Shown here: piece by piece, positions 1 through 64,000 of the stretch
Numbering within the stretch: position 1 is the stretch's first letter
How the letters are laid out: every line of letters starts with the position of its first letter
DNA from: Azolla caroliniana
Lineage: Eukaryota > Plantae > Polypodiophyta
Reading direction: 5' to 3'
DNA: 64,000 nt
NCBI GenBank assembly: GCA_043228905.1
Contig: JBHGNT010000002.1
Span: forward strand, 558,001-622,000
Made by a program: the position numbers and the translations under genes
Notes under the pieces: model-generated
What the model was told of the DNA's origin: nothing
The model's database searches: none
What the model saw: only the letters and a program-made list of their open reading frames with translations

Positions 1-2039
1 TGATGATATTGATGCAAGAAATGATGTATTTTTTTACAAATACACAAGTAATGTGCATGATCTCAAACTAAAATCCTGAATACTAAAATTATGAATGCAA
101 CATGTTCCAAACTAAAATGATACGTTTCTTTACAAATGCCACACCATTGAACTCATTGCTTGAGACTTGGAATACTGCCCAAAGCAGAAGCTTTGCCATT
201 GGACCGTCGTGTTTGTATATACATATTTCAATCATACAACCTTGCATATCTATATACAATCATTCGTGGAAACATTTTTTATGATGAATAAAGGCAATCA
301 TTAAATGTTTGTGCTTTAATCTGTACATATGTTTGAGAATCAACCAAATTACCTTTCGATGCGTAATATAATACAAGGTCACCCAAAAATACTACAAAAA
401 CAAGGAGTTGAACACATGCACACATATAATACCCTTTTACTTTCATAAATGTTTATATTGGACAAGTTCAAAAGCTTTGTAGGTCACTGTTACTAATGTT
501 TCGTAAGGCCATTCTCATAAGTATTGGATGTATGGCTTTGTAAAGAAATGCGATGCTTGCTTTGGCAACAAATTTTTGATCGTGACTTATAATGGGTTCT
601 TATTCCTTACATGATATGATGGCAAGTGATTTTGTGCATTGTTGGTAGACGCTTTTGCAAGTAGCATCCTATTAAAGGTGAGCTCGCAATGAGGGGAATA
701 TAAGGCTCAGAAAAGAGACGTATTACTTAGACAACAATGCATGATGGTCATAGAACCTTAGGGTTCATTATATTGAAAGAGACATGGAGAGAAATTTTAG
801 GGGGAACATGGACTATTTTCATTTCTCCTCCTTGTTTTGTTCCTTGAACTTTGTGATTTCATCCTCTTGCTAATGCATAACTTCAAATGAGTCTTTAGTT
901 GAGTTGTATCGAGGCTAGCAAAGGAGTGGATGGGCATAATAAATATACCCACGTGATTGTTTATAAATATGTTGCATGTGCATGCATGGCTAGGGGGTTA
1001 ATAGAGGTCAAATGGTGTCCAATCATACATGGTCACCATCTATTTTCATTATCCCCCAAGTAAAGTGGTTACAATTAGCATTCAACAATAATGGATGTGA
1101 TCCTTCATAAATGGGACATTCTAAATACGAAGCAAATTATACCATTCACATCATGTTGATGGACAAGGAAAGGATGGCCGACAATAGCAAGTTGCATAGC
1201 ATATCTATTCAACTCGATGCATTGGCATGTGAGATTTTTGACAAGATAGGATATTTCTCGCAATAAGATATCCAATTCGTCATCATTTGGTCAATGCGAT
1301 CATAATGTGTTGACATAAGTCAGAGATGACCAACAATGACACTATTGTGATGAGACACAATAATTATTGTCATAACATGCCAACACAACGCTGACGATGT
1401 ACCCACACGTGATTAAAAACCTTGAAATGAACATCGTCATCCGTTAGAACAACGACATACTTACATGCCTTATTATCCTCCATCTCATTTAGAGAATCAA
1501 CAAAAGGACCCTACATGGATTGATTCTCAGTTGTAAATAGAGAACTCAAACAACTATCGCGTAGATTATTTGTATGAGTAGCAAGCATTCATTTCATTAA
1601 AATGCTCATCATAAGGGACTACAATAACACTTGGTGAAAGCAAAGTTACAAATAAATTCAACAAAAGATATACGTAGATATCATCTTATCTCTTGGAAGA
1701 GCAAGACTCGATGTCCCTTTAATGAGATGGTGTTCTACGTGTCGCTCTCATATATAAAGTGGAGTTTTAGAAGGCAAATTATAACGATGTTCCAGGTAAA
1801 GGTAAATCGATAGATTGATCTCAACACTCGAAAGAAGAAAATACTAAATATCATATTTTCCCAAAAAAACTTGTGAACACCCACCCCTCATTTTGTCATT
1901 TTTTTTCCCCAAACGAGCTCTAGAAGGTAGATTAAATCGAATCATCTGCTATATAACGAATGCCACGCATGTGTGTGTTCATTCCAACCCTAACAAGCTG
2001 CGAAAGAGTGAGAATAAATCCACCCCCTCTTTCTTGACT

Positions 2040-2510
2040 AGGGTTATTTGGAACGTGTAGTGTAGTGTAGTGTAGTATAATGTAGTGTATGCACAAATTA
2101 CAATAGTGGTGGTGGCAGCAACGAAACGATCCAAAGTATGTACGTACGTACGTATGTACATGTAACATATGTATGTAGATACTACATATATTAATTACGG
2201 TCTAAGAGAGTGAAAGAGCTCATCATCGTACGTACGTATGCGAAACAGAGAGAGAGAGAGAGAGAGAGAGTGAAACTGTGAATGCCACATGTCGTTCTCC
2301 CCCCCCCCCCCGCCCCCCCCAACTACATATGTACGTATACACATTACATACCTTTAATACATACATACATACATACATACATACATAATACCCTTCCCCT
2401 TCCTCTTCCTCTTCCTCTTGGTTCGGCGGCGGTGGTCGGCGACGCAAATCCTCTTCCTCTTCCTCCAATCCAGTCCAGTCCAGTCCAGTCCAATCCAATC
2501 CAATCCAATC
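2040..2510. repeat. Microsatellite cluster in the promoter/5' leader of the PP2C-kinase gene: (GTGTA)n, (GTAC)n, (GA)n, poly-C, (CATA)n, (CTTCCT)n, (CCAGT)n/(CCAAT)n
   Basis: Simple repeats are directly visible; they explain the low-complexity ORFs in the track here. Confidence 0.9.
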
Positions 2511-2603
2511 CGAGCAACTCGAATTTTGTTGTGCAGAGTAAAGTGCGGGCAAATAGAAGAAGAAGAAGCTAACCACAGCAACGGCAATTTGGTGCCTGGT
2601 TCC

Positions 2604-5600
2604 ATGCCCCAGGCATGGCGGATGGAGCGATGGAGGCGGAGGTTTCTTGTGCTCACGTTAACGATGTGGTTGTGTTCAGAAGCAGGGGGAAGGTGGGATG
2701 AGATGGAGGCGGTGGGAGTGGGAGTGGGAGTGGGAGTGGGAGAGGAAGAGGAACGCTGGATGGGAGGGTTGGGGAGTTGTGCAGTTTCTCAACACCAGGG
2801 TCGCCGTGCTCACCAAGAGGATCGGCTGATTTGCATGCCACACCTGCTCCTGCCTGCCCTTCCCGGTGAGTCACATCGCCCACTCATTTCTCATGTCAGG
2901 CTATATATATAGCTAACTGCCCATGTAATGACTATCTATCACTAGCTAGATCAGCTAAATTACCTTACCTTACTTACATTATCTTATATATGCATACATA
3001 TCTATATGTAGTGAGGGAGAAAGAAAGATATATAAGCCTCTTTTAAGAAACCAGAACACCACTGTTAACCAGAGCGTCCTGGGTGTTTTGGATATGTCGA
3101 ACAATGTTATCCATGATCTGGCATTGATATTGCTCACATGCCTTTTAACCAGAGATAGATAGATTTCATTATCATCCTTAAAGAGTTATAATATGATCTA
3201 CGGGACCAAAACGAAACATTTCTTGTCAATGTTTTTATGGGCATGCTTAATTTTCTCGTTTCTTAAAAGTTTGCATACAAACGGTAGCCTATACCCCAAA
3301 AAACTAGATGCAATAATGCTCATCCTGCTGTACTTAGCTGGTAGAAATCCTCAACTTATACCCACGGTACCAAACTTTGTTTTTCTTTAAAATTCCCGAG
3401 CTTGCAATAGCATTTTGCCTGTCCGATGCATCTATACCTGAAAATACTTTAAGCATGACAGTGCTCATGCTGCTTTTACTAGCTCGTATGAATTATGAAG
3501 CCTATCAATGAGGACCATATCAATTTAAACGTCAAGTTTCTTTGTAACTGGTGAGAATATGTTTCTTGCATGTCCTAGCCTACTAGATAGGGGTAAACTG
3601 ATATGGTTGTTTCCCTTGATCTCCAGATGGTTGCATTGATCATGGTGTTCGTGTGGGTTTGTTTGGAGTTTTTGATGGCCATAACGGTGCTGAAGCTAGT
3701 GAATTCACATCGTTCTACTTGCCTCATCTGCTTCGTTATCATGTATGGTCTATCATAACGCTAGAGATGGACTGCAACCAGGATGCTATTTGTAATAAAA
3801 GGGGCTTACTTGATTTAGCACAACCTTATAATGACAGATTTGAGAAAAGCATGAAAGAATATACAGCTTTAATCAACGAAAGGAAGCTCTACAACAAATG
3901 CATGCAATCTCAAGTTCCAGATTCTTCATATAGAGCAATTTTAAAGAAGGCTCTTTCAAGAGCTTTGTTTGATATAGACTCAGCTTTTGCAAGTGTGAGA
4001 AATTTTTATCTCTTTATTTAAGTTTTGCTTGCTTTTTGATAATTTTCTAACAGTTTAAAATCCTGTAGGGATTTGCAAAGGACTGGCAGAGTGGTTCTAC
4101 AGCAGTTATAGTGCTAATAGTAGGCAGGGAGTTGCTTGTTTCAAACATTGGAGATTCTAAAGCCTTTATTTGCTCATTGATTCAGACATCAGGTTTTACT
4201 TCAATTATGTCATTCAGAAGTCTGTCATTGGTGTATGAACTCAGATGTGGTATCACATTCATTTTTAGGTTTTATATGGTCTTGAGGGTTGCACTGGACA
4301 AAACTGGTTTTATTGCAGGTGATAGAAAAGGTTTATCAGAAGAGAGCATAAGTGAAACTTCTTGTGCTTCAACTTCAGTATTAGTTAAGGAGCTGACTAG
4401 TGATCATCATCCAGATAGATTAGACGAAAAAAGCAGAATAGAAGCGGCTGGTGGTTTTGTGTCAACATGGAATGGAGTTGCAAGGGTAAATGGTCTGCTA
4501 GCAGTTTCTAGAGCCATTGGAGATAGTGCGTTTAAAAGGTTAGATTAATAGTAAACCTTCCTCAGTCTGAGTCTTTTTTGTATTTAGAGTTGAAGATAAA
4601 TGTTATTGGTCGAGTCTGTCCATGTGATGTTATTAAAGGGGAAAGGTGTAAAACGTATTCATGCAAGCAAGGTACGGGCCAATACGAAAAGTTTTCACTG
4701 TTATGAGTTGGTACTGCATAGTAGTCACATGGTTTGATTTCACCTGTTTTATTTTTTGTAGACTTGGAGTCATTGCCGAGCCCGAGTTTTCTGAATGGAT
4801 ACATTTAACTGTAGAACACTCTTATTTAGTCATCACTTCTGATGGAATATTTGAGCGGATGAAGCTACAAGATGTTTGCAGTCTTTTTCATGAAAATGTT
4901 TTCTTAAACTTGACAAGGGATGGAGAAAAACTGGGTTCACAGATACTTGCTGATGCAATTGTGGATTCAGCTTTGAAGAGTGGAAGCTTTGACAACTTGG
5001 CTGCACTCGTTTACCCACTTGAATTTTCAGGTAAGTGATATTGTATTTCATATGGTACTGAAACAAAGATTGTTTTCCTTGACCATGTACCGTCATTTGT
5101 GGTAAATTTCTAGTGCCTGAATTTTATTGGACCCTACAATTCACCTTATTTCATCTTTTTATTTGCAACAATGAAAGTATTCTAATTAGATATTTGCAAA
5201 CATCAAGTGAATTCTGTCCTTGCATCATCCCTCGTGTTATGTAGAATATCTGTATCCCACCTGGTTCGAATGATGCATTGATTTGGACAAAAAACACTAG
5301 TAACTACAGACATGCCACATCAATTAACATCATTTACTAGGAAACAAAGAATATTCTATGCCACTACAGATGCGGCACATCAATGAACAGCTTTTACTAG
5401 GAAACAAAGAATATTCTAAGCCACTACAGACGCGCCACATAAACGAACAGCTTTTACTAGGAAACAAAGAATATTCTAAGCCAGTTGGTTTACTTTTCCA
5501 GATGGAACGACGAGCTTGTCAAACTATTCTGAGATTTTAAATGTTATCCCGAATTTCAATGCAAGCATTGAAGATCCTGAGTATGCTGAAGTAGTATGTT

Positions 5601-8600
5601 TCTATTATGATTACAGGATGTAGTTAATGCTACGATTGTAATCATACCTTTTTCTGAGTCCATATTATGATTTCAGCTTCCTGCGCAGGAAGAAGAGTTA
5701 TGCTACGAGTTTATTGAACGGGCCAAAAGTGGAATTATACTACCATTGCAAATTTCTAGGGGTTCTCCGTCAACTATCTTTGTCAGTGCAGTTGAAGACA
5801 AGAGTGTGGATATTAAGACACCAGTTATGATCGAAAATTTAAATCTCCCTTACATACAGAAGCCAGGTATACCTGTGAGCAGGTCATTCTAAAGTTTGTA
5901 AAAATGTGCCATTTAAGATGAATGAATGTTAAAACTGTGTTTTTAAAAGTATGAGACTTTTGAAAATCTATCAGGCACATAATAAAGAATGCAAAATGTG
6001 TATAAATTAAACATAGATGTGCCGCTTGGGGTTTCTTGAGAGCATTCATTCTGAAAGTTTATTTTTGTTATGCATTTGTAGGAACCGTAGGAATACTGCA
6101 GACATACCAAGCACCCCTTGTCTGTTTACAGCGTCCTGTGATTTCACAACCAGAGGAGGTTTGCTTGAATCAAGACATGTTTTCTGAATACTTGAGACTG
6201 ATCAAAGCTTTGCCTCTGACTGATGGTAATTTCACAAAAGGAGCACGTTGGAATATGGGAAGTGGAACGGATCCAACCACAACTGATGGATATATGTCAA
6301 TGCATGAAAGGTGCAGATTGTAATATTCAATTAGTTTAACATATATTGAAAATATTGTTGAATGAGGTATGTGGTCTTTCTCCTTATGGAATCTCTCGTG
6401 CTATATCTGAGAGATGCACAAATTCCATCAGGGTTGATTGATGACTGAGATACTGTAGTTGTAGTATTTGTATAGACCTACTTGTGTACAATGATGAGAT
6501 TAGATGACTGGTAATTTTGATGGAGTTGATATACAGCCCCCTCTTTGTCTTAAAAGAACAAAAGAAAGAGATTGTGAATAGGCTCTAACAAAGGATTGAA
6601 TTTCTCTATACAGTCCACATGGATGCAGTAACTTTGGTTTCATTGGTCACTCTGGGTGTTTGAAGATGTCAATATAACATTTCATTCTTTTCATTTTGCA
6701 TCCTCATCTAAGTCATGTGTAGTCCTTCATTGACTTCAATAATATGTGTTCTTTGTTTCTCTCTCCCAGTCTGCATCCATCCCTGAGTTTGTTGCTTCAA
6801 GTAGAAATGTCCGGTTTTTTGTAAGGTCCGATCTGCCAAGTAGGTGCTTCTTTCGTAAGAAATGGTCAACAGTGCTAAATTTTGGGAGGATCTCTCAGAA
6901 GTTTCTCCTCTTGAAGCACATCAAAACTTGCTAGATGTGATAATTTAAGGTATTGACTTAGGAGCTAAAAGGTTTTGTGCCCACAAAACTGGTAAGATTA
7001 AGTTAGCGAGTAAAGTCAATCTAATTTTACTGCAATGCTTTTATGGGTAAGGATGCCTCTTTATGTGGTAGGTATATATTGACAAAAAATATTGGCCGGG
7101 GAGGTTTTGGAGAAATCTGGTTTGCAATATCAAAGCATTGTTCCAATGATGTAAATAAGGACGATGATCCACACCTACAGGTGTCAGTAGATGGGAATTT
7201 GAAATCTCAGCAACCCAAAGGTAAATCCATGGTTCGCACTCCAGCAAGCTGGTTTGGAACAGAGAAGAGGACTGGTGCTGATTCCACTCAAAATCTTTTT
7301 GTATTAAAAAGACTGCTGGTATGTAATATGAATGATTGAATTATTGTATAATTTATTACGCGATTATTTGGGATGGCTGATTTGATATTCTGAACAGGTA
7401 GAAAAAGGAAACTCTGTTTACCTGAGTGGGCTTCGTGAAAAATATTTTGGTGAAATTTTCTTGAATGCAAGAAATCTTATAAATGAGAAGACCATGCAAC
7501 AACATCATAAAAAAGATCAACAGGAGATGGAAGATGGATTAAACCACATAGCACGATATGTTGAAAGCTTTCAAGTAAACATGGAAAGGGATTTGTGGCT
7601 GATATTCTATAATGAGGGTTACTCTCTGTCAAGCATGCTTTATTCAGTAGGTTCAACAATTGATGAGGTTGATGGCAGAGGATACATACGAGTCTTGGAA
7701 CCATCAAGTTGGTGGAAATGGCTTAAAACAACAGAGGAGGGGCGAAGGGAAATGCGTTCTCTTATCCATCAGCTGGTTAATTCCTCTCGTACTGAGTAGT
7801 GTGCAATGCAAATTTCTGAAGATATAACTATTCTATTAATGAGCTGTCGATTGCATTTATTTAGATTGGACATCTGATGAATGGAGTTTAATCTGATCTT
7901 TACTTTGTTGTAAAATTATGAAGCTGTTAGCAGTACGAGCATGTCACAACCGTAACATAACCCATCGGGACATCAAACCTGGTAATTCCTGTGCATTCAG
8001 TGATATCTTTTAATATGCTTTATTTTATGAGAAACAAGTTTTCGCAACTAAAACCAGCTTATTGAAGAATTCAAGTTCCAAGTATTAAACAACATAGGAA
8101 CCAATCGAATTAACTTATCATAGAATTTAAATCCTTAGTATGAAATGTTAGATTGACCAACCATAACATGAAACAAATGGCTTGGCTAGTTATAATGTTG
8201 CGCTGATTATACAATCAAAGACTCCAAAGGTGTAAAACATACAAGAGTGTGGGCATCATACAAAGAGGGTGGGTATAAATTGAAGAAGGTTGGTCTATAG
8301 ACTATAACACCATGGATACAAGAACTTGAGCGTGTGAAGAAAGTGGAAGTTTCCATATGCACAAGAAAAACCCTCTTCATGCTGTCTGAGTTTCCCTAGA
8401 ACTGGTCCCATCTGACTTTTGAGGGTATGGATAGTCTGTATGGATATGCAAGTGATTGCTGTCCAATAGATTTCATTTCTATTTACAGATATCTGCATCT
8501 CAGGTGCAACATGCTTGGATGCTTCCAAGAATAATTTGTGCTCTAGTGAGAAACATTCATGGAAAGATTGGTTACAAGCACAAACATCCTAATTTGATAG

Positions 8601-11600
8601 TTCAAAATTGCTGATTCTCTTATAATGGTAGTATTTTTGTACTTGGTTTTGACTATTATTTCATTTAGTCTCAAAAATATTTGATACACTTGCATTTCAG
8701 AGAACATGATGATTCAAGCAAGAAGCAGATGTTCATCTGGGGAGTTTGGTCAAGTTCATATGGAATTCCCGTGTAATTTGAGCATGTATGTTCTAGATTC
8801 GTGCTTAAATATTGCATATTGTATTTGGACAAAATTGTGATGCATTGCAAGTTTGCTTCGTGTCTAGTGGGTGTATAGTTGACACCTAGTTGTATAGATA
8901 GATCAATGATGGGTGTCAAAGTTTTAGGAGTTATGTGTGGGAAGTTGTGGAAATGAGCGATAGCAAATGATGTGGGTCGTCTGTTGACTGATAAGTGTCC
9001 GCCCATGTTTCCGATATTGCTGATGCTTGCCAATGATTGCCATGGTCACTCCATCTCATTTGCAGGCATGTGTATTACAATAATTGTTTTCTCTATAATG
9101 TCTAGGAAAATATGCAATGAAGAGAATTCGAAATATTTGCAGGCGTATCATAGATTTTGGAAGTGCCGTTGATTTGTATTCACTTCAAAATTTGTATGGC
9201 CCTTATGGACCCACTAGGTATGCATGTAAGTTCAAAGATGTTATTTTGAGCGAGTCGGTAATTTACAAGGATTTAATTATAATCTCATAATTAGAAATAT
9301 TGATGGCGAAAAGACACTTATTTGGGCAGAGCTGAACAAACTGAAGAATATACTCCACCTGAATCCTTTTTACAGAGAAATTGGTTATCACCTCATGGAA
9401 AATATGTTAACAGGTAAAATCCTATTCCATTTGGCAGAGTATGAAGTGATATTATGCTAAACTTATTTTGATTGTACAAAAACGAACCAAATCCATGTAT
9501 ACTCCTGATCATATTAGTTATATGCAAAAAATCTATAAACACAAAAACCTTATTATGAAGTTCAGGAACTAAACCAAAACATTTATAACCTACATCCATA
9601 AGCCAAAAAGTTGATGTGAAGTCCAGGAAATTTCTTAGGAGTTTTTTAAGTGGTTACATCCATCATTCATAATCAAAATAATATGAACAACCAAAAGAAT
9701 AAAAAAAGGTTATAAGTATGCTCTGAAGCAGCATTATGCATCTGCATACTGCAGTGTACTAATTAGATGGATTTGGTATGAATGACTTTGTAATGGTAGA
9801 TCACACAAAAAATGGGGCAATCACCTTTACATTTAGCAGAAACTCGGATTGATGTCACATAACTCTGTTCTATTGTGTTCGTAAATTGGCATCATTTTGT
9901 TCAGGTATGACATATGGAGCATTGGGGTGGTCATGTTGGAGCTTGTGCTTGGGACGCCTCATGTGTTTCAGGTATCTGATCGTACGAGGGCTTTGATTGA
10001 GCAACAGTTGGAAGGATGGGGGAGTTCAGCTTTAAATACTGCATATATGTAAGTATAACTTTTAGTCACCGCTTAATAGACCTTATTAATACTGCATATA
10101 TGAAAAAGGTGGGGATATATAGTGTGTTGACTAATTCAAGAAAATATATGAATGAAATCTCTTTGCAAACTTTCTAGTATCAAGATTATATTGTATGCAT
10201 GCATTTTGATGTATGCTATGTATTTCTGTATTTTTCAAAGAGGTTCATTTTTGTAATAACCTATGGAATGTGTTGCATATTTTTGTCTGAATTTTAGGCT
10301 TAGATCATTAATGGAAATGTGCATTCTTTATCCTGGAAACAACGAACACAATCGGCCTAACCCAAAATTGGTAAATGATCATTTGGTTTTCTCTTCTTAC
10401 ATTTTAAAATTGAATGTGTTGGTCCAATATGGTGTGTGATTGTTCTCATCCGGGTTCATCCAATATCCTTTGTGATACAGGAGAGTCTAGATTTAGCATC
10501 GTGGATGTGTACAGAAGAGAATCTAATGCAACAAATAAAAGAACGTGATCCGCTTGGCAGAGGGTGGGTGATTTCTGTGCTAATGGATTTTATATTTGTG
10601 AATATCATTAACATACATCTTTCTTTGTGATTATAATATATACTAAAATTAACATCAGAAATAAATATTGAATGTTTTGAGTTAACAAATGGATAACTCA
10701 AATGGATTGAAGCAATATTTGGCAGATGACATGCAGTACTTGAAACAGCTGAAAGTGGATTATATCTAGGTCTAGAAACCACACTCTAATTTTTTGTTGT
10801 TTTTTGTAGTCACACCTACCCTCTTGTACTGACCAGCAATATGGGGCCCAGTCTCACTAAAGGAGGGCAGTGAACACACACACATATTAGTGTACACATA
10901 TGTAGCCTAGAACTGTGCTTGAAGTTGTTTTGGATCTGGCGCCCGTCAAAGAATAATATATTGATTTGGGCAAAAATATTAGAATACACACCACAAAGTC
11001 ATGTCTGTTGTACTGTAAATGGTTGATTTAATTTTCTTTTCACACATGACGGAACAAGTTCAATGGTCAGTGCAAGTGTCATGTGCCCTCTGCACACTAA
11101 TAAGGCAGATAAAAATTTCATCAAATCAACTTGGGATTGAGAAATAGAGCATTGACGCATATAGTGATCCCATGGTAGCCTCTATGCTGTAAGCTATGTT
11201 ATACTGCACCTTAAGGGAATCTGGTTATATTACATTAATCATTATAAGGTTAGGGTGATTTATTAACATTTTTTATGTAGGCTGGAAGATGTATGGGCGC
11301 TTCGCCTTCTTCGTGAACTTTTACAGTGGTATCCTGTAAGTAATAGAAATGTATTACTGGATTGTTATACAACCACAAATTGATACATTATTAGACATTT
11401 CAAGATGATTTATAATCAATAAAGTCAGTAGTTTTTTGTAAGCATGCTATTTTCTGCTTTCTATCTTTGTGGGAACCGCAGGAGGATCGAATTAGTGCTG
11501 ATGATGCTTTGAAACACCCTTATTTTCACTCTCTCCAAGGTTATAAATTTTGTCTTCATATTTACGAAGGATTCTGTATGATTTATTATGGTTTTTTCTA

Positions 11601-11666
11601 AAAAGGTTAAAATAAAACAAAATAATATGCTTGTTTGCCACAGGGATGAATAAGCATACAATCTAA
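2604..11666 (+). CDS. Multi-exon protein with an N-terminal PP2C (PPM) phosphatase domain and a C-terminal Ser/Thr kinase domain (plant PP2C 51-like architecture)
   Basis: PP2C motifs occur in order across GT-AG exons: GRRAHQEDR (exon 1, ends 2865), FGVFDGHNG (exon from 3627), [34 protein letters not shown]. Kinase motifs follow: [10 protein letters not shown] (~7090), VLKR, HRDIKP|EN (~7960/8701), IIDFGSA (~9150), YTPPE (~9350), YDIWSIG (~9905), [13 protein letters not shown] (11482 on). Start is ATG 2604 or 2622. Stop is 11601 if unspliced or 11666 via a short last exon. Confidence 0.9.
5303..5483. repeat. Intronic 60-bp tandem repeat, about 3 copies
   Basis: Unit ACTACAGA..CACATCAATGAACAGCTTTTACTAGGAAACAAAGAATATTCTAAGCC recurs with a 60-bp period; it produces the repeated peptide in ORF 5358..5540. 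Confidence 0.9.
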
Positions 11667-12074
11667 ATTTCATCGGATGCTGGTATCTGGTGGCGATATG
11701 GAAAAATCATGAAGTGTGCAGAGTATTTGACTTCATCAATGATTATGGAATTTCTTAACAAGGGTAAAATTACAACGGTAATGTGCAGGTTCCTTTCAAT
11801 ATATTGAACCTTTTTTTTTTATATCAGGATTGTATAGATCTGCTTATCCCAGAAAAATAAAACCAAAGGGAGATTCAGCATAAAAAAATATAGCCATATT
11901 GAGAGTGAATAGGACCCAACAGAGATTCATGTGAAGGACATTAAAACAACGTCGGTTATTCCATTTCAATACAATACTATAGGCATTCCATCTCTTAAGT
12001 GATTTCATAAATTATCCCTATCATCCCCTCTGTTCCCTTGTGTTTACTACTAGCATTAGTTAAAACTGCTTAGT

Positions 12075-12255
12075 TTCTCATAAATCACCCGTATTATCTC
12101 GTCTGTATCTGCCATTATTACTTGAAATCTTGTTTAGGGCAAACTTCGTTGCTTCCCATAAATCACCCTATTATCTCGTCTGTATCTGCTAGTAACTATT
12201 ACGTGAAATCTTGTTTAGGGCAAACTTAGTTGCTTCTCATAAATCACCCTATTAT
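12075..12255. repeat. Tandem duplication, ~80-bp unit, about 2.3 copies
   Basis: CATAAATCACCC..TATTATCTCGTCTGTATCTGC..TGAAATCTTGTTTAGGGCAAACTT is repeated. Confidence 0.85.
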
Positions 12256-13903
12256 GTAACTCTTCTATCCCGTTGTAATTTTCAGTTGGAATTGTGTAGT
12301 GAAAACATCTTATAGCTTATTTTGGAGCTTATATTTTTCTGTGGCTTGAATCATAGTTCATCTTCTGTCGTTGTAAACATATCGTTCTAAAGGAAGAATT
12401 TCATTGCTCATATCTCTTCTATTTAGTATTATAGTTGTGCCTATTAAAATTAGGCGTTGTGGTTCACTGGAGTTTTACCTTTCTCCTGTTTCTATGAAAA
12501 TGGCTGCAATATTAATTAAAATTTATGCATTGTTGCAGTAAAACGAAAATCAAAGATTGATTCTCTTTCACCAAGCGTGCATATTGTTCCACTAATTTAG
12601 ATACATGCTTTCCATTATTTATAGAATGTCGTATTGGCATGTTTACTCTTCTCATGCATCCACATTCCAACAAAATGTGATAAAGTGCTAGAGAACATCC
12701 AATGGCTACTCTTGAGGTTATTGTTTGGCCTTATGCTTAACAAACTATGTGCATCCTAGTTATGGATATTACCTAGATCAAAGAGTCTTGATTTTGTATG
12801 ACAAAAATATATCTACTTTGGAATTGATCAAAGTGTGAAAGTGATGGTATTTGAACATATGTTGACACACATGGCAATATATAATGTTTACTTTGGTATT
12901 GATACTATAAGTTCTGTTGGAAAATCTGATTGTGTTGAAGATGCATTAGTAACTCACAAGTTGAATATATTTTACACTAGTAACATGAAAGGGTCTAAAT
13001 GCTAAATTTTTGTAAGAACCAATCATTGTGTTGCTCTCAAACATGCATTTCTAGACAAGCATCTTCATTTTTTTATTTTTTTGTAGAGTTGTGTGTTGTA
13101 AGCATAACCATAGTCATAGTTGTGGGCTAATTTTGTAAGGATGAAGGGTGAGGATTGAATTATCTCAATACTATGGTTGGAGATAACTTTAGAGTGTTTC
13201 ATCACTTGGTTACTTTATATTAAAAAAGCAATCAAGTGCGAAATACACACAAGGGCCTAAGGTTTGAGCCTATATAAGAGGGATAACTACCTTCATGAAG
13301 GGGCATGTCTTTTCTTTATTGTTTTGAGATAGAGACTCCTTTGTCAAACCCAAGGTATGATCAACCGATCACCCCCTAGCGAAGGTGAGAGACGGATCCA
13401 AGTTCCCTACTGGTGTGTCTATGGACATAGAGTCATAGTTATGCTCGAAACATATTGACAATACTTTGAAAGGTTCAACTCATGGTAGAAGTATGGTTAG
13501 AATGTGATCCTCCACACACAATGTCATATGGCATTCTAATTTGGACCTTCATAATTGTGTTTGGTCTATGCTTTCACATGTGCGCAAATAATGTGTATGG
13601 GTGTAAAATTGGTTTATAATGTATTACCTCAATGTTAATTTACCATTTATGTTCCGTGCATAATAAAGTCCCAACATGTTTTATTATTTACAATTGGTTC
13701 ATTCATTGAAAAGTGTACTCATAGGAAGATGTAATCAACTCATTCAATATAGCTCAACGCAAAAGGGATTAATAAGACACCATTACATAGATATGCTACT
13801 CATATTATTAACTGATAAAAGGCTTCCCAACTTTATTGCCTTTATTATGAGTTGAGAAGAGCTAGCAAGATGACAGTCCCAATAATATTCTAGAACTTTT
13901 GTT

Positions 13904-15150
13904 CTAACAATAGTGATAGCAATAGCAATGGCGTTGAATATGGTGGAAATGACAAGCACCGGTTTCAGCATGCTCAACAACTTTGCATTGGTATTCACAA
14001 CCACGACGATTGAGACATTGTCCACTGTAGGTCTTACTCTTGTAGCCGCATAGACCTTCAGGCATGACCACTTCCTCATCCTCAACGTCGACGTTCTTAG
14101 CATTTTCTTGAGTTGCAACCTCCCTATTGCCCGTTACTGCATCATTGTGTTCTTCACCACCAAATGTAAATTAGACAATGATCATTATTGAGACTTTGAT
14201 GGAATATCCAAAATTTTCATTGATATCTCATGGTTATACATGACATAAAAAAGTAAACAACAACATTGATGTTCCAATTGATGACATGTAACGATATAAT
14301 AAATTAATAGATATAGAGCATCTAACAAGTTTAAAGAGTCTGTTCATTTGATTTCATGGTTAGATGCTCTTTAAGCTTGTTAGATGCTCTATATCTATTA
14401 ATTTACTATGTCATAAAAAAGGACATGGGAATATCCAAAATTTTCATTGATATCTCATGGTTATACATGACATAAAAAAGTAAACAACAACATTGATGTT
14501 CCAATTGATGACATGTAACGACATAATAAATTAATAGATATAGAGCATCTAACAAGTTTAAAGAGTCTGTTCATTTGATTTCATGGTTAGATGCTCTTTA
14601 AGCTTGTTAGATGCTCTATATCTATTAATTTACTATGTCATAAAAAAGGACATGGGAATGGCAAAATACAACAAGACTTCTTATGCAAAAAGATCAATCT
14701 TGTCTTTTTATAGCTTTCTTTTTGTTTAGTGCTTAACTATACGGGATTCTATTAGTATATATTGTAAGAGGTAATTGTAATACCTAGCAAAACATGTGTA
14801 TAAAATAATTAAGGAGCTCATGATGAAGTTTACTGAAGTTGATAACTTGTGCCGAATTGAATATCCTTGCCAACTGTTACTATAACCCATTCATCATAGT
14901 GAATATTACTACCACACCCTAATATTGTTTGACACCTTAATTAATTATAAGATGTCTTTGATTAGTATTAAAAATATTTGTGTGACAACTTTTCCTTACC
15001 CACAGTTAATAAAGATGAATATTACTAGTACTTTCGTTTACATTTTGAAAGGTTTTCTTTACCTTCAATTGCCTCACTGATTTGCCATGTCCAACTCAAA
15101 GCAAGCAACACCACCATAACCACAACAAAGGTATAAGTGTGTCCTGCCAT
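13904..15150 (-). CDS. Secreted plant defensin (gamma-thionin/CSalphabeta) precursor: signal peptide, acidic prodomain, 8-Cys mature domain
   Basis: Exon 1 (15150..15063) encodes MAGHTYTFVVVMVVLLALSWTWQISEAIE and ends at a phase-1 GT donor. Exon 2 (~14151..13904) reads EHNDAVTGNREVATQENAKNVDVEDEEVVMPEG-LCGYKSKTYSGQCLNRRGCEYQCKVVEHAETGACHFHHIQRHCYCYHYC*. Cys spacing C-X10-C-X5-C-X3-C-X10-C-X8-C-X-C-X3-C is the canonical plant defensin pattern. This frame differs from track ORF 13783..14118. Confidence 0.9.
14201..14659. repeat. Near-exact 227-bp tandem duplication in the defensin intron; each copy contains a ~45-bp inverted repeat (MITE-like fold-back)
   Basis: GGAATATCCAAAATTTTCATTG begins at 14201 and again at 14428. 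Each unit contains TAAATTAATAGATATAGAGCATCTAACAAG and its reverse complement CTTGTTAGATGCTCTATATCTATTAATTTA. Confidence 0.9.
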
Positions 15151-15228
15151 TAATGAAATCGATGATAATGAGAACTATGCGTTATATAAATATTGCTTGA
15201 AGGTGATGAGAAGAGTGTCTTGGGTTGT

Positions 15229-15240
15229 TCTTATATAGAG
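15229..15240 (-). promoter_or_regulatory. TATA box of the defensin gene
   Basis: CTCTATATAAGA on the - strand, ~80 bp upstream of the ATG at 15150. Confidence 0.7.
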
Positions 15241-15829
15241 GGAAAAAACACAATGAGTACTACGCAAATTAAGTGCCAACCATGTTACAAGGGTCCGTTG
15301 AATATACATTAATACAAGTATGTGTAACACACTTTTCCTTGGGATGTATAGATAGTGCGTTTTATGTGGATTCTCATGGTATTGTTGGGAGATGGGACTC
15401 AAAATTGCCACCATTGAGTCGAAAAAGAAGAAAAGTGTATCACTAACATCCCCACTAACCTTAAAGATATGCTCTTTATATTTACATTTATCGTCAACAA
15501 CATGTTTTGATCTAAAGGCCTTCTTCTATGATGGAAGGCACTAATTTGTTCATTTGGGCCCTTTTTATACTCATTACCATCAATGTTGTAATACTAAAAT
15601 GTACTCTACACTCTCACTACATGTGAGTGTAGATATAGGTTTTAGTGTTAGTTCAAGAGCATCTCATTTACGAGAGATTCAAGGTCAAGGAAAGCTGCAA
15701 TACATCACAATATTATTGGAATTCAATAGATATATTGATACTAAAACGGAATGAAATTGTATGTGTCAATTTCAAAAACTATACATACAAAGTGCAAGGA
15801 TTTGAGGTGCAATTTCAAACACAAGCACA

Positions 15830-16819
15830 AAATGGAAGTGGAAGTGGAAGACACAAACACACGCACAAAATGCTCGTACGGAGTGCAAGGACTTGGGAGT
15901 ACTTTGTATGTACGCCTGAAACGCTCCCTCGTCACAAGACGGCCGAACGTACAAGGAAGACACAAACACACACACAAATGCTCGTACGCCTTTATGAGGA
16001 GGAGAGGTGCATGGGCAAGCCCGAAACGGTCCCTCGTCACAAGATGGCCGAATGTACAAGGAAGACACAAACACACGCACAAAATGCTCGTACGCCTTTA
16101 TGAGGAGGAGAGGTGCATGGGCAAGCCCGAAACGCTCCCTCGTCACAAGACGGCCGAACGTACAAGGCAGACATGAATAAAGAAAGAAGGAAAGAAAGAA
16201 ACACGAATGATATCGGCCAAAGAAATAAATACGTGTTTGATTCCAACGCAAGAGGACCCTTTATAAAATAGGGTTTGATTACAATGACAACTTATAGTTA
16301 ACCACAAGCTCAATCAAAACATAAATACTAAATGCCCTTAGAGACAAGAGCAAATCCGAACACGGCGAAGATGAACACATGAGCACCACCAAAATGTCAA
16401 TCCCAACGAACCACGACCACCCGAATGGTGAGCACACAGGCTCGCAACGACAAACGGGGCGGAGCAACGTCGAATCAATGAAGCTTGGGCTCACGAGCAC
16501 TTCGAGTGCCGACGCGAAGAAGACGAGCACGTGGTGGTGGGGGGATGAGATGAAGAGAAGTGGTGAATAAGAAGATAAAGAGCTCCGAAGGAAAATTGGC
16601 GATAGTCTCCTCCTCCTTGAATGAGCCCCCGTCGACCTCCTTTTATAGGAAAAAAAGGAAGGCGAGGTCGCCAATTAATCGCCTTTCCACCCGTTCTTTT
16701 CCCTTTTATTTTGCAAATGCACAATTAATTGCCTTTGTGTGCACACACATTGCACGTGCACATTTTGACTCCCCCCTTTCGCCGGTTTTTCCCACTCTCG
16801 AGCACGCCACATCACGACA
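15830..16819 (-). mobile_element. Truncated LTR (probably Gypsy-type), same family as the solo LTR at 26182-27582, with an internal ~105-bp tandem triplication
   Basis: Colinear similarity of 16097-16775 to 26531-27445. The terminus ...TCACGACA at 16819 matches the end at 27582. TATA box CCTATAAAAGG on the - strand near 16640. Repeat units start at ~15847, 15956 and 16061. The other terminus was not found. Confidence 0.75.
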
Positions 16820-16838
16820 CCGTCACTATCCAACTTCC

Positions 16839-17009
16839 TGTCGAATACATGTGTATAATGGACGTATTCACATTATCCCGTTTTGGCCATTTATGTAATT
16901 AGCATAAAGGGTAGTTGCCCTAAGTCGGTCACTATTTATAGTGACCTTGTAACCTTTTTGTAAGGTTGGATGTTGTATTATTCCTTTATGAAATAAGAAG
17001 TCTTTTGTG

Positions 17010-17047
<38 letters not shown>

Positions 17048-20000
17048 CTTGTGCAACGACATAGAAACAGCCATACGCAGGTACAGAACAGAAACGAATG
17101 CTTCTTGATCTTCCGCATAGACGACATTGTCTTCAACATCTGGTATCAGAGCTTGCACAGTATTCGGTTCCTCAACCCGTTGTCGGCCGTCGTCTCAGCC
17201 TGCACAGCATTCGGTTTCCAGCGTCATTCGAAGAAGAGAGAAGAAGAAGAGAAACGAGGCTTGCATCTCATCGCGTTAGATCATCTTCACTTGGAGTAAG
17301 CCAGCAGGTTGTACTCTGTCTCTTGTGATCGTAACCGCTCGAGGTGAAATCCCCTGTGAAACATTGACACGATCGTGCTCCACTCGGTTAAACGGCATCC
17401 GAAAAGGTCATTAAACGCTGCTCGCCGCTCGTTGTAACCACTCGGTGCAGATCGGTCTCAAGACAACAACCCAAATTCGTGCTTCATCTGGCTGATCGAC
17501 ATTCGGGAGGATCAGTTGGATCCGTCTCTCTCGTTGCTGCAGTCAACCGAAGCAGAATCGGTCCAAATAATCGGTATTCGGCATATATATCCGAAGCGAA
17601 CCGGGCTCACTCCGACTCGGCAACATTCGGGAAGACCAGTCGGTTCTGTCCCTCAAGTTACCGGAGTCAATTCGAGCAAGTTCCGAAGCCGAACCGACTC
17701 GGGTTCAAATCCGACTAGAACAATATCGGGTGAGCCAACCGGCTGCACTCCAACAAGGTTCGTAGTCAACTCCGAACCGAGCTTCGTCAACCGAAACCGA
17801 ATTTGATGGCATCAACATCCGGCTCGTCAGAAATGAGTCTACGAAAGTTCGATGGATCGAACTTCAACTTCTGGAAGGAGCAAATGCAAGACTATCTCAT
17901 AGTCAAGGGACAAATCGATCCCATCGAAAATGAAGAACCTCCAGAAGGATACAAACCAATTGAGTGGCAGAAGCTGGACAGAATCGTCCGCGCCACGATT
18001 CGGATGCACCTATCGGAATCGGTATACTTTACGGTGCAATCGTGTACGACAGCATTCGAACTGTGGAAAACACTGTCGGACACTTACGAAAAGAAGGTCG
18101 CCGCAACGAAGATGTTTCTGATCCGGCGCCTCTACAACTTGCGGATGAAAGAATCCGATTCGGTTCAAGCACACCTCAATGAGTACGAAAGCATAAGCTC
18201 CCAAATCTCGTCACAGGGGACGGCAATCGAGGATGAACTCAGAGCAATGATACTCATGAGCAGCCTTCCCTCATCATGGGAAACTTTCGTCACAACCGTG
18301 TGCAACGCGTCAACCACGGCTGTTAAGTACTCCGAAGTCACGAGCGCAATCCTGACCGAAGCAGCTCGGAGAAAGTCTTTCGCCAAAGACTCAACAGACG
18401 ACGCTTACGTAGTACAAGGTTCGACAGACCGATCGAACATACGAGGAAGAGATTCCTCACGACCGCCGAACAATCAGCGAAGACGGAGCCAGTCACGGGA
18501 TAACCGAATCTGCAACTATTGCAAGAAACCCGGACACATCAAAGCCGACTGCCGCGCACTCAAGAACAAGAACAACAAGAAGAGTGGCCGACATGAGGAG
18601 ATCAATTACGTCAGCTTCTCAGCTGATGTACTACCGGACGACCCGAATATACTATCAATCGAAAATCCAGTCGGATCAGAAGTTCTACTCACGACTGAAG
18701 AATCGAGCACATGGCTGTTAGATTCGGGCGCGTCATTTCACGTGACTCCTCATCGATCCCAATTTCGGCAATATACGATCCGTCACTCCGACTCAGTTCG
18801 AGTCGGCAACTCACAACACTGTGACATCATCGGAATCGGCACAGTAGTGCTCAACCTTGCAGGTGGCTCTACACTTGTACTCCACAATGTCCGACATGTA
18901 CCCGAGCTCTCAAGGCCATTGATCTCAGTCGGACAACTAGATGAAGACGGCATTCGTGCCGGCTTTTCTTCGGGAGGGTGGACACTCCACAGGGGGAACC
19001 TCCTGCTTGCTAGAGGACCCAAGATACACTCACTGTATCCGTTACATGTTACGCTCAGAGAGGGTAACCTGTTTTTGGTGGATATTCCTGTGTCATCACT
19101 ATGGCACCGAAGATTAGGACACCTCAGCAAGGCCGGCATCGCGCACCTATCTAGAGCCGGATACATCCCCAAACTCTCCTTCTCGGACCATCAATTCTGC
19201 GAGCATTGTCAGTATGGCAAACAAGCAGCCGCATCACACCCGACATCAGCACCAAGAGAAACGAGACCTCTCGATTTAGTCCATTCGGACGTCTGTGGCC
19301 CAATGCCGCATCAGTCTCTAGGCGGTGCATCTTACTTCGTCACTTTTATTGACGATTCGACTCGAAAGGTGTGGGCTTATCCAATTCGCACCAAAGATCG
19401 GGTCTTCTCGATCTTCACCGATTGGCTCGCTATGGTAGAAAATCAAACCGACCGAAAGCTGAAATGCTTTCGGACAGACAATGGGGGAGAGTTTAAATCC
19501 GAAGAATTCGTCAAATTCTGCTGACAACGCGGCATCCGACGTGAATTTACGGCACCACACAGTCCGGAGCAAAACGGGATTGCAGAACGAATGAATCGGA
19601 CAATCCAAGAACAGATAGTTTCCATGCTCCAACACTCCGGACTGTCGGATGGCTTCTGGGCAGAGGCTCTACTCACGGCAGTACACATAATCAATATGTC
19701 GCCAAGTAGACCTCTAGGACTTCAAATTCCTCAGGAACTATGGATCGGCAGTAAGCCGAATTACGACAAGCTGAGGATCTTCGGATGCGAGGCGTACGCC
19801 CTCATTCCGAAAGATGATCGCCGAAAACTTGCACCTCGGTCCAGGAAATGCATTTTCCTCGGATATGGATCCGACGGCGAAATGGGATACCGACTCTGGG
19901 ACCCCGAACGCAGACAAATCGTTCGAAGTTCGGACGTTGTGTTCAACGAGTCGGCTATGAATCCATCAGTCGAAAAACCGATCGAAGTCCGAAGGGTAAC

Positions 20001-22183
20001 ATTCTCCGATGTGCCGACCCTTCAAGAAGGCCCCGCTCTCAACACACGGTCAGCTTCACGGGTAGCTGAACCTTACACTACCGACTCGGACAACTCCGAC
20101 TCGGCACAGCAGAACAATCCGCTTTCGGACCATCCGACCGTGATACCCGATGCGACCAGTCCAATCATACTTCGACGATCCGAGAGACTGTCGCAACCTC
20201 CGGAGAGGTATTCTCCTGGAATTTTCTTCACCGACGCCGGCGAACCGACGTCTTACGAAGAAGCATCGACTTCTGTCGATTCAGCCACCTGGCATCTGGC
20301 GATGGAGTCGGAAATGCACTCCATTCGGGCAAACAAAACTTGGGATTTGGTCGAATTACCTCAGAACCGACGTGCTCTTCCTTGCAAGTGGGTTTATCGA
20401 CTAAAAGAGACGTCTGATTCGACCACCCCAAAGTACAAGGCCAGATTAGTTGCGAAGGGCTTCCGACAAGAATATGGCGTCGACTTCGACGAGATTTTTT
20501 CACCAGTGGTGAAAATGACAACCCTCCGTTTTCTACTCGGCGTAGTGGCAGCCGACAACTTGGAGCTGATTCAGCTAGATGTCAAAACAGCATTCCTCCA
20601 TGGTGATCTTGAAGAGGAAATTTATATGGAGCAGCCAAAAGGCTTCGTGGCAACTGGCCAAGAACATCTAGTCTGCCGACTCAGGAAGAGTCTATACGGC
20701 CTCAAACAGGCACCACGACAATGGTACAAGAAGTTCGACGACTTCATCCAATCGATCGGCTTCTCCAAAAGCGATGAGGACCATTGTCTCTTCACCAACA
20801 CAGCTCAAGATGGATCACCCATCTTCCTCATCATTTACGTGGACGACATGCTAATTTCTGGACGCCACGCGGGCGAACTTGCCGATCTCATTCGGCAACT
20901 GCGGTTGAAGTTTGCCATGAAGGACCTCGGTCCGGCACGACACATACTCGGCATGAAAATTAGTCGGCATCGCGATAAACGACATCTTTTTTTGTCTCAG
21001 ACCGACTATATCCGACGTGTCTTGGAACGCTTCAACATGCAATCAGCCAAATCTGCTTCAACCCCGCTCCCAATGAATCTTCGGCTCTCTCAGCGAGACT
21101 GCCCGACATCCGGCCCGGAGGGGGAAGATATGAAGTCGGTACCGTATGCACCGGCAGTCGGCTCCCTTATGTACCTGATGGTCGCGACACGGCCTGATAT
21201 CTCTCATGCCGTAGGAGTCGTCAGCAGATTTATGCACAATCCTGGCCGATCGCATTGGAACGCAGTCAAGCATGTGTTCAGATATCTGGCTGGCACAAAA
21301 GAACACGGCATTCTTTTCGGTCCGAACCGAACCTCAGGCGTAGTCGGTTACACCGACTCGGATTTCGCCGGCTGTATAGACAGTCGGAAATCAACAACCG
21401 GATACTGCTTCAAATTCGGCAATGGAGCAATCTCGTGGAAGTCGAAACTTCAGGAGTGCACAGCAACCTCAACGACCGAAGCAGAATATGTAGCTGCGTC
21501 CGACGCAGCAAAAGAAGCTTTGTGGCTCGGTCGGCTGGCGCACACGTTTCGACAAGTCGACCATGACTCGGCTCCAGTTGTCTACAGCGACAGTCAAGGT
21601 GCTGTTGCCTTGTCGAAAAATCCGGTTCACCACAACGCCTCCAAACATATCGACGTTCGATATCACTTCGTTCGGGACTGCGTCATCTCAGGGAAAATCG
21701 GTCTAGAGAAAATATCCACAACCGACAATGTCGCAGATGGAATGACCAAGTGTCTTTCGGCAGACCGTTTTCGGTCTCTTCGGCATCAGATGGGCGTAAC
21801 GACAAACCAGCCCGGTTAGAGCCGGACACAGAGCAGGATGGTTCCCGACAACCGACATCAGTTCCTTAATGATCGGCTTCAACTGCTCCGACCCGACCAG
21901 TTCGGTCTTCTGCCTTCGGACCCTGCCGACTCGAACAAAGCTGATATGTCCGAGAACCTAAGTCTATACCTGTAATCTCAGATAACCCATGTATACGCCC
22001 ATTACGGGGGAGTGTCGAATACATGTGTATAATGGACGTATTCACATTATCCCGTTTTGGCCATTTATGTAATTAGCATAAAGGGTAGTTGCCCTAAGTC
22101 GGTCACTATTTATAGTGACCTTGTAACCTTTTTGTAAGGTTGGATGTTGTATTATTCCTTTATGAAATAAGAAGTCTTTTGTG

Positions 22184-22221
<38 letters not shown>

Positions 22222-22312
22222 CTTGTGCAACGACATAGAAACAGCCATACGCAGGTACAGAACAGAAACGAATGCTTCTTGATCTTCCGCATAGACGACA
22301 TTGTCTTCAACA
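16839..22312 (+). mobile_element. Full-length, very recent Ty1/Copia LTR retrotransposon (Tnt1/Tork-like)
   Basis: 300-bp LTRs at 16839..17138 and 22013..22312 (TG..CA), identical by eye including the (CT)17 tract. 5-bp TSD CTTCC (16834-16838 / 22313-22317). PBS TGGTATCAGAGC (tRNA-iMet) at 17141. PPT ACGGGGGAG at 22004-22012. Confidence 0.97.
17806..21819 (+). pseudogene. Copia gag-pol polyprotein (Gag, CCHC knuckle, PR, IN, RT, RNase H) with one in-frame TGA at 19522-19524
   Basis: Motifs CNYCKKPGHIKADC, LLDSGAS, HRRLGH..CEHC, SDVCGP, TDNGGEF, QNGIAERMNR, KARLVAKG, QLDVKTAF, YVDDML, YTDSD and KHIDVRYH. ORFs 17803..19524 and 19591..21819 are in the same frame. Confidence 0.95.
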
Positions 22313-23633
22313 CTTCCAAGTGGTGTTTTCTTGGAAATACATGATACTATTTATGCACATACCTCACTAAGAAATCTTCTTGCATTTGCAAATGTGCGAT
22401 GCAATGGATCCCACCTCATGACATGGGAACAAGATGGGAAAGAGACAATGCGAGTTGTCAATGTCAAATATTACCCAAGTTATTGATGAGTTAGAAGTCT
22501 TACCAAACCAATTGTATTGTTTCAACCTTAAAGCGCCGAAGATCTGCATGGCTTCATTTACCCACTATTCCAATATTTCCTCGAAGGTCAATACTAATAT
22601 CATGGATCTCTGGCATGATCGTGGCAATACAATGATTAGGAGAATGATCAATAATGTTCAAGATCTACCTTTAAAGTTGGAATACTTGAATTGAGTTAAA
22701 ACTCGTTTTTGTGTTCCATGTGCATAAGGAAAGCTTGTGATTCGTCCTTCCTAGCACACAGAACCGGATGAATCACCAAATTTTTTGGAGCGTATACATG
22801 GTGATATCCATGGACCAATGCACCCTCCTTCTAGACCATTTTATTACTTCATAGGACTCAAAGATGTTTCATTGCGTTTTTCTCACGTCACACTTCTTTC
22901 TACTTGCAACATGGTGTTGCCTCAACTCCTCATCCTTATCATCAAGTTGCGTGCTCAATTCCCAGATTTTCCAATTAAGTCGATTCGGATGGAAAACATT
23001 GCCAAGTTTACGTCAACAACCTTTATTCGCTATTACGAATCTATCGTAATTGCTCGATTGATTTGTCTCAAATCGATTTTGCCTAGTTCAACATGGGGAC
23101 ATGCAACGCAACTTCTCCGATTACGGCCGTCATCATGTCAACAACTTTCATGAACGAATCAGATCCTCAAACTATTCAAGTTCAGCAAAATCATCTCCTT
23201 TTTGGGATAAATGGAAAGAAGTTATTCAAGTTGAGCTAAATAGTCTTCTCAAACGAGAAGTTTTTGGTAAAATTCAAGAGACGCCTATTGGTCACACACC
23301 CATTGTCTATCGTTGGGTTTTTGTGTGGGACCATAATGATAAAGGAGAAGTTATCCGTTATAAGACAAGGTTTGTTGCTCAAGGTTTCAAGCGACGATTT
23401 GGTATTGATTATACTGATACATATTGTCCGGTTATGGATGCAACAAGTTTTCGTTGGTCGATTCATTTTACTGTTCAACGAAGTCTTCATATGCGTCTCA
23501 TGGATGTGGTTACAACTTATCTTTATGGTGATTTGGATAAAGATATATACATGAAGATACCTGAAGAACTTTGCAAATCTATGCAGCTTGGAAAATTTCT
23601 AAATCCATCGATCAAGTTACGTAAGGCATTTAT
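22313..23633 (+). mobile_element. Old degenerate Copia (Bianca-like lineage) PR-IN-RT remnant; host of the young Copia
   Basis: Motifs LWHDR, FCVPCA*GKL, FLERIHGDIHGPMHPPSRPF, LRAQFPDFPIKSIRMEN, YKTRFVAQGF and LMDVVTTYLYG, with stops and deletions. Removing the young Copia and one TSD restores TVTIQLP|SGVFLEIHDT across 16820-16838 / 22318. Confidence 0.85.
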
Positions 23634-24573
23634 CCAATTAATGACTTTCTCCGATCATGCCCCAGTTGTGTTACAAGTTAATGATGGGAAAAAACGTAAG
23701 CAACAAGGGAGAATAAAGATTCCACTGGAATTGTTTACAGAAGCCATAATTACTGAACAACTTATGTATATATGGAGACAAACTTTATTGCAAACTGGAT
23801 ATGTGGAAGATAATGTGGCCTCGGCAATATTACATATTAATAGTTTCTTAATCTCTTCGGCACATGGGAAAAAGGAAAGATATACACAGAAAATTATGAG
23901 TATGCATTGTGCCTTGACATCGTTGCAACATTTTCAAGAAAGGGATCCATTGTGTGAATGGATGGCAAATGCGTTACATAATGCAAAATGGGAATTAAGA
24001 AATATTAAGGACAACATTGTACAATTTCAATATCAAGCCTTTGCTTCAAAATGGACACAACTAGGTGATAGAGTAAAAATGTTTTTTTCCCGAGTTTCAC
24101 TAAAATGATCGGCAGTAGGGATTAAACAACTAAGGAGAGAAGATGGCTCCTTAACGGAAGATGAGTCAGAAATTGTACAAATTCCTACGACTTACTATAC
24201 TAAATTGTTGTCTGTTGGAGTTGCTATTGAATCTGTTCACACAAGTAGGAAATGTGTGTTGGGCAAAATTAAGGCTAAAGACACAAATGAAATGAAGGTG
24301 GCATTAATGAACCCCTGTGACATTATGGAAATACATAATGCACTTAGAGCTTTAAGTCTTATGTCTTGTCCAGTGGATGATGGAATTGCACATTTTTTCC
24401 TCAAATATTGAGAATATATTGAGGAAGACTTAACGAAAGCTTATCACAGAATTTTTTACTCTGGGTACATGCCTCGTAGTATGGTAGTTGGCTTGATTTA
24501 TTTAATACCTAAGGTTGAAGGTATATCAGATGATATTAGAAAATGGAGACCAATAGCTTTGCTGAATACAATA

Positions 24574-27500
24574 TGCAAAGAATAGATGATGATTCTTTGT
24601 AGCGGAAGAACTGTGTGTGTGTGTGTGTGTGTGTGTGGGTGCGTGTGACAACCCCACCTCCTTGTATAGTAACTAGTGTGTCATAGAAGTTAATATACAA
24701 GGAGGTGGGGTTGTCACACACTTGAGTATCCTAGTGTGTGTTCCCACACACGGGAAGTTGAGTTTGATTCTCAACACACCCCTTCAAACACAACTTCCGG
24801 TCGTCGGATGGTTAGTTCGGACTGGTGTTCGGGTCGGCGACTCCGACTTCGGCTTCGGCCGGTTCACTCCTACTACTCCTTACTCCTTCTCAAGCTCGGT
24901 TGGTTGACAATCGAAAGACCCAGGTTCGTCGTGAATTGTCGCAACTTGTCGACTCTTAGGACCTTGGTGAAGATGTCGGTCGTCAGCAAGTTTGTGCTGA
25001 TGTGTTGCAAGTCGACATCCTCGGCCAAAACACGCTCTCAAATGAAGTGATAGTGCACTTTGATGTGCTTAGTCCGAGCATGGAAGATTAGGTTCCAAGC
25101 GAGGTGAATATTGCTCATGTTGTCATCGTAGAGGAGAATCAGATCCTTGATGGGAACACCCATATCCGTCAAGATTCTCTTGAGCCAAACGGCTTCACAT
25201 GCGGCAACGGCCGCGCCCCTGTATTCGGCTTCGGTGTTCAACAGTGCAACTGTCGACTGCTTTTTGCTACTCCAGGAGATGGCTCCACTGTCAAGGGAGA
25301 AGACGAACCTTGAGATTGATCGTCTATTGGCTTTGTAGTCGGCCCAATCGGCATGTGTGTACCCTTTGAGTCTTGTCGGTGGGGTCGATCTGTAGAGGAT
25401 GCCGAAGTCCATGGTTCCATTCACATACCTTAGTACCCGCTTAGCATAGTCGAGATGGATGTCACGCGGGACTTTGCATGAACTGGCTACTCCTACTACT
25501 CCTTACTCCTTCTCAAGCTCGATTGGCCGACTGGGTAACTTAGGTCGGGTCGGGTAATTGTGAGGTAGATGAGGCTTCCGACTAGGTGACAATAGAGCGT
25601 TGGCTCACACTCTCTTCTGCCTGAGTCAACATTTAGCTTTAGACTTCGATTGAGCGGGGTAGTGACGGGCTTACATTGTGTCATCCCAAACTTGCAAAGA
25701 AGATTGAGGACATAGTGCCTTAGAGAAAGCATGATGCCGCCTGGAGTTCGAATTACTTCTATTCCTAGAAATTAATGAAACTCCTTCATGTCTTTCATTT
25801 CAAATCGGATGGAGAGGAGCTTCTTAATGTGCTTAATATATAGTAAATGCTCTCTTCCTATGACCAAGTCATCCACATAAATGATGATAAATACATGTCC
25901 TCTGGGGTTGCCCCGAATGAACTTGGAGTTATCGGACTTGGACATTCAAAAGCCGATTTGGTGAAGCTATTGTGTTATCTTCGAATGCCATGTTCTCGGT
26001 GCTTGCTTGAGACCGTATAGAGGCTTTTCGAATCGGCCGGCAACAACCAGATGCGTAGTTGACCCGAATTCGGGAGGATGTATCATGTACACCTCCTCTT
26101 CTAACTCGCCTTGGAGGAAGGCATTCTTCACGTCCATTTGATGGAGGTGCCACCCTTTTGCTATTGCAAGCGCGATCACGATGTCGCGAAGTTTCGCGCG
26201 CGCGTGTTACTTGGGCGGGACCACATGGGTCTTGGACTAGGGAGTACTCAAGGATAAATATTTATTTATTTATTTATTTTTAAATCTTATAAATATAAAG
26301 CACTCTTCGAACCCACTCTACGAATCCTCTCTATGAACCCACTCTACGAACTCTCTCTACGAAGCCTCTCTACGAACCAACTCTACGAACCAACTCTACA
26401 AACTCTCTATACGAACTTTCTCTACGAATCCACTCTATGAACCCTCTCTACGAATCCTCTCTGAGCAAGGGCTCATCGCCCTTTGTTTTGTGAGGTCGGT
26501 GGCTTTCGTTGATCACGACTTGTCGACGTCTTTATGAGGAGGAGAGGTGCATGGGCACGCTCGAAACGCTCCCTCGTCACAAGACGGCCGAACGTACAAG
26601 GAAGACACGAACAAGAAAGAAAGAAGGAAGGAAAGAAACACGAATGATAACGGTCGAAGAAGTAAATACGTGTTTGATTCAAATGCAAGAGGCCCCTTTA
26701 TAAGATAGGGTTTGATTACAATGGCAACTTCTAATTAACCACCAGCTCAATCAAAACATAAATACCAAATGCCCTTAGAGACAAGAGCAAATCCGAACAC
26801 GACGAAGATGAACACACGAGCACCACCAAAATGTCAACCCCAACGAACCACAACCACCCGAACGGCGAGCACACGGGCTTGCAACGACAAATGGGGCTCG
26901 CAACGTCGAAGCAACGAAGCTTGGGCTCACGAGCAGTTCGAGTGCCGACACGAAGCAGACGAGCACGTGGCGATGAGGGAATGACGGGGTATGAGATGAA
27001 GAGAAGTGGTGAAGAAGAAGATGAAGAGCTCCGAAGGAAAAATGGCGATAGTCTCCTCCTCCCACAATGTCCTCCCCAAATGAGCCCCCCTCGACCTCCT
27101 TTTATAGGAAAAAAGGAAGGGGGGTCGCCAATTTCGTCTTTAACGCAAAAAGGAATAAAATTCTTTAAATCACGCTGCATTGTAAGACTAGATTTGACCT
27201 GTGCACCTCTTAACTAGAAATCAATGTGACTATCCACTAGACCATTAACTCCCTTTTATATAATATATAATTCTATCTCTAGAAATTCATAGCCTGTCTC
27301 CCTCTACCTTTTATCTCTCCTCTCTCTTACTTTTTACACGAGCTTCTATACATCATTTCCACCCTTTCTTTTCCCTTCTAATTTGCATATGCACAATTAA
27401 TCGCCTTTGTGTGCACACATTGCAAATGCACATTTTGACCCCCCCCCCCCTTTACTTTTCCTTCTTGCATTTGTCTATTTACTCCTATGTTACAATTTTC

Positions 27501-28628
27501 CTAAGTATATGTGCAATGTTGCACATCTCGCTTTATTTGTTCCTCTCGGGTTTTTTCACCATGGCAAAAAATCCTCACGACAACGGTTCAAATGGTTATC
27601 ATCTTTGCCACCGGGGCAAAGGTCTCTTCATAATCGACATTGTCTGTGTACATGTAGCCCTTCGCCACAAGTCGAGCCTTGTACCGATTGACAATGTCAT
27701 CGACATTGTGCTTCACGTTGAAGGTCCACCGTCATCCAATTGCCTTTTGGTGGTGTGAAGAAGGGATGAGATCCCATGTCTCATTCTTGGAGAGTGCTTG
27801 CATATCCTCATTCATTGCTTCGACCCATCTAGGGTTCTTCACAACTTCGGAAAAGGTTTCTGGTTCTCGAATTGTCGTCGCCTTCATCATGAATGCATAA
27901 TGATATGCCATGTAGCCGTTGTAGCCGAATCGGTTGACTAAGTTCTTTTCTCGAGTGGAGCGACGTGGTTCTCCTGGTGTCCTCATGATGGGCACATCCA
28001 GTTCACCATGGTCACTGTCGGGTGAGTGATCCAATTCGTTTCTATCTGAGTCTTCGTACTCAGGCATTTTGGCCTTACCTTTGGTATCCGTTTTCAGACT
28101 TGGCCACGCGGTGCTTTGGTCGCTTGGACGCTCTTGTGGTCCACTCAACCTAGTTGAGATTGGACTTTCCTCTTATGTGAGTCTCAGTCGATCATCCTCC
28201 TCCGAATCTATGTCAAACTCGGTTTCGACTGTGCCAGATGGGGTTGATTGGACTGTATTCCAGGATGCCAACTCGTTGAATACGGCATCCCTACTCACTC
28301 GTACCTTCTTGGTGGAAGGGTTGAAGCACTTATACCCTTTTACTAGAGTGAGTACCCTATGAGTATACATTTCTTCGACTTGGGATCGAGCTTCTACCGC
28401 TTCACAAAGAGAAGCAGAAGGTGCTTATGTAGTTACCTTCTCTCTAGGTTCTCTCACTAAAGTCGCCTCTTGGGAAGGAGGTCGACTCTTAACTACTTAA
28501 AGAATATGTGTCATTGGATATTAACTTCTATGACACACTAGTTACTATACAAGGAGGCGAGGTTGTCACACACTTGAGTATCCTAGTGTGTGTTCCCACA
28601 CACGAGAAGTTGAGTTTGATTTTTAACA
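24574..28628 (-). mobile_element. Internally deleted Copia element in reverse orientation, inserted in the LINE RT
   Basis: TG at 24574 and CA at 28628; TSD CAATA (24569-24573 / 28629-28633). LTR end segments 24694-24776 and 28546-28628 match. PPT TTGAAGGGGTG on the - strand next to 24777. Minus-strand motifs KARLVAKG, HQMDVKNAF, YVDDL, AISWSSKKQ and TKHIKVHYH. Gag, PR and most of IN are missing. Confidence 0.9.
26182..27582 (-). mobile_element. Solo LTR (~1.4 kb, probably Gypsy-type) inserted in the RT of the inverted Copia
   Basis: Termini TGTCGCGA...TCACGACA form an imperfect inverted pair; flanks ACGA / ACGG. Removal restores DYEETFAPVAKMITI*TV|IALAIAKGW. TATA box on the - strand near 27100; CTCTACGAAYC subrepeats at 26310-26460. 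Confidence 0.8.
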
Positions 28629-31479
28629 CAATATATAAAATCTCGCAAAAACATTGTCATTGAGAGTGCAACCATTCTTACACGATTTGAGTCATATCAC
28701 CTAAACAAGTTTTATTCAGGAAGGAAGTATACTGGATAATTTGTTCTTTTGTTAGGAAGCCATTGCCTTGGCTCATAAGAAAAAAGTGGATTTAGTGATT
28801 TTGTTACTTGACTTTGAAAAAACATATGATCGAGTTGATTGGGAGACTTTCCTTCACGGTACTCTTGTAAGATTAGGTTTTCTAGAGAAATGGGTGATAG
28901 GAGTGTCTTCTTTGTACAATTCAGCGTGCAGTTATGTTCTGGTAGGAGGGGTTAAAGGTGATGGGTGTCAAATTTCCCGAAGTGTACGACAAGGGTGTCC
29001 ACTTGCACCATATTTATTTTTGTTTTTGTTGAAGCGATTAGTATTTATTTTACTATTGAAGAGGTTGGATTGAAAGGATGGGACAAATGTTGTCGATGTA
29101 GAATTTGCTGATGATACAAGTTTGTATCTGGATGGTCAGATTAATAATCTGCAGAAAATGTACACAACAGTGCAAACATTTTGTATGGCTTCAGGTGCAT
29201 CAATTAATTGGAATAAATCAATGGGTTTTTTGGTGTGGTCGAATTCCACAACTCCACAATGGAGTCCTCATCCAGATTTTCGATGGATTCCCAAGGGCAC
29301 TTCCGTTAGATATTTGGGATAAGTAGGTTTGAATATTTCTTCAAAAATTTAGGTTGCTTCTTTGCTATTGAAAATTAGGAAAAAACTATTGTTTTAGAAT
29401 AAAGCTAAACTATCATTTGCAAGGAGAATGATAGTCGTTAATCAAGTTTTGTTGTCTAGTCTTTGGTATATTATGTCATGTTGGAATTTTTTCCAGATCA
29501 TGTATGGGACAATTACAAAGATTGATTTGGAATCATTTGTGGTCTAGTAATGATGGAAGCCATGCAAAGGCAAAGGTCTCTTGGTCTATGATTGTTAAGC
29601 CATTGGATCAGGGAGGATTAGAGATTGTAGATCCATTACAACAGTCCAAAGCTTTGATTGCAAAATTGGTGATTCAAGGATTGTTGTTAGGATCAAAACC
29701 TTGGAAACAATTGTTGTTTAATGAATTGCAAAAGTTTTGTCCCAAAACTGGTGGGGATTGGAGGCCTAGTTTTAGATGGGCTTTTATGGAACATAACAAA
29801 TTGGCTATTGCCACAAACTTGGAAGACAGATTTGAATGATTTGTTCTTAATGCATGGAAAGATGTTTCTCTTGATTTATTTAAGACATTGCCAAAAATAT
29901 AATCTGAATTCTGTAGACAACCCCTAATTTGGAATTCATGGTTGACTGATCAGAGAGGACAGATGTTGGGAAGGCGTGCTAGATGTGCATGGGCAGAATT
30001 AGATCGTGGGCCAACACAATCCATAGGTGCATGGACAACATTTTTGTCTAAACCTATAGATCAACAAATGATACCGAATAGTAATATAAGGGGTGGGAAG
30101 ATAATGTATTCTGAAATACAAAATGCCCTTTCTAATATTCAAATGCAAATTGGATCTGCTACACAGAAGTGGATGGGTTTATTTACTCCATTGGATGTTT
30201 TAATTAGAGTTAAAGCTAGCTATATTGGGGAACAAGAGTGTATGAGTTTTGAGGTACAAGATGATGGTAGGTTAATCTTTACACCTAAGGAAAATAATTT
30301 GTTTAGGTTTTGTTTGCATAAAGAAGTGAGGATGATTGCAAATAATGGACCAAATTGGGTCTTAGACCCGAATCCACAAACGGTGAATTATTTTTGGAGG
30401 ATTTGGATTATGGAAAGGAGACCAATCTCTAGATTAACTTGGGATCCTTGAGAACTGTATTGGAAGGTGTGGGTGCAAGATCACATCAAATACGTGCCTT
30501 TCTTTCAATATTCTATGAAGATTGGTAGGAAAATATTAGGTGCTAGATCATGGAAAGAACCAACTGCAAATGTTGTTTGCAGACGAAATGGATTTTCTCC
30601 ACAACATCTCAAACAATTTTGGAAATGGCTATGGGGTATATAGATGGGTAGGAAAATTGTTTGTTTTTTATGGTTGTTGGTTCATAAAGTTATATTAGTT
30701 AATTGGTGGCGAAAAGGAAATGCAGACAAGATGTGCCCTTTCTGTACGGATTTAATAGAGATTGCTAAACATTGTTTGTGGTGTTGTGGTTTTGCTATGG
30801 ACATATGGAAACGAATCATAAAATTATTAACTCTAGTATATCCTAGAGCAGTGTATACATGGGGTGCAATATTATGGGCGGTGGTACATTATAAACCTAT
30901 GATATATGAACTAGAGGAGGTTGTAGTTGCTATTGTGATGAGACATGGTTTGATGGAAAAAAATTTGATCCCTTTGAATCCACAAATACAAACTGATAAA
31001 CCTCAAATATAACAATTGGTAGGTAGTATTGCAATTTTGTATATTTGGAAGGCTCGATGTTTGAAGGTATTTCAAAATGTGACTGAAAGACCTACCCAAA
31101 TCATTTCTGGAATTTGGATAGAGATTGTGCATAATCTCAGAGGGTTGTTGGATAGTATAAAAGGTAATACACACCAAGCGGAGCGTAAGCGTTTGGAGTT
31201 TCATGCCATCTGGGACATAGGTATATTTTATAGACGACTTTTCGATAAGGTGGAGTGGTTTTACTCAACACCAAAGTATTTATTTAAGCCAATGGTTAGA
31301 ATTTAGAAAAATATAGGGGATCTGTCGTATATCTTGTATGTTTAGCCTTATGGTGCTTTCTAATACTAATGTAGTATCTATTTTTGGAAGAAAAAAAAGA
31401 AAAAAAAATATCAATGATTAATCAATACCTTTTTACTTTTCCTAATTACTACAAGCTCACTTTTTAGCCAGAAGCAGAA

Positions 31480-32755
31480 TCAATAAGTGTGGTTGTTAAG
31501 GGTGTTTCACCTAATGGGCGTGTTTTGTATTTTGAGGGCCTAGACAACAATAAATTGCAATCTTATACCTTTCATTGCAGTTATCTACAGGACTTGCGAA
31601 GTGCACCAATCATAGTGGTTGCTAAAACTGGAAAGAAATGGATCCTTGATCCTTATCCGTCAATTGCTCATATGTGTGATATCCTGTTGTTATACGCAAA
31701 AGATCATGTTGCAAGATTAACATGGGATCCATGGGGTTGGCTTTGGTCACACTCCTTGGGGGAAAAGATCGTAAAGGTCCCATTCTTTCAGTACTCAGTA
31801 AAACTTGGAAGATCATTACTGCTCTCTCGGAATGTAACGATACCAACAGCTTAGAAACATTGGACCAATTGGGGTGTCTCAACTTTGCATTTGAGAACCT
31901 ACTGGAAATGGATCTGGTCATTCAAGGGGCCAACTAAATTTATTCTCTTTCGATGGTTATTAGTGCATATGGCACTACCAGTTGGTCATTCATTGAAAGG
32001 GAATGTAGCACCCAATTTGCCACAATGTGGCTTTTGCCATGAACCTCAGGAGACTACCAATCATGTCCTATGGTCTTGTCCCTTTTCTCAACAAGTATGG
32101 AAGAAAGTTATTTCTTTATTCCTAACAATCAATGTTGGTTGCCTATTCTCATGGGGATCAGCGATCTGGGGAGTATTACATTCTAGGTTGATGTTGTATA
32201 AGGCAAACGATGTTCATGAGGCAATGACAATACATAATAGAAGATTGATATTAGTTAGTCCCTTCCAACAACCTCGAAAGCGGGTGCGACATGTCCATAT
32301 TTGGAAAACAGTGACCACAATAACATTATGGGCATTATGGAAATATCGATGTAATCGACTTTATGATGCGGTAGACATTCATGTCTTGGATGTGTTGTTT
32401 GAGATATGGGAGAACTTGCTGGCAATAGTCCGTGGCTAGTATGATAATATGCAGGGTTCCCCAGATATTGTGAACAAGAAAAGGAAAAAGCTTCTTCACT
32501 TATGGAAAAAGTTGCCCCTATTTACAATGTCAACTCAAGAGCCTCAATGGCAATATCGACTTCCATGGACTTTTTCTTGAATATCAACAAATGTAAACAT
32601 CTTCTACAAAGTTCGATATTTGGTCCTAGGATTATTCTACATCATTGTATAAGAAAAGTTGTAACCTCCTTGCCAGCTAGGTTCAAGTTGTAGCCTTCGA
32701 GCATTTTTTCTTAATACTATTGAAGAAAATCATTTAAAAAGAAAAATTAAAAAGA
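31480..32755 (+). mobile_element. 3' fragment of a second, diverged LINE related to the first (C-terminal domain and zf-RVT)
   Basis: Motifs WILDP, RLTWDPW, VPFFQYSVKLGR, CGFCHEPQET..HVLWSC and LWALWKYRC are colinear with 30350-31300; A-rich end near 32740. Confidence 0.85.
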
Positions 32756-34941
32756 TAAGTATGAATCTCTTTATCAATCCATGCCCACAGTCTTACTATA
32801 AGTGTAAATTGTAATTATCAAATCAATACCTACTCTAAAAACTAAGAAATTCCCAATTTTCTAATTTGAGAAGAATCTCATTTCCTATGGCTTAAGGTAT
32901 AAATGTGTATTTAATCTTGATTGTCATGTGATTATAACCTTCAACATTGGTCACCCATATACTTGGTAATTTGCTAATGGACAAGCAAATTTAGAAATTT
33001 TTGGAACTTAATAAGTAATGTGGTAGTTCCCCATTTTAAATTGATTGGGGAAAACGTTAAAATAAGCATAATTTGACATTATTTAGAAATACAATCGTAA
33101 CAAATATGGCATAACCCCATATATCCAACAATGTTGGCTTATATATGAGTTTCTCTTGCATTGTGTTGCTATGGCCTTGAAAAGGTATGCAATGAGAACA
33201 TGCACTCGAAAGGGTTTCCTAATATGTATGGAGAAAATTTCAGATAATGTTGACCGTCATATTAATATGAAAGTTTGAATAATCATGTTGTAATGAGGCC
33301 AATGTTTGAATCTTGAACCGATGTTATTAGCTGATGTTAGATGAAGAGAGCTCTACCAAGTTGAACAATAATTGAAATAACGCCATGTGTTCGGTTAAGC
33401 ATAGGAATATATGTTTTGTATGTTTTTAGGGTGAACGTCCCTAGAAGACATCAATAAGGGCCTCACCAACATTTCGCAAGTTAAGAAAAGTGTGATCACC
33501 ACCTATCCAAGGGAGGTACAATTACAACCACCTAATTTGTCTGATTGCCATCAAAATTTGGTGGAGAGAACCATGCCCAAATACATTAAGAGAGGGGGAG
33601 GGCAAAAAATCATATGCATGCAAAGTACCTCCCATGTTGAGGTTCTCCAAACCTTTTACGTCTTTTTTTATAGCATTGGCAATTCATTTCTTCCATAGTT
33701 TTTTCCTTCCTCTAATGATATTGATTTTTACTTAGGGCTCCTAATGTGAATGGGATGTTTTCTAAACATTTGTCTTAATCTATATTAATATTATATTAAA
33801 ATTTTCCTTTTTGGTCCAAAATCACTCTTGATTGGCCTTATCATTACTTATTTATGTTTGGCCCTTGAGGCATTCCATCATAGACACTCTCCAAGTTGTT
33901 ATCAATGCTTGTTTCCTTCATAGGTTTACACAACTTGTTTTGGGATCCTTTCATACACTTGTGAGCATCATCCAACTTGGTTTGCACTCCTATGACACAA
34001 CACAAAATCATGATTTGGATCTTTGAAATGACATTTAAACAACAAACAATGAGTCTAAGATTGACTTTCTTTGAAGGTTTCCTAACTGAGCGAACTTGGT
34101 GGCCTCAAACTCGGTGTAGGGACATGGGCATCTACAAGCACACAAGATTCATATGGCCCCCAAAATCTCACACTCCTTGAGGATGGATGGCTTTGTATGT
34201 TCACCCAACTTGGTTCATCCAATTATTTTGCTTCTAATTTCCAATCTCTAATTACAAACCATGGAAATTTTTTATCTGTCTTCTTTGAAGTCTTTGAATC
34301 AATATCATCCTACCCTATTTAAGGTATTGATTTTGTAAGACATTCATCGTTAACCCCAATTTTTTTAGACATTCAACTCCTTTCATATCTAAATGACCTT
34401 CCCCTCATGCTCCCTTTCATTGACATCCGGAAAACTCTGCCACAATATTAGACTCTCTTTGATACATTCATCTTCTTGTAAATGTATATTTAAATTAGAA
34501 CAACATGACAATACATCAAACCCCTTATATCCTTACTACAATTGTCAGGGTCTTATGGTAAGGTAATCTCTTTAAGGTGTCGAAATACTAAGTGACATAA
34601 ACCCAAAATGCCTCTTTGGTGGCAAAAAGCCTACAAAACTTAGTTGCAAATTTTGCCAAATCAATTTAAATTTCCTTTTATCCTACAAACATGTTGCACT
34701 CCATGGAGACCATCAATCACAAACCCATTTCTCAAACTCCAATTGTATCGTATATCTCAATACATAAGGTAGTAAAGACAACCTTATATGATGTTGAGGT
34801 AAAGCTATGGTTCTCAAATGAGAACCCAAGTGATAAAAGATTCCCAATTTTGAGACATAACAACCCAATTGCCTTAGAAATTGGGCATGTAGGAATCTAT
34901 GTCTACCATCCTCCTCGATCATTGTACAGGGAAATCATGCT

Positions 34942-35089
34942 TGTTACGGGCATGACCATATAATATCCCGTGGTAAGATTGTACTGTAGTATTCTTTACA
35001 CTCTCGTTTTACCCTCACACATTATCCACGTGTATTGAATACTACAGTACAATCTTACCACGGGATATTATATGGTCATGCTTGTAACA
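34942..35089. mobile_element. 148-bp fold-back miniature element with 53-bp terminal inverted repeats
   Basis: Arms 34942-34994 and 35037-35089 are reverse complements (45 bp perfect, 2 mismatches). Ends are TGTTAC..GTAACA; flanks are ATGCT / ATGCC. Confidence 0.7.
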
Positions 35090-36024
35090 ATGCCCCATGG
35101 GAAATGTGACGGCATTTTATAGTTATTGTTAAGGGGCAACCCATCCACCATTGCTCATGAAATAAAAAAATTCACATGAAATGGAAGATAAAATGCCATT
35201 GTACATCTAAAACCCAATGTCATCGTTTTATAAATAGATAATATGCCAATCTACGTGAGGCCTTCATCAATAGCCAAGCTTTATCCTCAATCAGCTTATG
35301 ATATACATCATTGGTGTGCATCACTATTATCAATTTCTTACGATCAAATAACCAATATTTCCATGATTCCTCAACCACCAATTCAGAGTAAAGGCCATGA
35401 GAACATACATTGCAACTATTACTCACCAAGTATAGTGATATCCAAGAGGTGTATGAAACCTGGTGCTCATTGTCCTAAAGATCATGATCAACTTATCACT
35501 CTCTTGCACATCAAGCCTAGCCATACAATTGAATTCAAGTGGTGAAGATGTGACACCTCGGTTGGTAGAGAGTCAATATATTTTCTACACTTGAGTGGTT
35601 CCCATTTTACCAATTCTAAACTTCTTAACAATTGAACCATGATAGATTTTAAGCATTTAAATGATCGATCACTATTAATATCGTGGCGATATGAATATTC
35701 AATTCTTGTTCTCCAATGGTATATACTAATATTCTCCATAAAATATAACAAATTATCTTTGTCCAAGATTTAGGGTTTAGATTGTAGGCCATATGAATCT
35801 ATGATCCTCCAAATTTAGTTGGGATGTGCCTCCTAAGCATTTTGGGTATATACATGCCTCCATGAAACCCAACCCTTGCCAATTCTTGACTCATTCTTCC
35901 ACAATGTATTCTAAAGTGAATGATCAAGCAATTTCGTTGTCCATTGTAGAGATGATAAGAAATCATTAGAATCATTATTTTTATTTTTTCTCTTCCTAAA
36001 AATATACTCCTTGGTATTATGAAA

Positions 36025-36290
36025 TCATAAGAAATACAAAAGTTGTATTGGATAAACAAATATACCAACCGATTCCCTTGTACTCTCATCATAGTTGATT
36101 TGTTGAGCATAGCCAACAATAAAGGCTGACCAAGCAAACACATATCGAAGATGAAGGTATTCCAGTTCTTTTCTTGCTTTCTCAAGCATACCACATGTAA
36201 CATACATATGAACCAAAGCAGTGGCAAGAAAACATTATTCTCCAACAATTTCCTTTTCATGACCTCATCATGAATCTAGAGCAAGACCTT
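36025..36290 (-). pseudogene. Frameshifted PLS-class pentatricopeptide repeat (PPR) gene remnant
   Basis: KRKLLENNVFLATALVHMYVTCGMLEKARKELEYLHLRYVFAWSAFIVGYAQQ matches the ALVDMYxKCG..A..F......V..W..I.GY PLS pattern; surrounding frames are broken. Confidence 0.75.
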
Positions 36291-37304
36291 AACTTCACAT
36301 TCGTTCATAGATTCTCAATACTTTGTTATTTTGTTCATTTTGCACACATCCGTCGATCATAATATTCCAAGAAACTACAGCTCGGACGGGAAACTCTTCA
36401 AGTACATCTTGCGCTTTAATAATCAAACCACATTATTTCTAGTACTAGTTCAAGTCAAGTAGCAAACAACCATGCTTAGGACTTCCAATATACAAACTAA
36501 TTAAAGACTGTACCCGATATCCAATTTAAACGTCAAGAATGAAGATAACAATAGGGGGGCAATAGGGTAACCTAAAGGGCAAAAACCCTCGCCATAATAT
36601 TTTTCCAAGTCATCCAAGACCAACCAAAAATCTCTTAATGCATCACATAAGGACAAATTATGCATAATAATATTCAAATTTGATGCCAATGCAAAAACAT
36701 TCCACACTTCTAAAACATTAATATTGATACAAGGTGTGTAGGCTTCTAGGACATCAAATAAATATACATTGTTGCGTTCTGTGGGTGTGGGTCTCCTATA
36801 TTTTTTCACAAAGCTTTGTAAACATATATATCGAATGGTGCACTAGTCAAGTGATCCCCATGAAGCATGCAAAGGTTAATCATACACTCATCCACCTTGG
36901 ACGAACAATTTCATCAATAACATCTTTATATTTCACTATATTAAATATAATGAATATTTGTCAGCTTGAAGGAGTGATTTGAGAGAGAGTTGCCTAATTT
37001 TGCAAATTCTATCAGAGGAAATTGAAAGTTGATATCACTCATATATCCATGCTATCATTGCATGTTTTTAGGATCATTGTATATAATCTTTTGAGGAAGG
37101 AGAGATAGTCATTAACATCCAAGAAGAGGTGAATGTAGTCTCTCTCTTTTTGTCTCTTTTTGTAGATTACCTTACCCTACTAGTAAGTTATTAGTTTACT
37201 CGCCTCGCCCTAAGTCTTGGGTTCGTGACCTAATTTTCTCACCTCTCTATTACATACTCCATACATATCCTCTTAATTTACTAGATGCCATTGTGGAATG
37301 TACA

Positions 37305-37830
37305 ATTTGAACCCATTACATTTTGGTCTCCATTCGGCAATATTATAAACTGAACTCACTCACTCTCTCACTCTCTCACTCTCTCTCTACATAAAACATT
37401 TATGAGTGTTTAGTGGCTCCTTTCCATGACTTGCTCCTAATTTAATTGCATCCTCTAGATCAACACATTCAACGAACTAAAATTGATTTGTTAGTAGGTC
37501 CTCGTTTGAACCCATGACCTTTTGGTCTCAATTGGGCAACATTACAAACTGAACTCACACACACACACACACACACACACTCTCTCTCTCTACATAAAAT
37601 CTTTATGAGTGTTTAATGGCTCCTTTCCATGACCTACTCCTAATTTAATTGCATCCTCTAGATCAACACATTTGATGACCCAAATTTGATTTGTTAATAG
37701 GTCCTCGTTGCTCTCAATCTCCTTTTTTATTTGAAGGCATATTTAAATAATATTGTCAACTCACTCTACAAACTAAATTTGATATTGTTAATAGGTCCTC
37801 ATTGCTTGATCTCCCGTTTTATTTCAAGGC
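37305..37830. repeat. Diverged tandem duplication (~200-210-bp unit, 2 copies plus partial copies) containing CA/CT microsatellites
   Basis: TTTGAACCCAT..TTGGTCTC..AAACTGAACTCAC..CTACATAAAA..GCATCCTCTAGATCAACACATT..TAGGTCCTCG occurs at ~37306 and ~37505. Confidence 0.8.
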
Positions 37831-40216
37831 ATATTAAAATAATATCATCAACTCCTACCGTAGAGAAAATTGTGTGCATAATTAAAGTAAGTATTGGTCC
37901 TTCATCTACATATATTGAAACTCTCATTTCCTATATGTACATAATCATGTCATGTAATGGGTCATTCAAGATGATTCCTATGATAAACAAAAATGATGAT
38001 AGTGTATCATAAAGATAAATCTCACAAATGGCTTTGTGATAACTTTGAAAACTTCTTAAAAATGTTGGTATAAGATCTCGTGTGTATTCATATATTTGGT
38101 ATAGGGATGCACCTATTAAGACGCTTCAACATCGTGATGAGTTCGCAATGGGCATGTCATGAAGTAATGGCATTTAATAACTAATTGTATAAAGAATTGG
38201 CAGAGTCACGAATGTTATGTTTTTATGATTGAATTTAGTGATAGAATATGTATATAATAGGTGATGTGACACATCGATTGAAAATTTCAAACTTGGATCA
38301 CAAATACTGTTCGAATCTCTCGCCAATAACAAATAATGTTTTGTAAAGTTTGAAATTGAGCAACAAGTTATTGCCATAACTTCTATAAGAAAAATACATA
38401 TCACTATAAAGGCTTCACAAATACGTTAATGGGAAGTAAGGTTCTTATCATGCATGCACCTTTGTCGGCACTTGGATTATAGTGTATTGCAAACAAGTAC
38501 AAATATAAGAAGCCTTATATAGGCTAGAGTGAAAGCTTTTTATTGTAATTTATTTAGAAACAAAGGCCATCCTACGCCATCATTATTGTGTTGAGGATGT
38601 AGTTTATCAAGTTATATTTTTCTCTTGTCCAATTCTTGATACTTCATTTGAGTCGATCATGTAACTTTATTTTCATTTTCAGCTTTTGTTATAATATCAA
38701 CCTTGGTAAGTTCCATTTGTGTTCCTAGATTTGTGATTGTTTTCATGTTCATTTGTTATAGCTCATTGATGGAAAGCAAGTCAAAATTGGGTTTCTAGAA
38801 TTTGGTATAATGCGGGCTCTATTTGGTTCGAGAAAATCCATTGGAGAAAATGATACAAAAGAGGCATAATACAATTGAATAATGTTAACTAGAAAAAGAT
38901 TTGGAATTTCTATAAAATAAAATTTGGTTGAGGGCATGATGTGAAAAACAAGAACCCATTGGTGTGAAGCTCACCTTTGGGAGACAAGGCCTTCCTCAAA
39001 ATAAATTCATGAGAACTTTTCCTCCTCATGAGAAAACCATGATTTCAATGACTAGGCATGGAGTTGGGCAAAATATGTTACGGTCAAATTCCCTAACCCT
39101 GATGTAAAGGTGTTGAAGAACGCATGAAACAAGCTCTAAGCCACGAGAAAGAAAGAAATGATGAATGAAAGAAAATACCAACTACGAGACATATGCTGGC
39201 CAATATAAAATAGAAGAAGGAACATGAGCAAAGCGAGTCTTTCGTGTGGGTTGGCTTGGACCATCTAGATACATTACTCGAAGATGTACATGGTCGGGGA
39301 AGGTTTGTGTGTTGACAGTTGGACGAACTCGTGGGTGAGATAGAACCCGACAAACCGCGTGATCTAGGGTTTGCTCCGAGGATAGAAGCACACCTACTTC
39401 CCATCACCGAGCAAGCGGCAAACTCTCAAAAGAAGAAGAAGAAGAAAGAAGAAGGGATGATGAATGTGTGGGCTGTGAGCATGGCTATGGCTATGGCTAT
39501 GGCTATGGTTATGACAATAGCTATAGTCTATGGCTGTTGTACATAATGAAAGGAAATCAGAAAGAAAATGATGGAACAAAACAAATCATCCCTTCCAATA
39601 CATAATTAAGTCTCCATAAAAATCTTTTCTATTTTTTACCTCACGTACTTTTTTTAATCGAAAAAAATAGTAAATACACAGACACAGACATACACACATA
39701 TATGATATATCATATACATATGTATGTAGAAATATTATTATCCATAAAATAATAAAAAGCTCTTTATTATTACTGGTAACCAATAAAACACAAATACATA
39801 AATGATACAAATAAATAGTGAAAAATAAATAGTAACAAATAACATTATTATCATTTCTTAATTATTTGTATTCAATTTGGAGGGGGTTTTGTGTGATCGT
39901 ATTTCTTCTTCTTCTCCACCTCCTTCTCGTCTCTCCTGCCTGTGTTTTGGCTTGAACCTTGGCTATGGCGGACTACTGATCTTCCTCATGAGCGTTTCTT
40001 CCCTCTGCTTCGGCGTCTGCCTCTGATCCTCTCGTAGGATCTCCATAGCCCTGCCATCGAAGACGATCTACGAAACGTAGGCCGTATCAGATCAGCATTG
40101 TGTATTTCTGTTCCAATTGGTCTTCTTCTTCTAGATTCATCTCTGAAGAAAATATCCTGGCATCTCAATCTGAAGAAAAGAAAAGTGAAGAAAGAAGCAC
40201 AGACAAAAAGAGAGAA

Positions 40217-43200
40217 ATGGCTTCTTTTGGTGGTATCGTTGTAACAGACCCTAGTCTTGCTGCTCATTTTACACAAGCAGAACTTCGTTCTCTCAAATCA
40301 CAAGTAATTAATCTCCCTCTCTCCCCCCCTCATCCATAGCACGTCTTTTTTGTTCTGCACTAACTTTCCTTCAGAATTGATCTCAGGGTTCTGTTTTTCC
40401 GTAAGATCAATGAACCTTCAATCTGAACTTTTTAGTTTTTCTCTTCTAGTCATGTTGCAAATATCCGTGCTTTGTTTCCATGGATCGTTCTTTTCTTTGG
40501 TTTTCATTTCCCGCCATTAAATGTCGCAGAATATCCTTTTCCTTCACATGGTTTGTAACCTTTCTCGATTAGCGTGCTTAATTTTCTGGATCAATATCAT
40601 AATATCATTATCTCCTAATCTTTCTGGATCTATATCACAGTATTAATGTTCCTTTTAAGCTACACAAAAGCCACTGTGATTTCTAAAAGCCTCCTTTCAC
40701 CTTCTCTGGTGTATGTATTTCTGTGCTAAATTTGGAAAGAAATTTTTCTTCTAGGTAGATTGAGATGCTTTGAATTTGCTACTTTACTTTTTGCGCAGGC
40801 TTATATATTTCTGTGCTAAATTTGAAAAGAAAAATCTCGCAAAATCTCCATCTTTCTTTAGAGCTTCCGCAATCCTTTTGTCTTGTGCTTAATTTGAACA
40901 GATCATTAACATTGCACGAACTTTACTAGCATGTTCTGATTGTTAGTGTTTCTTCCAAGATTCTTGAGTTTTGTAATGAGCATACCTTGAAAATGCTGGA
41001 TCTTCCATTTTCATTCTTGAAGGGTTTTGTAATCCGTATGAATCAATTGGCTTAATTTGGACAAGTCAACAACTTTGCACAAGATTTCTGGCATGCTTGT
41101 ATCATTGTCGTTTCTTGAGTCTTCTAACTTTTGAGATCCAGGGGTTTACACTGATTTGAAAATTCCTCACTTTCCTAGATAAATTGAGCATCTTTGTCAT
41201 TTCTTTTTCCTTTTCAGTCATGCTGCTAAATTTCCCTTTTTCTTTAGTCTTGCTACCCTTCTTCCTTGTGCTATAATGTGAACCAACTGACTTTGCTCAA
41301 GCTTAACCGGCATGTTCTTATTGATCGCTTCTCTTCAATGGGAATTAAAATCCTTGAGTTTTTCATTGAGTATATTCTTACGCTCATTATTTTCCAAGGC
41401 CAACTGATCTATTCTGATAGTTGTTTGTTTTTCTTTTCCACTCCGATTGCAAAATTTCCTTCTTTCTTCATAGGTTTCGTTATCCCTCTGGTTTAAGTCA
41501 CATGTGCTATCTCTACACAACTTTATTTGAGTGCTCTTTTTGCTTGGGAACTAACATCCTTGTGCGTGCAGTTTGATCTATTGAAAAACACAGATGGTCT
41601 TGTCACAGTAGCAGAGCTAGAGTCTGGTCTAAACAAGCTCAACTTATTCCAACAGCCACTAGCGAAAGAGGAAATCTCAGGGATTGTTAAAAAACAAAGC
41701 TCAAGTCTGCAAACTGGCCTCAACTTCGAAGAATTTCTACAGGTATTATTTCATTGCATGATCACATCACCGTTTATTATGAGCTTTCTTCAGTGTGTTT
41801 GTTTGTTTGTCTTTGCAGATGTATGTTGATCTACAGAAGGGTGGAAAAGCAAAGACAAGCCCTGAGAAGAAGGCGTCAGATTTTCTTAAACTAGCAACAA
41901 CTACTTTATTGCATCATATCAGCCAATCTGAGAAGAAAGCGTATGTCGATCACATCAACACATACCTTGACGGAGATGAGGCCTTGAAGAAAGTTCTGCC
42001 AATTGATTCATCATCTGATGCGATCTTTGATATCATTAAAAACGGAGTTCTGCTATGGTATTTCACAACGTCTACCTTGCGCATCATAGAAATTTAAGTT
42101 ACTCCTTCCGTGGTGGATCTTCTTTTACTCTGAAAGTTGGGGCTCTCAAGCCGTCTTTAACTGGTGGATTTGTCAAATATCTGAAATATAAGAGTTTGTA
42201 TGCTTTTAGCTTCTGTACTATTTTTAGCCTCTGTATGTGATTGAGATTTATGGATATTTCAGTTTGTATGTTTTTAGCCTCTGTATCGTAAAGTAAATCA
42301 ATGAAAGAAGCTAAAACCTCTTTTTCAGAGACGCATGACATCTACTTTCTCCATACCAATGTGTGGAACCAGATAAATTATCCATTTTAGCTTGCAGTTT
42401 TCATTTTGATGAAGATAGTTATGGATCAATATCATTACTTATTAAAATACCTTCACATTGTGTCCTGACCACCAAAGCAAAGTTATTAGGTAGCCAAAAT
42501 CAAAATTTCTGTCTATTATATAAGGAAACGAGCCAGCAAAAGGGGAGAGGAGAGTGTATCAACAATCAGAAGTCTATCTTTTGAAATTAAGTATGCATGT
42601 TTAGATTGAGAAGGCCCCTTACATTACTCGATCTTTGCCTTCTTTAAGTTTCACAATAAAAGTATAAATAGTCAAATAAAAGTAATGTTCAATTTAGTAA
42701 CATAATCCTGATATAATTGCACACATCTTTTCTGTCCAAATAAATTTGCAGTAAGCTTATAAATGTTGCGGCACCGGGAACTATTGATGAGCGAGTGCTT
42801 AATATCAAGGAAGATTTAAATCTTTGGGAAAGAGTTGAAAATCATAACCTTTGCTTGAATTCAGCAAAAGCAATTGGTTGCTCAGTAGTTAACATTGGAA
42901 CACAGGATTTGCTGGAGGGCAGGGTAATAATCCTATTTTAAAATCAAATTTGGCCTGGACAAACAATGTCTAAAGTTCCCCCTCTTCTTGTGCAGGCTCA
43001 TTTAGTTCTTGGATTGATCTCTCAGATCGTGAAGGTAGCTTTCGAGGACTTCTGCATATGTATACATAGTTTTCATGAACATATTCACCTATTAGTTAAT
43101 ATATAGATAAACTGTTCACCTTCTAGTTGAACTAACATGCATATTGTCTGATACATTTATTAAATCCACCACTAATTCAATAAATGAGCTTGACCTAGAG

Positions 43201-46092
43201 ATCGCATTTATGAAAGAAGTGATGTAGTAATTGTTCGTTATGATCCGTTGTTATCTGTGTAATACATAGTCTGCTTTGTTTGAGTTTTTCTAATGATCGA
43301 TTATTTGGCTTCTAGATACAATTATTAGCAAATATAAATCTTAAAGAGACACCGGAACTTGTTGAAATGGTGACTGATACAGAGGTATGCAGGCCTTTAT
43401 TTGCTGATATATATATTGATACATTTCTTTTTACAAGCTCACCTTGTATCTGAAATTCTGACAGGAGATTGAGGAGCTACTAAATCTTCCTGCAGACAAG
43501 GTCTTGCTCAGATGGATGAATTACCATTTGAAGAAAGCAGGTTTTACAAAAGTGATCTCCAATTTTTCATCTGATATAAAGGTGTGTGCGAAATGCGGAA
43601 CAGGTTATGATCTTTCTCTGCTTGTCTTGTGTCATTTGGTACACTGCTTTATGCTTTATTTTGGTACTGTCATAGATACTTCTTGACTGCATATACTTTA
43701 TTACAGGATGGAGAGGCATATACTTTTTTATTAAACATTCTAGCTCCGCAAACCTGTTCACTTTCTCCGTTAGAGGTAAAAAATCCATTAGAGAGAGCAA
43801 AAGCGGTTCTCAACCAGGCAGATCAAATTGGTTGCCGCAGATACGTAACACCCAAAGACATTGTGGAGGGCTCCACAAACTTGAACTTAGCTTTTGTTGC
43901 CAATCTTTTTCATGAAAGGTGCTTATATTATTTTGTGGTCGTCAGTGCAGTTATTTAACAGACTTTACAAAGAAATGATATTCTTCTATTTCCAGAAATG
44001 GGCTTACCGCCACTGTAGACAATGTGAATGTATCATTTGCTGAGATGATCCATGATGATGAGCAGACTTCAAGGGAAGAAAGGGCATTTCGAATGTGGAT
44101 AAACAGCATTGGAGTGTCAACATATGTAAACAATCTATTTGAAGACTTACGAGATGGGTGAGTTATGGCATTCTGGACAACACTCTATTTTTACAGCTTT
44201 TACTGTAGTCAATTTTCAAACTTGATATAGGAAATATTTCTTAGAAATGCTGGTATAACAAAATGAAAGATTACCTCAACTATAGTCATATGAAATATTA
44301 ACTGTTTTATACTTGGCCAACTGGGGATTTGCATATCCAGAGGAGATGAATGTTCTATCAAATATTCTGAATCAATGTACAAAATTTGTGACTGGCTGTA
44401 TCTTCTAGTGTTAGGATAGTGGTATAAATTCAAGCTTTTTGGCTCCAAAATAGGATTTTTTTTATCTGTACAGTGTATATAGTCATATTGAATTTATGAA
44501 ATGATACTGTGGGAGAGAATCTATTTTTTCCACATCTTCACAGACATGTCTATTTCACCGAGTCTTTCTCCAAGACAGTGCGCAGATCGTTACGCCTTTC
44601 GTACGGGTCATCCTTCTAATTATGTACTCAGTAATCAGCTTAGCAATATACCAAAAATATGTGCAGAGTGGACATGTGCATGCAGAATACAAAACCATAG
44701 AATGCTAACATGGCTTATAAGGCAAAACAAGAGATTACATCTTAAAATGTTGTCTCGACTTTGAGAAACAGCAAATAAATGTAAGCAAGTAAAAAAATTA
44801 ATTGAAATAGACTAAGACAGGACTAAAGAATCTTGTCCTTTACACATGTGAGATTCTCAAATCAGATATATTGTAATGTTTTTCTATGAAAGATCTCTAG
44901 CATAGGGCAATCCAGTATCGAGAGGTCTTCAAAGCGAGGGCAGCACCTGTGATGGGGGGAAATAATGGCCGTTATCTTTGATGACAAGGGTAATGAGGTC
45001 ATGGTCCATGAGGCTGAGGCGTACGTGCACGGCAAATTGCTATCGTCCGATCTATTATAACCCCTTCGCAGTGTCCTGGTCAGGATCCCATTTTTATAGC
45101 CCACGATTGACTTGTAGCATGAGTAGTGGGTCTAAAGGAAGTCGTGTTTGTTCTTTGTTGATTGGTTTTTGTGGTTGTATTATTGCCCTTCAACAGCTTC
45201 TCTCTGTTTCTTGAGTTCTAACAAGAAAATCCTGAAGCACAGTTGGTCCTCATATTCCGTAACCTTGTGGTGAGCCAAAGGATTGCTTAAAGTGGCAATG
45301 GTACCTCCCTCTTATTTCATAAAAAACAGTAGAATGACAAACATACTGCTCTTCAGATTCCACTCCTTGATGACACGATTGGCAAATTCTTTTTTCAAGA
45401 AGTATTCATGCATATCTGCCTACCTCAATCTCTAACTGATGCGATAAAGTTTGCAGCTGCTCTATCTTCGCCCCAAATGATATTTTGGGGCTGATCCATG
45501 TTCTCTTGTTTTCCAAGTTAATAATATCAGTTCAAGTCGTTCTATTCTTTTCCACCTTGTTCAGGTGAGAGAGAGAGAAAGAAAGATATATTAACATCTT
45601 CTAAGGCTAAAATTGACCCATGAGGCAATTGGTGTACAACAAAATAGGGTATTTACCCAATCATCAAAAATAAAAATAAAAATAAAAATAAAAATAAAAA
45701 GAGAAACAACGATATATTAACGTCTTTTAAGAGGCCAAAATGGCTTATAAGACCAAACAAGAGATTACATCTTAAGTGTTGTCTCGTCTTTGAGAACAAC
45801 AAATCAAAATAGAAGTATTACTCAGTAAATATAAAAGTAAATAAGATAAAAACAGACGAGGGAATTTGGTTTTTGGCACATGTGAGATTCTCAAGTTCTT
45901 CGAAAGATCTCTAGCACAGGTTGATCCAGAATGGAGATGTCTCCGAAGCGAGGGAAGCACCTGTGATGGTGGGACATAATGGCCTTTATCTGTTGATGAC
46001 AACGGTGCTGCGGACTTGGTCCATAGGGCCGGGGCCTAAGAGCACAACAAATTGCTATTGCCCGAATTTTAAGACCAAACAAGAGATTACAT

Positions 46093-46140
<48 letters not shown>

Positions 46141-47811
46141 GCAATCGCATTGCTCTTCCCCAAAGAAAAGTGTATGTGCTATGTTGTCAGGTGCTCCAGT
46201 AAGAAACAGAATCTCTTGTTGCTCTTTCTGAAATCAAATTATATCTTTTTATTATTTGGGTTTCGGTCTACAGATAATGATATATTTCTGTTGATGTAGA
46301 TGCGTCATGGCAAGGAGTTTGACTGAGGGATTTTGTTTTATAGGTGGATACTGCTAGAAGTTCTGGATAAGGTGCAACCTGGTATTGTGGATTGGAAGAT
46401 TGCGAACCGACCACCTATAAAACTCTTGTTCAGAAAAGTAGAAAACTGCAATCAAGTTATCAGCATCGGAAAAAAACTGAAGCTTTCTGTTGTCAATATT
46501 GCTGGAAATGATATAGTGCAAGGAAACCGGAAGCTTATTCTAGGTAGCTTTAATCCTAAAAACAATACGTATGCATTTTTTCCCTATTTTCTTATGGATC
46601 CTTGTTTGCCAAGTATGTGACTTCACTTTATACAATGACAGTCAAGTGTCAAAATTCGTTTTTACTCGTGCTTCTTTTCTTTTCTTTTCTTTATCTCGTA
46701 AGTGGCCAAAGAATATTCTAGTCAGCTTTATATTGCAAAACGTGATGCATTCCAAGATTTATATTTAATGAAAGAAATATTATGAATTTGCATTGTGCAA
46801 TTTTTAATATATTATGTATTTGCAGCATTTTTATGGCAATTCATGCGATATAATATGCTTCATCTGCTAAGAACATTGAAGTACAAAGGAAAAGATGTTA
46901 CTGATGCTGATATCCTTGAATGGGCTAATGTAAAAGTGAAAGCATCTGGAAAGAAAACACATATAGAAAGCTTTAAGGTAATTCGATGTCGTAGCAATGA
47001 TTTTGTGACATTCATATTGTGGAAATCCTATGCTGACTACAAGTTCCTGGATATGTCATATTGCAGGACAAGAGCTTATCCAGTGGTAATTTTTTCCTTG
47101 ATCTGCTATCAGCGGTTGAACCGAATGTAGTGAATTGGGATTTGGTTACGAAGGGAGAAACAGGTATAATTTTCTTAACACTCAGTCAAAGTTGGTAAAT
47201 GTTATTTACTTACATTGGTTGATATGCACAGATGAAGAAAAAAGACAAAATGCGAACTATATAATCAGCGTAGCCAGGAAACTTGGATGCTCTATCTTTC
47301 TTCTATGGGACGACATTGTTCAAGTATGAAATGTTTTGATATGAATGGAGTTTTGTAAGAGTCCAGTTATAGGTCTACTTAATAGATGCTCTTCAAAGTA
47401 TAATACGAATTGGATTTTATTGGATTAATTTTAAAGTTTGAGTTAGTTATTTTTAATTCTAGAATTTATGGTATATGGGATTACTAGTTCATGCTGTTAG
47501 AACTTAGTATTTTGCAGTGTTAGAACCTAAGGATACAAGAATTAGCATTTGACAATGCTAGACCCCAATGTTAGGATCTGGGGATTGGTACTTCGTAAAA
47601 TGTGATAAGTCAAGGATTGCAGTTTGTGTGCAAGCCTCTGCCTGAATTTATTTGATTCTCAGTTGTTTATTCTGTCAAACAGGTTAATCCTAAGATGATT
47701 TTAACTCTTATGGCAAGTATAATGCTTTGGAGCATATCAAAGAGATGGAACAAGGCCGCAGCCGCAGCAGTTCTCATGTCCTCTGAGAACAATAATGAGT
47801 CAACTAGCTAG
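40217..47811 (+). CDS. FIM: Fimbrin (actin-bundling protein with four calponin-homology domains), about 14 exons
   Basis: [29 protein letters not shown] (40217-40303), then [100 protein letters not shown] and [16 protein letters not shown] (47683-47811), with GT-AG introns. Confidence 0.96.
44530..44609 (-). other. Nuclear plastid DNA insertion (NUPT): ~80-bp fragment of chloroplast 23S rRNA in a fimbrin intron
   Basis: CCACATCTTCACAGACATGTCTATTTCACCGAGTCTTTCTCCAAGACAGTGCGCAGATCGTTACGCCTTTCGTACGGGTC resembles the antisense strand of plastid rrn23 with a few substitutions (recognised from memory, not searched). Confidence 0.8.
44710..46096. repeat. Two diverged copies of a ~300-bp unclassified sequence in the large fimbrin intron (~44710-45010 and ~45740-46030), plus a third 25-bp partial copy
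   Basis: Shared blocks TGGCTTATAAG..AAACAAGAGATTACATCTT, CACATGTGAGATTCTCAA, AAGATCTCTAGCA, AAGCGAGGG.AGCACCTGTGATGG and TAATGGCC..TATC..TGATGACAA. Confidence 0.75.
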
Positions 47812-50006
47812 CTAGTATCATAATACAGATCCGTTTGTTTCTTTTTTTGTCTTCTTATATGCATTTGATTCTTTATTTTTCCTGTTAGGATACCTCAGGA
47901 GCAAATTTGAAAATTTTGGCAACCTCTCCAAACTGTATATACAGCATTGTATGTTGAAAATAGCATGTATAGAGGTTGAGCCTTTGTAACACTAGTTGAG
48001 TTTCAAACTGTGGCTTAGAATTTATAAATTTAGTATCTATTGATACTATAGGCGAGATTTAGTAAAAGAAATAAAAAAAGGAGACTTGTGTTCTGAAGTC
48101 AACAATTTTGTTCAAACAATTTTACAGAGATAAAAGGCAGTTTAATTGGAAGAGCCTCTAAGAGATTTAAGAAGTCTTCCTTTGGTCACAGATAGTGATT
48201 ACATTCATCTGTTGTATTAAGATACATTGTGTCCACCTTAATTTGTTTAGTTGTCTATTAACTATGCATGTGACGATTCATCAGTCAATTTAAGATAAAG
48301 TACTGAAGGTTTTTCCAATATTACATGTTTTAAAATTCTGAAAAGTATAGTGAATGTCTCGTCTGAAAAGTATGTCAGTTACACAATGTTTTGTGATTAC
48401 CCTGTTTATGACAAAAGAGAACATGGAACGATAAAGTCATATTGGACTTGTTAAAATTATCCTGTTGAAATTACTCTATCATGAAGTGATTAAAGAGGGG
48501 CTTACTTTGAACTTTTGCCATAGGGTTCGAATTGTTGCATGTGATGATTTCATCTTCTCAATTGTTTGGAATTTCGATTGGGTAACTAGGGAGGTAGAGA
48601 ACACCATTTCTATCATGAGTTAAGGGTGTGTAGTCGATAGTTCTTGTATATGTGGTGAATTTCACATCACCATGATATGAAGAGCTAACCTATGCTAAAA
48701 TGGTCGAAAGTTTCCCATTGCCTTTTAAAAGTGTGTTGTGGCACGTAGCATATTAACATAATTGTAATGATCATATAATATATTATTGCCAAAGTGAAAG
48801 GGTTGCCTTTGCCTCCACATTATTTGTAGTGCTGCAAGCTAATCATATAAATAATAATGATGAGCATGATGAGAAGGCAACATATGGTTAATGTAAAACT
48901 ATTGTAAGAAAATAAAGATATGGTTAATTTAATCCACATTGTTGCCAAAAATAAAGATGTATTAGCATCTACTAAATGCCAAATTTTTGTGACGAGGTTT
49001 AACACTTGCGAAACTATTGATATTAATGCTCATTAGTCACCAGATGCGTTATTGCTCATGGAAGTTTGTGATGTCCTCTTGTCATTGCATTATGCTTCAA
49101 TGGCTACAAAGACGGCTTATAAGTGGCTTAGTAGCCTTCTCCATCTATCAATCAAATTGTAGTGAACTCCTTCAAGAGCACATATTTCTCTTTGACATCT
49201 TGAACTGCCTATTATTTATGTTGAATATCTTACAAAATTGCAAATGAGAAACTTAATACACAAGCAAGAAAACAAGAGATCCCTAAAATGATAAAAAACA
49301 AACCTTTGGTCAAAATGGTCATGGCTTACATCCACCACATATTGATCCATTTCTTGGAATGATCTTTGTATTCCATGATCTTGTGTGGAATGCCATAGCC
49401 TTGTTTGAAGAGGCAGTAGTACCTCCTTATTTCAGAAAAGATCAGTGGCAAACATAGTTATGATAAATACCCTTTATCAAATAATAATAAACAATTGAAT
49501 AGGATGGATGATTCCAACTCTTTAGAGGCCAACAATAAGAATATTGTGATACAATAAAAAGCACACAAGAATTAGGATAGCGCAATGAAAAGATAGCAAC
49601 ACTTTTTAATCAACTGTTCAATATTTGTACAATAAATGGTAGTGAAGGCAGACACAACTTGTTATCAGATTCAAATCTAATACTCAACAATATCAGAATA
49701 GATTTGATTATTGCTGAATGCCAAAATTACATATAATAATACATTAGCAAGAAGGCAAAATACGAAAAACATATAGCAAAGATTTACTAAGACTAAAGGT
49801 ATCAATGTGACAATACCAACTACAGTTGAAAAATCGCCATGCAAAAAGTAGATCATATGTAGCAATGGGCCCGGTTCAGTTTTGGTTCAGTTCAGTTTCT
49901 TTGCCTTGAAACCAAACCAAACCATTTATATAAAACAAAAAGCAAACCAAATCGTTTATGAACTTTCAAGCCATTAAACCAAACCATTTATGAACAATTT
50001 AAGAAA

Positions 50007-50081
50007 AGGTATTACGTTATAGGGCTAATTTTTAACCATACGATTCGTATGGTTAAAAAATAGCCCTATAACGTAATACCT
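50007..50081. repeat. 75-bp near-perfect palindrome downstream of the TIC110 stop codon
   Basis: 37-bp arms AGGTATTACGTTATAGGGCTAATTTTTAACCATACGA and TCGTATGGTTAAAAAATAGCCCTATAACGTAATACCT, one mismatch, 1-nt centre. Confidence 0.9.
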
Positions 50082-50295
50082 AGGACATCTACAGCAGTAA
50101 ATGGATAAACACGTAACCCTGTATAACAGACTTAAAAACTGCTCCATAAACCAATCAATACATAGAGATACAAACCATCAAGTTGTCATTTCATACATTT
50201 GCATACAAACCTCAAAAAAGCCGATTCTTATTTGTCTCCTCATTAATGAATTATAGGTCTGCAGCAATCAAATTTTTCTAAGCATAAATTAGTAT

Positions 50296-53200
50296 CTAAA
50301 ACTCAAAATCGTCATTTTCCTCCTCTAAAGAAAACTTTCCAGAATGGACCAACTCTTGTAGTCTGGTCGCAGTAGCATCGGAGAGTCCAAGAAGGTACTG
50401 CATACGAGAAAGCCTCTCTGGGGTTGGATTGCTTTTATAAAATAAGCAAAAAAGGTCAAACACTTCATCTTCAATAGACCAAGATAAGGGTTCTGAAGGA
50501 CAAGCCTTATCGCAAGCTATAAGATCATTGAGAGATCCAACCTGCCAAATTACATTTAAGAATCAATGGGTTTGAGAATAATCAATTATTTTAAAGCCTT
50601 ACATCCAGACTAATAGAAGCATCTGGAAAATTACAGAAAATGCTTTATAAGTTTCATATAAATATGCTATGTCAATATGCGTTATGAAAACATGCTGAAA
50701 TCCTGATAATGCTTACCACTCCATCCTTGTTTTTCTGTCTTAGAAGCGAAACCGCTTGCACCAATGTATTGCCAAGTCTCTGCTTAGCAATGTCTTGGAC
50801 TAAAGATTTCACTTTATCCAAATCTAACCCAAGATCAGAAGGATATTTCTCATATACATCCTCATCATTGAAATCACCAGCCCCAGATGAGAAAATTCCA
50901 TCAAGAATCTTCTTAAATAACTGCTGTCGGACATCAGTCGATATCATGGTCTCGACATCGACTCCTGCTTCTCGAAGCTCTCTTACTTCTTTGATGTCCA
51001 ATCTCCCAGCATTAACTGCAGTCTCTATAGCACCACGCATTTTTGTGTTCACGATATTGCTAATAACCTTTTGAGCAGCGTCAGATGGTAATCCAAGTTG
51101 TTTCTGCAGCTCATTAAGTTGTTGTACCCTGCCCTTAGAAAGCTGACCATCTGCTAAGATTATCTCTGCTTGTTGACGGAAAGCTTGCTCTGCAAAACCT
51201 TTGTGTACATCAGCTACCTCTTTAGAAGTTAGACCCAATAGACTACCCAGTTGTCCTAGCCTTAAAAATTCATTCGTGTCTTTCTTCACAACAATCTGAG
51301 TACCCATAGGCATTCCACTGCTCTCTCCAGATATGCAAAAGAGTAAATATAGACGATATAGATCCATTCGTTCACGAAGCTCCAGATCATCTTTGAGAGT
51401 GATCTCAGTCTGCACTTTCTTCCCTGAAGTGTCAAGGTCACTTTTTGGCCTAGTTTTCCTCAGAGTTTGAAGCTCTTGCCACTCATCATCGTCAGCTTTT
51501 TCTTCCCCTTTTTCTGGTTCAGCCACTGTTGGAACCTCAACTTTTTCTTCAGTGATTTCACCAAATGCAGCCCGGATATCTGTCAACAACTCAGTGACTA
51601 CTAGTGTATTAAATGCTACTAACTTTCTCAGCTCCTTGGCAGTCTCCATACGACTTCCAGCACCTCTAGCCCTCTTGACATAAGTTACGAACACTGCGCG
51701 TACCTGCAAAAATAGAAAGAGAAATTTATCATACCAAATGCAATATACAAACCAAGCAATTCAAGGTAAAAACAAGAGAAAAATATAATAGCTATACAAT
51801 GCCATTTCTTGATGACATACAGAGCATGAAATTCATGAAAGAAACTTACAACTTTCCCTGCAATGGCTAAAGCTGCTTCTTTAGTCAATCTCAAGCCTTT
51901 AACACTCTTTTGCACAGCCGCCTTCATATCTGCATCGTATCCATCAACGCCAGCAGCAATAGCATTGTCAATCGACTGCAGGTTGATAAGGGCAAGTGGA
52001 GAGCATTAGCTGCAATTGAAGACTCAAATTTTCAGGTAACTACTATACTAAGAAAAAGACACACCTTCTCAAAGATCCTGCCACAGAGAGTTGCATGAGC
52101 GGCATCAACTGTCTCTTTAGAAAGACATAGTAATATATGTAATCGTCTCAGTGCCTTTACATCATCTTCACTAAGATCACCATCAGAGAGACATTGCTGA
52201 AGCTTCTGTCGATAGATATCTACCAATGCCAATAAGAAACAAAACTGATCACTCACTAATGTGAAAATTTTAATAGTCAAAATTCACCTCAACATTAAAA
52301 TCAAGACCGACCTTCATGGACCTCCTTAGCCTTTTCAGGGTCAAAATGGATACTATCACAAAGGTTTTGCAGATAAGCAGCTTTGCTGGAAGCCTGGTCT
52401 AATTCTCCACCCGCAACTGCCGCCTGAGCAAGTCTTTTCCTATAAACCTTGATAGTAACATCTAGCGTAATGTCTTCAGCCTCACGATTGCCCAAAGCAA
52501 ACAAATTTTTGAGTTTTGCAAGAGACGCAATCTAGGCAAGATATGAGCAAAAGGGATATTACATAATAGTAATAGTAAACATGAACCATACTTATGAAAA
52601 GGATTAGATTTGCCACATTATTATTGCAGCATCAATCACCTCATCTTCCTCAAGCTGGCCACTTGACAAAGCTTCAGTTAGATATGCACGATACAGTTGT
52701 TTGAGCTCATCCATCTTTCTCTCATCATCAAATATCCCACCTGCTTGCACATATCCAACATTGTTCATTACCTACCATTGTTTTCTCATGTTTTGCTAAA
52801 AACAAAGATTGCAGAGCCTAATAGAACATGAGATTTTCTGATTATTATCAGCTACCTATGATAGATACAGATCCAATTCCGGGAGGAAGACTCGATGGAT
52901 CTACCTTCGTGGAGACAGCAGCAAGAGAATCCGTGTATGCTAGTACATTTTCTAACACTTCAACAACTTTCCTAGAATCCCTGTAAACAAATGCAAATAA
53001 AAAGAAAACTAGTTCACTTTTCTTTAGAGTACGACAAACATTTTACCAACTCTAACATCTTCTCACTTAGCTGTTGTACAAGCATTGTAATCAGAAATCA
53101 GAAATGCAAGTCATAAATTATGAAACTCACTTCGCCCTTGTACGAGCCTTAAGTGTCTCAACCGCAGATAAAAGGCGTTCTTCAAGTTGTTCCCGCAAAT

Positions 53201-56200
53201 ACGTTCTAAACAAATCAGATGCAACCTGGTTTTGCATAAAATTTGAATCCCTTAACTCAGAAGATTGAAGCAAGTCTTCAAATATTATAATGAGTCAAGC
53301 ATGACGTATAGAATAAAATTCAAAAATACAATAGTAAAGTAAAGTAAGAACTATTGGCAATTCCTACAAGCTCATGTCTCCAGCATGAAGAAGCTAAAGA
53401 TGCACAAGAGACCCGTATCCTTAATTTGGAATGATCAAAACCTGGTTCATGCTCATAAAAAGCAGCAAAACGACGCCACCTTTCGCACATCCTTTGGGGG
53501 TTTATCCTTTCTGATAAAACCCCAACGAAATTGCATATAACAGACAAATCCCCCAAGAAATTGTTCCAGATTTTCCATAGGTTTTACACATAAATTTCAT
53601 GCACCTTGATTCTCAACATGTCAAATGGCATTGGTCATGCTAATTCAACACCGTAATCATTGGTAAGTTAAATGCAGGTAAGGACAATCTCTGCTTCTCC
53701 ATCCCATTGTCTTATTCCCTGCCATGTACGCTTTTCCTAATAACCTGTTGCAAGTCATCCATGTCGATTCACAGATATTCCTAAGCCAAATCCTCTGCTT
53801 TATAATCTATCCAGTAGAGTAATGAATTAAGCTTCCTACATATTCATGCTATTTTCAGAACTTTGTCTATTATCCCTCAATCTCAGCCACTTATGCTCCA
53901 ATTCTTCAATACTTCATTCTGCTATGACTTACTGAATTATTATAAGAGCATAATACAACAGTGGCTTTGGAGTCATGCATTTGGATTATCAGATTTCAGG
54001 TTTTTCAGCATCCATTGTATCTAGAAGTCAAAATTGGATGCATTGCATGATTCAGAAATAGTAGAAGTAAGAGAAGCATTGAATGATTCAGAAATAATAT
54101 ACACAAGTATGCAAACTACAAAAGACATTTATATAGCACAATATGCACATATATAACTAGGACATAACATATACTCCATAAAACAATGCTTTGAGCATAT
54201 TTTGTACATCATTTCATTGCATATTTAAGTGAATATTAATGGCATGGTCAAATGTTTTAATAGCATTAAATGCTTTGTTGGACAATGTTCATCTTATAAT
54301 GTGCCTATATATATAAATTACCTCATCCGACAATGCCAACTTCAATTGTGCCTTCCTCAAGCTTATGAATTCCTCTACATCAATTTCTGCTTAGAGCGTC
54401 AATCAAAATCAATCAAACCAACCAATGCAGAAAGCAAGGGATAAGATGGCAACCAATCATGATTACCAGAACCGAGAGTCGATAGCTGGGTTCTGAACAG
54501 CCTTTGGGCATTGTCCCGGCATGCTATTTCCACCTTATAAAACCCACATCTTTCAGTGCTAAAATAGATATATCATAATGCAAGATAATGAAGGACAAAA
54601 TCTTACACCTAGGTTACATAAACCTAGACAAAGTCAACTTCTCAGAATCCTTCCTTACTTGTGAATCTGTTAACCGAAATACACGTTTCCATGGTAAATA
54701 GAACTTTGATGCCTCACCGAAAACGAGATTGGAAACATAGACCAATTTCTGGAAAGCCTGCATGAAGAACACCAAATACGATAATTGACAATGATTAGAG
54801 AGGTTATGAAGGCATGATAAGAGAATCCCAGGCCACTCTTTTCATTCAACAGAAGCCCCTTACCCGGCGCTCTTGAACGGCGGTATCTTTATCCCCAGTC
54901 TCCAAGCGCTGTCTAAATATCCTCCTCCCGATCTACCATCAGCAGTACTAGAAGTGAGTGTGATTACAGATAACATAATTCTGCATTAAATTCAGTAACT
55001 TATTACTTCGATGTGTACAGCTGCTGCATCAGGATCCTCAATCCCCAAGGCATTTTTGAACTTAACAATTCTATCCACTTCATCTCCTTTCAGATCATCA
55101 TTACCTGAAGGTATAACATCAGTCACATACCTGCAGTGAACATATAATGACTTAGTGTTCAAAGTTTGTATGCAGACAATTATAATGTGTTTCTATGGAG
55201 CCTAGCCAAACATGTTTTCCATATATCTTGGATAATGGAAGCTTCATGAGCATGAGCATAAGCTACATGTTTGAAGCTGCAAAAAAAGAAGTAAGAAAAA
55301 ACAATTGTAAAAGAGACACTTGACAGAATTTTTCTCAAGGCCTACATTTTGCATGCGTCGTGAATCATGTCACATAACTTTGGTGTGGTCAACTTACTTA
55401 ACAAGGCAATACAATTTGGAAACATCAAAAACCCTATTTAGTGAGATTCGTATCTATCACTAGTTTTCTATTTATTGTTTTTGTTTTGGATGATGGCTTA
55501 TTCAAAAAAAAATATCAACTATGATAAATCACGGTATGGAACTCTCTCATATGATTCATCATTATATACATCTTATTTTAGTATAATATTATACCCAGGC
55601 TTAACAAAAGAAAATTAGATAATGAACATGCTATGCTCCTATCCTTTCATATCTGCCCACAGTTGTCCACATCGAATAGCTATATCATGAAATAAATAGA
55701 ACAAGACCAACAGTTGATTGCAAGAGTTAGTGAGAACTGTGCAAATTTGAAAAGAAAGGACTGAAGTTTTGAAAACATATGTATTTGAATATATCTCTTC
55801 ATTACTGCAATCCTGCATTATGAATGTTTCGGCCACACCACATACCTATCATATAGATCTTTCAACTCCGCATTAAGCAGCTCATCGTGTTTGCTCACGC
55901 CAAACCTGTAAGAGGAGAAAATTCAACTGAGTATACATCGAATGCTTATAGCTGAAACACATTGGATTTTCAGAGTAAATGGCGGTGCTCTTCAATTGGA
56001 TTTTCTAAGGTGAATTTCTATCTCCATTCTTGTGTAATCAAATCACCCAGTATAAGGTGCCTTTCTACCTAAAATAAAAGATAACAAAAAATGGATACGC
56101 AATTTTAAGCTTGTGTACCCAATTCGTTATTTACATGATTTACTATTAATGCTAAGCTAGTATAGAATCCATTTCTCTGTGTTAGTGCCATTCTAATATG

Positions 56201-57547
56201 CATGGTAATTCTGCAGTGATGGAAGATACTTCGCAGAACTTTGATGGAATCAGTATTGGAAGCACTAATAATGTATATGCAAAGGTTTAGTGAAAACCCA
56301 TTCCATATAGGATGAATTCATGTTTTCTGAAATGACCCAAGTGCAGGCCAAGAGGATGAATCAATTAAAAGTTTTACGAGCATTTGTTAAACCAAACAGC
56401 ATCACAAGACATTAGAATGATATCTTGAAATCCTACATTTAACAATCATGTTCATTCTCCATTTGATGAAATTCATATATTTTATCCAGATACTTAATAC
56501 AAAATCATGTTTTATCCACATACTCAATGTGAAAATTAGCAATCATACACATTACACATTGAATAAAGTCCATAACTTACACAGAGATTTGATTTTAGCC
56601 ATTCCAATCTAGTTGAATCACGTTATATTGCAATGTATTCTGCAAGTCGGTGGAATGCATACACTTAAATGTTGAGATGCATTCTATAGAGGATAGACTT
56701 CATGTTTTCCATATGCTGGAGTTCAATGAAAAATCAATGATGCCGTTTTATATCCAAAGAGTCAATGTGCAGAAGGAATCTCTGTCATTCAACTATTATA
56801 CACTGGAAAAGATGCATGATTTTTATATGTATATGTTCAATGTAGAACCATATGAATCTTTCTATTTAACTCCAGAAATGCCAAAGACTCAATATTGCAT
56901 GAAGACTCTTTTTACATCAAATGAATAAGAATATATAAATACCTTTTAACAATGGCATCAACCTCTTCGCGCTGAAGAGAGGTTGGATCATCCAGCTTTG
57001 CAACAGCATTATGAAGCTTCACAGCAGCAATGGCCGGAGCAGAAGAATTGACAAGGTAAGCAGTCGCAATGCCAGCAGCACCAAGGGCTACAGAGCCACC
57101 GATCGCAGCAATTCTTGTTTTACCTTTCGTATAACTGGTTCCAAGAGCATATCCTGCAGCAAGAGCTCCTGCAACAATGGCTACACAGGTGGCATATCGA
57201 GCAGTTGCAGGTAATCCTTGCAGAACTTGATGAACCCCTGAGAGCTCCCTCTCTCCACCAAACGCGTTTCGCAAGCCACTTCGAACCGAAACGTCCGCAC
57301 TTCTGCTTCTGCTCGGAACATCTTCCGAACCGTTTCCGATGCTCAGGGATGCGCCATCGCCATCTGATGATACCGCGCAGCAACGATAGCGAAGTGAAGG
57401 AGAGAGATCACTTCTTCTGCTGCTGCTGCTACCGTTTCTTGCTGTTGAATGGGAGGGGAGACGAGTATAGATCGGGGTGAGAGGGAGAAGGCCTGCAGAC
57501 GAAGGAAGCGATGGCGAGGCTGGCTTGAGAGAAGGACAAGGAAGCAT
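50296..57547 (-). CDS. TIC110: Chloroplast inner-envelope translocon component Tic110, about 15 exons
   Basis: Ser-rich transit peptide, two N-terminal hydrophobic segments (AIVAGALAAGYALG; IGGSVALGAAGIATAYLV), then LGIEDPDAAAVHIEIGRRIFRQRLETGD, FQKLVYVSNLVFG, FALGNREAE, LKDDLELRERMDLY, FRQQAEIILADGQL and a C-terminal EEENDDFEF*. Confidence 0.96.
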
Positions 57548-57582
57548 GGTGAGGAAGGGAGACGAGGGGAGGGGGGGGAGAA

Positions 57583-57647
57583 TTAGGGTTTCTCAGGAAT
57601 AAACCTCTGCTTCCAAGGTGGGGGGGGGGGGGGGGGGGGGCCTTATC
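57583..57647 (-). promoter_or_regulatory. TIC110 proximal promoter/leader: telo-box AAACCCTAA, C21 tract and I-box-like GATAAGG
   Basis: On the + strand: TTAGGGTTT at 57583-57591, G run at 57620-57640 and CCTTATC at 57641-57647, all within ~100 bp upstream of the ATG. Confidence 0.55.
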
Positions 57648-59993
57648 CTATCCGATCATCATTCTTTTATTTCTTTTTTATTTCTTATTTAGTTATTTAC
57701 ATATAGGTCTTCAAGATTCTGTACACAAGACAGGCATTTTGGTTCCTTTCTTTTTCTTTGGGATACCTCTTCTTGATTTTGAAGAGTCGGCACCAACACA
57801 TCTCTCATCGCAACCTTGGATTCTTCATCATTTCGGCCATCGGTAAAGTCTTCTTCTTCTTCATCTGATCCTCCTCGTCATCTTTCATTTCGATCGATCC
57901 TTTCCCTCTCCCATTTATACCCTTCTTGATTGATCCTTTTCCTTGGCGTGAGATTGTCACATAAAGCCTTGCACCCTTTTTGTGGAATGCATTGATGGTT
58001 GCAATATATGTTCAACGTGAGTTTAGGAAGTGTTGGTAACAATGCAATGCACTTACAAGGAGGTTACATGTGTGGATTTATTTATATTTGGTGCTTGTAT
58101 ATACAATGATGTCATACACACATTATTTGCTTAATTGGCTTGCCATGGAAGTTGTGGTTTTCACATCATCCATGATTTGGCAGACACTCAAATTGTGGGT
58201 GGGATGAAAGTGCAACAAACAACAGCATGCACAAAAAAACTTTGAGAAACGTGACCCACTAGCATTCTTGCTACAACCATGCATGTCAACAAGATACGGT
58301 TTTATTCGACTTTCTCCACGTCCTTGCATGAAGAAGATATGAAATGTTGGTTGCATTCCTCTATGGTGTGGATTTCACTTATGGAGGAGTGGATGCCAAA
58401 AAGTCTCCTAAAATCCTTGCAAAATATCAGCCATGTACCTTGACGGAATTTTTAATATAATTGTTCGTAGTAATCACAATAGTAATTAAAAGTGTTGATA
58501 AACATGGATTCTCAAAGTTGGGAACACAATCGTTAAGAGATGGAAAGTAATAACAATGGCATAATCACATTATATGACACTTGCTCAAAAGTATAATAAA
58601 ACTATCATAACAGAAATGGCAAAAATGTAGAGAAGACAACGTCAAACATATGGAAGATAACAGTAAAGTGATGGAATGTATGAAGAAGATAAAGATGCAT
58701 GCTTTCCATATCAATATAAGTATCAAAATAGAGAGAAGAAATAAATGCAATGAAACATTTCACACATCCAAGGAGATGAACAACCAATGTGCACAAGAAT
58801 CTATCACACTCCATTTTGAAGTAGTGATTATTAATAGTTTAATTGTTGCTCGCACTAATATTTTGCATTTTATATTGACTAAAATCGAGAAGAGATGGAT
58901 GTCTCTATATAATAATGTGCTCTTATTCACGAAAAGCTTTCCTATCATAATTATGAAGTACTTGCACTTTTCAAGAGCATTAGAACCTATTTTTGCTTGA
59001 GCTTGTGTTTTTAATTCAAGCTTATCACATGATCGCTATCTAACTTGATTTTTGTTGACCCAAAATATGCATCTTACCATGACCTACAATAACATCTTGA
59101 AATTATGGAATCCAAGAATGTGTCATTGACAACTTGTTTCAAGGGGTTTTTCACTTCACCTCAAGGAAACTTGTTTGCACACTACACAATGACACACTAT
59201 CCTATGTATGGTGGTGCAAATCTAGCATAAATATCTTGTTCCTTTAGATGCATGCTTACCTATTGGCTTGACACAATTTTGGTGCTCCCATCTTCACATT
59301 GTACCCACACACCATGTTTATTGATAATAAACAAGGTTGCCATTTGTTTTTACACATGAAACACGTTATCAACTTTTTATACATCAATGTTATGGATGAC
59401 AATGTACTAGGAACTCATTATGTACATCATTCGATAAAGACGAAGAACTATCATGCATTAGTGAAAAGAGGAAGGTCATGGAGATTATTCCTCAAAAATG
59501 AAGCAATTGTTGAATTAATTCATATCAACGTGGTTTCATTGTCAACAATAGGGGAAAAGTTTCATTGACATAATCGACGTAAAATAAAAACCAACAAATT
59601 ATAGTTTACGAAAAATATTGACCAATGAAAAAAATTCCCCATTAGATTACTATACTTACTATTCATTTGATATGCAAGTGCTAATATGAACATTAAAACT
59701 GGTAATCCAATATCTATCAAACCACAACTTATGAACACATGTAGATGTTTAGTTTGGTTAAACAGCTAGCAAAGAATCAATCCAAAAGCACAAGGCCATC
59801 AAAGTAATGAGTGCTAAGGTAATGAAAAATACTAAGATGTCGTTTTTCCATTTACAAAGGAAGCCAACCTCTACCTCTTCTTGAAACTTCAACTCAAAGC
59901 ATTCAATCCTTTCTGCATTCAAGATGTGCATTTTTCTACTCTTGGAAAAATAGAGTTTTGCCGAATCTGTGCTTTTTTTCTTCTTGTGTCCAT

Positions 59994-61652
59994 TTAAGCC
60001 TTCACTTTAATATCCCCCCTCCGCCAAACGGGAAGCACTTCCATTCCACCATCTCTATTTTCAGCCATATTACAAACTTGCTTTCCTTGCTTTCCCTTTT
60101 GGTTCTTCCTCTTCATTCTTTGCTCAAGCCTAACACTTCTTGATTCTTGAACACGTTGCTCCATCTCTAAAGCCCGAGAAAAATCCCAAACTCTAACTAT
60201 TTGCTCTAATCCAGCACTAACTATCCGATCTGCTCCAACATCAACACTATATAAGCTTTGATTAGAACAAAATAGCATCCGTTGGGGCCTTTCAGCATCG
60301 GTCGAAATAACTGCCCAACCCATTTGATGATGACGATTATTTTTAGATTTCAATGATGAATTCAGAGGTTCACGACCTCTTTTGACGATGATCTTTCTAA
60401 CGTCTATCATGGCAAGAGAGCCATCTGCTGATGACGAGACAAGCCAGGGGTCCTCAAAAGCCAAGGCATACACTGCACCAGAATGAGGATGCCAAAAGGC
60501 TACTGGTTCATTATTACTTGCTTCCTCAGTGTTTTCATACATCTTAATGATACCATCCTCGCCCCCGGAAAACAAAAAATGACCGGATCGGCTACATTCC
60601 ACAGCATATACATGACCTTCATGAGCACTCCTGCGAACTCGTGAGCATTCCCCAGTCTCCACATCCCAACTATACAAATCGCTCCCCGATGCAGAAAACA
60701 ACCTTTGGCTTCTTAGCGAAATCGACCAAACCCAATCGCAGTGATTCAATGTTCTAATGCATGAGAATGTGTTGCAATCCCATACCTTCACAGTCATGTC
60801 CCATGAGCCACTACAAATCCTCGTCCCATTCAAACTAAGGCTTGTAATGGGCCCTTCGTGACCAACAAGTTCAATCATCGAGGAGTTTTCCCTTCCTCTC
60901 TCTTTGATGATTCCAGCAACATCAAACCTATGCAAAAGATTTGGAATCTCACGCCAGATTCTGATTCGAGAATCTGTACCACCTACAGCGAGGAAGGACA
61001 TATCCACGGCTATTGCTCGTAGAGAGTCGCCACCAAGAGGGCGAGAGCAAGCCATAAGAGAAGATTCTTCTAGATCCCATATTCTTAGAATCGAATCATA
61101 ACCGGCTGTAAAGACAAGATTGGCTGATGGGAGCATACGGACACACCGGATTGCTTTTGTGTGGCCAACCATCATATTATTCTGAGATCGACCGAGGAAA
61201 GCTTTACTTCTTGCTTCTCTGGCAAGGTATAAATCTTTCCATGCTTTTTCTGAAAGCATAGGAGACAAATCTTTAGATGAATTAATTGAAGCAGAAGAAA
61301 AATGAGATGAAGAAGGTGCAGGACTCCCCCATCTTTCACAATAGAAATTCTTCCATCCATGGCTATCTGAAGAGACCCCTCGGAATAGAGAACAAACACA
61401 TGATATCATGCTTAACTCTCTTGCATCTAGATGCTTGAAAACTTCAGCAATAAGTGCAGGGGGTAAATCCAAGAAGGTGCTTCTAGAAGGTTCTGCATTC
61501 TGCTCTGGTATAGGTACATGTGGAACCATCCCTGCCATATCTGAACAAGAAGAAGTGGATGAGGACGAGGACGAGGAGGATCCCTCATACCAAGCATCAT
61601 CTGCTATCCCAGCAGCAGACTGACCCAAAGTATTATTATTTTTTAATGCCAT
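59994..61652 (-). CDS. F-box/WD40-repeat protein (SEL-10/FBXW-like architecture), single coding exon
   Basis: F-box FLDLPPALIAEVFKHLDARELSMISCVC, followed by GH..WD repeats (GHTKAIRC..RIWD, GHEGPITS..VKVWD, AHEGHVYA, VRVWD). First ATG at 61652; the track start at 61712 is a GTG. Probable 5'UTR intron from donor ~62246 to acceptor ~61694. Confidence 0.92.
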   Translation of the reverse strand: MALKNNNTLGQSAAGIADDAWYEGSSSSSSSSTSSCSDMAGMVPHVPIPEQNAEPSRSTFLDLPPALIAEVFKHLDARELSMISCVCSLFRGVSSDSHGWKNFYCERWGSPAPSSSHFSSASINSSKDLSPMLSEKAWKDLYLAREARSKAFLGRSQNNMMVGHTKAIRCVRMLPSANLVFTAGYDSILRIWDLEESSLMACSRPLGGDSLRAIAVDMSFLAVGGTDSRIRIWREIPNLLHRFDVAGIIKERGRENSSMIELVGHEGPITSLSLNGTRICSGSWDMTVKVWDCNTFSCIRTLNHCDWVWSISLRSQRLFSASGSDLYSWDVETGECSRVRRSAHEGHVYAVECSRSGHFLFSGGEDGIIKMYENTEEASNNEPVAFWHPHSGAVYALAFEDPWLVSSSADGSLAMIDVRKIIVKRGREPLNSSLKSKNNRHHQMGWAVISTDAERPQRMLFCSNQSLYSVDVGADRIVSAGLEQIVRVWDFSRALEMEQRVQESRSVRLEQRMKRKNQKGKQGKQVCNMAENRDGGMEVLPVWRRGDIKVKA

Positions 61653-62616
61653 CAAATCAAACCCTAAATAGTGATCCTGTCGTAAAACCTTTCCTGCACC
61701 GGTTCTGTTCACAAAAATATCTAATCAGAATTCTTCATAGATTCTTTCAAAAGGAGCTTCCTGCATAGATTCTTTCCAAGAAACGCTAAAATGTTTGTGC
61801 ATAGGTTATGTCAAGAACTGTAAATGACACTCTTCATAAAAACTAAAAGGTTCGTGCATAGATTCTGTTAAAAACCCTAAACCGAGTGTATCTCCATGGA
61901 TTCTGTGAAAATAACCTTAACGAATTCTTGCACGGGTTCTAGTAAAAATAACATACAACTCTCGAGAGGATACTGATAGATTCTGTTCCACGTCATAAAA
62001 TGGCATGCATTCTGTCCTGTTCAGATTCTTTCAAGACAAACTGTGCCAGTCTTTCAGCAAAAACTCGTTTAAAAATCTAACTAAATCGATATAGACTTCT
62101 GCACGAATTCCTGACCTACACAGGCTTTCTGCACGAATTCCTGACCTGCACAGGCTTTCTGCACGGATCCGGAAAGGGAACATAGAAATCTAACCGTAAA
62201 ACAGAAAAGAGAGGTCCTTCCATGGTATGGAGTGCAGGAGACTCACCGGGATGTTCGAGATGTGCAGTGCAGGGAGGGAAATGGGGCGTCCTTCTGAATC
62301 CTGTGGGGGGTGGGAGTAAGGATTTCAAGGGAGGGGAGGGGGTTCACAGATGGATGATGATGATGATGATGATGATGCCGCCATGGATGCAGCAGCAAAA
62401 GCTATGCTACCATCATTCCATTGTCACACATCTCTCGCATGTGACAAGGAATATCATCCAGCCACACATTTTTGGGGATAGTAAAAACTCTCATGTGTTC
62501 ATTCATACATATGTACATACATATGTACATACATACATACATACAGACATGCACAATTAATTAATTCATTGCACAAGGTTATTGAAAATCCATCGGCCCT
62601 TTAACCTTATAAGATT

Positions 62617-62763
62617 CATTGGCCTGCTTTAGAAATGACTTGAGGCCTGGTTAGACATGACAAACCTGGGTTAGAAATGGGCATGCGCTTCATTGGCCTG
62701 CTTTAGAAATAACAGAGGCCTGGTTAGACATGACAAACCTGGGTTAGAAATGGGCGTGCGCTT
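62617..62763. repeat. Tandem duplication (~73-bp unit, 2 copies) upstream of the F-box gene
   Basis: CATTGGCCTGCTTTAGAAAT..GAGGCCTGGTTAGACATGACAAACCTGGGTTAGAAATGGGCRTGCGCTT occurs twice. Confidence 0.9.
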
Positions 62764-64000
62764 TTTCTGGATAATGATCTGACAATGCAGATTTCACATG
62801 ATTACTCGAGCTATCCATGCACCGTCTACCCGTTGTTGCAATTCCCTCGTCTCTAATAGTTGGTTGCAAACACACACATGTATACATACATGCATACACA
62901 CACGTACATACATATATTGTGTTGTCATGAACGTCTCTTCATTTCACTCAACATACATCCTCTTAAGTTTTCAACATTCCTGTGTGTGGTTGGTGCACAA
63001 CTATTGTAGAAAATAGCATTTCAACTCCATCAGTGACGATGTGAAGAGATTTGATGGAATCTTCAATCTTGTTAATGTCAAGTTGTTGAGGTTTAATTAA
63101 AACAATGTTTTCTGAATCATTAACACGACATAAACTAACTTAATTTTAATTTTAATTGGCATTCATAAAGATCCTCGATCCATGGACATGTTCAAATTTC
63201 ATATAAACGAGGCCTATTCTATGTGAATAAAGACGAAAGAAAATAACAGCTTTGGAACTACATTGCTCTCAAAACGATTATGATACAATGTCAAACAATA
63301 TTGATTTTGCTTGTTATGAGGAAGTCCCTTGTGGATATGCTCAAGTTATTCGTATATGAATCTAGAAACTTTATCATACATATGGACAAACAATATAGCA
63401 CAATTTGTAAGAGGTATGTATAAATACAAATTTGTGTCTAAGTACCAGGGATGATGGGTTGGTGGATAAATACAATGGGAGACTCGTGGGCAATAGATAC
63501 ATGCACAAATAGAGTGCAAAATTTGTCCCTATGCTACGATTAGACGAGGCATATTACGACAATAGTTTGTTCAATCCAAATACACGAGTATTGATGATTG
63601 AATGGTGCATATGAATCTTCAAATGAATGGTTGAGGGAAAATAAACAAACATGAATGATCGTAATGAGAAGGGTAAGTAATAAATATATAAGTAAACGCG
63701 ATCGTTAAAGCTTGTTAAATTATGAATAAAGGGCAATGTTAGTCGAGCAAATAAAGGTGTAGTAATTTTAGCCATTTGTCATGTTCGTATATGATCTATT
63801 ATGAGCAAACGACACTATGCAGTTGAGATGTACTCTATTTCTATTTAATCACACTTATTTGTATCACTACGAGCCTTGTTTGTACATTAGGCTCATATTT
63901 TGCATCCATGTACATACATAGTTTATTGTGAGTGGATGAAATCAATCTTAGCAAATTGGGTCAAGGCCATCACTATTGAAGGGATGTTCAATAATGTTTG

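Follow-up and report, generated by a model that had tools for sequence, protein, structure and literature searches.

A spliced defensin gene in the Azolla caroliniana window

The window, i.e. the whole stretch of 64,000 nucleotides that was analysed, carries on its minus strand an intact fern gene that is spliced and transcribed and whose product is a plant defensin with predicted secretion (Table 1). The sequence-only reading had given the range of the gene exactly, and its reading of the peptide agreed with the exon translation and the position of the stop codon. The GT donor (15062/15061) directly follows exon 1. The frame of exon 2 opens just past a TAA, with a single AG acceptor (14153/14152) whose pyrimidine tract is weak. 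Two AATAAA motifs are located 3′ of the stop codon, at 13846 and 13837. No second defensin copy or defensin-like ORF was found in the 64-kb window by tblastn.

Table 1. Positions of the defensin gene and its parts in the window
Feature	Position	Strand	Description or evidence
Defensin gene	15150-13904	minus	two exons, 911-nt GT..AG intron, TAG stop
Transcript including UTRs (approximate)	13739..15257	minus	spliced contigs; true ends not fixed by contigs
Exon 1	15150..15063 (88 nt)	minus	translation: MAGHTYTFVVVMVVLLALSWTWQISEAIE plus one base; intron phase 1
Start codon ATG	15150..15148	minus	translation
Predicted signal peptide, then IE and first base of a Glu codon	exon 1	minus	translation: predicted signal peptide MAGHTYTFVVVMVVLLALSWTWQISEA
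Intron, 911 nt, GT..AG	15062..14152	minus	contig joint 14151->15063
Tandem pair of 227-nt units within the intron	14201..14654		repeat search
Exon 2	14151..13907	minus	translation: (E)HNDAVTGNREVATQENAKNVDVEDEEVVMPEG, then LCGYKSKTYSGQCLNRRGCEYQCKVVEHAETGACHFHHIQRHCYCYHYC*
Acidic spacer	14054..14151	minus	5′ part of exon 2; translation: (E)HNDAVTGNREVATQENAKNVDVEDEEVVMPEG
Junction motif V-V-M-P-E-G before Leu-Cys1	14054..14071	minus	candidate processing site; conserved across homologues
Defensin domain, 49 residues from the Leu before Cys1	13907..14053	minus	translation, Pfam
Stop TAG	13906..13904	minus	translation; adjoins the last Cys codon

A word-index protein search with the exon-2 product, which is insensitive, returned one relative, P0001, located on 12 short ENA contigs and represented there by a gene-caller model that begins inside exon 2. 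Contigs L001 to L008 are collinear with the window across exons, intron and flanks at 86-89% DNA identity and use the same donor and acceptor; both GAAG|GTAAAG (donor) and GGTGAAG|AACAC (acceptor) are kept in L001. The introns differ in that L001 has one 227-nt unit in place of the tandem pair in the window. Repeat search further revealed a 46-nt inverted repeat within each 227-nt unit.

Contigs assembled from four runs (X1 to X4) of different studies, whose run type was guessed to be RNA, were aligned to the gene. The joint from 14151 to 15063 skips 911 nt that begin and end with CT..AC on the plus strand, corresponding to GT..AG on the gene strand, and was present in two contigs of run X2 (approximately 100% identical) and one 634-nt contig of run X4 (approximately 95%). 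The 634-nt contig covers 13739-14151 and 15063-15257, and the contigs of X1, X2 and X3 lie inside the same limits. Contigs of X1 and X3 have loose ends at 14156, which continue as exon 1 letters. Depth in the intron was zero in X1 and X2, and in X3 and X4 only contigs of approximately 2.5x depth were found there. According to the word index, the runs carry about one quarter of the 1.5-kb stretch, roughly the share of exons plus UTRs. The relative represented in run X4 differs from exon 2 by one conservative D to E change, the remaining differences being synonymous.

Across four studies the contigs are spliced and the introns empty, as would be the case for cDNA, and the gene is thus transcribed; as contigs from the four runs join the exons exactly at the predicted borders, the acidic segment between signal peptide and defensin is kept in the mRNA. 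The sequence-only reading had named a transcript that skips this segment, or a silent locus, as grounds for giving it up; neither was seen, no joint skipping the segment being present among the contigs of the four runs. An artefact (a chance ORF, a pseudogene or an incorrect splice model) would be in keeping with the weak pyrimidine tract of the acceptor and the guessed run type. However, several runs from different studies have contigs with the exact GT..AG joint, the reading frame is unbroken, purifying selection acts on the defensin (see below), and full-length orthologues are annotated in three fern genomes. An artefact is thus highly improbable, and mis-splicing and a pseudogene were rejected on the spliced contigs.

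The mature domain

The mature domain is to all appearances an ordinary member of the plant defensin family with a predicted CS-alpha-beta fold. The cysteine spacing in the exon-2 translation, C-X10-C-X5-C-X3-C-X10-C-X8-C-X1-C-X3-C, satisfies the published eight-Cys pattern of plant defensins, C-X10-11-C-X3-5-C-X3-C-X9-11-C-X4-9-C-X1-C-X2-3-C (PMC11253845). In the Pfam scan that had been proposed as a check, with the exons treated separately, Gamma-thionin (PF00304; curated cut-off, 25.1 bits) was hit at 33.8 bits (E 4e-8) by the domain alone and at 31.8 bits by the exon-2 product. The gamma-core motif G-X-C-X3-9-C is present as GACHFHHIQRHC. The nearest sequences with solved structures are Pinus sylvestris defensins 1 and 2 (5nce, 7lns), AhAMP1, RsAFP1/2 and Art v 1. 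When the exon-2 product was modelled with AlphaFold2 from an alignment of 26 sequences, the domain reached pLDDT >90 and had the predicted order beta-alpha-beta-beta (E33-37, H48-58, E63-69, E72-80). Foldseek matched the modelled domain to AhPDF1, RsAFP2, PsDef1 and OsAFP1 (2m8b, 2n2r, 5nce and 6lcq) with target-normalised TM scores of 0.82-0.90 and rmsd of 0.9-1.3 A, AhPDF1 being the best match.

The domain has a net charge of +3, a calculated pI of 8.5 and six His among its 49 residues, and a CHxHH motif is conserved in the fern clade described below. With its many His residues, the core may make the peptide sensitive to pH. Many defensin-like proteins are signals, and the best fold match, AhPDF1, is known as a zinc-tolerance defensin. 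Together with the mild positive charge and the unusually high His content, this would suit a product that is not antimicrobial, i.e. a signalling or metal-handling defensin-like protein of whose biology the spacer is part. Instead, the domain has the sequence and gamma-core of a classic antifungal defensin, and its closest characterised relatives (PsDef1, RsAFP, AhAMP1 and HsAFP1) are antifungal; we consider a non-antimicrobial product unlikely.

Predicted signal peptide and acidic spacer

Inspection of the exon-1 product by eye identified a 13-residue hydrophobic core and an S-x-A site with the small residues S and A at -3 and -1. This product is identical in the homologous contigs L001, L002 and L003, and the core and site are conserved in the homologues. 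The predicted cleavage site is separated from the Leu preceding Cys1 by IE, the Glu of the split codon and 32 residues encoded by exon 2. The spacer comprises approximately 33 residues, and its 32 exon-2 residues have a net charge of -7 by charge count. In the AlphaFold2 model, residues 1-30 of the exon-2 product have a pLDDT of 45-56, which suggests disorder. The exon-2 translation of the spacer contains no Cys, no dibasic site (KR, RR, KK or RK) and no N-glycosylation sequon, and its junction with the mature domain contains no Asn or Asp. The layout described from the sequence at first, a signal-peptide exon followed by some 35 residues rich in D and E and an eight-Cys defensin ending at its last Cys, is real and present in transcripts, and the statement that the segment has no dibasic site was borne out.

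Fern relatives and the conserved junction

Exhaustive search of representative sequences gave 36 matches, the best of which were all from ferns (Adiantum nelumboides, Ceratopteris richardii, Pteridium aquilinum and Psilotum nudum). A profile word search added KP509_17G078400 and KP509_17G078200 of Ceratopteris, GOP47_0005556 of Adiantum capillus-veneris and a second transcript of Pteridium. As judged from these sequences, the clade of the gene spans at least five other fern species, and its complete members all have the same layout: a predicted signal peptide, a Cys-free, net-anionic spacer of 26-41 residues, and a defensin that forms the C-terminal end. The two Ceratopteris proteins, GOP47_0005556 and L7F22_000905 of A. 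nelumboides belong to this clade, with the layout and junction motif of the window gene; their identity to its product is 49-56% overall and approximately 66-76% over the defensin domain. In databases they are labelled only 'hypothetical' or 'Knottins-like domain-containing protein'. The gene spans of the Ceratopteris and Adiantum relatives, 558 and 490 nt, are compatible with one short intron.

In alignments A1 and A2, no part of the spacer is as well conserved as the junction. Most members, including the window gene, conform to [DE]-E-V-x-[MFY]-P-x-x-L-C. EEVVMPEG|LC is found in the window gene, Ceratopteris and Adiantum, with VMPEG|LC identical in Ceratopteris P0045 and Adiantum P0002 and P0046, and the variant MVPEG occurs in P0048. 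Further variants are VFPKN (P0039; GVFPKN|LC in A. nelumboides) and, in Pteridium, GEV[AS][FY]P[AQ]A|LC.

The distance between the hydrophobic core and Cys1 was compared in a crude census of all fetched proteins. It is approximately 41 residues in the window gene, where it was counted by hand, and 29-48 in every complete fern member, compared with 8-13 in about 55 class-I-like matches and 15-23 in Apiaceae and Ipomoea. The unnamed UniParc protein P0012, which resembles CtAMP1 and DmAMP1, has a distance of 41 residues in a version with a 35-residue spacer. Relatives from Asteraceae have C-terminal tails of 30-45 residues instead.

Evolution and charge of the parts

Nonsynonymous and synonymous changes were compared between the window gene and its approximately 87%-identical copy in L001. 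pN/pS was 0 for the signal peptide (pN 0, pS 0.11), 0.79 for the spacer (pN 0.168, pS 0.214) and 0.04 for the defensin (pN 0.008, pS 0.209). The spacer thus appears to evolve almost neutrally and the signal peptide and defensin to be strongly conserved. The spacers of the two copies align without gaps, and both end in PEG.

By charge count, the spacer is net negative in all 12 proteins, ranging from -1 to -10; it carries -2 in L001, and the Pteridium and A. nelumboides spacers carry -1 to -2. The mature domain carries +1 to +5 in 11 of the 12, the exception being Ipomoea P0031 (-1), and the charge of the spacer does not closely follow that of the mature domain in this set. The near-neutral pN/pS and the invariably negative charge suggest that the spacer is constrained in composition and, apart from the junction, not in sequence; a linker with no function would be equally expected to evolve in this near-neutral manner. 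The sequence-only reading had proposed that the acidic piece neutralises the mature peptide until cleavage. In keeping with this, every spacer counted is net negative. However, spacer charges of -1 to -10 face mature charges of +1 to +5, and the -7 of the window gene is reduced to -2 in its closest copy; the segment also evolves almost neutrally and is modelled as disordered, and neutralisation is a tentative proposal.

The spacer may never be removed, in which case the product would be a defensin head with an acidic, disordered N-terminal tail, comparable to Art v 1 and to the K/E-rich C-terminal tails of Asteraceae. The junction offers no recognisable protease site, having neither a dibasic pair nor Asn or Asp. 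Combinations of a defensin head with a tail are common among the matches (the C-terminal ones of Asteraceae, 30-45 residues), and the predicted disorder would suit a tail. Against this, conservation at the junction in ferns and Apiaceae far exceeds that of the remaining spacer, which points to a recognition or processing site, and a tail left unconstrained at pN/pS 0.79 has no evident role of its own. We therefore regard retention of the spacer as rather doubtful.

In other plant proteins, N-terminal propeptides act as vacuolar signals, and the main role of the spacer may similarly be in sorting, for instance as a vacuolar determinant of the kind found N-terminally in sporamin or aleurain, and not in neutralising charge. 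Some support for such a role comes from class II defensins, whose C-terminal propeptide is both a vacuolar signal and cytoprotective (PMC3922462; PMC7432377). However, inspection found no NPIR-like motif in the spacer or its fern homologues, and the sole conserved element of the spacer is located at the junction with the mature domain; mainly sorting is quite an improbable role for it. An NPIR-type vacuolar signal was rejected because the motif is absent.

Comparison with known precursor classes

Reviews and a survey preprint on plant defensins distinguish two precursor classes only, class I and class II (with a C-terminal propeptide), and describe N-terminal prodomains of anionic character for the defensins of insects and vertebrates (PMC7432377; 10.1101/2020.04.27.065185). 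The window gene falls into neither plant class. In class I the mature domain directly follows the signal peptide, whereas here more than 30 residues intervene and are kept in the contigs; the class II propeptide has no counterpart, since TAG adjoins the last Cys codon. The gene also differs from the insect and fungal type, in that its anionic piece (-7) has no dibasic end and its domain groups with plant defensins.

The class I proteins PsDef1, RsAFP2, AhAMP1 and AhPDF1 share with the window gene the Pfam family, eight-Cys spacing, gamma-core and predicted fold, and both end at or beside the last Cys. The difference lies in the distance from hydrophobic core to Cys1. As approximately 41 residues separate the two in the window gene, signal peptidase would be unable to release its mature domain. 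In one MAFFT alignment (A2), the short motif at the junction, E-V-V-M-P-E-G|LC, coincides with the signal-peptide c-region of class I proteins, for example NQEIPTVEA|KLC, STEVAMLEE|RIC and EMMPVEA|KLC of Mangifera P0063.

In class II, the C-terminal propeptide serves charge balance and cytoprotection and as a vacuolar signal (PMC3922462; for the vacuolar signal also PMC7432377). Class II members NaD1, PhD1/2 and ZmESR6 likewise possess a segment of about 30 residues, anionic and variable in sequence, that opposes a cationic domain, but this segment is C-terminal whereas that of the ferns is N-terminal, and a vacuolar signal is not evident here. The order of signal, anionic propiece and cationic defensin is the same as in the precursors of insect and fungal cis-defensins and vertebrate alpha-defensins. 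Furin/Kex2-type and other known proteases process the prepro-defensins of insects, fungi and vertebrates, acting at dibasic or otherwise defined sites. The fern gene has instead the V-x-P-x-x-L-C junction and no dibasic site. Since its mature domain is plainly a plant defensin, the likeness in layout to those precursors would be convergent.

A short net-negative stretch before Cys1 is also found in Apiaceae (the 'defensin precursor' QUJ17885 of Apium graveolens, Daucus, and E8ZB57 of Bupleurum kaoi) and in 'defensin-like protein 1' of Ipomoea. The Apiaceae junction, EGEVV[YF]P[ED]x|LC, is the same as that of the ferns, but the stretch in Apiaceae and Ipomoea amounts to only 14-18 residues from the predicted signal-peptide cut, part of which may be a long c-region.

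In the openly accessible literature that was searched, no N-terminal propiece in a plant defensin has been described. Likewise, no paper on fern defensins was found there, and the openly accessible papers on Api g 7 give neither a precursor nor a mature N-terminus. The fern proteins themselves are already in databases, and it is their layout that is undescribed for plants in this literature. The proposal of a distinct prepro-defensin class thus stands in so far as the gene belongs to neither class I nor class II, the layout is conserved across ferns and it is absent from the literature searched. The distinctness of the class is lessened by the 14-18-residue stretches of Apiaceae and Ipomoea, the UniParc version with 35 residues, and the alignment of the junction with the class I c-region.

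Proposed maturation and origin

Taken together, these observations make it fairly probable, in our view, that the gene encodes a three-part precursor whose N-terminal propiece is removed at the V-x-P junction and whose spacer arose by insertion. The signal peptide would be cut in the endoplasmic reticulum at the predicted site, after ISEA. The spacer would then act as an N-terminal propiece in which negative charge and disorder are selected and sequence is not. By analogy with the class II propeptide, it may prevent the cationic, His-rich defensin from doing harm, or hold it in solution, while the protein folds and is transported. The protease that removes the spacer would act on the conserved V-x-P or immediately past it and would not require paired basic residues. 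If it cuts behind the Pro, or if the spacer is trimmed back that far, 1-3 residues would remain ahead of Cys1, as in known mature defensins. Legumain-type processing was also considered and was rejected because the junction contains no Asn or Asp.

The most likely origin of the spacer is an insertion into a signal peptide of the class I type, with the hydrophobic core on one side and the old c-region on the other. This origin is suggested by the alignment of the junction with the c-region and by the position of the intron, which lies 2-3 residues past the predicted cleavage site, at the start of the spacer. Insertion, or alternatively 5′ extension of exon 2, is favoured, and the reverse, loss of the spacer in seed plants, may have occurred instead; the origin by insertion is the weakest step of the argument. 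A bolder version, which we put forward as a tentative possibility, is that ferns mature their defensins via a third plant route, with an N-terminal anionic propiece cut at V-x-P-x-x-L-C by a dedicated non-dibasic protease, e.g. a post-proline one. The layout would then be an older or parallel state of the euphyllophyte defensin precursor, and the class I c-region of seed plants and the short Apiaceae spacers would be remnants left after its loss.

Implications

In textbook accounts, anionic N-terminal propieces belong to animals and fungi. Against the two plant layouts of the textbooks, the gene and its fern relatives point to a third, lineage-wide precursor layout of plant defensins. This would be either a convergent way of restraining a cationic peptide or a clue to the evolution of class I signal peptides. 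The V-x-P before Cys1 is a concrete candidate processing site and could lead to a protease of plant peptide maturation. Natural pro-forms could also aid the expression of defensins in crop plants, in which their phytotoxicity is a recognised difficulty. In practical terms the gene carries modest weight for now, as cleavage of the propiece and activity of the product are predicted from sequence.

Gene models of such fern proteins are often truncated at an internal Met. Several of those retrieved here (P0004, P0003 and P0040) start only at a Met located inside the junction or where the signal peptide ends.

Junction and histidine content of the defensin

A short stretch of the form EGEVV[YF]P[ED]x lies immediately N-terminal to LC in the Apiaceae defensins P0013, P0049, P0051 and P0052 (Apium, Daucus and Bupleurum), among them the celery 'defensin precursor' QUJ17885, and agrees with the fern junction motif. 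The Ipomoea defensin-like protein 1 (P0031) carries an 18-aa acidic stretch. The mature defensin, for which AhPDF1 was the top fold match of the predicted structure, is unusually rich in His (6 of its 49 residues), as in GACHFHHIQRHC and CYCYHYC, and its CHxHH motif is common to the Ceratopteris, Adiantum and Pteridium homologues. This composition might allow pH-dependent charge or metal binding.

Public models of the fern defensin clade frequently have wrong 5′ ends (P0004, P0003, P0040, P0002, P0001 and P0038): translation begins at the MPEG Met of the junction or partway along the signal peptide, or the model continues through the intron, as in P0038 (159 aa).

Intron repeat and neighboring features

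Within the defensin intron, a unit of 227 nt is duplicated in tandem almost perfectly. Both copies include an inverted repeat of 46 nt, separated by a 28-nt loop, that resembles a MITE or a hairpin. L001, a homologous contig from ENA, carries the unit only once, so the duplication is recent. The block holding the Copia-type ORFs has a GC content of 0.45-0.49, against 0.34-0.40 across the rest of the window, and the zf-RVT ORF is probably a piece of a non-LTR retroelement.

Positions of annotated features in the window
Feature	Position	Strand	Remark
Mature defensin	13907-14053	-	
Tandem duplication	14201-14654		within defensin intron
Copia-type LTR retrotransposon ORFs	17803-24108	+	
Copia gag, beta-barrel and integrase	17803-19524	+	
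Copia RVT_2	19591-21819	+	
Second RVT_2 fragment	23101-24108	+	
ORF with zf-RVT domain	31885-32439	+	
Tic110 exons	50672-57547	-	chloroplast inner-envelope translocon; profile match
Tic110, C-terminal end of profile	50672-51709	-	
Tic110, N-terminal part of profile	56912-57547	-	
F-box and WD40-repeat protein	59994-61712	-	572-aa ORF without introns
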